Assembly: GCA_048550535.1 (NCBI GenBank)
Contig: JBLYYN010000086.1
Span: 1-44,219, forward strand
Reading direction: 5' to 3'
From: Gammaproteobacteria bacterium
Lineage (GTDB): Bacteria > Pseudomonadota > Gammaproteobacteria > SZUA-229
DNA: 44,219 bases
The position numbers and the translations under genes are program-made. Shown here piece by piece: positions 1-44,219 of the stretch. How positions within the stretch are numbered: position 1 is the stretch's first letter; every line of letters starts with the position of its first letter. The notes beneath the pieces were generated by a model. It worked only from the letters and a program-made list of their open reading frames with translations, made no database searches and was not told the DNA's origin.

Positions 1-92
1 AAGCAGAGCTTGAAAAGCAGCAAGCCGCTAAGGATGCATTCAACAAAGCCCGTGCAGCCTGCCTGGAAGGGCGTGGTTATTCGGTCAAGTAA
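1..92 (+). CDS. 3' end of a probable glycine-zipper/lipoprotein-type protein (partial)
   Basis: Frame starting at nt 3 reads AELEKQQAAKDAFNKARAACLEGRGYSVK*; the ACLEGRGYSVK ending is typical of glycine-zipper family proteins. Confidence 0.6.
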   Translation, partial: AELEKQQAAKDAFNKARAACLEGRGYSVK

Positions 93-173
93 ATGCTTGA
101 GTCCTATGGTTTGTTTCCCTCTATGCACCAGCAAGTAAGCTTGGTGCTTTTGACCTGGAATGTAGCCTGATTA

Positions 174-1292
174 ATGAAAAATCGCTTTCTGCTGATAATT
201 CTACTGATCTTCATTTCGCCAGGACCATTATGGGCAACTATTGAACAGGATTTACGCGAGCAGGCCGATCGTGCTAATGAAGTCAAGGTGGCAGCGGGTA
301 AACAGGGGACCTGGTTGCCTGTGCCGATACCGGTTTCAAATCCTACGATTGGGTCTGGTTTGCAAGCGGCACTTTTATATTTACATCCCCATGAATCAGA
401 AGATACAACTGTTCCGCATGCTACCAGTGGTATAGTGGGTATGTACACGGATTCAGATAGCTGGCTCGCAGGAGGCTTTCATGACGGTAGCTGGAAAGAG
501 GATTTATATCGCTTTCGTGTTATTGCTGGTACCGGTGAATTCAATCTGGACTTCTATGGAATCGGTGAGGGTTCAAGTTTAAGAGATAACCCGGTTCCCT
601 ATGCATTGAGTTCGGATATTTTGCTTACTCAGTTACTCAGACGCTTTCCAGGTTCAGATAACTGGTATTTTGGAATGCGGTATATGGCAATCAATTCTAA
701 TGTGGTATTTGATTTTAGCACTTCGATTCCTGGTTTACCGCCGATTAGTGATGACATGACCACATCCAGTCTGGGTTTTATGCTTAGCTATGACAGTCGT
801 GATGACAATTATTATCCTACCTCAGGCAGTCATGCTGAGGTAGTCTGGATGCGCGATAGTGAGGCCTGGGGAAGTGACTTTGAGTTCAATAAAGCCAGCT
901 CATACTACAATTACTATTATCCTTTTTCAGCAAAAGACACGCTTGCTCTGCGAGCCACCCTGTCCGATTCGGATGGGGATATCCCTTTTTATCTACTACC
1001 TCATCTTAACCTGAGAGGTTTCCCAACCGGGCGTTACAAAGACAACAGCAGTATCTCCGGTCATGTTGAATGGCGGCGAAAATTTCATCCGCGCTGGGGT
1101 TTTATTGTTTTTTATGAGGCAGGTACTATTGCTGATACGGTGAATACCTTATTTGAATTCGAGACGATTACATCATATGGTGGTGGCTTACGCTGGCAGG
1201 TTTCAAAGGATAATAAACTGCATCTGGGAATTGATGTGGGCTATAGCGATGGAGAGAGTGCCGTATATGTACAGGTGGGAGAAAAATTCTAA
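174..1292 (+). CDS. BamA/TamA (Omp85)-family outer membrane beta-barrel without obvious POTRA domains
   Basis: Signal peptide; YDSRDDNYYPTSG and LRGFPTGRY motifs; YGGGLRW; C-terminal VQVGEKF ending in Phe. Confidence 0.8.
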   Translation: MKNRFLLIILLIFISPGPLWATIEQDLREQADRANEVKVAAGKQGTWLPVPIPVSNPTIGSGLQAALLYLHPHESEDTTVPHATSGIVGMYTDSDSWLAGGFHDGSWKEDLYRFRVIAGTGEFNLDFYGIGEGSSLRDNPVPYALSSDILLTQLLRRFPGSDNWYFGMRYMAINSNVVFDFSTSIPGLPPISDDMTTSSLGFMLSYDSRDDNYYPTSGSHAEVVWMRDSEAWGSDFEFNKASSYYNYYYPFSAKDTLALRATLSDSDGDIPFYLLPHLNLRGFPTGRYKDNSSISGHVEWRRKFHPRWGFIVFYEAGTIADTVNTLFEFETITSYGGGLRWQVSKDNKLHLGIDVGYSDGESAVYVQVGEKF

Positions 1293-1384
1293 CCGTTTCC
1301 CGGTTATTTAAATTAACAGCTAATCCATTTTTTAGCTGACTGGTTTGAGCCTGATTTGGCAATTTGGTGTTGCAAGTTTTTGCA

Positions 1385-1774
1385 TCAGCTAAACATGTCA
1401 GAGCTTGATTTGATTGAGCTTGTTGCAGAATTAACTGAAATAATTGCAAATATAATGAAGATCTCGATTTGCAGAAGCCTAAAGATAATTACTGCATAGT
1501 CCGGGCCGTAGGTAACACGGCCATACGCATGTAATATGAGTGGTATGGCGATTATGATACCGAAAACGTATATAGTCATATAAATGTAACGAATACGATT
1601 ACGGTAATTATATACCGGTGTCAATGTTGCAACAGCGAATATCAGCATGGATAGTATTCTAAATAACTGCATCATGGTGCTGTTGTCAGGTGTAACTAGC
1701 AAACCAAAAATAGTTAACCCCAGAAACAAACCTGAAATAGACCTGAATATGGAAATGGTTTCGTTGAGTGTCAT
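1385..1774 (-). CDS. Hypothetical 4-TM membrane protein
   Basis: 129 aa ORF, about four hydrophobic segments, AT-rich. Confidence 0.55.
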   Translation of the reverse strand: MTLNETISIFRSISGLFLGLTIFGLLVTPDNSTMMQLFRILSMLIFAVATLTPVYNYRNRIRYIYMTIYVFGIIIAIPLILHAYGRVTYGPDYAVIIFRLLQIEIFIIFAIISVNSATSSIKSSSDMFS

Positions 1775-2169
1775 ACCTGCTCTTTGTTATTATATCGTTA
1801 CTCTAAATTATTACCTGACATCCGATGAGTAAGCAGGCACGCTTGCTGTAAGTTCATTTGCGAGATTGTTTCTCAGGATGTACAGATTCACCCAGTTGAT
1901 ATTCCTGCCTGCCGGGGTTTTACTAAACACTGTTGCGCTATTCAGATGGATGATCATCATACTCTAAATCGAGTATAGCCCACCAAAACAAGTTTTTACC
2001 TGGTGTTGGGATTTTGTGGAGTATCAGGCACAAAATATAATAAATGAATTGAAGGATACCGCATTAGCACAAGCAGGCATCGATTACCTTGTCGGTTAAT
2101 GAGCAAACCAGGCCAGGAGCGGTGGAAATAGCCTGCTATGTTTCGGTGATGGAGTGTCAGTTTAACTAA

Positions 2170-2210
2170 AGCAGGTACAATTCCTGAATTTTTCAGAAAT
2201 TGTACCTGCT
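2170..2210 (-). terminator. Long hairpin, likely terminator of the HMA-like gene
   Basis: agcaggtacaatt(c)ctga ... tcag(a)aattgtacctgct, 10 nt downstream of the stop at 2221. Confidence 0.65.
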
Positions 2211-2220
2211 GCCAGGTGAG

Positions 2221-2445
2221 TCAGGCAGAAATAATGTCCGGATGTAAGCCCTGATGGTGCAGTGATTCCATGATTTTTATCGGGGTTGAACGATCCGATT
2301 CATCATATTCTATTACCACATCATGGGGTTGATGATTGCTGACGATGACATCCTTAACATAGGGGATCTTTAATAGTGCTGATTTGACATTATTTAGTCC
2401 TTGGGTATCAAGTGTTTCATCGACATAAACCTGGATTGCATGCAT
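2221..2445 (-). CDS. Small HMA/ferredoxin-like-fold protein (74 aa) lacking CxxC
   Basis: ATG at 2445 with GAGGA RBS upstream; MHAIQVYVDETLD...VKDV...HDVVIEYD...LHHQGLH has an HMA-like pattern. Confidence 0.6.
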   Translation of the reverse strand: MHAIQVYVDETLDTQGLNNVKSALLKIPYVKDVIVSNHQPHDVVIEYDESDRSTPIKIMESLHHQGLHPDIISA

Positions 2446-3061
2446 GGCGGGTCCTCTATTGGGATAGTATATGTTCAATATTTGTATAGGCAAAAGGGCG
2501 CTGCTTAGCAAGCATGAAATGGACTATTTAAACTAATTATTGAATATAAGTAATCACTTAATCTGTGCATGAGTTTCGATTGTTTGTTGAATGCAACTGC
2601 TTACAATGATCAAATCGCTATAAAAAATGTCCTTAAAAACTACTATTTCATAGTTATGGTCATTTTAGCTATTGAGTCACTACTGTCACATTAACTTGTA
2701 AATCTATAGCTGTTTTTAGCGTCTTAAGCATAACGCTATAAATAGATGTATAGATCGTTTTGATTTCAGGATTCTGATTAGCAACATGCTAACCGGTAAT
2801 GATAAAGACGATGGGAGTCCAGTTTGATTTTACTATGCTGGCAACTGATATGACTATTCACTAGATGCTGATGATCTGGCTGCAGTTATTGCTGACTTCA
2901 TTCAGCTGAATATCCAGCGCTGTCTTTGCATAAGGCGAGCTTGCTTAGTTATGATGAATCGCCAATATGGTTTATTTTGCAATCCTGCTGCGATATTAGA
3001 TAACAAAATGGATATTATTTTGACAGTCGTATGAGTAAAAATACGGATAAATTGAATCAGG

Positions 3062-3763
3062 CTAGATGTGCTCTATCGAATTTACAGTAGCAGTAGATCC
3101 TGTGACTTGCCATTTTACATCACAGTCGTATATACGCATTCCATATTCTCTTTCATTGACCTGGTTCTGGTAGGCAGGTCTGGGATCGAGCTGCAGAACC
3201 TGAATTAAGGCCTGCCGAATAGGCTCAGCCTGATCATATTGTGCTAACTGTTCAATGGCCTGTGGTTTGAATTCGACCTTTAATATTGCGTCAGGTGAAG
3301 TTGTGGCATAGGCGCTCTGGGCATCCGGGATGGCATCTACATAGGGCAGGTAAGGCTTTATATCCAGTACAGGTGTTTGATCTAGAAAGTCGCCACCTAC
3401 TATTTCTAATTCAATACATCGGGGAGTTGGTTTTATGGAAATCAACTCAACTACTGACAGGCCGATGGGATTTGGTCGAAACATGGAACGACTGGCAAAT
3501 ATACCGACTCTTTCATTTCCTCCCAGGCGTGGTGGGCGCACAGTGGGTTTCCAGGCTTTATCACTGATTTGATGGAACAGGAAAATAATCCAGATATGTG
3601 AGAAGCTTGCTAGCTCTCTGAATGCTTCTGGCTGGGAGTATTCGGGTTTCATGATAATACTGGCTGGTATCCGGGTCAGGCCTGGCTGTCTGGGTATGCC
3701 GAATTTTTCCTGAAAACAGGAATGGATGGTAGCAATTGGGTGGAGCTTGACTGTGTTTGTCAT
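3062..3763 (-). CDS. tsaA: tRNA (N6-threonylcarbamoyladenosine(37)-N6)-methyltransferase TrmO
   Basis: KFGIPRQPGL, VRPPRLGGNERVGIFASRSMFRPNPIGLS, TPVLDIKPY, DPRPAY motifs. Confidence 0.93.
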   Translation of the reverse strand: MTNTVKLHPIATIHSCFQEKFGIPRQPGLTRIPASIIMKPEYSQPEAFRELASFSHIWIIFLFHQISDKAWKPTVRPPRLGGNERVGIFASRSMFRPNPIGLSVVELISIKPTPRCIELEIVGGDFLDQTPVLDIKPYLPYVDAIPDAQSAYATTSPDAILKVEFKPQAIEQLAQYDQAEPIRQALIQVLQLDPRPAYQNQVNEREYGMRIYDCDVKWQVTGSTATVNSIEHI

Positions 3764-3901
3764 AGGAATAATAGTGACGACTCAATAAAGTGATTTATAA
3801 TGTCATTATTTTACTAAAGACAGTAGTATAAGGTCTATATTTGGGGATTATTTAGATTACTCAGGGAGGAATAGCAAAAATATTATATTTGGGTTTTTAG
3901 T

Positions 3902-5626
3902 ATGTTTAATCATTTCTTGATCAGTGGTTACCATTTTCAAGATCATGAAAATGATCTGCTATTTAAATACCGTGTGCTCAATTCATTTATGGGGATTGCT
4001 ATAATATTTGGCTTCATGATTGGGACGCTGGGTGTTATAGGGATCATGCAGATAGGGATTATTCAGTCTTCTATCTATTATGCTTATGCGTTTTTTAATA
4101 TTTTCCTGATCTGGTATTTGCGCCGCTCGAGACAAAATTATATTACGGCAGCAAGACTACAGGTAACGGTGTCATTGATCACTTTTATTGGTGCACTGGT
4201 TTTTGTATCCAATGACGAATTTAGAATTGTCTGGTTTTATATTGCAGTTTACATTTCTTATATTCTGTTGGGGGTGAGGTCTGGAGTCATTGTTACCGGA
4301 ATTTCCATCTTAAGTATTATCTTATCTCATATTTTTCTGGATTTAAATATAACTGAAACAGCAATCTATACTGCAGTATTCGGTTTGCTGGTTACTAGCT
4401 TGCTGACGCACGCATATACTACACAGATGAGTATCTACGAAAGTAAGCTGAAAGAAAAAAATAGAAGTCTTGAAAAAAATATTTATGAACTGGATGATGC
4501 TTTATCCCAGGCCAATCAGGCCAGCACAATTAAAAGCCTGTTTTTGGCTAATATGAGTCATGAAATAAGAACGCCTATGAATGGTGTTTTAAGTATGGTT
4601 CAGGTTTTGCAAAATACCAATTTAACTGAACAACAAAAATATTATCTAAAGTCCCTGGATCGTTCTGGAAAAAGTTTGCTGGCCTTACTCGACGAATTGT
4701 TAGACCTTTCAAAAATAGAATCAGGCACTCTTGAATTAAATATTAAGTCATTCAGGTTGTGGCAATGGGTGGAAGATATTTTATTGTTTGTTGAGCCGAT
4801 GTTTGAAGAGGGGCCTGTGGCATTGACTGTCGATGTGGATAATGACATGCCTTATAGCCTGATGGGCGACGAGACCCGGCTCAGGCAGGTTGTACTAAAT
4901 TTAGTCAGTAATGCAGCTAAATATACCGAAATGGGTGAGGTAAGATTAAAAGTATATGGACAAAATATTGAGGCAGATGATTTCAGGCTGGTTATAGAAG
5001 TCGAAGATACAGGCGTCGGTATCTCACAGAAAAAGCTTGAAACTATATTTGAGCCATATCAGCAGATTTCCCCTGAAAGAACGGCTAATAAAGGAGTGGG
5101 TCTGGGACTATCAATCTGTAAACGTATCATTGATAAAATGGATGGTGAATTGATGGTACTGTCTGAACCCGGAATTGGCAGTAAATTTATTTTAAATGTG
5201 GCATTACCACTAGGTGACCTGTCTCAACACTATGAGCGGAGGATACAAGGCTCGGTGATTGAAAAGCCGCTGAGTATTCTGGTTGCGGATGATGATCGTA
5301 TTAGCAGGATGGCGGTGAAAGCACTGTTAGCCGCACAGAGGCATAATATTAAGGCTGTGGAGAATGGGAAACAGGCTATTGAGGCATTGCAGATTAGTGA
5401 TTATGATTTATTGATTATGGATATACATATGCCAATTATGGATGGTATTACAGCAACGAAACTCATAAAGCAACAGTCACTCACTGCTGCTCCTATCATA
5501 GCCATGACCGCCAGTGTTATGTCCGATGAACGTGAGATTTATTTTGCAGCAGGCATAGATGCCTTGATCGAAAAACCATTCAATTTTAATCTATTGTGTG
5601 AAATGATCAAACAAACCCTTCATTAA
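3902..5626 (+). CDS. Membrane-bound hybrid sensor histidine kinase (TM-HisKA-HATPase-REC)
   Basis: About six N-terminal TM helices; H-box FLANMSHEIRTPMNG; NLVSNAAKYT, DTGVGI, GVGLGLSI; receiver with DDD, MDIHMP, KP. Confidence 0.92.
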   Translation: MFNHFLISGYHFQDHENDLLFKYRVLNSFMGIAIIFGFMIGTLGVIGIMQIGIIQSSIYYAYAFFNIFLIWYLRRSRQNYITAARLQVTVSLITFIGALVFVSNDEFRIVWFYIAVYISYILLGVRSGVIVTGISILSIILSHIFLDLNITETAIYTAVFGLLVTSLLTHAYTTQMSIYESKLKEKNRSLEKNIYELDDALSQANQASTIKSLFLANMSHEIRTPMNGVLSMVQVLQNTNLTEQQKYYLKSLDRSGKSLLALLDELLDLSKIESGTLELNIKSFRLWQWVEDILLFVEPMFEEGPVALTVDVDNDMPYSLMGDETRLRQVVLNLVSNAAKYTEMGEVRLKVYGQNIEADDFRLVIEVEDTGVGISQKKLETIFEPYQQISPERTANKGVGLGLSICKRIIDKMDGELMVLSEPGIGSKFILNVALPLGDLSQHYERRIQGSVIEKPLSILVADDDRISRMAVKALLAAQRHNIKAVENGKQAIEALQISDYDLLIMDIHMPIMDGITATKLIKQQSLTAAPIIAMTASVMSDEREIYFAAGIDALIEKPFNFNLLCEMIKQTLH

Positions 5627-5889
5627 TAATCAGAGATTGATTGGAATAAATTAAAAATTTCTGTATTAGTAATACTATTTATATACTCATTACGGCCTTA
5701 GTAAAGAATTATTATGTTTTCACCGAAGCAGCCATTAATGCCAGGTTATTAATCCCATGTGCTTATAAATATCCATATATTTTGTAAGATTAGACTGACT
5801 TGCCAGGATATCTAAACTATTACTAAACACCTGGTTTTCATAGGCCGCCAACTGTTGTATTGTTTCTGATCCCAACCGTGAGAATTGAT

Positions 5890-8493
5890 ATGGCCAAGAA
5901 TGCAACACCCGGTACCATTTATTTAAAAGACTATACGCCTCCTAAATACTGGATAGATACAGTGCAGCTTCGTTTCGAATTGGGTGAAACAGAAACCCGA
6001 GTGGTTGCTGAGCTGGCTATCAGGCGTAATCTAACGGTGGGGGCTGATAATAGCCTGATATTACATGGCGAGCAATTGCGCCTGGGGGAGGTATGCATCG
6101 ATGGTCGGCGTCTGCTAGACACTGATTTGAGGCAGGATAGTGAGTCTTTGCTGATACACTCAGTGCCTGAGCAGTTTAGTTTACAGATCGAAACCTTCAT
6201 CAAGCCCCAGGAAAATACCTCACTCGAGGGGCTGTACAAATCCAGCGGCAATTTCTGTACCCAGTGTGAAGCGGAGGGTTTCCGTAAGATAACCTATTAT
6301 CTGGATCGTCCGGATGTAATGGCGCGGTTTACCACCACCATTGTGGCGGACAAAGTCAAATACCCTGTGCTGTTGTCTAATGGCAATCCAGTACAATCCG
6401 GTGATGAGGCAGATGGTCAGCATTGGGTAACCTGGGAAGACCCATTTAAAAAGCCCAGTTATCTGTTTGCCCTGGTGGCCGGTGACCTGTCCTGTGTGGA
6501 AGGCAGCTATCGAACCATGTCCGGTCGTGATGTGGCCTTAAAAATATACGTAGAAAGACATAATCTGGATAAGTGTGATCATGCTATGCGTTCCCTGCAA
6601 AAATCCATGGCCTGGGATGAGCAGATGTATGGCCGTGAATACGACCTTGATATATATATGATCGTGGCCGTTGACGACTTCAATATGGGGGCGATGGAAA
6701 ATAAGGGGTTAAATGTGTTTAATTCCAAGTTCGTTCTGGCCAGGCCGGATACCGCTACCGACGTTGATTATGTGAACATAGAAGGGGTTATCGGCCATGA
6801 GTATTTTCATAACTGGAGCGGTAACCGGGTCACCTGTAGAGACTGGTTCCAGCTGACTCTGAAAGAGGGTCTCACGGTATTTCGCGATCAGCAGTTCACC
6901 GCCGATATGACTTCAGCCACGGTGAAGCGTATTGATGATGTAAACGTACTCCGAACCCGCCAGTTCGCAGAGGATGCCGGACCTATGTCCCATCCGATCC
7001 AGCCGGACTCCTATGTTGAGATCAATAACTTCTACACCGTCACCGTATACAACAAGGGTGCCGAGGTGATCCGTATGATTCATACCATTCTGGGCACTGA
7101 AGGTTTCCGTAAGGGTATGGATCTGTATTTTGATCGTCATGATGGTGAAGCTGCTACTACTGAGGATTTTCTGAGCGCGATGGAAGATGCCAATGACATC
7201 AAGCTGGAACAATTCCGACGTTGGTATCACCAGGCTGGAACACCGACTCTGAAAGTGAAAGGGGAGCATATATTGGATCAGCAGCTGTATCGCCTGCATG
7301 TGAGCCAGTCGTCGGACAAGCCGGATAACCAGCCTTTCCAGATTCCGTTGGCAGTCAGTTTACTGGACGGGCAGGGGCGGGATATTCCAGGCACCAAAAA
7401 ACTGTTACAGGTGACTGAGGCGGAACAGGTGTTTGAATTTAGCGGTATCACCGACAAACCAGTACCCTCGATATTACGTAATTTTTCCGCACCGGTGAAA
7501 CTGGTGGTGGATCTAAAGAACGAAGACCTTGCCTTCCTTATGGCCCATGACAGCGATGATTTCAATCGCTGGAATGCTGCTCAGCAGCTGGCGGTGAATA
7601 TCATCATGGCGCTGATTGATGATCATCGCCAGGGCAAAACTCTGGTGATGCATGAGGCGTTCATCACGGCTTTCAAACAGGTGCTGCTGGATGAGCAACT
7701 GGATAAAGCGTTAGCAGCCAGGGTACTTAGCCTGCCTTCGGAAGATTATCTGGCTGAGTTGATGGAGGTGGTAGATGTGGATGCTATCCATCGGGTGCGT
7801 GAGTTCTGCCGCAAGGAAATCTCTCGCTTGCTGGATAAGGAATTTCAGGCAATTTATCACAGTCAGCAGGTACACAGCTATGAGCTGGATGCAGAGGCCA
7901 TGGGGCAGCGCAGCCTGAAGAATCTGTGTTTATCTTATCTGTTGTGCCAGGGTGATGGGGCGGTCACTCAGATGGCGATGGAACAATATCAGACAGCAGA
8001 TAATATGACCGATCAGATGGCGGCATTGAAGGGTCTGGTCCACAACCAGTGCGACAAGGCAGATACGGCCCTGAGCGATTTTTATAAGCAATGGAAAGAG
8101 GAAGCCCTGGTGGTGGATAAATGGTTTATGGTACAGGCGACTGCCCCACAGGCTAATACTCTTGAAGCTATAAAACAGTTGCTGCAACATGAGGCTTTCG
8201 ATATGCGGGTACCCAACCGTGTGCGGTCGCTGGTGGGTGCTTTCAGTCAGGCTAATCCGATTTGTTTCCATGCCAGCAGCGGTGAAGGCTATAAAATCCT
8301 GGCCGACTGTGTGATTCAGCTAAATAGCCTGAATCCACAAATAGCTGCCCGCTTATTGTTACCCCTGATTCAATGGCGACGTTTTGATAGTCAGCGTCAG
8401 GGATTAATGCAGGACGAGCTGAAACGAATTGCAGCGATTGACAGCCTGGCCAAGGATGTTTATGAAATTGTGAATCGTGGTTTGAACCAGTAA
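5890..8493 (+). CDS. pepN: Aminopeptidase N (M1 family)
   Basis: GAMENKGLN and HEYFH...E zinc motifs; TQCEAEGFR; ATG at 5890 preferred over TTG at 5860. Confidence 0.97.
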   Translation: MAKNATPGTIYLKDYTPPKYWIDTVQLRFELGETETRVVAELAIRRNLTVGADNSLILHGEQLRLGEVCIDGRRLLDTDLRQDSESLLIHSVPEQFSLQIETFIKPQENTSLEGLYKSSGNFCTQCEAEGFRKITYYLDRPDVMARFTTTIVADKVKYPVLLSNGNPVQSGDEADGQHWVTWEDPFKKPSYLFALVAGDLSCVEGSYRTMSGRDVALKIYVERHNLDKCDHAMRSLQKSMAWDEQMYGREYDLDIYMIVAVDDFNMGAMENKGLNVFNSKFVLARPDTATDVDYVNIEGVIGHEYFHNWSGNRVTCRDWFQLTLKEGLTVFRDQQFTADMTSATVKRIDDVNVLRTRQFAEDAGPMSHPIQPDSYVEINNFYTVTVYNKGAEVIRMIHTILGTEGFRKGMDLYFDRHDGEAATTEDFLSAMEDANDIKLEQFRRWYHQAGTPTLKVKGEHILDQQLYRLHVSQSSDKPDNQPFQIPLAVSLLDGQGRDIPGTKKLLQVTEAEQVFEFSGITDKPVPSILRNFSAPVKLVVDLKNEDLAFLMAHDSDDFNRWNAAQQLAVNIIMALIDDHRQGKTLVMHEAFITAFKQVLLDEQLDKALAARVLSLPSEDYLAELMEVVDVDAIHRVREFCRKEISRLLDKEFQAIYHSQQVHSYELDAEAMGQRSLKNLCLSYLLCQGDGAVTQMAMEQYQTADNMTDQMAALKGLVHNQCDKADTALSDFYKQWKEEALVVDKWFMVQATAPQANTLEAIKQLLQHEAFDMRVPNRVRSLVGAFSQANPICFHASSGEGYKILADCVIQLNSLNPQIAARLLLPLIQWRRFDSQRQGLMQDELKRIAAIDSLAKDVYEIVNRGLNQ

Positions 8494-8516
8494 ATCCGCC
8501 TCTAATGTGATGAAAT

Positions 8517-8562
8517 AAACCGGCTTATCTGGTTATGATTTACCAGGATTGGCCGGTTTTTT
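8517..8562 (+). terminator. Rho-independent terminator after pepN
   Basis: aaaccggc..ctggt / accag..gccggtttt stem followed by a T run. Confidence 0.6.
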
Positions 8563-8772
8563 ATACCCGTATCAAAAATTTCTATTTCCTGGGCTATGCA
8601 AGTTTTAGCTCAATCTTTTCTGAATCAATTCTAAAATTATTTTTTAAAATGGGAAATAAGCCCATGTCTTCTGTATAGGCGGTGAATTTTCAGCAAGCTG
8701 AAATTTTTAGTCTAGACTTAAGCTTAATGATTTACTTTAAAGCTACATATTAAAGGAATAATTACACAACGC

Positions 8773-10500
8773 ATGGCTTACTCTAAAATCGTTAATGCAT
8801 GGTCAACACTTCAAGAGCACAATGATCCTCTTGTGTTGATTGCTGATGATGATCCATCTATACGTCTTCTGTTGCGCCATGCAATGGAAAAAGACGGTTA
8901 TAAAGTTGTTGAAGTGGTAAATGGTGCGGAGGCGGTTAAGGCCACTGAGAAATACCATCCCAGCCTGATTTTAATGGATGCGGTTATGCCGGTGCTGGAT
9001 GGTTTTAATGCCACTTCCACTCTGATGGAGATAGAAGAATACAGTGACATTCCCGTGTTGATGATTACTGCCCTGGATGATGACCGTTCCGTAGCCAAAG
9101 CATTTATTTCTGGAGCCCTGGATTATATTACCAAACCGGTAAACTGGTCGGTGCTGAAACACAGGGTCCGACGAATGTTACACGCTGCAGAAGCAGAACG
9201 TCAGATCCGTCACCTGGCCTACCTTGACTCGCTGACCGGCTTACCCAACCGATTGTTGTTTATGGACAGGCTGGATCAGGCTATTAGCCGCGCAATCCGG
9301 CAAAAAAGTATCTTTGCACTTTTATTCATCGATATTGATCATTTCAAGGTGATTAATGATTCCATGGGGCATCATGCTGGTGATCAGCTATTAACCACTG
9401 TTACCTCACGTCTGCAACAGAGTGTGCGTCAGTCGGATACCATTGCGCGTTTAGGCGGAGATGAATTTACCGTAATCGTAGAAAACATCAACCAGCCGGA
9501 AGATGTGCTGGTGGTGACCAAAACCATCCTGAGTACGCTCAATGAACCGGTTATGATTGATAATCGTGAGGTGTTTATCAGCGCCAGTATCGGGGTTTCC
9601 GTGTATCCCGACGATGGAGATGATCTGGGTAGCCTGTTAAAGAATGCAGAAACGGCTATGTACAAGGCCAAAGATCACGGTCGTAATAATTTACAGTTCT
9701 ATCGGTCTGAGATGAGTGATGCTGCAATGCGGCGCCTGGATATGGAAAACAGTCTGCGCAATGCCATCGAAAGGGATGAGTTACTGGTGTTCTATCAGCC
9801 AAAATTTAATCTATTAACAGGTAAATGTCTGGGTATGGAGGCACTGGTACGCTGGGACCACCCGGACAGGGGACTGGTGCTACCTGATGAGTTTATCCCC
9901 CTGGCCGAGGAAACCGGGATGATTTTACAGCTTGATGACTGGGTAATACGCACCGCCTGCAAGCAGTTGAGTGTATGGAAAAAAGCCGGTTATGAAGTCA
10001 ATAATCTGGCCATCAATGTTTCAGCACGACAGTTCAAAGAGCACCGACTGGTCGGGGTGATCAATAAAGTACTGGAAGAAACCGGTGTTCAGGGGCACGA
10101 GCTGGAAATCGAGTTGACTGAAAGCACTCTGGTTGACAATAATGAAAACGCCAGGGAAATGCTCAATGAGTTGCATGAGATGGGACTGCGTATCGCGCTG
10201 GATGATTTTGGAACCGGCTATGCATCTATGTCTTATCTTAAAGACTTTCCCATTGATACGGTTAAAATCGACCGCTCGTTTGTCTGGGGAATTCCCAATG
10301 ACAAGGAAGATATGGCTATAGTTAAAGCGATTGTAGGGCTTGCCGATGCTCTTGATTTATCCCTCATTGCAGAAGGGGTGGAAACAGAACAACAGATCGA
10401 ATTTTTGAATAGTATTGGCTGCAAGTCTGCCCAGGGTTATTACTGGAGCAAGCCAGTATCTGCTTTGATGTATGAGCAGGATATTTTGCAGGCGGTATAA
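8773..10500 (+). CDS. Response regulator with diguanylate cyclase and phosphodiesterase domains (REC-GGDEF-EAL)
   Basis: REC (DDD, D, KP); intact RLGGDEF with RxxD I-site (RQSD); EALVRW and DDFGTGY motifs. Confidence 0.95.
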   Translation: MAYSKIVNAWSTLQEHNDPLVLIADDDPSIRLLLRHAMEKDGYKVVEVVNGAEAVKATEKYHPSLILMDAVMPVLDGFNATSTLMEIEEYSDIPVLMITALDDDRSVAKAFISGALDYITKPVNWSVLKHRVRRMLHAAEAERQIRHLAYLDSLTGLPNRLLFMDRLDQAISRAIRQKSIFALLFIDIDHFKVINDSMGHHAGDQLLTTVTSRLQQSVRQSDTIARLGGDEFTVIVENINQPEDVLVVTKTILSTLNEPVMIDNREVFISASIGVSVYPDDGDDLGSLLKNAETAMYKAKDHGRNNLQFYRSEMSDAAMRRLDMENSLRNAIERDELLVFYQPKFNLLTGKCLGMEALVRWDHPDRGLVLPDEFIPLAEETGMILQLDDWVIRTACKQLSVWKKAGYEVNNLAINVSARQFKEHRLVGVINKVLEETGVQGHELEIELTESTLVDNNENAREMLNELHEMGLRIALDDFGTGYASMSYLKDFPIDTVKIDRSFVWGIPNDKEDMAIVKAIVGLADALDLSLIAEGVETEQQIEFLNSIGCKSAQGYYWSKPVSALMYEQDILQAV

Positions 10501-10510
10501 GATTAAAAGG

Positions 10511-10544
10511 CTATATCCGGTACAGGGGGCTGTGCCGGATATAG
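10511..10544 (+). terminator. Strong hairpin downstream of the REC-GGDEF-EAL gene
   Basis: ctatatccggtacag-gggg-ctgtgccggatatag, 15-bp stem with one G-T pair. Confidence 0.65.
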
Positions 10545-10666
10545 AATTGCTGACTTAATAATCAAACAAGAGGAGTCCAGGTTCTAACTTCGAACCTGAC
10601 TGAACGTATGATGAAGTCATCCATTCAGTAAACATATTGACTTACAGGTTTAGCAAAAGTTCATCA

Positions 10667-11755
10667 TTATGGTGGAAAAAACATTCCATCATCCCTGACA
10701 CTGTAAACGGCCATTCCCGCTAGTGGGTTCGGCTGTTTGATGCTGTCCATAAGCGAATGTTTCCAGTAATACTGGGGATCGTAACCGATGTTTGACTGGG
10801 CCAGATGGTTGTCCAGTGTGGGATTGGCGAGCAGCTGTAGCAGTGGTTCCGGCCAGCTTGATCCATGGATAATTTGCCCTAAGTACTGCTGTAATCGGCC
10901 CATGGATTTTATGTAGGCCAGAGGCCAGGCAATTGTATTGCTGGATCGGCCCTGTATTTCATTGATGTAGCGATAGACTTCTCGCTGGCTGGGCACCGTG
11001 GGGCCCACAATATTCAGCGAGGTGAAGCACTGTTGTAATGGAGCCAGTGACGCACGGGCAAATGCCTGACCTATATCCCGGCCATCCACCAGGGGTAAAT
11101 AGCCATAGCGTCCACCAATGGCTGGCAGGCGGGGTGAGCCGTTCAGCAGGTATCGTAACAGGCACAGGTTCAGGCGACGGCCACTGTAGCTACCCAGACG
11201 AAGGTTAACCACTGTGAAACGCTCATTGGCACTGGCCTGCAAATACTCTTCCACAGCAATCATACAGTTGAACATTGGAGCATGGCGACGAGGTTTACCT
11301 TTCACCATGGGATGATGACGTTTGGCTATAGGCGCCAGGGCAAGACTGGACAGATTGATGAACCGGCTTACCTGCCATTGTTTGGCATGATTGATCAGAT
11401 CCAGGCTGGGTTCCAGATAAAGCCGCTGGCAGGCGGCTTCATCGTTGGTGAAACTGGTCCAGCCGGCACAGTGACACACTACATCTATACCGGTCAGAAC
11501 TCGGTCCAGGTAATGGGGGTCTCGCAGATCACCCACGCGCACTTCTCCGCTATAGCTGGGAATGAGTCTTTCAGGCTGGCGACAGGCCGCCACAATATCA
11601 AGATCCGTATGCCTGATCAACATCAGGCTTTCCAGTACATGACTGCCAACAAAGCCAGTGGCGCCAGTAATCAGTATTTTAGCGATTACAATTTCCTGTT
11701 TTTGATCGTATCCATGGCGGCATTGCTGCTGACCATGAGTATAATGGGGGTCCAT
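10667..11755 (-). CDS. NAD-dependent epimerase/dehydratase (extended SDR) family protein
   Basis: ILITGATGFVGS Rossmann motif, VGDLRD, VVCHCAG; exact start uncertain. Confidence 0.85.
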   Translation of the reverse strand: MDPHYTHGQQQCRHGYDQKQEIVIAKILITGATGFVGSHVLESLMLIRHTDLDIVAACRQPERLIPSYSGEVRVGDLRDPHYLDRVLTGIDVVCHCAGWTSFTNDEAACQRLYLEPSLDLINHAKQWQVSRFINLSSLALAPIAKRHHPMVKGKPRRHAPMFNCMIAVEEYLQASANERFTVVNLRLGSYSGRRLNLCLLRYLLNGSPRLPAIGGRYGYLPLVDGRDIGQAFARASLAPLQQCFTSLNIVGPTVPSQREVYRYINEIQGRSSNTIAWPLAYIKSMGRLQQYLGQIIHGSSWPEPLLQLLANPTLDNHLAQSNIGYDPQYYWKHSLMDSIKQPNPLAGMAVYSVRDDGMFFPP

Positions 11756-11789
11756 TTTAGCCTGAACAGAATATTAGCGAACTCTAAAA

Positions 11790-11803
11790 TAGATCGATAT
11801 CAA
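11790..11803. promoter_or_regulatory. Putative FNR/ANR box
   Basis: TAGAT-CGAT-ATCAA, 9/10 match to TTGAT-N4-ATCAA; TAAAAT at 11825-11830 gives class II-like spacing towards the gene at 11858. Confidence 0.55.
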
Positions 11804-11857
11804 TATAACTGCCTGATTAATGTATAAAATTGCACACTTTAAATAAAGAAAAATCCT

Positions 11858-12562
11858 TTGGATACTCCACTAACCCTTAGCCAGGCATTTCTCATCGGCC
11901 TGGTCAGTACTTTGCACTGTATCGGCATGTGTGGCGGTATTATGGGTGCCCTGAGCCTCAGCCTGCCAGAGCAGGTTCGGGCCAGAAAATCGCATCTGCT
12001 GATATTTGTCAGCCTGATCAATATGGGACGAATTCTTAGCTATGCTATTGCCGGCATGCTGGCTGGGGCCTTTGGAGTGGAAATATTAAAGGTATTGGGG
12101 CTGGAAAATGGTCATGAGGTTTTGCGTTATGCTGGTGTAATATTCATGGTGGCGATAGGCTTTTATCTAGCTGGCTGGTTCCCACAACTGGTGCTGGTGG
12201 AACACATCGGCAAACCGATCTGGCGCAGGATGGAACCCCTGGCGCGGAAAATGATGCCGATCAATTCCCCTGTACGGGCACTATTGTATGGTATGGCCTG
12301 GGGCTGGTTGCCCTGTGGACTGGTCTATGTGGTCCTGTTGATGACGGTGACCTCTGGATCGGCCCTGCATGGCAGCATGATGATGCTGGCTTTTGGCCTG
12401 GGTACCTTGCCGACGATATTATCCGTGGGTATTATGGCGACCTGGGTGAGGCGATTTGCCAGTTCACAGTTAACCAGACAGATCATAGGTTTAATCATTA
12501 TAATAATGGCCATTGCCAGTTTATTTTTAGCTACGGGTGGTGAGCATCACCATCATCATTAA
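11858..12562 (+). CDS. DsbD_2 / sulfite-exporter TauE/SafE-like membrane protein with His5 tail
   Basis: HCIGMCGGI, GRILSY, GWLPCGLVY, FGLGTLP motifs; TTG start; C-terminal EHHHHH. Confidence 0.88.
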   Translation: MDTPLTLSQAFLIGLVSTLHCIGMCGGIMGALSLSLPEQVRARKSHLLIFVSLINMGRILSYAIAGMLAGAFGVEILKVLGLENGHEVLRYAGVIFMVAIGFYLAGWFPQLVLVEHIGKPIWRRMEPLARKMMPINSPVRALLYGMAWGWLPCGLVYVVLLMTVTSGSALHGSMMMLAFGLGTLPTILSVGIMATWVRRFASSQLTRQIIGLIIIIMAIASLFLATGGEHHHHH

Positions 12563-12573
12563 GGTGTTAAACG

Positions 12574-13527
12574 ATGACTGCATTCAACAATCTCATAGGT
12601 CAATCGGCCGAATTACAGAATGTCATTCGCTCGGCGCAGATCGTTGCGGCCACCGATGTAACCGTGCTGGTGGAAGGCGATACCGGCACCGGCAAAGAAC
12701 TGTTAGCCAGAGCCTTACATGAATCCAGTCACAGAGCGAACCAGGCTTTTATTACTATCAACTGCGCGGCCCTGCCAGAATCTTTAGTCGAGTCGGAACT
12801 GTTTGGTCACAGAAAAGGCGCTTTTACCGGTGCCAGTAGTGATCAGGCCGGATACATACATGAAGCAGAAGGCGGTACCCTGTTCCTGGATGAAATTGCT
12901 GAGTTACCTCTGACGGTTCAGGCCAAGCTGTTGCGCTTCATCGAGAATGGTGAATGCCAGAGCCTGGGTGATGCTCACACACGTCAGGTGAATGTGCGTC
13001 TAATTGCTGCCACTAACAGGAGTCTTCAACAACAGGTGGAGCAGGGCAATTTTCGTGCGGATCTCTATTATCGTCTGAAAATTGTGCCCCTGGTATTACC
13101 CCCACTTCAGCATAGGGGTAAAGATATTGGTCTGTTAATCAACCATTTCCTGAGCTGCCTGGCCCAACAGCATGAACTGCCTATGCCTCAAATAAGCCGC
13201 ACGGCATTGAGTCGACTACAAAATTATTCATGGCCAGGAAATGTACGTGAGTTGCGTAATTTGTGTGAGCGTCTGGTGGTATTGTTACCCGGCAAGCTGA
13301 TCGAAGAAACTAATCTGCCGAGTTTGTCCGAGGCAGACTCAGTGGAAATCACGAGTGATGCTCGAGCCTTCCAGCTGCCCCGGCAGGGACTATGTCTGGA
13401 AAGTCTGGAGACCGATCTGATTCGACAGGCACTGGGTCAAACCGGTGGTAATAAAAGTCATGCTGCGCGCTTGCTGGGTATTAGTCGAGATGCCTTCCTC
13501 TATCGTTTGAAAAAATACTCCATCTGA
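12574..13527 (+). CDS. Sigma54-dependent transcriptional activator (AAA+ and Fis HTH, no N-terminal regulatory domain)
   Basis: Walker A GDTGTGKE, GAFTGA loop, LFLDEI, WPGNVREL, C-terminal GNKSHAARLLGISR. Confidence 0.93.
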   Translation: MTAFNNLIGQSAELQNVIRSAQIVAATDVTVLVEGDTGTGKELLARALHESSHRANQAFITINCAALPESLVESELFGHRKGAFTGASSDQAGYIHEAEGGTLFLDEIAELPLTVQAKLLRFIENGECQSLGDAHTRQVNVRLIAATNRSLQQQVEQGNFRADLYYRLKIVPLVLPPLQHRGKDIGLLINHFLSCLAQQHELPMPQISRTALSRLQNYSWPGNVRELRNLCERLVVLLPGKLIEETNLPSLSEADSVEITSDARAFQLPRQGLCLESLETDLIRQALGQTGGNKSHAARLLGISRDAFLYRLKKYSI

Positions 13528-13637
13528 TTATTGCTCGGTAGAAGCCATCGGGTGCTTGTTTTCTGATTCCGGGTAAGCCTGGGCCTGTCATGATATGCTG
13601 GTCAATATTAACCAAAGTGTCCTTAAACGTCGTTGTT

Positions 13638-14429
13638 ATGAAAAAAATGCTGCAACAGCTCGAAGTTATTATAAAGAATCTGGCTGAACAGGAAATCATG
13701 CCCAGGTATAACCGCGTGGCATTCGAATTAAAAACCGATGGTAGCCTGGTTACTGAAGCTGATACGGCAATGCAGCATGCGGTGGCTGAGGCGCTGAGTA
13801 AACGCTGGCCTGAATATGCCCTGTTAGGTGAGGAGATGAGCGAGCAGGAGCAACAGGCCCTGTTAGATAGTCATGACGCCCAGGGTCTGTGGGTACTTGA
13901 TCCCCTGGATGGCACCAGTAATTTCGCTTCGGCGATACCCATATTTTCTGTGTCACTGGCCTTGCTTCAGCAAGACGAAGTGAAGCTAGGGCTGATCTAT
14001 GACCCCGTACGTCAAGAATGCTTTTCCGCCATTAAGGGACAGGGTGCCTGGTTGAATGGTCGCAAACTAAAACTTCAGGTTGATAAGTCGTCTCTCAATC
14101 AATGTATTGCCCAGGTTGATTTCAAACGATTGCCAAAGGCCATGGCCATTCATATAGCCGAAAAACATCCTTATGCCTCACAACGGAATTTTGGTTCCGG
14201 TGCCCTTGACTGGTGCTGGTTGGCGACGGCCAGGAGCCAGTTGTATATTCACGGTGGACAAAAACTGTGGGACTACCTGGCCGGTCAGTTAATCTTGAGT
14301 GAAGCCGGTGGCCTGGCCGAAACATTTGAGGGTGAGAACATATTTAAAAAACAGTTAATAAAACGTTCGGTGGTGGCCAGTGTAAACCGGGATTTGTTGA
14401 ATAAGTGGAAAGCAGCCATTAAAGTCTGA
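13638..14429 (+). CDS. Inositol monophosphatase family protein (SuhB-like)
   Basis: VTEAD, LGEE, WVLDPLDGTSNF, WDYLAG motifs; start chosen at MKKML. Confidence 0.9.
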   Translation: MKKMLQQLEVIIKNLAEQEIMPRYNRVAFELKTDGSLVTEADTAMQHAVAEALSKRWPEYALLGEEMSEQEQQALLDSHDAQGLWVLDPLDGTSNFASAIPIFSVSLALLQQDEVKLGLIYDPVRQECFSAIKGQGAWLNGRKLKLQVDKSSLNQCIAQVDFKRLPKAMAIHIAEKHPYASQRNFGSGALDWCWLATARSQLYIHGGQKLWDYLAGQLILSEAGGLAETFEGENIFKKQLIKRSVVASVNRDLLNKWKAAIKV

Positions 14430-14506
14430 TAAAACGTTAAGCCAATCACTTTTTTTGAAAAATATTTGCTAGACTCCATTCGAATCATTTTAAAACAGAT
14501 GACACA

Positions 14507-15169
14507 ATGAATCCGTATGTAATTGATCGTAGCAAGCTTAATTTTTATATCTTTTTAGCTGTAATACTGATAATTACCAGTTTCTTTTCGGGATATTATT
14601 TGGCCCAGTATCGTGCGGGAACGGTGCTTTTTGGTATAGAGCCAGAATCAGTGATTAAACCTGAGCTGGAACAGCAGCATCAGATAGATACAGATGAACC
14701 TGGGACTTCGTCAAGAGACCCAGGCTCGGAATCAGAGTTAATAAACAAGGATACGCCGGAAATTAAAGCACAACAGGGTAATGTTTCCAGTACAGCACCC
14801 GCAAAATTAGTGACTAATAGCACTCGCTCAAAACCTCAGTCGATCAGCAAGAAAAAACCCATTACACAGAACATGGCAGAAGCGACTGAGCCGGATACTG
14901 GCTTAGCTGCGCCTTCCGTTACTTCCAGCAAACTTAAGTACTCGGTTCAGGCCGGGCTGTTTGGTAATCAGGGGAATGCAAACAGATTCCTCTATCAACT
15001 GCAAACAGCAGGTTTTGATGGCTATATGGACGAGCATCTTGGGGATGATGGAGTGATCCGTTACAATGTTCGTTTCGGGCGTTTTGCCAGCCGTGTTGAA
15101 GCCGAGCAGCGACTCGATATTTATCGACAGGGATTCAACACTCCGGCTTATGTTATTATCAATCCGTGA
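14507..15169 (+). CDS. SPOR-domain membrane-anchored protein
   Basis: N-terminal TM, low-complexity linker, YSVQAGLF...YNVRFGRFASRVEAE. Confidence 0.85.
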   Translation: MNPYVIDRSKLNFYIFLAVILIITSFFSGYYLAQYRAGTVLFGIEPESVIKPELEQQHQIDTDEPGTSSRDPGSESELINKDTPEIKAQQGNVSSTAPAKLVTNSTRSKPQSISKKKPITQNMAEATEPDTGLAAPSVTSSKLKYSVQAGLFGNQGNANRFLYQLQTAGFDGYMDEHLGDDGVIRYNVRFGRFASRVEAEQRLDIYRQGFNTPAYVIINP

Positions 15170-15861
15170 AACTCAATGGCATAAAACTTCTGACCATCGA
15201 CCTGGATGATACCCTCTGGCCCTGTTTGCCCACCATACAGCATGCCGAACAAACCAGTTATCACTGGTTGCAGAAACACAAACCGAACATTACCCATTGT
15301 TATACCCCTCAGGACTTGCTGGAAAAACGCAGAAGCTTGATGAATGAAACACCTCATCTGCAACATGATTTATCTGAAGCCCGTCGAGCCCACTTTCGTC
15401 AGCTGGCGGACGAGTGCGGTTATGATCATGGCTGGGTAGATGAGGGTTTCAGGGTATTTCATTCTGCCCGGCAGAAAGTGAAGTTGTATGAGGATGTGTT
15501 ACCTTCATTGAGCCAGTTGCGTGAGCGTTTTAAGCTGGTCGCTCTAACTAATGGCAATGCAGAGATTTCTCGAGTGGGCCTGGCTGAGTATTTCGATTTA
15601 CAAATTTCCGCTGCGGATGTGACACAGGGCAAGCCCCATCCAGCCATGTTCATTGAGGCCATGGCGCGAGTGCGAGTGACGCCGGAACAAACCGTGCATA
15701 TCGGTGACCATGCCATTCACGATGTTTACGGTGCTCACAATGCCGGGATTCGTTCAATCTGGGTGAACCGGGTTAATCAACGCTGGCAGGAAGCAGAATT
15801 TCAGGCGGATTTCGAAGTTACTGATCTGCAACAGGTCGTGGTTTTGCTGGATGAGACATAA
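15166..15861 (+). CDS. HAD-superfamily hydrolase (YigB/YjjG-like)
   Basis: DLDDTLW motif I, LTNGN, KPHP, HIGD...D; 4-nt GTGA overlap with the SPOR gene. Confidence 0.9.
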   Translation: MKLNGIKLLTIDLDDTLWPCLPTIQHAEQTSYHWLQKHKPNITHCYTPQDLLEKRRSLMNETPHLQHDLSEARRAHFRQLADECGYDHGWVDEGFRVFHSARQKVKLYEDVLPSLSQLRERFKLVALTNGNAEISRVGLAEYFDLQISAADVTQGKPHPAMFIEAMARVRVTPEQTVHIGDHAIHDVYGAHNAGIRSIWVNRVNQRWQEAEFQADFEVTDLQQVVVLLDET

Positions 15862-15941
15862 ACCGTGGTTGGATTGGCTGTTTACCCCCAATTTCCTATA
15901 TAATTCCTCACACACCATCAACATAGCAAGATTGAAATTCC

Positions 15942-17000
15942 ATGAAGTATAAAACTGACGATTTACGTATTTCAGGCTTACAGGAAGTATTGCCTCCTGA
16001 GGAACTGCACCGAGAGTACCCGATTAGCGAGCAGGCATCGGATACGGTTTATCATACCCGTCAGGCCATTCATGAGATTCTGACCGATGAAGATGATCGC
16101 CTGCTGGTAGTGGTGGGGCCCTGTTCTATTCACGATCCTAAAGCGGCCCGTGAATATGCTCAGCACCTGCAGCAGATGATCGATGAGTTAGGTGATGACC
16201 TGTGCATCGTGATGCGAGTGTATTTCGAGAAACCTCGCACCACGGTTGGCTGGAAAGGCCTGATCAATGACCCCCATCTGGACGACAGTTTTAATATTAA
16301 TCACGGTCTAAGGGTTGCTCGTAGCCTGTTGCTCGATATCGCTGAGATGGGTGTGCCTTCAGGTACAGAATATCTGGATTTAATCAGCCCTCAATATATC
16401 GCCGATCTGGTCAGCTGGGGCGCTATTGGCGCACGCACAACAGAAAGTCAGGGGCATAGAGAGCTGGCTTCAGGCTTATCCTGTCCGGTAGGTTTTAAGA
16501 ATGGAACTGATGGTGGTTTAGGCATTGCCATCGATGCCATACAGGCCGCTTCGCATCCTCATGTCTTCATGTCACTCACCAAACAGGGGCACTCGGCTAT
16601 TTTTTCCACCACCGGTAATGACGACTGCCATATTATTCTACGTGGCGGTAAGCAACCGAACTATGATGCCGCCAGTGTGAATAATGCTGCAAATAAATTG
16701 GCTCAGAAAGCTATGCCACAGAAGTTGATGGTTGACTGTTCCCATGCCAATAGTGGCAAAGATCATACCCGGCAGCCGGTTGTATGTCGTGACGTCGCTG
16801 CTCAGATCAGCCAGGGCGATAAACGCATTTTTGGTGTTATGCTGGAAAGTCATCTGATTGCAGGACGTCAGAATATTGGTGACATAGATGACATGATTTA
16901 TGGCCAGAGCATTACCGATGCCTGTATGGGCTGGGATGAAACCAATGTATTATTACAGGAACTGGCAGAAGCGGTACGTCAGCGTCGAAGCCATTCCTGA
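15942..17000 (+). CDS. aroG: 3-deoxy-7-phosphoheptulonate (DAHP) synthase, class I
   Basis: VVVGPCSIHD, RVYFEKPRTTVGWKGLIND, GARTTESQ, DCSHANS, YGQSITDAC; isoenzyme identity (aroG/F/H) not certain. Confidence 0.93.
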   Translation: MKYKTDDLRISGLQEVLPPEELHREYPISEQASDTVYHTRQAIHEILTDEDDRLLVVVGPCSIHDPKAAREYAQHLQQMIDELGDDLCIVMRVYFEKPRTTVGWKGLINDPHLDDSFNINHGLRVARSLLLDIAEMGVPSGTEYLDLISPQYIADLVSWGAIGARTTESQGHRELASGLSCPVGFKNGTDGGLGIAIDAIQAASHPHVFMSLTKQGHSAIFSTTGNDDCHIILRGGKQPNYDAASVNNAANKLAQKAMPQKLMVDCSHANSGKDHTRQPVVCRDVAAQISQGDKRIFGVMLESHLIAGRQNIGDIDDMIYGQSITDACMGWDETNVLLQELAEAVRQRRSHS

Positions 17001-17011
17001 TCAGAGCTATT

Positions 17012-17031
17012 CGGGGTGGCAAGCCACCCCG
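17012..17031. terminator. Hairpin between convergent aroG and EF-hand genes
   Basis: cggggtggc-aa-gccaccccg perfect inverted repeat. Confidence 0.7.
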
Positions 17032-17047
17032 TAGTTACCTTATTCGT

Positions 17048-17644
17048 TCAGGGTTGTCGCATCTGGCGATGTTGCAGTTGATGGGCTTTGAACTCGTCCG
17101 TGGTTACTTCACCATCGCCATTAGTATCAACGTCTTCAAATGCAGGCGCGCTGGCGGCATTTCTCATGGGAAAGCCCTCATCGGCACGCATATACATGCG
17201 TTTGGCTCGGGCTTCATAGAATTCTTCCTTATGCAGTATGCCGTCATTGTTCAGGTCAAAGTCTGAGAACTCAGGCATATTACGGCCACCTCCCATACCC
17301 ATACCCTGACCGATGGCTCGTCCAGTGCCCGAATTTTGCTGGCGCATCCTGATCCGACCGTCGTTGAGTTCCTGGGCTGTGATCCTGCTATCACCATTGA
17401 CATCAAAAAACAGGAAACCCGGTTGATTCATGGTGTGTCTTAAGCCGGCTTTTTCCTGCATTTTTTTTCGTTCATTGTAGGCCGATATAAATTCGTCCGG
17501 ACTGATAGCGTTATCGCGATTTTTATCCATGGCCTCGAAAGGCATGGGCCCGGTCAAGGGAATGTCAGCAGCCTGTACTATCCAGGGGCTGAGTAGACTG
17601 ATCAGAGCCAGTGACAGCTGATGTTTGCGCTTAAATAGGTTCAT
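17048..17644 (-). CDS. Secreted EF-hand domain protein
   Basis: Signal peptide (VQA-AD); four EF loops: DKNRDNAISPDE, DVNGDSRITAQE, DLNNDGILHKEE, DTNGDGEVTTDE; Gly/Met-rich linker. Confidence 0.85.
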   Translation of the reverse strand: MNLFKRKHQLSLALISLLSPWIVQAADIPLTGPMPFEAMDKNRDNAISPDEFISAYNERKKMQEKAGLRHTMNQPGFLFFDVNGDSRITAQELNDGRIRMRQQNSGTGRAIGQGMGMGGGRNMPEFSDFDLNNDGILHKEEFYEARAKRMYMRADEGFPMRNAASAPAFEDVDTNGDGEVTTDEFKAHQLQHRQMRQP

Positions 17645-17761
17645 ATTGATCTCCCCGGTACTTCGTTGTTTCTATATTGTTATTTAATCAGAGAATCTTA
17701 AGTATGGGCCAGTAATCGAAAAAGGAAAGTGAATATGTGCTGTATTGAGCGATTATTCATA

Positions 17762-17919
17762 CCAGGAACTTCTGATTAAGTCTGGTTGTAGCAGGCTGCG
17801 ATGAGTGTTTAGATTGTTCACCAGGTGAGGCGGTAGTTATTCTTTTGCAACGAAATCGGGGGAAATCTGGACGTTTTTAGCCAGCATAAAGCAATCACGA
17901 ATGATCAGAGGTTCCCTGG
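17762..17919 (+). mobile_element. ~160 bp MITE, copy 1
   Basis: Terminal inverted repeats ccaggaacttctgat / atcagaggttccctgg; aligns along its full length with the reverse complement of 25610-25773. Confidence 0.8.
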
Positions 17920-17954
17920 CTGTGGGGAGGCCATGGGTATGTTAAATGGCAAAT

Positions 17955-17983
17955 AAAAAAGCCGGTGACAGGCACCGGCTTTT
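17955..17983 (-). terminator. Rho-independent terminator of the tusE/dsrC-like gene (bidirectional form)
   Basis: aaaaaa-gccggtg-acagg-caccggc-tttt. Confidence 0.85.
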
Positions 17984-18000
17984 GACAAACAGTCAGGTTG

Positions 18001-18294
18001 TTATACACAACCTGTGGGTTTGGGTAAACCACCGTATTTGGTGATGGGCTTCATGGGTCCGGTCATCCAGAGCTGGAAAACCTCTTTTTTGTCCTGACCA
18101 ATATGCTTGGCAAATTTACGAATGGGTGGCACGATGTTGAACTGGTCGTAGTAATCACGGGCGGCTTTAATCTGAAACCATTTTTCATCGCTGAGCTCGA
18201 TACCATCGGCATCAGCCATGGCCTGTCCTATATCAGGGCTCCAGGCATTCATATCGGTTAGATAGCCGTCACCGTCGCGTTGTGGTAAATCCAT
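18001..18294 (-). CDS. TusE/DsrC family sulfur-relay protein (single C-terminal Cys)
   Basis: DGDGYL..W, A..DGIELSDEKW, RDYY, GLPKPTGCV; ATG at 18294 with GAGG RBS. Confidence 0.88.
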   Translation of the reverse strand: MDLPQRDGDGYLTDMNAWSPDIGQAMADADGIELSDEKWFQIKAARDYYDQFNIVPPIRKFAKHIGQDKKEVFQLWMTGPMKPITKYGGLPKPTGCV

Positions 18295-18503
18295 AGTTTG
18301 TGCCTCTTTCAAATCTTAATTCAGGGGAAGTTTAAATAATACCTGAGTAAAATAGTAAGGTATTAAGGGGGTAGAGATCAAGTGTCTGCTGGAAAAAAAT
18401 GGAATATTATTCGTAGGGTTTAGGTAAGTCTATGAATTATCAGTATAAAAGACATATGTGAATGGGTCTCATCCAGATATTAGCACGTAGTGATCAGGTG
18501 CTA

Positions 18504-19154
18504 TCAGGGGAAGAATACAGGCTCTTTATCCATTTCCCACACTTCATATTTTTTCATGGTAGTGTGAAACAGCTGAGAGTCGAGGAAGTTATTCAGCCAT
18601 TTTCGGAGTTTAGGGTAGGCCGCCTGATCAAACCAGGCTTTATCGACATAGGCAAACTGTCGGATAAAGGGATAGATGGCATAGTCGGCCAATGTTGCAT
18701 GATTAGCGGTTAGATATGACTGGCCGTTGAGTTGTTGCTCCAGTTTGAGAATAAATTGCTCACCCTGGTTTCGATAATGTTCGGCAGCATAGTCTAGAAA
18801 TCGATCAGAGTATTTGTAATGATCGAGATGGATCTTAAACTCGAAATCATTTTCATGGATCAGGTTTTGAGTCATTGCCTGTTGTTCTTTGGATTCTGCT
18901 AACCAGTGCTCTGGGTCATTCTGCTTTAATGCCCAGAGCATAATATCCAGACTTTCATCGATGATGCGGCCATCATCCAGTACCAGCACAGGCACTGTGG
19001 CCTTGGCGGATACTTCCAGCAAGGCTTGAGGTTTGTTGGCGAGTCGTACTTCTCTGAGTTCAACATCAATTCCGGCATAAACCAGTGCCAGTCGGGCTCG
19101 CATGGCATAGGGGCAGCGTCGAAAAGAGTAGAGAACAGAGTGATTGTGATGCAT
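18504..19154 (-). CDS. Glutathione S-transferase family protein
   Basis: LYSFRRCPYAMRARLAL, TVPVL, ESLDIM, LADYAIYPFIRQF; start chosen at MHHNH. Confidence 0.9.
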   Translation of the reverse strand: MHHNHSVLYSFRRCPYAMRARLALVYAGIDVELREVRLANKPQALLEVSAKATVPVLVLDDGRIIDESLDIMLWALKQNDPEHWLAESKEQQAMTQNLIHENDFEFKIHLDHYKYSDRFLDYAAEHYRNQGEQFILKLEQQLNGQSYLTANHATLADYAIYPFIRQFAYVDKAWFDQAAYPKLRKWLNNFLDSQLFHTTMKKYEVWEMDKEPVFFP

Positions 19155-19278
19155 AAACAGTTTTAATTTTGTATCGATTATAGGAACCTGGGCTGAAGGG
19201 CATTTCATTTACATAAGTAAGAGCCATTTGAACCTGTCATGAATTGAGCAGTCTACCACTGAGTTTTAGGATAAGGTC

Positions 19279-19986
19279 ATGATAAAAATAATTATTGTCT
19301 GTTTAGTATGCAGCTTAACATACCCTGTGTATGCCCAGCGTTTCGAATCGGCCAGTCAACAGACGGTGATCGAACTGTTCACTTCCGAGGGTTGCAGCAG
19401 TTGTCCACCGGCCGAGCACTGGCTGGCCTCTTTTGTATCCCATCCCCAGTTATTTAAAACGCTGTTCCCCATGGCCTTTCATGTGGATTACTGGAACCAG
19501 CTGGGCTGGCATGATCGTTTTTCTTCCAATGAGTACAGTCAAAGGGAGCGGGTGTATAAACAGCAGGGGGCGATGCGTCAGGTGTATACCCCCGGCGTAC
19601 TGGTGAATGGTAAGGAATGGCGCGGCTGGTATCGCAAACAAACATTGCCGGTTGATGACATGAGTAAGGCTGGTTTAACGGTGGATATCAATAAGCATCA
19701 ACTACAGGCCAGGGTGACTGGCCTACAGCCACAGAAACTGATTTTAAATGTAGCTTATCTGGGTATGGGGCTGAGCAGCAAGGTTAGTTCGGGAGAAAAT
19801 TCAGGCAAGTATTTGAGTCATGAATTTGTGGTGCTGGACTACAAAAATCAGCTGGGTCGTGATGAATGGACCATGACGCTGCCCGAGATACCGGATTTCG
19901 GTCAGAAACAGACGGCTGTGGTGGTCTGGTTATCGAATTTAAATCAATTAAAACCTATGTATATTGCAGGGGGGCTGCTGGAATAA
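19279..19986 (+). CDS. DUF1223 thioredoxin-like secreted protein
   Basis: Signal peptide; IELFTSEGCSSCPPA, FHVDYWNQLGWHDRFS, VYTP, GENSG. Confidence 0.9.
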   Translation: MIKIIIVCLVCSLTYPVYAQRFESASQQTVIELFTSEGCSSCPPAEHWLASFVSHPQLFKTLFPMAFHVDYWNQLGWHDRFSSNEYSQRERVYKQQGAMRQVYTPGVLVNGKEWRGWYRKQTLPVDDMSKAGLTVDINKHQLQARVTGLQPQKLILNVAYLGMGLSSKVSSGENSGKYLSHEFVVLDYKNQLGRDEWTMTLPEIPDFGQKQTAVVVWLSNLNQLKPMYIAGGLLE

Positions 19987-19995
19987 GCTTGACGG

Positions 19996-20901
19996 CTAGT
20001 GGTAGCTGCGTTTGGATTTTCCCCCCGATGAATGTTTCTGGTGGCTGCTGGTTTGTGCATTATTCTCTTGAAAAGCCATGGTGTCGTAAAGTGGGATTAA
20101 TTCATTACGAATACTTTCAACGCTGTCTTCATCCCAGTGGTATTTTTGCAGAATAGCATCATCGATCTCGGCATATTGTCCAAACATATCCGACAGGTAG
20201 AAATTGGCGATCTGTAAAATACAGCAGATATCATCCGTAATGGCCTGCTCAGTGGTGAACAGACGAATGGGGTCAACCAGGGTGTTGGGTAAATTCCAGT
20301 CATTGAATAATGCCACGGTGATATCGATGTGGTTGTATCCCAGGACTTCAGTTTGCGCCTTTTCCACTGGCAGCTTGTTGTGTTTCAGGGCCTGGCGAAG
20401 TTTCCGCAAATCGATCAGCCCCATATCCAGAATGGCCTCACCTATATGGGACAGCAGTGCACAGGTATGAACCAGGTTGGGTCGGTTGATGTCCAGTCGT
20501 TGGCTGACCATATTGGCCAGAAAAGCCATGCGGCTGGATTTTAGCCAGAAGGTTTCCAGATCGAAGGTTTTTGAGTCGGCTGATTTCAGGGCCATGAAGA
20601 CACCGGATACCAGCACCATGTTTTCAATCTGGTTCAGGCCAATGCTTTTGATCGCCTCGAACAGGGTTTCATTTTTACCATAAAGACCACAATTGGCCGT
20701 TTTCAGTGTGAGCGCGGCCAGGCCAGCATCCTGGGCAATCAGGTCGGCAATCTGGTTGAGGTCCCCATCTTCATCGATCAGGCGACGAATTTCCCAGATG
20801 GCCTGGGGCAAAGTGGGCAGATTGGCGTATTTAATAAGGTGTTGTACAGAAGACACAGCACGGCTTCTTGAGTATGGACTTAATATAAAAGTGTAGTCCA
20901 A
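19996..20901 (-). CDS. HDOD-domain signalling protein
   Basis: LPTLP, DAGLAALTLKTAN, FWLKS, LLSHIG, WNLP pattern. Confidence 0.85.
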   Translation of the reverse strand: MDYTFILSPYSRSRAVSSVQHLIKYANLPTLPQAIWEIRRLIDEDGDLNQIADLIAQDAGLAALTLKTANCGLYGKNETLFEAIKSIGLNQIENMVLVSGVFMALKSADSKTFDLETFWLKSSRMAFLANMVSQRLDINRPNLVHTCALLSHIGEAILDMGLIDLRKLRQALKHNKLPVEKAQTEVLGYNHIDITVALFNDWNLPNTLVDPIRLFTTEQAITDDICCILQIANFYLSDMFGQYAEIDDAILQKYHWDEDSVESIRNELIPLYDTMAFQENNAQTSSHQKHSSGGKSKRSYH

Positions 20902-20932
20902 ATATTAGAAAAGTCTGTGACGGGATTGCATG

Positions 20933-21056
20933 AAAAGAAAACGCAAATGAACGCAAATAAATGTTAAATGTTTTAATTTGGGTGGAAATTATTAAATGAA
21001 ATTATTTTTATCGATTTATATTTGCGTTCATTTGCGTTGTTCGCGTTTTCTTTTTT
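20933..21056. repeat. Palindromic element with tandem AACGCRAAY-type units in its arms
   Basis: aaaagaaaacgcaaatgaacgcaaata ... tatttgcgttcatttgcgttgttcgcgttttctttt around an AT-rich spacer; second copy at 35567-35885 in the opposite orientation. Confidence 0.8.
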
Positions 21057-21084
21057 AAATGTTTATTGTTTGCTGTTTTCAGAG

Positions 21085-22320
21085 TTATAAATGCTTGCTG
21101 TAGGTGCGCTCGATATAGGCGTCCAGCAGCTGCTGGAATTCCTCGGCGATGTGATCGCCTTTCAACGTCACCGTTTTTTCACCATCTTCGTATACCGGCG
21201 CCACCGGTTTCTCACCGGTGCCGGGCAGGCTGATGCCGATATTGGCATGTTTACTTTCACCTGGGCCATTCACCACACAGCCCATCACCGCCACCGACAT
21301 GGATTCAACACCCTGGTACTGTTTGGCCCATAGCGGCATCTGTGTACGCAGATAGGTCTGGATTTTTTCCGCCAGTTCCTGGAAATAGGTGCTGGAGGTG
21401 CGGCCGCAGCCAGGACAGGCGGTGACCAGGGGCACAAATGCCCTTAAGCCCATAGTCTGTAAAATTTCCTGGGCCACGATGACTTCCTTGGTGCGGGCCG
21501 CACCGGGCTCCGGGGTCAGGGAAATACGGATGGTATCGCCTATACCGTCGTGCAGCAGTATGGCCAGGGCCGCGGTTGAAGCCACTATGCCCTTGGAACC
21601 CATGCCGGCTTCGGTCAGCCCCAGATGCAAGGCGTAATCGCAGCGACTGGCCATTTCACGGTAAACGCTGACCAGATCCTGCACATCGGACATTTTGCAG
21701 GACAGGATAATTTTATCTCGTCCCAGGCCCAGTGTTTCGGCTTGCTGAGCACTTTCGATGGCGGAGCGGATGACGGTTTCGAACATCACATCCTTGGCAT
21801 CTTTGGGCTCTTCCAGTTGGGCGTTTTCATCCATCAACCGGGCCAGCAGTTCCTGATCCATGCTGCCCCAGTTGACACCAATGCGCACCGGCTTCTGATA
21901 TTTCACCGCAAACTCGATCATGGTGGCGAATTGTTCATCTCGTTTCTTGCCACGGCCGACATTGCCGGGGTTGATGCGGTATTTGTCCAGAGCTTGAGCG
22001 CACTCCGGATGCTGGGTGAGTAGTTTATGACCGTTGAAATGAAAGTCACCCACAATTGGCACATTAATACCCATGTGTTGCAGGCGAGCCTTGATGTTAG
22101 GGACCGCAGCCGCAGCTTCCGAGGTATTCACTGTAATACGAACCATTTCCGAGCCACTGGCCGCCAGCTCTGCGATCTGGATGGCGGTGGCCACTTCATC
22201 GGCGGTGTCGGTGTTGGTCATGGATTGCACCACCACCGGTGCGCCGCCACCGACTGTGACATTGCCTACTTTAACGGCCACCGATGGGCGTCTGCTGTTG
22301 AATGGAGATGGAAAGCTCAT
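21085..22320 (-). CDS. ispG: (E)-4-hydroxy-3-methylbut-2-enyl-diphosphate synthase
   Basis: [58 protein letters not shown]. Confidence 0.97.
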
Positions 22321-22415
22321 AAAAGTTTGTACAGGCTCGGTTGAAATAAGCGGCTATGATACCACTTTATGGTAGATTGAATAGATTGGATGTGAGCTGA
22401 GGCCGGGGTAAATCA

Positions 22416-23546
22416 TTGTTTAGACTAGGGTTAATTGTCAATCCACTGGCTGGCTTAGGTGGTGCCGTGGGCTTAAAAGGGTCCGATGGTAATGAAATAT
22501 CTGAAAAGGCATTAGCGCTGGGGGCCAGGCCCCAGGCCCAGCAACGGACTCGCAGTTGTCTGGAGCTAATCCAGCAACAGGCTGATCAATGTGTGATCTA
22601 CACCGCCGCCAACGACATGGGTGAAAACCTGTGCCGGGATATGGGTTTCAAAGTTGAGGTACTGGCCGAGAATGACATAGGTGCGACTACGCCAGAGGAT
22701 ACGGAAAAAACCGTCGAACAGTTACTGGCCCATGGCATCGATCTATTACTGTTTGCCGGGGGCGATGGCACCGCAAGAAACGTTTATCAGGCATTAAAAC
22801 GATTGAATAAGGAAGACGTGCTGCCGGTGATGGGTATTCCTGCCGGCTGTAAAATCCATTCGGCGGTCTATGCGGTAACGCCCAAACATGCCGGTGAGCT
22901 GTTATCCCTGATCATAAAAGGCCGGCCACTGGCCTTACAGGAAGCCTCGGTAATGGACATAGATGAAGAGGCCTTTCGCCAGGATGTGGTAAAAGCCAAA
23001 CGCTACGGCCAGCTCAATGTTCCGGCCGAAAATCAGTATATGCAGAATATGAAACAAGGTGGTGTGCATCAGGAGGACATGGTGTTGCAGGATATTGCCG
23101 CCTTTATTACGGAAACCATGGAGCCGGATACACTGTATTTCATTGGTTCTGGGACTACTCCCAGGGCGATCATGGATATACTTGGGCAGGATGCCACCTT
23201 ACTCGGCGTTGATGTGCTTGAGAATCATCAACTATTAGCCAAAGATGTGGCTGAGCAACAGATACTGGCATTACTGGAGCAAGGTAAAAACGCTAAAATG
23301 ATAATCACTATCATCGGTGGTCAGGGTCATTTGCTGGGTCGGGGCAACCAGCAGTTCAGTCCGCAGGTGATCCGTAAAATCGGCCTGGAGAATATTCAGA
23401 TTATTGCCACACCTGAAAAACTGCATGCCTTGGATGGGCAGCCGATTCGGGTGGATACCGGCGATGATGAACTCAATAAACAATTAACCGGTATGGTTCA
23501 GGTGATTACTGGTTATGATGAAACGACCCTTTATCGAATTGCCTGA
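22416..23546 (+). CDS. ATP-NAD kinase-like family protein (COG3199-type)
   Basis: GLIVNPLAGLGGAVGLKGSDG, FAGGDGTAR, GIPAGCKIHS, GGQGHLLGRGNQQ, VDTGD; TTG start. Confidence 0.88.
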   Translation: MFRLGLIVNPLAGLGGAVGLKGSDGNEISEKALALGARPQAQQRTRSCLELIQQQADQCVIYTAANDMGENLCRDMGFKVEVLAENDIGATTPEDTEKTVEQLLAHGIDLLLFAGGDGTARNVYQALKRLNKEDVLPVMGIPAGCKIHSAVYAVTPKHAGELLSLIIKGRPLALQEASVMDIDEEAFRQDVVKAKRYGQLNVPAENQYMQNMKQGGVHQEDMVLQDIAAFITETMEPDTLYFIGSGTTPRAIMDILGQDATLLGVDVLENHQLLAKDVAEQQILALLEQGKNAKMIITIIGGQGHLLGRGNQQFSPQVIRKIGLENIQIIATPEKLHALDGQPIRVDTGDDELNKQLTGMVQVITGYDETTLYRIA

Positions 23547-23610
23547 CATCAATTAAACATTTATGAATACCGAAGCAGTACTCAGCTGCAGTGGTATTCG
23601 GGGAATAGAA

Positions 23611-24894
23611 ATGCAAGACATAGAGTTTAACCAGGGCTTACTGGAATTTCTGCAAGCTTCACCCACGCCTTTTCATGCAGTAGAAACCATGGTGAGTCGG
23701 CTTGAATGTATGGGTTACCAGCGTTTGTTTGAATCCGAAAGCTGGCAACTGGAAAAAGCCCAGGGTTATTATGTCACTCGCAACGATTCATCCATAATTG
23801 CGTTCAGGCTGGGCGATGAAGAACTGCATAAAACCGGCATCCACATGGTGGGTGCCCATACCGACAGCCCCTGTTTAAAAGTAAAACCGGAACCGGAAAT
23901 TGTTAAAAGCGGTTATTTTCAGCTGGGTGTCGAAGTCTACGGAGGGGCTTTGCTCAATCCCTGGTTTGATCGTGATCTATCATTGGCCGGTCGGGTGCAT
24001 TATCTGGATAAAGCCGGTGATATCGCCCAGGCCCTGATTAATTTTGACAAACCCATTGCCGTCATTCCCAGCCTGGCGATTCATCTCGACCGTGAGGCCA
24101 ATGAGAATCGTGCTATTAATGCCCAGACCGATATTCCACCGGTACTGGTGCGCTTGCCTAACCAGGAAAAACCCAATCTGAAAAAAATCATTCTGCAGTT
24201 GCTTAAAAATCAATGTGAAGATTGCGACGCGGAAGAAGTCCTGGATTACGAATTGTTTTTCTATGATGTTCAGCCCCCGTCCTATGTTGGCTTGCACCAG
24301 GATTTTATTGCCTCTGCCCGGCTGGATAATCTGCTCAGTTGCTATACTGGCTTGATGAGTTTGCTGGATAGTGACAACAACAGCAGTTTGCTGGTGTGCA
24401 ATGATCATGAAGAAGTGGGCAGTATGTCTGCCAGTGGCGCCCAGGGTAATTTCTTACGCTCGGTGCTGGAGCGTATCACTGGCAGCGGTGAGTATATGAG
24501 TCGGGTACTGGACCAGTCCATGATGGTGTCAACCGATAACGCCCATGGCGTGCATCCCAATTATGCCAACAAGCATGACGATAACCATGGACCGATCATC
24601 AACCAGGGGCCGGTGATCAAGAATAATGCCAACCAGCGTTATGCCACCAACAGTGAAACCAGCGCCGTGTTTAGGCATTACTGCAAACGTGCCGATGTAC
24701 CTGTGCAATCCTTCGTGGTCCGCAGTGATATGGGCTGCGGCAGCACCATAGGTCCGATTACCGCCAGCGAACTGGGTGTGAAAACCCTGGACGTCGGTGT
24801 GCCTACCTTCGCCATGCACTCGATTCGTGAACTGGCCGGTTGTTGGGATGCATTTTATTTGTACCGGGTGTTAAAAGAATTCTATAACGGATAA
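23611..24894 (+). CDS. apeB: M18 family (aspartyl) aminopeptidase
   Basis: [49 protein letters not shown]; start at MQDIEF (23563 is an alternative). Confidence 0.92.
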
Positions 24895-24901
24895 GATCAC
24901 T

Positions 24902-25504
24902 ATGAATCTACAAAGACCCTATGCCGAATCCTGTGAGCAAAACCAGCAGGTCATTCTGCAGATATTACAGCAAGTGTTTACTAATCCGGGCCGAGTGCTG
25001 GAAATCGGCAGTGGCACTGGCCAGCATGTACTGTTTTTTAGCAATCATATGCCCCATCTAAGCTGGCAGCCCACCGATATCGTCAGCCAGCTAGAGGCTA
25101 TTCGTATGTGGATGGAGGATGCCGATCATGATCGTATCCAGTCGCCACGGGAACTGGACCTGAGAAATACACACTGGTTGATAGACCAGGGCTATGATTA
25201 TGTGTTTACGGCTAATACTACGCACATCGTGTCCTGGCCGCTGGTGCAAGCTATGTTTAAGGGCGTTGCGGAGTCATTAAAATCCGGTGGTCGATTTGCC
25301 CAGTACGGGCCGTTTAATTATGCGGGCCAGTATACCTCGGACAGTAATGCGCGGTTCGATAGCTGGTTAAAAGATCGTGACCCGGACAGTGGTATTCGTA
25401 ATTTTGAAGACTTGCAGGTACTGGCCCACAGCCATGGACTGGAGTTGCAGCAGGACTATGCCATGCCGGCGAATAATCGGATACTGGTCTGGCGTAAAGT
25501 TTGA
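24902..25504 (+). CDS. DUF938 SAM-dependent methyltransferase (METTL26-like)
   Basis: VLEIGSGTGQH, WQPTD, YGPF, SNARFD, MPANN. Confidence 0.9.
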   Translation: MNLQRPYAESCEQNQQVILQILQQVFTNPGRVLEIGSGTGQHVLFFSNHMPHLSWQPTDIVSQLEAIRMWMEDADHDRIQSPRELDLRNTHWLIDQGYDYVFTANTTHIVSWPLVQAMFKGVAESLKSGGRFAQYGPFNYAGQYTSDSNARFDSWLKDRDPDSGIRNFEDLQVLAHSHGLELQQDYAMPANNRILVWRKV

Positions 25505-25609
25505 GTTTGGTTTTAGCCTGTTTTCTTTTTAGTTTGTGTTTTTCTATGTTTATAGCAGGGCGAAACAATGCCCAATAGTAGAAGGATACAAAATCAAGAT
25601 CTCGATTAC

Positions 25610-25773
25610 CCAAGGAAGCTCTGATCAAATCGTGATTGTTTTATGCTGGCTGAAAAGCGTCCAGATTTCCCCCGTAGTTCGTTGCAATAGAATAACTATT
25701 TCGCCTCACTTCGTGAAAAATCTAAACACTCATCGCAGCCTACTACAACCAGACTTAATCAGAAATCCCCTAA
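25610..25773 (-). mobile_element. ~160 bp MITE, copy 2
   Basis: Reverse complement of 17762-17919 (shared tctgattaagtctggttgtag, gctgcgatgagtgtttagatt, cgggggaaatctggacg, agccagcataaa); ends aggaagctctgat / atcagaaatcccct. Confidence 0.8.
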
Positions 25774-25846
25774 GTTAATACGAGCTCAGAGCAATTGTTC
25801 TTAATTATAGAGATTATTGCTCAGTGCTAAGCTCTTTTGAATAATT

Positions 25847-26230
25847 TCACGCAGAAGATAATGATTTCGAAACCCATCCATAGGCATCATTAACGGATTC
25901 AAAAATCTTACATTCTAATGGAGAGTCCTGCATTTGTTTACAATACTGATGAATCCAGTCTAAAACAGATTCAGAAGTTGCCACAATTGCAATTTTTAGA
26001 TAAGAGTTGCTTATCGCGCCGACATTATCAATAGTGGCAATTTTAAGAATATCAATTTCAGCGGCTTCGAATTTCACTACTTGCGTAAAATCATTTATCA
26101 CGTATCTAATATCGTCAAAGCGAGCATCGCCGTGAATGGCTAAATTTGAAGTTAGAATCTCTTCGCCGCTGATTTTATCGGAGAATTTTCTATAAAGACC
26201 GTTTTCTTCCCATGTATTTTGATGTGACAT
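25847..26230 (-). CDS. Hypothetical protein, SpoIIAA/STAS-like fold suspected
   Basis: 127 aa with AAGGA RBS; YVINDFT, KIAIVA, IFESVNDAYGWV pattern. Confidence 0.6.
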   Translation of the reverse strand: MSHQNTWEENGLYRKFSDKISGEEILTSNLAIHGDARFDDIRYVINDFTQVVKFEAAEIDILKIATIDNVGAISNSYLKIAIVATSESVLDWIHQYCKQMQDSPLECKIFESVNDAYGWVSKSLSSA

Positions 26231-26406
26231 CAGCCAATTCCTTTATTGGTACATACCCAGTCATATTAGATGAAATCACATAGGCAGGGAAGGGGATAGC
26301 GATAATTTTAAATTATTTTTAGTTGTCACCGCGTCATTAATGATTGAACCAGTAGGGACAGTTGAAAGCAGGCACACAAGTGTTTTAGTATAGGCAGGTC
26401 AAATTG

Positions 26407-26880
26407 TCAGGAAAGCCGTAATTGATCTAATGATGCAACTGCATTTTTACCGGTTATGTCCGGGTTAATCACCAGTTCAAGTACAGTGACTGCTGGAAGA
26501 TCAACTTGATATTCTTCCGTCTCACGGGTCGAACCATGAGGGTTGAAGTTCCACTGCTGTCGTACAATTTCCTGGTAGGATTTGCCGTCATCTGGAGACC
26601 AGCGCAAAACATACTCCTGTGTGCGTTCAATACTCGATTCTTCGAAGCTCAATCTGATCAATTTCAGCTTTTGCGGTTGCTTGAAGATAAGTCGAATGGT
26701 CTGTTCGCCTGGACCCGAGGCACGCCATGACGAGGCAATACTCGGTAGTAATGCAGACTCAATGGGATAAGCATCGTCTTCTGAGCTGATTTCAATATCC
26801 GCTAACTGTTCAATGTCTAACCAGTCACGTTCAGACGATTGTTGTTGCTGCTGAACCGGATCAATAATTTTCTTACGCAT
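26407..26880 (-). CDS. Galactose-binding/discoidin-like 'carbohydrate-binding' protein
   Basis: SSED.AYPIESAL, WRASGPGEQTIRL, RTQEYVLRWS, IVRQQWNF. Confidence 0.75.
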   Translation of the reverse strand: MRKKIIDPVQQQQQSSERDWLDIEQLADIEISSEDDAYPIESALLPSIASSWRASGPGEQTIRLIFKQPQKLKLIRLSFEESSIERTQEYVLRWSPDDGKSYQEIVRQQWNFNPHGSTRETEEYQVDLPAVTVLELVINPDITGKNAVASLDQLRLS

Positions 26881-27074
26881 TAAAATACCTTTTATATTGA
26901 AATTCGAGGAAGGTGACAGAGAGTGATAATTTATAAGTAACTCTGATTATACAGATTATTGGTATTTGCCTCAAAAAAGATTGGTCATCAGAATATTTAA
27001 CTTGCCAGATAATGTTCAGGTCCTGTGCGGGTGTTTGGTATGTACTGGAATTGCTTATGTTTTATAATCCCTGT

Positions 27075-27854
27075 TTAAAACCTTGAAATGCTTCGTTTAA
27101 TACAATTGAGATAACCTAGCTCGTTACAGGGTCGATTTGTAATATTATCACCAATGTCAGAGAATGATTTATTAATTAAAGATTCAATATCGGGTGGTTT
27201 TGGGTAGTCTCCATATATAACATCCTCGACGAATGTAGTCAGTAAATCACCCAGAAAATTACTATCATGTTGATGCGTGTTCGTATTTGAATTGGACATA
27301 ACGGTCGTTATATTACCGCTCCATACATTATGAAGGGTTTTTAGGTCATAAATTGAAGTAAACACGGATATCTTTCGCTCTGTTACATAGGTATTTTCTG
27401 TTTTAGAACTGTAATTATTCTTTTTAACGTTATCGGTTAATATTTTTGAAAATATGATGTATCTACTGTTTTTTTCAATATTCGACAGGGTGATCAGGAT
27501 TTCCTTGTTCTCGGTATTATTGTCTAAAATTAAATTTATAAAGTTTATAAGCTCGTCGTAACCTATATTGGCTATTATGTTTTGGTTGGATTCGAAGTTA
27601 ATGCCGCTATATATGGTCGATAAAGAATCTCTGGCGATGCTTGTATAATGTCTGAAGTTTTCTTTATCCCATGCTTCAGCTGCCGATATGAGGCCGCCAA
27701 AGACAATATGATCCTGCTTAATACTGCTAATGGTAAAAGATTCATCTTGTTTAATGTTCGTCATCGGCTCAGCACATGATGATAGTATTGTTATTATGTA
27801 GATGAAAGCAATATGCTTTAAACGTGACAGTTGATTAAATCGAAATGAGTTCAT
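27075..27854 (-). CDS. Hypothetical lipoprotein
   Basis: Lipobox ILSSC after a hydrophobic stretch; very AT-rich; IYDLKT..VWSG strand pattern. Confidence 0.65.
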   Translation of the reverse strand: MNSFRFNQLSRLKHIAFIYIITILSSCAEPMTNIKQDESFTISSIKQDHIVFGGLISAAEAWDKENFRHYTSIARDSLSTIYSGINFESNQNIIANIGYDELINFINLILDNNTENKEILITLSNIEKNSRYIIFSKILTDNVKKNNYSSKTENTYVTERKISVFTSIYDLKTLHNVWSGNITTVMSNSNTNTHQHDSNFLGDLLTTFVEDVIYGDYPKPPDIESLINKSFSDIGDNITNRPCNELGYLNCIKRSISRF

Positions 27855-27916
27855 ATGTTATTTATATACCGATATTTGTTAATAAACTCAATCGAGTCTG
27901 ATACTTATGACCCAGG

Positions 27917-28363
27917 TCACCCTGGAATATCCGTTTTGACGAGCTGTGCAAGCAGTGTGAGTGATTCTTGCCAACCGAGGTAACAGGCTTCTAATGGGAT
28001 GACTTCGGGGATTCCTTCCTGCACTATATCCAGTTCAGTTCCACAAGATACCTGCTTTATGGAAATAGTTGTTTGCATTTCCCCGGGCAGCTTGGGGTCG
28101 TCGAACTTGTCTGTGTGGAGAATGCGTTCATTTGGAAGCAGTTCAAGGTACTCTCCACCAAAAGAGTGGCCGAGTCCTGTGGAGAAGTTCGTGAACAACA
28201 TCTTGTCGCTGCCACCAACTCTTGCGTCAATATGGTGCACTTTGCCGGTGAATCCATGGGGTGGAAGCCATTTAGCCATGGCGTCGGCGTCGAGAAAGGC
28301 CCGATAGACTCTTTCGGGTGTTGCATGAAGAACACGATGTAAGTTGACGGTATTCGTGGACAC
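27917..28363 (-). CDS. SRPBCC/AHSA1 (START-like) family protein
   Basis: LHRVLHATPERVYRAFLD..AMAKWLPP, GGEYLEL, CYLGWQESL; GTG start with AAGG RBS. Confidence 0.9.
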   Translation of the reverse strand: MSTNTVNLHRVLHATPERVYRAFLDADAMAKWLPPHGFTGKVHHIDARVGGSDKMLFTNFSTGLGHSFGGEYLELLPNERILHTDKFDDPKLPGEMQTTISIKQVSCGTELDIVQEGIPEVIPLEACYLGWQESLTLLAQLVKTDIPG

Positions 28364-28417
28364 AATTTTTTACCTTTCTTTATGTGTTGAGGCCTGTAAT
28401 GGCTCCGACTTTATAAA

Positions 28418-29221
28418 TTAGAAAATAAAATCAAATCCTATATAATATCCATCAATATCTACATTTGGGCTTTCCAGGCTTCTATGTCCTATCCTAAATG
28501 CCAATTTTCTATATGTATACAGTGCTGATAAGTCTAAATCGTTAATGCTAACACCATCGGCATTAAAAACAGAAGGCCTTATTTCGAACCCAAGATGATG
28601 GCCGTTATGAAAAAGAATAGGTGCTGATAGAACCAGTCCATCAAATGAATCAACTCCATTCATCTGGCCATAGCCGATGCCCAGGTTTAATCCAATTTTG
28701 TTTCCAAATGACATTCTGTGAAAATACTGGACTTGATTATATTTAAGCTCATCATTTGTGATGTCATCGGTATACTTTGTAGCGCGAAATTCAAATCCTA
28801 TGGCTCCTTTTCCTATTTCCATTTTCAAATCAATAGCGTTTATTTGATCACTGACATGTTGTGTGTTTATATTGAATCGATAAAAAGGTATCAGAATTTC
28901 GCCGGGCTGTCTTTTGTTTATATCAGGATCATGGGGTTTACTGCTAACACGTTGATTGCTTGCTCTTCCTCCTTCAGATATGACTTCAGCTGTTTCATTG
29001 GCTATGGCTTCAACCAGGTCACCAAACAAGATCTCAAAAAAAGATTCTGAATCATTATATGGTTTACAGTGAATGCAGTTATTATAGCGCGCATTATTTT
29101 CTTTTTTGTTTTTAGCTATGTCTTCCTGAAAATCACCCAGTTCACCGGAGCTGGCCTGTAAAGAATACATCGCCAGGAAAAAACAAAATAGGGTGTTAAA
29201 AATATATATCTTTGATTTCAA
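28418..29221 (-). CDS. Hypothetical exported protein, possible C-terminal outer-membrane beta-barrel
   Basis: Signal peptide, amphipathic strands, ends GYYIGFDFIF; TTG start. Confidence 0.6.
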   Translation of the reverse strand: MKSKIYIFNTLFCFFLAMYSLQASSGELGDFQEDIAKNKKENNARYNNCIHCKPYNDSESFFEILFGDLVEAIANETAEVISEGGRASNQRVSSKPHDPDINKRQPGEILIPFYRFNINTQHVSDQINAIDLKMEIGKGAIGFEFRATKYTDDITNDELKYNQVQYFHRMSFGNKIGLNLGIGYGQMNGVDSFDGLVLSAPILFHNGHHLGFEIRPSVFNADGVSINDLDLSALYTYRKLAFRIGHRSLESPNVDIDGYYIGFDFIF

Positions 29222-29418
29222 CTGGATTTCCCTTAAAGTTAAACTATATCAGCGTAATCATGGACAAGCTATGATTTCCTGGTTTTTATCATGTTTATTG
29301 TGGTCTGTTTCTGATTATTTTTTTGTGTTATAAAATTTCAACCGAATCTGCTGGTTATTGTCTAACAAGGGCTCTGGCTCCTATGGCTTTTTACTAGTGA
29401 ACTGCATTGTTTGTGTGT

Positions 29419-29733
29419 CTATGTTATTTTAAATTCAGCATTATAATTCTCAGGCCATATCACTGAGAAGTCATCACCCTCCATATCTCTAAAAGCGGCA
29501 GATATATTTTTCAGGTCTTTTTCAGACAAAATGGATCTTACTAGCTCAAAAGCTTCATCAGGATTATTTGTATTTATAAATATATTTATTTTACCTGCTC
29601 CTATATCATGCCCATTAACTTGATGCTTGTCTCTTAAGGCAAGATTGAGCTCATTCTCGATCATGAGTATTCGATCAAAATAATCAGCAGATGCACCTGT
29701 CAGTGGAAACTGTATAACTAATTGGTAATTCAT
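29419..29733 (-). CDS. Hypothetical protein (104 aa)
   Basis: GAGGA RBS; YQLVIQFP...GHDIGAGKINIFI...WP resembles a conserved uncharacterised family. Confidence 0.7.
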   Translation of the reverse strand: MNYQLVIQFPLTGASADYFDRILMIENELNLALRDKHQVNGHDIGAGKINIFINTNNPDEAFELVRSILSEKDLKNISAAFRDMEGDDFSVIWPENYNAEFKIT

Positions 29734-29758
29734 TAATTCCTCTGCATATAATTGTTGC

Positions 29759-30079
29759 TCACTTTATCAGTTTTAATAATTTCACAATCTTCTTTTCATT
29801 AATCTCATCAAGCGAATATATTTTGATGTGTCGCATGTATTTTCCCTTGCCTTCAAACAAATTCATTTCGTCTTGGTTGAGCCCTTCAACTGAGAAACCA
29901 ATATTGACATGATCTTTGAATCCGACTAAATAATATTTGCATTCATACCATGGCACACCATTTTTGAATGATTCCTCTAAAGCAGGAAAAGTATTTAATA
30001 TTATCTCTCTTACTTTTTCACATATTTCTTTTTGTGGTGAAGGAAGGTTTTCAAGATATTTTTTTACTTTTTTATTCAT
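29759..30079 (-). CDS. DUF1801 (YdhG-like) protein
   Basis: KVREII..FP.LEESFKNGVPWY, HVNIGF, LFEGKGKYMRHIKI; start chosen at MNKKV. Confidence 0.8.
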   Translation of the reverse strand: MNKKVKKYLENLPSPQKEICEKVREIILNTFPALEESFKNGVPWYECKYYLVGFKDHVNIGFSVEGLNQDEMNLFEGKGKYMRHIKIYSLDEINEKKIVKLLKLIK

Positions 30080-30416
30080 ATCAATGCTATTTGATTTGTA
30101 CTTTCTCGTAACATAATAACAAGTTAATCGCTCAGGCACATATTTAATGCCGAGGTCAGGCCTAAATTGTAGCTAATATTAATGGCAATTTCGATCTGAT
30201 CTTATAGCATTACTCTTTTACTCTAAAGAAAAAAAGAAAGACCTGGCCCTGGTCCAGTCATTGATGATTGGAGAAGTATAAGTCTGAGACTTGCTTATAT
30301 GGAGGCATTAAAATCAGAAAATATATGATATTGCTCTATTTTAAGGAGAAGGTCGTTAATGTTAATGATTCTCAGTTGATTTTTGGTGTTTTTGATTAGT
30401 GTAGTGATCATCAGGC

Positions 30417-30972
30417 AGAGGTTTCGCCCTTCTGGGCGAGTTCATTTCTTTACTCGTATAAAGAAACCGAACCAAAGAAATACGCCCCAACTCACAAGCC
30501 CTTCATAAAAGGCGATGAAGGGTGCCCTCGTCACCACATGATGAATGTGCCTGCTGCGCAACTCCTCGCAAACTACGCTCGTCAAACATGCTCGCAGAAA
30601 GCCTGCACTTTAATCATGCGCTCCTCGGCTTGATCAATGGGGAATTCGAAAAAAAAATCGGAAATCCAAAGCCTGTGCTTTTGAACATCCCCTTTGGAGT
30701 AAGCAGAGGAGGGAGTGATTTATGAGGGAGCTTTCTGCGAGAATGTTTGAGCGAATTATGCTTTTTATAATTCGTGAGTTTCGCAGCAGCCTCATAAATT
30801 GCGACTGACGAAGGCACCACTATGCGCTTTTTGCATAGTGGCTTGCTACCTGGGGCGGCATTTTCTTGGTTATCTTCTTTGTTGCCTACAGGGACGTAGG
30901 TAAGGAGCGAGAGCAGGATGCGGTAGCTTTGCTGGAGACAAAGAAGTAACTCGCCAGCGAGGCGAAACCTCT
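30417..30972. repeat. Long structured inverted element made of two diverged copies (30417-30650 on +, 30681-30972 on -)
   Basis: Perfect 12-bp outer IR agaggtttcgcc/ggcgaaacctct; ordered shared blocks ggcgagtt, aaagaa..aacca, cgcccca, caagcc, ggtgcc.tcgtca, ctgctgcg.aactc, tcaaacat.ctcgcagaaagc, ctcctc.gctt, gggga. Confidence 0.8.
30882..30928 (-). mobile_element. ~47 bp hairpin micro-element inserted in the right arm of the long inverted element
   Basis: Minus strand agctaccgcatcctgctctcgctccttacctacgtccctgtaggcaa; absent from the left copy; homologous to 35599-35612 + 35714-35763. Confidence 0.7.
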
Positions 30973-31034
30973 CCCAAATAAGCAGAAAAATACAAAACCC
31001 CAAAAACTCACTTCACTACCAAAATAAAACCAAA

Positions 31035-31448
31035 TTAACCATCCTCCGGCCCAACCCAAAAATGAGGATTCCAGGCCACTTCCCACAAATGCCCATCCAG
31101 ATCCGCAAAATACCCCGAATACCCACCCCAGTCCGTCTCATGCGCTGGCTTAACTAAACAACCACCCGCAGTCACCGCCAGCTCAAGTAACTTGTCCACC
31201 TGCTCAGAGGACCCCACATTGTGGGCAAGACTAAACCCCCGAAAACCACTGCCCGCCGCCGAAACATCGGCATCAGCGGCCAGTGCACTCCAGCCATACA
31301 GCCCCAGCCAGCTGCCATTGAGTTCAAAAAAGGCCACTTCCTCACTGGCAAAATCTTTCAGCGGCAGTCCCAGTCCCTGTTGATAAAACTGTCTGGCCCG
31401 TGGCAGGTCTCGGACACCTAGGGTGATCATACTGATTCTGGGTTTCAT
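31035..31448 (-). CDS. VOC/glyoxalase family protein
   Basis: ISMITLGVRDL.RARQFY, LAHNV, WGGYSGYFADLDGHLWEVAWNP; GGAG RBS. Confidence 0.92.
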   Translation of the reverse strand: MKPRISMITLGVRDLPRARQFYQQGLGLPLKDFASEEVAFFELNGSWLGLYGWSALAADADVSAAGSGFRGFSLAHNVGSSEQVDKLLELAVTAGGCLVKPAHETDWGGYSGYFADLDGHLWEVAWNPHFWVGPEDG

Positions 31449-31578
31449 CGGGCATCTCCTTTTTAATGATCGAGATTAGACTGCATGCAATTATCCGGCT
31501 AATCCTGACATATTATGGTAGGCTTTTGAAATGACATGAAATATTATACGTTTTTATTTTTGCAGTAATAATCCAGCT

Positions 31579-32796
31579 ATGGCCACAATCCGAAAATCTC
31601 ACAAACTCGATGACGTCTGTTACGACATCCGCGGGCCCGTTTTGCAGGAAGCCAGACGCCTGGAAGAGGAAGGTCATCGCATTACCAAGCTTAATATTGG
31701 TAACCCGGCGCCGTTTGGCCTGGAAGCCCCGGATGAGATTATTCAGGATGTGATCCATAACCTGGCGGACTGCCAGGGCTATAGTGATTCCCAGGGGGTT
31801 TATTATGCCCGTAAGGCAGTGATGCAATACTGCCAGCAGAAAAATATTGCCGATGTGGAAATCGAGGATATTTTTCTGGGTAATGGGGTGAGCGAACTGA
31901 TCGTGATGTCTATGCAGGCCTTGCTGGATAACGGCGATGAAATGCTGATACCGGCACCGGATTATCCTCTATGGACCGCATCGGTGAGCCTGGCCGGTGG
32001 CAAGCCGGTGCATTATTTATGTGATGAACAGAACGACTGGCAGCCGGATCTGGCCGATATCGAGAGCAAGATCAGCTCGAACACTCGTGGCATAGTGATT
32101 ATTAATCCCAATAACCCCACCGGCGCGGTTTATTCACGGGAAGTTTTGCAGGGCATAGTGGATCTCGCCCGCAAGCATAGACTCATTATTTATGCCGATG
32201 AAATTTACGACAAGATCATTTACGACCAGGCAGAACATATTGCCATGGCGTCTCTGGCCGATGATGTGTTGTTCGTCAGTTTCAATGGTCTGTCGAAAAC
32301 CTATCGCGTGGCGGGTTTTCGTTCCGGCTGGATGGTGGTGAGTGGCGCCAAACACCTGGCGGTGGATTATATCGGCGGTATGAATTTGCTGGCCTCCATG
32401 CGCCTGTGCTCCAATGTGCCCGGGCAGCATGCGATTCAAACCGCCTTAGGCGGTTATCAGAGTATCAATGACCTGATCAGTCCGGGAGGTCGTTTATATG
32501 AACAACTGCAATATACCTGGGCCATGGTCAACCAGTTACCCGGCGTCAGTTGTGTAAAACCCAGAGGGGCTTTGTACCTGTTCCCACGACTGGACCCGGA
32601 AGTCTATCCCATCAATGACGATGTAAAGTTTGTACTGGATTTGCTGTTGCAGGAAAAAATTCTCCTGGTACAGGGCACGGCGTTCAACTGGCCGGACACC
32701 GATCATTTCCGTATGGTGTTTCTGCCGCGCAAAGACGAGATGGAAAAAGTAATCGAGCGCATGGATCACTTTTTAAGGCATTATGAGGTTGAGTGA
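31579..32796 (+). CDS. alaA: Glutamate-pyruvate (alanine) aminotransferase, PLP-dependent class I/II
   Basis: KLDDVCYDIRGPV, KLNIGNPAPFG, NPNNPTG, DEIYD, GLSKTYRVAGFRSGW. Confidence 0.93.
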   Translation: MATIRKSHKLDDVCYDIRGPVLQEARRLEEEGHRITKLNIGNPAPFGLEAPDEIIQDVIHNLADCQGYSDSQGVYYARKAVMQYCQQKNIADVEIEDIFLGNGVSELIVMSMQALLDNGDEMLIPAPDYPLWTASVSLAGGKPVHYLCDEQNDWQPDLADIESKISSNTRGIVIINPNNPTGAVYSREVLQGIVDLARKHRLIIYADEIYDKIIYDQAEHIAMASLADDVLFVSFNGLSKTYRVAGFRSGWMVVSGAKHLAVDYIGGMNLLASMRLCSNVPGQHAIQTALGGYQSINDLISPGGRLYEQLQYTWAMVNQLPGVSCVKPRGALYLFPRLDPEVYPINDDVKFVLDLLLQEKILLVQGTAFNWPDTDHFRMVFLPRKDEMEKVIERMDHFLRHYEVE

Positions 32797-32841
32797 GTGT
32801 TTTTACACTCAGCTAAGGGTAGTTAATGAATTTAAGGCTTC

Positions 32842-32915
32842 TTTGCCACAGAGGCACAAAGAACACAGAGGTTTTATATATATTAACTCTATGAGCTCTG
32901 TGCCTCTGTGGCAAA
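32842..32915. repeat. Palindromic element with tandem CACAGAG-type units in its arms
   Basis: tttgccacagaggcacaaagaacacagag ... ctctatgagctctgtgcctctgtggcaaa; outer 17 bp perfect; lies between convergent genes. Confidence 0.8.
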
Positions 32916-32938
32916 ATATTTCCTTTAAAGAAAAACAA

Positions 32939-33313
32939 TCACTCAACCATTTCAATAAAAACAAAATCATCCGGTTTTGTCTTTTTCAATTCTTGCACAT
33001 CGCTCAGCGCTTTTGCCCAGATATTAGTTTTGGCAGCCAGGCGAATTTCATCGCCCTGTGAGATAGGTGTGGGTCCAAAACCAATGGCGATACAGCTGCC
33101 TTCCACCCAGAATGCCAGTTCTCCGGCTTCCACTACATCTCTGGCATCGGCTTCCCGTTCCACTGTGACCGGTGTTTCGAAATAGACTTCTTCACCCCAG
33201 GTCTGGGCCTTGCTGGCGAAGGGCAGGTTGTCAGCAATGGTTTTTGCGGTTGGGGTATCTAATAGTTCGGCGAACACATTCACCGAGCCTATGGCGATCT
33301 TGATTTGTTTCAT
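32939..33313 (-). CDS. Cyclophilin-like fold protein (DUF369/TM1367-like)
   Basis: TPTAKTI..LPF, WGEEVYF, GELAFW..G..IAIGFGPTP. Confidence 0.85.
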   Translation of the reverse strand: MKQIKIAIGSVNVFAELLDTPTAKTIADNLPFASKAQTWGEEVYFETPVTVEREADARDVVEAGELAFWVEGSCIAIGFGPTPISQGDEIRLAAKTNIWAKALSDVQELKKTKPDDFVFIEMVE

Positions 33314-33879
33314 TATGAATCCTGATTATTGGCATAAAAATAAGCCCATGAAAAACCGCTGGCCTGTTGCAGTGCCTGAAAAATAATGTCGGATGGCACC
33401 ACTTCATGGGGATGTATATAACTGATATGAATACTGAATTGGCCAAAGCCGGCTTCCTTGCGCCAGCGAAAAGACTGCACCGGTTTTTCAACACCACACA
33501 GTTCGCAGGTTTTAGTGGCTGAGCCATCAAACCAGTTGGCGGACTGTTTCCAGTGGCTAATGCTCTGTTTACAGCTTGGGCACTGGGGTTTGACCAGGTC
33601 GGTATAGCCCAGGCAGCGCACCGAGTCACTGACAGGGTTGATTTGCAGGTAACAATAGTGATCGCCTTCAGCTGGACTCAGCTTGACGCTGGGGGAACAG
33701 CCTAAAAAGGTGATTAGATTCAGAAATTCCTCACCCGCCAGATAAGTGTTGTTATGCTGATCCGGGTCACCCAGAAGGCCTATGTTTTCCAGGGCGTCTA
33801 TAACATCCTGCACAGGGTCGGGACGATCCGTGGGTAGTTTGGGGTGAATCACCAGGCGGGGGATGGCTAGTTCAGGCAT
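33313..33879 (-). CDS. Hypothetical protein with zinc-ribbon-like CxxC pairs
   Basis: FLNLITFLGCSP, CPSC and CELC, WRKEAGF, IHPHEVVP; TAATG overlap with the next gene. Confidence 0.7.
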   Translation of the reverse strand: MPELAIPRLVIHPKLPTDRPDPVQDVIDALENIGLLGDPDQHNNTYLAGEEFLNLITFLGCSPSVKLSPAEGDHYCYLQINPVSDSVRCLGYTDLVKPQCPSCKQSISHWKQSANWFDGSATKTCELCGVEKPVQSFRWRKEAGFGQFSIHISYIHPHEVVPSDIIFQALQQASGFSWAYFYANNQDS

Positions 33880-34029
33880 GTGTGGCAGATCGACTGGGAC
33901 TACGGGTTACAAATTACGCATTATAACGGTTTTGTAGCACTTAAGCCCATGCAATTAACGGGGGCGACTTGACCCACCGAAAGTTTAACGCCATTCTGGG
34001 TTTCTTCGTGGACAACAGGGGAGCTGGTG

Positions 34030-34326
34030 ATGAAAGTTACGCTGGTGCATATCGAGGTAAAGGCCGAACATGTGGCTGATTTTATCCAGGCCTGCCGTCT
34101 CAATCATCTGGCCTCTATACAGGAACCGGGTAATCGTCGGTTCGATGTGCTGCAGTCCCCCGATGATCCCGCTAAATTTATTCTTTATGAAGCTTTTAAT
34201 TCGGATCAGGCGGCTGCAGCCCATAAACAGGCCGAGCACTATTTACACTGGCGCGAAACCGTTGCCGACTGGATGGCCAGTCCTCGACAGGGCATTACCT
34301 ATGATGGCCTGTTTCCAGACCAATAA
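34030..34326 (+). CDS. Antibiotic-biosynthesis-monooxygenase domain protein (LsrG-like)
   Basis: SIQEPGNRRFDVLQ, FILYEAF, AAAHKQAEHYLHWRETV; GGAG RBS. Confidence 0.88.
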   Translation: MKVTLVHIEVKAEHVADFIQACRLNHLASIQEPGNRRFDVLQSPDDPAKFILYEAFNSDQAAAAHKQAEHYLHWRETVADWMASPRQGITYDGLFPDQ

Positions 34327-34362
34327 TCTATGCGCTAGATTAGACATTTAACAGGGCCACTT

Positions 34363-35550
34363 ATGTTTACTCCTTTTTCCATTGCGCGACTGCCCCGGAT
34401 CGAATTTGGCTCGGGCACCATAGCTAAACTGGGTGATACTTGTCTGCAATATGGCCGGCTCATATTACTGGTGACCGGGGGCCAGTCGTTCGAGCAGGCC
34501 TCATGGTCCGAGGCCATATTGCAGGATTTCAAACATCATGGCATCGACTGGCTCATGTTTAAGGTGCCGGGGGAGCCGTCTCCCCAGCTAGTCGACCAGG
34601 CCGTAGAGGCCTATGCTGATGAAGTCATTGATGTCGTGGTGGCGGTGGGCGGTGGCAGTGCCCTGGATGCGGCCAAGGCCATTGCCGGTTTACTCAGAGT
34701 CAGACGTTCGGTGATGGATTACCTGGAAGGGGTGGGGCCGGAATTAAGCTATGAGGGGCCTGCGCTGCCCTTTATTGCCGTTCCCACCACCGCCGGTACC
34801 GGCAGTGAAGCTACCAAAAATGCAGTGCTCAGCGTTCATGGCTCGGAAGGCTTTAAAAAATCCTTTCGTGATGACAAGCTGGTGGCGGAGTACGCCATAG
34901 TTGATCCGGATCTGCTGGCCAGCTGTCCGGCGTCGGTGATTGCCGCCAACGGTATGGATGCGCTCACCCAGTTACTGGAATCCTATGTGTCTACCCGCGC
35001 CAATGCCATGACCGATGCGCTGGCCATCAGCGGTCTGCGGGCCGTACGTGACGGCTTGTTAGTCATGTTTAACTCCGCGGGTCAGGATGTTGATGCCCGT
35101 GAGCGCATGGCTTATGGTTCGATGTTGTCGGGCATCTGTCTGGCACAAACCGGCCTGGGCTCGGTGCACGGCCTGGCTTCACCGCTGGGAGCTTTTTATC
35201 CCATTCCCCATGGGGTGGTATGTGGCACCCTGGTGGCTGAGGCGACCCGGGTCAATATCGAGACCATGAAACAACGCGAGCCGGATAATCCCCTGCTGGC
35301 CAAATATGCTCGACTGGGTGATGTGTTATGCAAGAAAAAACACCGGGATGCGGAAAAATCTTATCAGGTTCTGATTGAGCTGTTAACTGAGTGGACTGTC
35401 GAGCTCAAACTTGAGGGCTTATCGGCATATGGTTTGAGGGAAGAGGGCATAGCCCATGTGGTGGCCCATTGTCGTGGCAGCAGCATGAAGACCAATCCCA
35501 TCGTGCTCAGCGATGAGGAAATCGCCGGGATTATTCGGTCCCGGCTTTAA
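34363..35550 (+). CDS. Iron-containing alcohol dehydrogenase
   Basis: GGGSALDAAK, VPTTAGTGSEAT, DALTQLLE, VHGLA, HGVVCG. Confidence 0.92.
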   Translation: MFTPFSIARLPRIEFGSGTIAKLGDTCLQYGRLILLVTGGQSFEQASWSEAILQDFKHHGIDWLMFKVPGEPSPQLVDQAVEAYADEVIDVVVAVGGGSALDAAKAIAGLLRVRRSVMDYLEGVGPELSYEGPALPFIAVPTTAGTGSEATKNAVLSVHGSEGFKKSFRDDKLVAEYAIVDPDLLASCPASVIAANGMDALTQLLESYVSTRANAMTDALAISGLRAVRDGLLVMFNSAGQDVDARERMAYGSMLSGICLAQTGLGSVHGLASPLGAFYPIPHGVVCGTLVAEATRVNIETMKQREPDNPLLAKYARLGDVLCKKKHRDAEKSYQVLIELLTEWTVELKLEGLSAYGLREEGIAHVVAHCRGSSMKTNPIVLSDEEIAGIIRSRL

Positions 35551-35566
35551 TTGTGTGATTTATCAG

Positions 35567-35885
35567 ATTTAAAAGAAAACGCGAACAACGTAACTGAAAG
35601 CTTCCGCATCCTCGGTAACTGAGTCTTTCCGGGTTGTCCATGCCCTCACGAGACACTTGTTCATCCATGAACATCGTCCTGCGTTACTCTACCTCCTGCA
35701 TCCATGCAGTCGTGCTCGCGCGCCCTACCTGCGTACCCAAAGGGCATAAATCCATGCAGGCAACGCGAATACACGCAAAATAACTAATGATTTATAGGTT
35801 TATGTTTAAAATATCGAATATTTTGTTCACATAAGATGAACAAAATAAAAAAGCATTTGCGTTAATTTACGTTTTCTTTTTAAAT
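35567..35885. mobile_element. Nested composite repeat: palindromic host carrying four layered micro-insertions
   Basis: Host arms match 20933-21056; internal modules match 30882-30928 (reverse complement) and 44128-44206. Confidence 0.8.
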
Positions 35886-35893
35886 TTTACAAA

Positions 35894-36448
35894 TCATACA
35901 ATGGCCATCATGGCCAGTGAGCTGCCCAGTGCCGCACCCACCAGCACATCCGTGGGGTAATGCAGGCCCAGCACCACTCGTGACATGGCAACCAGCAGGG
36001 TAAATGGCACTAACACCAGGGCCAGTTCAGGGTAGCTGTTAATCGCTATCAGGCTGAAGCTGAAGGCATGCAGGGTATGGCCTGATGGAAAACTGTAATA
36101 ATCCAGTGCTTCGGTGCCCTGCACAATCGAGCTGTGCTGGATATAGGGGCGTTGACGAACCAGGGTGGTTTTCAGCAGTTTATAAACCGCGACGCCGATT
36201 AGCCCGGTCACCAGCATGTTGATGGAGGTTTCTATGGCTGACCAGCCATAGGCTACCGGCAGCAGTAGCATCAAAATATACCAGAACACGCCGTTACCTA
36301 AGCGGCTGATGAGGGAGAAAAATACTCGTATCAGCTCAATGTCCGAATATTGGTTAAGGGACTGACACAGTCCTAATTCAAGCTTGTCCATCCGCTGAAA
36401 CAGTCGTAGTTTTGGCGTTCTGCCGATTGCATTGTTTAGATTGAGCAT
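35894..36448 (-). CDS. PAP2-family phosphatase
   Basis: K...RQRP, SFPSGHT, SRVVLGLHYPTDV; start may be 36448 (overlapping the GT gene) or 36391. Confidence 0.9.
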   Translation of the reverse strand: MLNLNNAIGRTPKLRLFQRMDKLELGLCQSLNQYSDIELIRVFFSLISRLGNGVFWYILMLLLPVAYGWSAIETSINMLVTGLIGVAVYKLLKTTLVRQRPYIQHSSIVQGTEALDYYSFPSGHTLHAFSFSLIAINSYPELALVLVPFTLLVAMSRVVLGLHYPTDVLVGAALGSSLAMMAIV

Positions 36449-37556
36449 AAGTCACCACCAGGTTTTCAAAGTTATCAATAACATGGGCCCAGTCAACGGA
36501 CAGCGCAGTCTGCCTGGCCTGTTGCCGGATTCGGTAGTTGAGATTTGCATCCTGGAGCAGATTCAGGGCGGCTGTGTGGAAGGCCTGGACATCACCGGGA
36601 CTGACTGTGATGCCATTGTGTCGATTCTGGATGTGCATATGAGCCGCCGCATAGTCATAGGCCACCACTCCTAACCCGCTGGCCATGGCTTCCAGTATTA
36701 CATTGCCGAAGGTTTCGGTTTCCGATGGGAACAGGAAAATATCCGCTGAGGCATAGTGCCTCGATAGATCGTTTCCGGTCTGGTTGCCACAGAAAATGAT
36801 ATCTCTGTAGCGGCTTTGCAGTTTACTGCGCAGTGGGCCTTCACCCACCATCACCAGCCTTAAATCAGGTTGATGTTGTTTCGATAAAGTATAGGATTCG
36901 ATAATTTGATGGATGTTTTTTTCAGCGGCAATACGTCCCACATACAACATCACAGGGTCTTTCTCTGCTACCTGCCAGCTGTCCCGCAACTCACGATTAC
37001 GGTAATCCGGTGAAAACAGATTGCTGTCGATACCACGACTAAACAGGGCAGTATTGTTAATGCCACCTTGTTGCAGGCTCTTTACCATTTCGGGAGATGG
37101 CGCCAGGGTACAGTCGGTGCGATTGTGAAAACTTTTCAGGTAATTGAAAATTATTGAATGCAGAATGCCGAGTCGATAATGTTTGCTGTAATTATGGAAA
37201 TTGGTATGGAATCCGCTGAGTACCGGGATACCGGCAGCATTGGCCGCCTGTACTGCGGATCGCCCCAGTGGTCCTTCGGTGGCTACATAAACAATATCCG
37301 GGGTTTGTTGGGCCCAGGCTTTTTTTAATCTCTGTGTAGCAGGCAGACCAAATTGCATACCCGGATAACCGGGTATGGGCAGACCTCTCACCAGTGTCAG
37401 ATCATTATCCTTAACTGCCGTATCGGTTTTCTGTCGTGGTCGCACAAGGTGTATACCGTGACCACGGGTCTTGAGCTCATCCACCAGGCGAGCCAGGGTT
37501 TTAGCCACCCCGTTAATTTCCGGGGTGTAGGTCTCAGTGACCAGCGCTATACGCAT
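36378..37556 (-). CDS. Glycosyltransferase family 4 (MgtA/PimB-like)
   Basis: MRIALVTETY.PEINGVA, ATEGPLG, FHTNF, YVGRIAAEKN, FPSETETFGNVILEAMASG. Confidence 0.92.
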   Translation of the reverse strand: MRIALVTETYTPEINGVAKTLARLVDELKTRGHGIHLVRPRQKTDTAVKDNDLTLVRGLPIPGYPGMQFGLPATQRLKKAWAQQTPDIVYVATEGPLGRSAVQAANAAGIPVLSGFHTNFHNYSKHYRLGILHSIIFNYLKSFHNRTDCTLAPSPEMVKSLQQGGINNTALFSRGIDSNLFSPDYRNRELRDSWQVAEKDPVMLYVGRIAAEKNIHQIIESYTLSKQHQPDLRLVMVGEGPLRSKLQSRYRDIIFCGNQTGNDLSRHYASADIFLFPSETETFGNVILEAMASGLGVVAYDYAAAHMHIQNRHNGITVSPGDVQAFHTAALNLLQDANLNYRIRQQARQTALSVDWAHVIDNFENLVVTYAQSKQCNRQNAKTTTVSADGQA

Positions 37557-37624
37557 CAGTATTCACCTGTTCTAAGAGTTGGAAAAAGTATGGGTGAGCT
37601 ATATGAACGAAGGGTTATGTTTTA

Positions 37625-37642
37625 GTGATTTTTCCATGACAG
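37625..37642 (-). promoter_or_regulatory. Putative Pho box upstream of the GT4-PAP2 operon
   Basis: Minus strand CTGTCAT-GGAA-AAATCAC: perfect first half-site, 4/7 second half-site, 11-bp periodicity. Confidence 0.45.
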
Positions 37643-37933
37643 GCAATTTTTGAAGCGCCTCAATGGATGTTGACGGCTGCTACTACGCAGGTGAAATGAA
37701 CTTGTTCATAAGCCTAAGGCTGATGATAAATGCCGCAAATTTCAGAAAAATGACTAATAAAAACAGTCGAAATGTACTATTATTACTGTCTAATTTATTT
37801 GAGCTTTATAAGTTATTGAAAAATAAGTAAATAATTTAAACCTTGTAAACGAAGGCTTGTTTTTCAGGGCGCTTACCACGAATATTCGCCTACACTATTG
37901 AGTGAACACTGGCTTAGAACCAGGAGTGAAATT

Positions 37934-40597
37934 ATGACATCCCAGATTCAGGAACAAGATATCGATCAGCAGGAAACCCAGGAATGGCTGGAGGCGCTGG
38001 ACGCAATACTTGAAACCGAAGGCGTGGAACGCGCCCATTACATTCTAGAGCAGATGATCGATAAAGTACGCCGTTCCGGCGCCAATCTGCCACATTCGGC
38101 CAATACGGCCTATGTGAATACCATACCCACCCATTTACAGAAGGCTATTCCCGGCGATAACAGCATGGAACACCGAATCCGTTCCCTGATTCGCTGGAAT
38201 GCAGCGGCTATGGTGGTACGTGCCAACCGTAAGAGCTCTGAGCTGGGTGGCCATATCGCCAGTTTTGCTTCGTCGGCGACGCTGTATGATATTGGTTTCA
38301 ATCATTTCTGGCGTGCACCGACCCATGAACATGGTGGTGACCTGATATTTTTCCAGGGCCATTCGGCGCCAGGTATGTATGCTCGCGCCTTCATGGAAGG
38401 TCGTTTAAAGGAAGAACAGCTGGAAAATTTCCGTCAGGAAGTCGATGGTGGTGGACTATCTTCCTATCCCCATCCCTGGTTGATGCCGGATTTCTGGCAG
38501 TTCCCTACCGTATCTATGGGCCTGGGCCCCATCCAGTCGATTTATCAGGCACGGTTCCTGAAATACATGCAGGATCGTGGTCTGGCCGATACCCGTGACC
38601 GCAAGGTCTGGTGTTTCATCGGTGACGGTGAGGTGGATGAGCCGGAAACCCTGGGCGCCATTTCACTGGCGGCCCGGGAGAAGCTGGATAACCTGATCTG
38701 GGTGGTGAACTGTAATTTGCAGCGCCTGGACGGTCCGGTGCGTGGCAATGGCAAGATCATCCAGGAACTGGAAGCCGTGTTCCGTGGCGTGGGCTGGAAT
38801 GTACTGAAAGTGATCTGGGGCAGCTACTGGGATCCGTTGCTGGCCCGGGACAATGATGGTCTGCTAAAACGCCGCATGATGGAAGCGGTGGACGGTGAAT
38901 ACCAGAACTACAAATCCAAAGACGGTGCCTTTGTGCGTGAGCACTTCTTTGGCAAATACCCGGAACTGAAAGCCATGGTAGCGACCATGTCCGATGATGA
39001 CATCTGGCGCCTGAACCGGGGTGGCCATGACCCACACAAAGTTTATGCGGCTTATAATGAAGCGGTCAATACCGTTGACCAGCCGACCGTTATCCTGGCC
39101 CATACCGTTAAGGGCTATGGCATGGGGTCTGCCGGTGAAGGTCAGATGCGAACCCATTCGCAGAAGAAACTGGCCGAAGATGAAATGGTGGCTTACAAAG
39201 ACCGTTTCAATATACCCCTGTCTGATGAAGACGCGGCCCAGGCTAAGTATTATCATCCGGGCGAGGACAGTGACGAAGTCAAATACATGAAACAGAGGCG
39301 GGATGCCCTGGGTGGTTCCATGCCGGTGCGTAAACACCTGGCGGCGCCTCTGGAAGTGCCCAAGTTATCGGCGTTTGATAGCTTGCTGAAGAGTAGTGGT
39401 GACCGTGAAATGTCTACCACTATGGCGTTTGTCCGTTTGCTGACTCTGCTTACCCGTGATAAAAAAATGGGTAAATATGTGGTGCCCATCGTTCCGGATG
39501 AAGCCCGTACCTTCGGTATGGAAGGTATGTTCCGCCAGCTGGGTATTTACTCTTCGGTGGGACAGTTATACACGCCTCAGGATAAAGACCAGGTGATGTT
39601 CTACAAGGAAGACAAAACCGGTCAGATTCTGGAAGAAGGCATTAACGAGGCTGGCTCTATGTGTTCCTGGCTGGCGGCCGCCACGTCTTACAGTAACCAT
39701 GGTGTGAACATGGTGCCGTTCTATATCTATTATTCCATGTTTGGTTTCCAGCGTATCGGTGACCTGGCCTGGGCAGCGGGTGATTTGCAGGCCCGTGGTT
39801 TCCTCATGGGCGGCACTGCCGGTCGTACTACCCTGGCCGGTGAAGGTTTACAGCATCAGGACGGCCACAGCCTGCTGGTATCGGCCACCATTCCTAACTG
39901 TGTCAGTTACGACCCCACCTTTGCCTATGAGCTGGCGGTGATTGTGCAGGACGGCATGCGTCGCATGTATAAAGAACAGGAAAGCGTGTTCTATTACATC
40001 ACAGTGATGAATGAAAACTATGCCCACCCGGATATGCCCAAGGGTGCCGAGGAAGGCATCATCAAGGGTATGTACCAGTTTAAAGGCGGTGGTAAACGTC
40101 GCAAGAAAGTTCAGTTACTGGGATCCGGTTCCATCCTGCGCGAAGTGATCGCAGCCAGTGAGTTGCTGGATCAGGACTGGGCCATAGATGCCGACATCTG
40201 GAGTGTTACCAGCTTCAGCGAACTGAGTCGTGAGGCCCAGGATGTGGATCGCTGGAACATGTTGCATCCGCTGGAAGACGCTAAGGTATCTTATATCGAG
40301 AAATGCTTCAAAGACCGTCGCGGCCCGGCCATTGCGGCCACCGATTATAACCGCGCCTACGCCGATCAGATTCGTAAATGGTTACCTGCGGATTATTACG
40401 TACTGGGTACCGATGGCTTTGGTCGTTCCGACACCCGTGAAAAGTTGCGTAAGCACTTCGAAGTCAACCGTTATTACGTGACTGTGGCGGCGCTCAAGGC
40501 GCTGGCCGATGAAGGTCAACTGCCGGCGGTTAAGGTTCAGGAAGCGATTGATAAATACGGTATTGATGCGAAAAAAATCAATCCGGTACATGCCTGA
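37934..40597 (+). CDS. aceE: Pyruvate dehydrogenase E1, homodimeric type
   Basis: ETQEWL, GGHIASFAS, LSSYPHPWLMP, GDGE..EPE...NCNLQRLDG, GEGLQHQDG; AGGAG RBS before ATG 37934. Confidence 0.98.
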   Translation: MTSQIQEQDIDQQETQEWLEALDAILETEGVERAHYILEQMIDKVRRSGANLPHSANTAYVNTIPTHLQKAIPGDNSMEHRIRSLIRWNAAAMVVRANRKSSELGGHIASFASSATLYDIGFNHFWRAPTHEHGGDLIFFQGHSAPGMYARAFMEGRLKEEQLENFRQEVDGGGLSSYPHPWLMPDFWQFPTVSMGLGPIQSIYQARFLKYMQDRGLADTRDRKVWCFIGDGEVDEPETLGAISLAAREKLDNLIWVVNCNLQRLDGPVRGNGKIIQELEAVFRGVGWNVLKVIWGSYWDPLLARDNDGLLKRRMMEAVDGEYQNYKSKDGAFVREHFFGKYPELKAMVATMSDDDIWRLNRGGHDPHKVYAAYNEAVNTVDQPTVILAHTVKGYGMGSAGEGQMRTHSQKKLAEDEMVAYKDRFNIPLSDEDAAQAKYYHPGEDSDEVKYMKQRRDALGGSMPVRKHLAAPLEVPKLSAFDSLLKSSGDREMSTTMAFVRLLTLLTRDKKMGKYVVPIVPDEARTFGMEGMFRQLGIYSSVGQLYTPQDKDQVMFYKEDKTGQILEEGINEAGSMCSWLAAATSYSNHGVNMVPFYIYYSMFGFQRIGDLAWAAGDLQARGFLMGGTAGRTTLAGEGLQHQDGHSLLVSATIPNCVSYDPTFAYELAVIVQDGMRRMYKEQESVFYYITVMNENYAHPDMPKGAEEGIIKGMYQFKGGGKRRKKVQLLGSGSILREVIAASELLDQDWAIDADIWSVTSFSELSREAQDVDRWNMLHPLEDAKVSYIEKCFKDRRGPAIAATDYNRAYADQIRKWLPADYYVLGTDGFGRSDTREKLRKHFEVNRYYVTVAALKALADEGQLPAVKVQEAIDKYGIDAKKINPVHA

Positions 40598-40636
40598 TTT
40601 CAGGCATAACATGAATGAATTTTTGGAGTTGAAACC

Positions 40637-41938
40637 ATGAGTGAAATGGTTGAAGTGAAAGTTCCCGACATCGGTGATTTCGATGCAGTGGAAATCATAG
40701 AAGTTCTGGTATCGCCGGGCGATACCGTCAATGTCGAAGACTCCTTGATTACCCTGGAGTCTGACAAGGCCAGCATGGAAATCCCATCCAGTCATTCCGG
40801 TGTGGTTAAACAAGTGAAGGCCAAGGTGGGCGATATGATTACCGAAGGGGCTGTCATATTGGTTCTGGAAGCGGGCGATACTGCCGCTGTGGTGGAAGAA
40901 AAACCAGCAGAGCCAGCCCCGGTGGTTGTCGAAGCTGAGCCAGCAAAAGCAGCAGAGCCGGCCACGCCAGCACCCGTTGCATCGGCCAGCAGGCCTTCAC
41001 CTACGGCACAGATCGATGAAGTGGCGTTTACTAAGGCTCATGCGTCACCGGCCGTGCGCAAGTTTGCCCGTGAACTGGGCGTTGACCTGGGTAGCGTGAC
41101 CGGTTCCGGTCGCAACGGTCGTATCCTCAAAGAGAATGTGCAAAGCTTTGTGAAACAGGCTTTGAGTCAGCCAGTGGCAGCCGCTTCTGGAGGTGCTGCA
41201 CTGGGTATAGAGCCGATGCCAGAGATCGATTTCAGCCTGTTTGGAGACATCGAAAGCCATCCCTTAACCAAGATCAACAAGCTCACCGGCAAGTTCCTGC
41301 ATCGTAACTGGGTGAGCATTCCCCATGTGACTCAATTTGAAGAAGCGGATATTACCGATCTGGAAGCCTTCCGCAAACAGTCGAATTTGGAATATGCCGA
41401 TCAGGGCGTCAAGTTCACCATGCTGTCATTCATCATGAAAGCCATGGCGGTGGCATTGAAGCGTTACCCACGTTTCAATTCCTCACTGGATGTCAGTGGC
41501 GAAAACCTGATTATGAAGAAATACTGCCACATTGGTGTTGCTGTAGACACGCCCGATGGTCTGGTGGTGCCTGTGGTGCGTAATGTGGATCAGAAAACTC
41601 TGGTGGATATTTCACGGGAACTGAAAGAGATTTCGGTTAAGGCGCGTGAGAAAAAACTCAAGCCTTCCGATATGCAGGGCGGTTGTATTTCTATATCCAG
41701 CCTGGGCGGCATCGGCGGTACCAAGTTCACGCCCATTGTGAATGCGCCCGAAGTCGCCATTCTTGGTGTGTCCAGAGCCGATATGAAACCGGTGTGGAAT
41801 GGTAAGGAGTTCGAACCACGCCTGGTGTGCCCGCTGTCTCTGTCCTATGACCACCGGGTGATTGATGGGGCGGCCGCAGCCAGGTTTGCCAGATACCTCA
41901 GCCATTTATTGGCCGATGCCCGTCGTCTGCTGTTGTAG
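40637..41938 (+). CDS. aceF: Dihydrolipoyllysine-residue acetyltransferase E2 with one lipoyl domain
   Basis: ESDKASMEIP lipoyl site, HASPAVRKFARE E3-binding domain, DHRVIDG catalytic motif. Confidence 0.97.
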   Translation: MSEMVEVKVPDIGDFDAVEIIEVLVSPGDTVNVEDSLITLESDKASMEIPSSHSGVVKQVKAKVGDMITEGAVILVLEAGDTAAVVEEKPAEPAPVVVEAEPAKAAEPATPAPVASASRPSPTAQIDEVAFTKAHASPAVRKFARELGVDLGSVTGSGRNGRILKENVQSFVKQALSQPVAAASGGAALGIEPMPEIDFSLFGDIESHPLTKINKLTGKFLHRNWVSIPHVTQFEEADITDLEAFRKQSNLEYADQGVKFTMLSFIMKAMAVALKRYPRFNSSLDVSGENLIMKKYCHIGVAVDTPDGLVVPVVRNVDQKTLVDISRELKEISVKAREKKLKPSDMQGGCISISSLGGIGGTKFTPIVNAPEVAILGVSRADMKPVWNGKEFEPRLVCPLSLSYDHRVIDGAAAARFARYLSHLLADARRLLL

Positions 41939-42026
41939 GCTCAGGTTCCATTCAGATTAATTATGTTCCAGATAGCCCGTCGCCAGATTTATCGAGCCAC
42001 GGGCTGTTGTTAACAAACGAGATTCA

Positions 42027-43796
42027 ATGATGAGTACAATTGAAATCAAGGTTCCCGACATTGGTGATTTTGCGGAAGTCGAAATCATCGAGGTGCTGGT
42101 GTCCGCCGGCGATAGCATTGAGGTGGAAGACTCCCTGATTACGGTGGAGTCGGACAAGGCGAGTATGGAAATCCCATCACCCGAGGCGGGTAAAGTGGTT
42201 TCTGTGCAGGTAAATGTGGGTGATAAGGTCGCCGAAGGTAGTGTGATTCTGACCCTGGACACAGTACAAGCTGCAGCAACGGAAACGCCGGCAGCCATGG
42301 CAGATACTCCTGTGGCAGCAGCGGCCGAGCCAGAGCCTGTGGTTACACAACAGACACCACAGGCCGCCAGTTTCGATGGCAAGGCCGACATCAATGCCGA
42401 GCTGGTAGTGCTGGGTTCAGGCCCGGGAGGTTATACCGCTGCGTTCCGTGCCGCGGATCTGGGTAAAAAAGTGCTATTGATCGAAAAAGATCCTTATCTG
42501 GGTGGGGTTTGCTTGAATGTGGGCTGTATCCCCTCCAAGGCCCTGTTGCATGTGGCCGAAGTGGTGAATGAGGCCCGTGAATTTTCCGAGCTGGGTGTGG
42601 AATTCAAGGAGCCGAAAATTGATAACAACAAACTTCGAGCCCACAAAAACAAGGTTGTCGGTAAACTGACCGGCGGCCTTAAGCAACTGGCCAAGCAACG
42701 TAAAGTGCAAGTGGTTCAGGGATACGGTCGTTTCAGCTCCAGCCATAGTATCGAGCTGGAAGCCGACGATGGCAGCAAGAAGACGGTTCAGTTTGAAAAC
42801 TGCATCATTGCCGCGGGTTCATCGGTGACCAAGCTGCCTTTCGTGCCCTGGGACGATGAGCGAGTATGGGATTCCACCGATGCTCTTGAACTGCATAACA
42901 TTCCGAAGCGCTTACTGGTCGTGGGCGGCGGTATCATTGGTCTGGAAATGGCCACGGTTTACCATGCTCTGGGCGCTCAGGTGACGGTGGTTGAACTAAG
43001 TCCAGGATTGATTCCCGGCGCCGATCGAGACCTGATTCGTCCGTTTGAGAAAATGCTGAAGAAACGTTACGAAAATGTTTTCGTGAACACCAAAGTGAGC
43101 GAAATTACCCCAGCCAAGAATGGCATAGTGTGTAAGTTTGAAGGCAAGGGTGCACCAGAACAGGATTCCTTCGACAACGTGCTGGTGGCCATTGGTCGTT
43201 CACCTAACGGTAAACTGATAGATGCCGATAAAGCCGGTGTGCTGGTGAATGAACAGGGCTTTATCCCGGTGGATAAACAGCAGAAAACCAACATCGATCA
43301 TATTTACGCCATCGGTGATGTGGTGGGCCAACCCATGCTGGCTCACAAAGCTACCCATGAAGCCAAGGTGGCAGCAGAAGTGATTGCGGGTATGAAGAGT
43401 TATTTCGATGCTCGCACTATTCCATCGGTGGCCTACACAGATCCTGAAGTGGCCTGGTGTGGCGTAACTGAAGATCAGCTCAAGGCTGATGGCGTGGCCT
43501 ATGAAAAAGGAGTATTTCCCTGGGCGGCCAGTGGTCGCGCCTTATCCGTGGGAGCCGAGGCGGGCATGACCAAGGTATTATTCGATAAGGAAAGCCATCG
43601 TATTCTGGGTGCAGGTATTTTAGGTAAGAATGCCGGTGAGTTGATTGCCGAAGCGGTACTGGCGGTTGAGATGGGCGCAGAGCCGGATGATATCGGTTTG
43701 TCTATTCATCCCCATCCAACTCTGTCGGAAACACTGAATTTTGCTACCGAGGTGATGGAGGGTGTTTGCACCGACATCTATGCACCGAAAAAATAG
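42027..43796 (+). CDS. lpdA: Dihydrolipoyl dehydrogenase E3 with N-terminal lipoyl domain
   Basis: N-terminal ESDKASMEIP; GSGPGGY, GGVCLNVGCIPSK, GGGIIGLE, IHPHPTLSE. Confidence 0.97.
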   Translation: MMSTIEIKVPDIGDFAEVEIIEVLVSAGDSIEVEDSLITVESDKASMEIPSPEAGKVVSVQVNVGDKVAEGSVILTLDTVQAAATETPAAMADTPVAAAAEPEPVVTQQTPQAASFDGKADINAELVVLGSGPGGYTAAFRAADLGKKVLLIEKDPYLGGVCLNVGCIPSKALLHVAEVVNEAREFSELGVEFKEPKIDNNKLRAHKNKVVGKLTGGLKQLAKQRKVQVVQGYGRFSSSHSIELEADDGSKKTVQFENCIIAAGSSVTKLPFVPWDDERVWDSTDALELHNIPKRLLVVGGGIIGLEMATVYHALGAQVTVVELSPGLIPGADRDLIRPFEKMLKKRYENVFVNTKVSEITPAKNGIVCKFEGKGAPEQDSFDNVLVAIGRSPNGKLIDADKAGVLVNEQGFIPVDKQQKTNIDHIYAIGDVVGQPMLAHKATHEAKVAAEVIAGMKSYFDARTIPSVAYTDPEVAWCGVTEDQLKADGVAYEKGVFPWAASGRALSVGAEAGMTKVLFDKESHRILGAGILGKNAGELIAEAVLAVEMGAEPDDIGLSIHPHPTLSETLNFATEVMEGVCTDIYAPKK

Positions 43797-43845
43797 ATGG
43801 GTAGTAAAAATGATAAAAATGGCCACCTTCTTTTGTAAAGCGTTA

Positions 43846-43866
43846 ACTTAATCAGAGGTTCCCTGG
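43846..43866. mobile_element. Orphan terminal inverted repeat of the MITE family
   Basis: acttaatcagaggttccctgg matches the MITE ends at 17904-17919 and 25753-25773. Confidence 0.6.
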
Positions 43867-43875
43867 TGGATGCCT

Positions 43876-43909
43876 AAAGCCCCATTACTGAAAGGTCTGG
43901 GGTTTTTTT
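43876..43909 (+). terminator. Rho-independent terminator of aceEF-lpdA
   Basis: aaagcccca ... tggggttttttt. Confidence 0.6.
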
Positions 43910-43977
43910 ATGCAAAAGAAAATATTTTCGTAAAATATACAATGCAGCTTGTGACCAACCCGAAGACTCTGTCTGGC

Positions 43978-44219
43978 GTCATTCCCGCATGATTGTAGCG
44001 TTAATCTAGTGGTTCAAAGACACTGTATCCTAGGGAACCCCTGAATAATTCATAATATGTCATCCCGACTGAAATAGAGGGATCTTAAATGCTTGATATT
44101 TACGCAACTATTAAAATTAAGATTTCTCGACAATTGAGTCTTTTCGGGCTATCCATGCCCTCACGAGACACTTGTTCTTCCATGAACATCGTCCAGGCAT
44201 TGTTCTCGGTCTCCGTTCC
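43978..44219 (+). mobile_element. Second nested repeat stack, cut by the window end
   Basis: Successive left ends: gtcattcccgc (43978), tagggaacccctgaataa (44031), tgtcatcccgac..gggatct..agatttct (44058-44127), cgacaatt (44128), a 60-nt block 56/60 identical to 35620-35679 (44135-44194), cggtctccgttcc (44207). Confidence 0.7.

Follow-up and report, generated by a model that had tools for sequence, protein, structure and literature searches.

Two diverged structured sequences lie side by side in the window (the whole 44,219-nt stretch of DNA that was analysed), and the question they raise is whether such a pair works as RNA, as DNA or as an ending structure for the genes around it. We read the pair, at a probability of roughly 55%, as one divergent doublet of a gene-free repeat and likely a non-autonomous mobile element, the outward strands of which are predicted to fold as single-stranded DNA (ssDNA).

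The initial annotation had placed two diverged copies of one element at 30417-30650 and 30681-30972, and comparison of the two halves bears this out, with ordered blocks common to both, a mean column identity of 76% and stem interiors that differ. All of the stems it had named are present, namely the side hairpins, the long stems (approximately 30537-30618 in the left half and 30715-30801 in the right half), the CCCC/GGGG closures and both outer hairpins. Its boundaries are refined here to 30420-30644 for the left unit (unit A) and 30687-30969 for the right unit (unit B). The tail-to-tail arrangement it had proposed is refuted, as the folding strands run outward from the spacer and the units thus form a divergent pair; the strand it had folded was the wrong one, the true folding strand being the opposite, minus for unit A and plus for unit B. 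That first reading also lacked two features, the pseudoknot with its mirror tail and, nested in unit B, an insert of about 47 nt.

Unit A is of subtype A with a K-type core and scores 187 bits with our covariance model R1, unit A itself being among the sequences from which R1 was built. On its minus strand, the K-type core spans 30553-30597 with a conserved TGTYTGA ... GAGTT internal loop, followed by a side hairpin inside the basal stem (30499-30522), a pseudoknot with triple helix predicted from sequence and fold (30440-30484) and a terminal 3′ hairpin (30423-30440) that is terminator-like when read on the plus strand. Within the predicted knot, the long stem pairs 30440-30452 with 30459-30472, the third strand is 30474-30480 and the short stem pairs 30455-30458 with 30481-30484, the short stem showing two-sided change relative to sister copies. 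A loosely conserved A-rich 3′ flank (30385-30419, minus strand), delimited by position counts, is probably part of the element, its outer limit being approximate. The central spacer (30645-30686, 42 nt, no strand) belongs to a short class common to doublets elsewhere in the genome. Unit B is of subtype B with a K-type core and scores 212 bits with R1; it stands outside the R1 training set, close paralogues of it standing inside. On the plus strand it comprises the K-type core with its capping hairpin (30735-30786), the side hairpin (30818-30840), the predicted pseudoknot with triple helix (30856-30950) and a terminal 3′ hairpin (30951-30965), terminator-like on the minus strand and located 69 nt past the stop of a glyoxalase-family gene (31035-31448). 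The unit B knot is formed by the short-stem 5′ strand and pyrimidine third strand (30856-30868) and a long stem pairing 30869-30882 with 30938-30950, and it holds the nested small repeat (30886-30932) with TTGC at either side. A 129-aa ORF across unit B (30614-31003) was rejected as a gene, having no Pfam match and clustering only with shadow frames of other copies.

That conservation acts on the fold of each half separately, as had been proposed, is supported by covariation over 34 distinct units. In this alignment 86.2% of the cells pair, compared with 70.9% in shuffles, none of 500 shuffles reaching the observed value, and both sides have changed in 51 of 69 pairs. A slid-partner control paired 41-46% of cells, a generous control since the scored structure was hand-drawn from one member. 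The outward strand was identified as the folding strand because Rfam matches, energy and wobble asymmetry all point to it: matches of sister units to RF01731 fall on the outward strands, opposite to those folded initially; the consensus energy is -33.7 on the outward strand versus -10.8 on the other; and pairs picked by folding that other strand deviate 13 times as A-C versus once as G-T. A count of 82 C-A versus 0 G-T was discarded, as it was biased by the search pattern.

The conserved outer end of each unit is predicted to form a three-stranded knot. Its order on the folding strand is a short stem, a pyrimidine loop, the 5′ arm of the long stem, the partner of the short stem and a purine arm, which gives a predicted H-type pseudoknot with the loop parallel to the purine arm. 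Across 104 heads with stems of at least 6 pairs, 375 of 416 positions follow a mirror rule between loop and stem arm, compared with at most 268 in shuffles, and G faces G in the mirror in 72 of 78 cases versus 4, 9 and 16 when the register was slid; such a mirror is what a parallel triple helix requires. When arm and tail of 173 distinct heads are compared on the non-folding strand, an A of the arm is matched by A in the tail in 388 of 412 cases, a G by G in 86 of 99 and a T by C in 13 of 20. In a second set of 42 parses T lies opposite T-A in 106 of 112 and C opposite C-G in 37 of 41, counts that retain five wrong-register rows which probably cause most of the exceptions. Of 138 heads, 82 have a short pseudoknot stem of at least 4 bp, compared with no more than 51 in shuffles, and the stem is made of 54 different words. 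Where the long stem carries inverted pairs, the third strand has G, as a G.T-A triad would, in 11 of 11 cases at positions 3-4 and in 13 of 20 over positions 3-7, these cases descending from few events. Among metagenome sequences, A-T inversions have a third-strand G at 12 of 13 loci, which represent six distinct sequences, five of them with G. Of 401 genomes of the class searched with a pattern specific for the inversion, this genome alone gave matches (six copies). G.T-A is a known DNA triad and is reportedly preferred in DNA over RNA; in the predicted knot, however, a single base bridges five pairs, and such a span suits an RNA-like groove.

The loops bear on whether the folded strand is DNA or RNA. 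Of 638 triloops on the folding strand, 113 are c(GNA)g and 13 are the reverse complement c(TNC)g, and the corresponding counts in a second set are 15 and 0 of 73. Among 10119 triloops of the genome background the two forms are about equally frequent (95 and 97, about 1% each), so that c(GNA)g is enriched about 20-fold on the folding strand. GNA triloops are reported to be the only ones giving an extra-stable DNA mini-hairpin, a related hairpin in RNA form being described as much weaker (PMC13037366). GNRA tetraloops, too, are more frequent on the folding strand (69 versus 22), a point against DNA.

The competing explanation that survives best, which we nevertheless consider rather unlikely, is that each unit is a structured ncRNA transcribed outward from the spacer, its 3′ end protected by the knot, and spread via a host reverse transcriptase. 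The topology of the knot, which is that of RNA triple-helix pseudoknots and is telomerase-like, speaks for such an RNA, as do the A-rich 3′ flank, the filing of the sister class as RNA in Rfam and the RNA folding energies, which are better on the folding strand than on the opposite one (-83 versus -65 and -108 versus -82 kcal/mol; DNA folding energies hardly differ between the strands). The strong covariation with G-U wobbles was counted in its favour as well, but wobble pairs are compatible with RNA and DNA equally. On the other side, a spacer of 40-50 nt leaves little room for two promoters and a promoter scan of the window spacer found none; among the 549 tetraloops of the folding strand UNCG is rare (8 cases), c(GNA)g being the enriched triloop; and no reverse transcriptase was found among the 107 neighbouring ORFs scanned. 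We place the DNA reading ahead of the RNA reading at about two to one. The initial annotation had offered a structured ncRNA or a ssDNA mobile-element end, and of these the ssDNA option fits better, short of proof, and the ncRNA option less well.

The genome-wide search for homologues suggested in the initial annotation was run. In the genome of the window (G000; 3.6 Mb, 87.5% complete) the head pattern hit 49 times, with a single false hit, which leaves about 48 copies; by body subtype the hits divide into 17 A, 16 B, 8 C, 4 D and 4 untyped, the window pair being one A unit and one B unit. In all 15 doublets of this genome one end is of type B and the other of type A or C, and the spacers belong to two classes, each common to several loci. 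Similarly, all nine doublets fetched from genome G429 join two subtypes, both with AYGGAY cores. Because unlike subtypes are paired and spacers are common to several loci, the doublet looks like the unit of spread. The element is present in 23 of 40 genomes of the family and in many Proteobacteria, which agrees with the initial annotation, where similar intergenic repeats in other proteobacteria had been mentioned. Model R1, built on K units, matches 30 of 150 other genomes of the class, and the K core was found in 9 of 15 units parsed from 20 stretches fetched at R1 matches. Six loci with the element were found on viral contigs, mostly near contig ends; a search of a phage collection with the element gave no match, and eight records of a plasmid collection matched, all to the nested insert only.

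The nested repeat of about 47 nt carries two GGA-loop hairpins in unit B and has 18 pattern matches in G000, occurring also inside other, unrelated repeat families after an AA pair. Besides the window copy (30886-30932), it was seen on contigs C8, C14, C18, C19, C36, C37, C83, C135, C181, C201, C248, C283, C297, C336 and C337. From its sequence it resembles a small site-specific mobile element.

Orthologous loci lacking the element, another check suggested at the outset, were found in a comparison with the congener G001. There, 27 heads were examined, of which six had no alignable flank; among the other 21, eight occupy the same site in G000, two correspond to remnants, nine (eight sites) are absent from G000 and two are undecided. 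Since both flanks could be aligned at just two of the eight absent sites, loss is as possible as gain. The interior is flipped in two of three readable orthologous doublets, and one doublet of genome G013 is reduced to its two heads. For comparison with a MITE of a DDE insertion sequence, which has terminal inverted repeats and a target-site duplication, the ends of the doublet are inverted, and the congeners are too diverged for junctions or target duplications to be read; in Pseudomonas and genus g18 the relatives are likewise too distant for clean junctions. Three element sites of G001 hold a different palindromic repeat family in G000 (G000 C236, C135 near 5100-5270 and C148; G001 L219, L025, L228 and L230), which suggests insertion hot spots common to both repeat families. 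Half REP-like hairpins stand at a fixed distance outside many heads in L253-L272 (G429 and G438), matching the REP association reported for Pseudomonas. At four loci, L126, L145 and L151 (300-nt flank loci) and L272 (family f1), an IS-like end with repeated boxes directly follows the pseudoknot tail. This may mark an IS family that targets the element, presumably IS481-like.

The initial annotation had also suggested asking whether some paired copies enclose an ORF, and wide doublets of 1.1-2.8 kb in other families do so. In a sample hand-picked by spacing, the enclosed DNA lies 5-26 GC points below its neighbourhood in all eight doublets measured, and 14 of 16 cargo proteins have no Pfam family. 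One such cargo gene (L290:605-1630 in G117) encodes a T5orf172/MUG113-domain protein of 342 aa at 36% GC between two divergent units in a neighbourhood of 62% GC. It was considered as the mobilising enzyme and set aside, being only one of 16 cargo proteins.

The search for an enzyme near the element covered 107 of 114 listed neighbouring ORFs, duplicates and shadow frames having been dropped, and found no nuclease or transposase family among them. When 2109 nearby ORFs were clustered, nothing but shadow frames and housekeeping families emerged, and no autonomous copy. In G000, at 87.5% completeness, DUF559 was not found, and none of the four Y1_Tnp genes is flanked by the element. These four RAYT-like Y1 transposase genes (C155, C338, C113 and C255) have short GACCC-containing flanking repeats that are unrelated to the element.

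The genomic context also bears on the neighbouring genes. The element had been described as bounding an accessory gene array, and it does lie next to low-GC accessory genes (25847-30139; 37% versus 48% GC), a stretch of seven co-oriented genes that includes DUF1801, AHSA1, F5/8-type and unknown proteins. The claim holds for adjacency and for nothing beyond it: the genes lie outside the doublet, 31 of the 40 heads with a callable neighbour genome-wide face an ordinary gene end, and no sign was found that the doublet brought the genes at 25847-30139. In G001 the order of these genes is shuffled, three were not seen and contigs break at this site; no cassette repeat common to the genes was evident by eye.

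The frequent position of heads at gene ends, together with the terminator-like character of both window heads on the non-folding strand, could favour the explanation that hosts have selected the repeats as terminators working in both directions, or as structures at mRNA ends, on the strand first folded. We regard this as improbable, given that the wobble asymmetry, the pseudoknot and the Rfam matches all lie on the other strand, that about 30 nt suffices for a terminator and the units are about 230 nt, and that many sites are lineage-specific. Under the preferred reading of a mobile doublet, terminator-like hairpins after genes might represent a secondary benefit or reflect a preference in target.

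The relatives of the window units further define what kind of repeat this is. TwoAYGGAY (RF01731; Weinberg et al. 2010, PMC2864571), an orphan since 2010, is most often interpreted as a sponge for CsrA. An extended form with extra hairpins, a long basal stem as well as a 3′ pseudoknot, in variable copy number and with 68.4% divergent doublets, is described in a 2026 preprint, which proposes that it acts as a Csr sponge and spreads in the manner of a mobile element (Li et al., bioRxiv 10.64898/2026.09.22.753630). An Rfam search of the window gave nothing at gathering score and only chance-level miRNA and snoRNA matches at E up to 5, with no TwoAYGGAY among them. Two sister units in this genome do reach the RF01731 gathering score (43.6 and 43.1 bits); they are of subtype C and have heads and spacers common to the window class. 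Across 20 loci of this genome and its family RF01731 gave 11 matches, three of them exceeding the gathering score, and across another 20 loci, drawn from other taxa, it gave five at that score. The idea that nothing similar had been described was therefore wrong, given these sister copies and the frame and doublets of Li et al.

Judged against the text description of Li et al. rather than their model, the window units have the frame of the extended TwoAYGGAY, with an elongated basal stem, a side hairpin, a 3′ pseudoknot and a terminal 3′ hairpin, and also share with it the multicopy intergenic spread and the divergent doublets (15 among about 48 heads here). A 5-6-nt repeat word occurs once in the window spacer, a count with no null comparison. 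A single unit on G000 contig C263 (near 9060-9172) has a tandem hexamer array on its 5′ side, on the folding strand, that runs to the contig end and resembles the 5′ repeats described in the preprint. The difference lies in the core: where TwoAYGGAY has two AYGGAY hairpins, the window units have the K core, in which a variable hairpin is enclosed by two invariant strands, TGTYTGA and GAGTT; unit A has no AYGGAY hairpin and unit B has such hairpins only within the nested insert of its pseudoknot. The window class is a sister class of the extended TwoAYGGAY and, by its defining loops, no member of RF01731. The main text of the preprint mentions no triplex, Hoogsteen pairing, triloop, single-stranded form or cargo, and its variant figures S25-S29 may include such forms. 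The K core and the triplex were not found in the literature searched (12-mers of the element, its description and TwoAYGGAY papers).

The least probable explanation is that the family is a CsrA/RsmA sponge, as proposed for TwoAYGGAY, with the window copies as a degenerate branch, for although sister copies carry CsrA-type GGA loops (PMC4333381), CsrA is encoded in this genome and the insert of unit B contributes two GGA loops, unit A has no GGA-loop hairpin and unit B has them only in that insert, the K core, to which a rough classifier assigns 26 of 45 heads, forms the major class of this genome and is not decayed, given its invariant columns and covariation, and K units occur also in Methylophilaceae and Thiobacillus, where CsrA was matched in 0 of 10 assemblies (assembly completeness not stated). 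CsrA had no match in G429 and G440 either, an absence that carries little weight since the sister G438 has one.

By analogy, we infer that the doublet may work like a REPIN-type non-autonomous doublet. Starting from what the data themselves give (multiple copies, covariation, strand, the mirror rule, unlike-subtype pairs, common spacers and site gain or loss between congeners), movement might proceed as follows. When the duplex opens, each outward strand would fold, and both outer ends would be marked by the constant triple-helix knot with its hairpin, on which an unlinked enzyme that processes ssDNA would act in trans; the core would be an exchangeable passenger. With unlike subtypes in each pair, a perfect palindrome of 550 bp would be avoided; alternatively, such pairing could reflect the loss of perfect palindromes. 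The inverted ends would allow the interior to flip and the spacer could take up foreign genes, and the opposite strand may be tolerated as a source of terminator-like hairpins after genes. More tentatively, it is possible that TwoAYGGAY, rather than being an RNA family, is a core variant of pan-proteobacterial mobile ssDNA cassettes, with two unlike ends that fold into DNA triple-helix pseudoknots with G.T-A triads, an enzyme yet to be found, flipping and gene capture. That a large sister class has this frame yet lacks AYGGAY loops shows that the selected common part is the frame and the knotted end. For an intrastrand triple helix, the knotted end supplies evolutionary support base by base. 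Should the doublet be a mobile DNA cassette, a considerable part of the gammaproteobacterial families (30 of the 150 sampled matched) would harbour an undiscovered transposition enzyme and a gene-capture route.

Several known systems offer comparisons. Telomerase RNA has an H-type pseudoknot in which pyrimidine loop 1 lies in the major groove of stem 2; the likeness is a structural analogy only, no template or reverse transcriptase link having been found. BIMEs, like the element described here, are made of subtypes. REPINs and BIMEs are described as moved in trans by RAYT Y1 transposases (PMC3337134), and they share with the present element gene-free inverted intergenic doublets, movement thought to depend on an unlinked enzyme and co-option as terminators. 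In contrast to their palindromes of 20-40 nt, the units here are about ten times longer (225-283 nt) and branched, and no RAYT gene is flanked by them. A further likeness, in the knot itself, is to the BoxC/PIT/TM_ECO intrastrand triplex repeats (Holder et al. 2015, PMC4666352), which have three same-strand tracts in mirror relation; the window class follows the intrastrand triplex rules for three tracts, and its folding strand has the class IV order of Holder et al. Inverted pairs of TM_ECO are described in that study as always joining a type A to a type B and as tied to local genome instability, and unlike-type pairing is found here too. TM_ECO, however, is short and G/C-rich, whereas in the element described here A/T-rich tracts are predicted to be locked by a second stem into a pseudoknot within a 230-nt multi-stem unit.

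Follow-up and report, generated by a model that had tools for sequence, protein, structure and literature searches.

It was concluded that the intergenic spacer at 35551-35893 holds five real, nested layers (L1 to L5), each belonging to a multi-copy family that occurs with and without its inner insert. We proposed, with a probability of about 0.5, that the nest arose by successive insertions of short non-coding hairpin elements through a structure-specific single-strand reaction performed by a trans-acting enzyme. The filled and empty sites, the target motifs and the covarying hairpins on which this proposal draws were all observed directly. The nest described in the original prediction was confirmed, and the interpretation given there, which had likened its origin to HUH or RAYT-like transposition, was partly supported.

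The window, that is the whole stretch of 44,219 nucleotides that was analysed, is contig C86 of a 3.6-Mb genome (3,608,430 bases, 354 contigs, 87.5% complete). Among named relatives, the closest are metagenome-derived, uncultured Gammaproteobacteria; the top one has 83% protein identity in a neighbouring gene, and some of the further relatives at ~69% identity in such a gene are labelled Thiotrichaceae. The 343-nt spacer separates two convergent genes. The layer borders were set by reading the spacer sequence against aligned paralogs from the genome, resulting in the following map:

34363-35550, forward strand: Fe-alcohol dehydrogenase gene, left neighbour of the spacer
35571-35880, no strand assigned: L1, palindromic and MITE-like, forming the outer layer that hosts all others, with inverted ends of 11 nt
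35599-35612, forward strand: L2, left piece, ending in CATCCT, the L3 site
35613-35619, forward strand: L3, left piece, the 5' arm of hairpin H1
35620-35676, forward strand: L4, a 57-nt two-hairpin unit in the H1 loop of L3
35677-35713, forward strand: L3, right piece, made of the rest of the H1 loop, the H1 3' arm, a CTAC linker, hairpin H2 and the TCGT end
35714-35734, forward strand: L2, middle piece, reaching as far as the 5' arm of its hairpin
35735-35751, forward strand: L5, 17 nt long, within the L2 hairpin loop
35752-35763, forward strand: L2, right piece, made of the hairpin 3' arm and the L2 end
35894-36448, reverse strand: PAP2 phosphatase gene, right neighbour of the spacer

The H2 hairpin of L3 carries a TCCA loop. 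The map agrees to within 1-2 nt with the five-layer decomposition that had been predicted from the window. Further copies lie in the same window:

20933-21056, no strand assigned: uninterrupted L1 copy
30882-30928, reverse strand: L2 copy without L3 or L5, 40/47 identical to the L2 of the nest
44064-44091, reverse strand: unfilled host hairpin, of a family that carries L3 after CCCT on contig C157
44135-44191, forward strand: second L4 copy, in an H1 hairpin with a different stem

The predicted L1 relative has both ends in common with the nest, a 31-nt arm being 90% and a 45-nt arm 76% complementary. The predicted L2 match was recovered for the insert-free L2 against the reverse complement of 30882-30928, together with the compensatory change in the stem (a double change from G-C to A-T); this copy occupies a hairpin loop close to the end of another repeat, ~560 nt long (30414-30972). 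The second L4 copy could be followed over 44126-44194 with 90% identity over 69 nt, and the TCGT terminus assigned to both L3 and L4 was present.

The genome was found to be rich in such sequences. Short repeats, counted as regions with at least three other short copies in the genome, occupied 78,757 of the 3,608,430 bases (2.2%) in 641 regions, and 83-90% of the L2-L5 copies were intergenic, mostly at gene 3' ends. A comparison of 35567-35885 with the genome gave 116 BLAST matches in 85 loci, with breakpoints piling up at the layer borders. The concern, raised together with the original prediction, that the modules might occur only as one fixed composite was answered by independent copies and empty sites found for the layers.

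L1 was present in 18 complete copies of 120-432 nt with identical 11-nt inverted ends (AAAAGAAAACG / CGTTTTCTTTT) and arms made of repeated ACGCRAAT-like words; 11 of the 18 contained none of the four L2-L5 marker motifs scanned. L2 was recorded in 43 copies (47 nhmmer hits). In the 35 copies whose two sites could both be scored, 18 had no insert at either; 12 held one at the L3 site alone and 3 at the L5 site alone, and the remaining 2, among them the L2 of the nest, were filled at both. At least three outer contexts were seen for L2, namely L1, the ~560-nt repeat (e.g. the hairpin loop in 30414-30972) and arrays, and it was found in tandem too. L3 gave 62 nhmmer hits in the genome (E up to 10) and usually took the form of a 47-nt unit with two hairpins. 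Two sub-variants with differing first stems occupied the same L2 site in two outer contexts. An empty paralog, defined by 14+14-nt flanks with at most 3 mismatches, was obtained for 16 of the 22 full L3 copies, in at least eight distinct host hairpins. The L2+L3 composite was itself multi-copy, with at least eight copies carrying an L3 of 47-48 nt.

L5 was found at 63 loci, for 38 of which an empty paralog existed. It stood as 1 unit at 53 loci, as 2 units at 8, and as 3 and 8 units at one locus each; arrays of repeat units were common in general. The L5 pattern matched the genome 72 times, versus 0 times when it was read backwards. L4 differed from the other inner elements. Its 27 copies in the genome support the prediction that it is a separate family, and 24 of them lay directly 3' of an L3-type H1 5' arm (CTCG[GA][CT]A[AC][CT]-type). 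Short H1 forms hold 3 nt (TGC or CGC) where L4 sits, hence L4 replaces 3 nt and is not a clean insertion. L4 may be mobile only as a unit with its H1 hairpin. The modules that follow H1 vary, both where it contains L4 and where it does not. The predicted size of ~50 bp was valid for L2-L4 and failed for L5 (17 nt) and for L1 (120-430 nt, with inverted ends).

The insertion joints were sharply defined. L3 had been predicted to insert after CT, and CT indeed preceded 38 of the 39 L3 copies with an aligned 5' end, at a genome CT frequency of 5.4%. The commonest four bases before L3 were TCCT (15 copies), its hosts were small hairpins whose loop ends in CT, and its own end was TCGT in 30 of 46 copies. 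L5 was preceded by T at 51 of 63 loci and followed by CC at 38 of 58 loci (counted from the ten commonest following four-base words), CCAT alone accounting for 27. Since L5 is preceded by T and followed by CC, it splits the TCCA loops common to the L2, L3 and L4 hairpins. The comparison of filled and empty pairs revealed no terminal inverted repeats in L2-L5 and no target duplication beyond a joint ambiguity of 1 nt at most, as had been predicted. The three inner elements can be read in one register, in which each would start with T and be followed by T, giving joints of the N^T type; the left joint of L3 is then readable as CC^T, whereas on the right side one would have to read G^T or A^T.

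After removal of the element, the junction fell within a predicted hairpin loop in 14 of 22 cases for L3 and in 31 of 62 for L5, whereas random positions did so in 564 of 2000 cases and shuffled flanks in 101 of 420. The corresponding odds ratios were 4.5 for L3 and 2.5 for L5, and these tests overstate the significance because the copies are not independent, the composites themselves having been amplified. The preference for stem-loops that had been suggested earlier was thus borne out. The spacer as a whole, folded as single-stranded DNA, gave z = -4.4.

Further, the distribution of the layers was compared among related genomes. Of 18 genomes of the same family, 10 contained the second-hairpin part of L3 (35677-35716) at 90-100% identity, and one weak match was obtained in 12 genomes from other families of the class. 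In eight of the other genomes the L3 loci were inspected, and seven of the eight lay after CT within a local hairpin, the eighth being an array. Four IMG/VR viral contigs held five L3 copies, all five after CT. In three runs from other studies, carrying seawater or marine sediment as their label, the summed depths of contigs with L3 reached thousands. L3 has thus changed little from genus to genus and is also carried by viral contigs. Among the family and class genomes compared, full L4 and L2 were restricted to this genome and G001, a genome of the same genus. The L5 pattern matched 72 times here versus 4 times in G001, an ~18-fold difference; two of the four G001 matches were inspected and both lay in hairpin hosts. 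Among 29 other relatives no real L5 was found, two genomes giving one match each that proved chance-like on inspection. The burst of L5 is thus lineage-specific. It follows that an old, widespread L3 entered a younger L2 and that L5 multiplied recently.

These data were weighed against the view that no dedicated transposition took place and that the nest is a BIME-like mosaic, produced by slippage, template switching at hairpins and gene conversion, in which the filled and empty forms are recombination products of paralogous copies. The modules do occur in many orders and arrays, with L2 in tandem, L4 swaps out 3 nt instead of inserting cleanly, short repeats at 2.2% of the genome supply ample homology, and no enzyme was linked to the repeats in the neighbourhoods of 112 repeat loci or at 54 RAYT loci. 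However, the exact CT joint recurs in at least eight unrelated host hairpins, in other genera and on viral contigs, L5 rose from 4 to 72 matches within the genus as a fixed 17-nt unit with a fixed joint, and slippage does not account for one fixed sequence landing in unrelated loops. The mosaic origin was regarded as rather unlikely.

In 22 distinct L3 copies, pairing in the two hairpins amounted to 96.9%, and 6 of the 13 pairs showed double-sided changes; such covariation was reached by none of 1000 column shuffles, and a partner shift of 1-2 columns in the alignment lowered the pairing to 16-46%. Covariation had been put forward earlier as a check on the hairpins and was thereby established for L3. 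Double-sided changes were seen in the L4 stems as well. The TCC loops were the most conserved part, while the stems covaried.

A rival reading is that the hairpins are kept mainly for a cell function, for example as terminators, mRNA 3'-end protectors or protein-binding sites, their copying being secondary. Read on the other strand, the conserved loops contain GGA (CAGGANG and CAUGGAUG); GGA-containing loops resemble CsrA-bound sites, and csrA is present in the genome. The conserved TCC loops on covarying stems, the 90-100% conservation of L3 across genera, which would fit a highly conserved binding partner, and the intergenic position of most copies at gene 3' ends all agree with a function. 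So do the terminator-like ends of L1 and an L1-like element, with a different interior as judged by eye, found at the same spot downstream of the dehydrogenase gene in the relative with 83% identity. On the other hand, the copies showed no preferred orientation to neighbouring genes (for L3, ~21 in one sense and ~20 in the other), the dehydrogenase gene already has a terminator-like hairpin of its own at 35524-35545, and neither the nesting nor the L5 burst is explained by function. The Rfam scan of the window gave no match above threshold, the sole match within 35400-36000 being an unrelated Bacillus sRNA with E = 0.11. It was judged distinctly unlikely that the hairpins are kept mainly for a function. 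No promoter above shuffle expectation was predicted in the spacer.

An assembly artefact was considered as well, in which reads of a metagenome-assembled genome were joined through short repeats into a chimera. The genome is in 354 contigs, and the Logan contigs of the likely source run break within the nest, at 35666 and 35742. Against this, every module is shorter than typical reads, identical partial nests recur on many contigs, and a 165-nt contig from a run of another study (X2) covers 35702-35851 with 1 difference, taking in the L3 end, L2, L5 and the L1 interior. A chimeric origin is scarcely credible. Among the contigs of 4 runs, no single independent contig spanned the whole nest and no alleles with or without an insert were seen at the nest locus; the deviating joints in these contigs matched paralogs, e.g. 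a 57-nt skip with CGC between. When metagenome contigs were scanned by exact pattern for the L5 site in its unique flanks, nothing was found. In practical terms, nested hairpin repeats of this kind break metagenome assemblies.

According to the proposed sequence of successive insertions, the terminator-like palindromic L1 would first have taken up L2, which in turn would have taken up the 47-nt two-hairpin L3 directly behind the CT within a small TCCT loop. The loop of the first L3 hairpin would then have received L4, and the TCCA loop of the L2 hairpin would have received the 17-nt L5 between T and CC. L2-L5 would be non-autonomous elements whose spread depends on a cut-and-join reaction specific for both sequence and structure. 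Its substrate would be folded single-stranded DNA, in which the exposed loops alone would serve as targets, and joining would leave neither inverted ends nor a target duplication. The candidate enzyme would act in trans and be encoded outside the window. A fixed sequence placed at a fixed joint in many unrelated loops, with no inverted ends and no duplication, is best explained by strand transfer on folded single strands. At its 3' end L5 recreates the T^CC site into which it inserts, which would account for its tandem arrays.

The nearest documented precedent for such chemistry is that of TnpA_REP. In the account given in PMC3333891, the E. coli enzyme, which binds a REP hairpin, cleaves single-stranded DNA at C^T, with low specificity, and performs strand joining; the authors suggest that this cleavage and joining could diversify BIMEs. 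A further source for chemistry of this type is PMC8266576. The left joint of L3, read as CC^T, would be compatible with cleavage of this kind. For the enzyme itself, the genome was searched. No mobilising enzyme was found in the window, as had been predicted: four RAYT-like Y1 (HUH) genes were detected in the genome, all on other contigs (C338, C155, C113 and C255). Their scores of 67-77 bits were just below the 80-bit NCBIfam cut-off for the REP-associated tyrosine transposase. By length and motifs, compared by eye, the four proteins look like subclasses 2.1 and 2.3, for which the table of Quentin et al. gives no REP (PMC6006769). They were the only HUH-type candidates found in the genome, in a survey whose Y2/IS91 part was uninformative because its controls were silent.

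The link of these genes to the repeats was examined at their loci and in other genomes. A Y1 gene flanked by the ends of the layers had been suggested as the feature to look for; instead, each of the four genes is bracketed by its own GGGTCAG-type inverted repeats and not by L2-L5, and homologues at 13 loci of relatives have GGGTCAG-type inverted flanks too, as judged by eye. The only contact was seen on C338, where an L3-like unit, inserted after CT and carrying an 8-unit L5 array, lies in the loop of the right-hand flank of the Y1 gene. Three paralogous composites of a RAYT-end hairpin and an L3-like unit were found, with 8, 2 and 1 L5 units. Among 54 metagenomic loci with relatives of the C338 Y1 gene, an L3-like unit was present at 2, more than 1.5 kb from the gene, and L5 at none. 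Genome G007, which is 97% complete, was matched 19 times by L3 and not at all by Y1. Y1 genes were present in 8 of 9 L3-bearing versus 7 of 9 L3-free genomes of the same family, several genomes having Y1 genes yet no L3, and the Y1 proteins were 43-69% identical between genera versus 90-100% for L3.

A bias relative to the replication strand was sought from the local GC skew and none was detected for L2-L5. The orientation counts were 19 vs 14 for L3, 10 vs 9 for L4, 18 vs 13 for L2 and 20 vs 34 for L5 (p = 0.08), all taken on short contigs and from nested copies that are not independent. The differing Y1 flanks, the 2 of 54 and 0 of 54 loci, the L3-bearing genome G007 and the lack of a detected strand bias spoke against the HUH or RAYT-like mechanism in the form in which it had been predicted. 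An HUH-type enzyme was nevertheless kept as the likeliest class, by elimination, because Y1 genes are present and IS110, TnpB and reverse transcriptase were not found in this 87.5%-complete genome; this assignment is weakly supported, its link to the Y1 genes found being partly contradicted.

Other enzymes were searched for with the following results. ORFs within 400 nt of 112 repeat loci contained no recurrent protein family beside the repeats, the ORF clusters seen there being made up of reading frames that extend across the repeats themselves. Domain searches of the genome detected no TnpB, reverse transcriptase or Transposase_31, and neither an IS200/IS605-type TnpA nor a full-length parent element with the same ends was found; the absence of a parent element is unproven because the genome is 87.5% complete. 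A 113-aa GIY-YIG ORF on C159 was considered as the enzyme and dropped, as it is bracketed by a different hairpin family.

The joints could in principle have been made on double-stranded DNA by a site-specific recombinase that recognises the loop motif, such as a guide-RNA-directed enzyme of the IS110 type or a member of the tyrosine or serine recombinases. IS110-family elements target REP hairpins and lack inverted ends, which offers a precedent, and the target here is indeed short and fixed. REPs are named as targets of several insertion sequences in the introduction of PMC3333891. No match to the IS110 transposase (PF01548) was obtained in the 87.5%-complete genome, although control genomes gave matches; L3 ends in GT after a CT target, and the target dinucleotide is not repeated; and 17 nt are hardly enough for the sites that such enzymes need. 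A recombinase of this kind was considered very unlikely. Two further systems were set aside on general grounds: integron attC sites, since the stems are only loosely like core sites and no cassettes are present, and topoisomerase IB sites, since the target is YCT and not CCCTT.

The closest known kinds of repeats were REP/BIME sequences, mini-elements derived from IS200/IS605 and the small dispersed repeats of cyanobacteria. The hairpins resemble REPs, BIMEs and REPINs in being short, extragenic, clustered and high-copy palindromes (62 L3, 47 L2 and 27 L4 hits; 63 L5 loci) that form mosaics and tandem arrays, have covarying stems and a conserved tetranucleotide beside the hairpin foot, and lack inverted ends and duplications, in a genome with RAYT-like genes. 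REPs are defined in PMC6006769 by GTAG or GTGG 0-2 nt 5' of the hairpin foot. No 5' GTAG is found here: L3 has CTAC 3 nt before H2, giving GTAG 3' of the hairpin on the other strand, and L4, L5 and L2 have neither GTAG nor CTAC at the hairpin. The RAYT-like genes are not flanked by L2-L5, i.e. no REPtron is formed, the units are singly oriented rather than arranged in inverted pairs, and they nest in loops up to four deep. Because of the missing 5' GTAG and the lack of a RAYT gene flanked by the elements, they were not classed as REPs.

With IS200/IS605 elements and PATEs the layers share subterminal hairpins, the absence of inverted ends and duplications, insertion 3' of a short fixed word and, by analogy, the proposed single-strand chemistry. 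Unlike those elements, they are far smaller (17-57 nt) and occur in a genome in which no IS200/IS605-type TnpA or TnpB was found. They also differ from IS608 in the lack of a detected replication-strand bias and in the left hairpin of L3, which stands 1-2 nt from the end and leaves no room for a guide word, the guide-word model being taken from the descriptions in PMC3333891 and PMC8266576.

L1 resembles DDE-type MITEs in its copy number, inverted ends and length of 120-430 nt, whereas L2-L5 have neither inverted ends nor duplications. For L1 no target duplication was established and no parent insertion sequence was found. The MITEs of the Thiomargarita paper (PMC4853749) appear from their description there to be unrelated.

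Small dispersed repeats (SDR) of Nostocaceae cyanobacteria were reportedly described by Elhai et al. in 2008. In the accounts in PMC2884548 and PMC5861425, these are units of ~20 nt, dispersed and in tandem, thought to be mobile, with a fixed short site and no known enzyme. L5, with its 17 nt, its dispersed copies and tandem arrays, and its fixed joint T^CC inside other repeats, is similar, and L2-L5 would appear to behave most like SDR when the two are compared by description only. The differences are the host, Gammaproteobacteria instead of Nostocaceae, and the targets, which here are the TCC loops of hairpins. According to PMC5861425, the HIP1-rich cyanobacterial genomes that it covers yielded no SDR-like repeat outside Nostocaceae. 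The core words of L3 or L5 were not found in print in the literature searched.

How very short repeats come to spread in bacteria has been worked out in no more than a few families of REPs. In this genome, the naturally occurring filled and empty sites show to the nucleotide where three elements, of 17, 47 and 57 nt, end and what they target, which makes L3 and L5 a tractable system for finding the enzyme and allows a test of whether RAYT-like proteins without a known REP act on such hairpins. A bolder and unlikely extension was also formulated. It holds that self-nesting elements of 17-57 nt home to TCC loops in whatever hairpin offers them, be it another of these elements or the end of a RAYT-like gene; that they are the smallest mobile DNAs yet seen in Proteobacteria and family-wide in marine-sediment Gammaproteobacteria; and that they are moved by an unrecognised single-strand enzyme or by a 'REP-less' RAYT of subclass 2.1 or 2.3. 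Since each insertion would also bring hairpins with GGA loops onto the opposite strand, the arrays might in addition act on CsrA-type regulation. If the enzyme were such a RAYT, subclasses 2.1 and 2.3, at present orphan enzymes, would gain their first substrate.

Four RAYT-like Y1 genes of the HUH type were found in the source genome (contigs C155, C338, C113 and C255), and inverted flanks of the GGGTCAG type surrounded each of them. Judged by eye from length and motifs, these genes look like RAYT subclasses 2.1 and 2.3, for which PMC6006769 lists no REP. About a dozen solo flanks of the same type were recovered in the genome, some of them containing L5, the 17-nt unit of TCCA loops. On C338 the right inverted flank of the gene formed a hairpin, the loop of which contained a unit like L3 (the 47-nt two-hairpin element) with eight tandem L5 units. 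The same L3-like unit occurred in two solo paralogs of this flank, accompanied by two and one L5 units.

C338:63-1000, RAYT-like gene flank
C39:1528-1633, solo paralog
C274:4087-4176, solo paralog

Further, L3-type hairpins were found to hold an additional insert family of ~55 nt within their TCCA loop; therefore, the nesting families number more than five. Inverted ATTCCGGC...GCCGGAAT hairpins, a repeat family distinct from L1-L5, bracketed a GIY-YIG ORF on C159. Exact copies of the second L3 hairpin were observed in four IMG/VR viral contigs (L115-L118), each as part of a full L3 placed after CT in an intergenic hairpin. Such contigs may offer a way for the element to pass from one genus to another.

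C169:2224-2275 and C300:2258 in the source genome, and L005:4230-4290, ~55-nt inserts
C159:4100-4510, GIY-YIG ORF, 113 aa

The conserved loops of all L2-L4 hairpins become GGA motifs (CAGGANG, CAUGGAUG) when the other strand is read, similar to the consensus of CsrA binding sites. One L3 copy lay ~315 nt downstream of csrA.

Window 35655-35672, 35695-35709 and 35728-35761, example L2-L4 hairpins with the GGA motif on the opposite strand
C16:7611-7766, csrA

Other repeats and hairpins were also present in the window.

30414-30972, ~560-nt repeat with inverted ends, carrying an empty L2
32842-32915, near-perfect 74-nt palindrome of the TTTGCCACAGAG family
35524-35545, terminator-like hairpin that overlaps the alcohol dehydrogenase gene end and precedes a T-rich tail

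The ~560-nt repeat held its empty L2 in the loop of a hairpin close to one of the repeat ends; it had at least seven copies of 66-88% identity (C8, C181, C337, C135, C272 and C66) and gave no match in Rfam. The palindrome had ~24 other copies, and elsewhere hairpins of its family held L5 and L3 in their loops. Since the alcohol dehydrogenase gene has its own predicted terminator-like hairpin, the nest would be unnecessary for ending that transcript.

A short repeat family with 32-34 further copies elsewhere in the genome was represented by two inverted copies 7.8 kb apart (17746-17900 and 25630-25788), which shared 87-nt arms at 83% as well as additional arms at 84-95%. A 139-nt direct repeat of 80% identity (40650-40788 and 42040-42178), situated downstream of the pyruvate dehydrogenase E1 gene, may represent repeated domains of the next gene.
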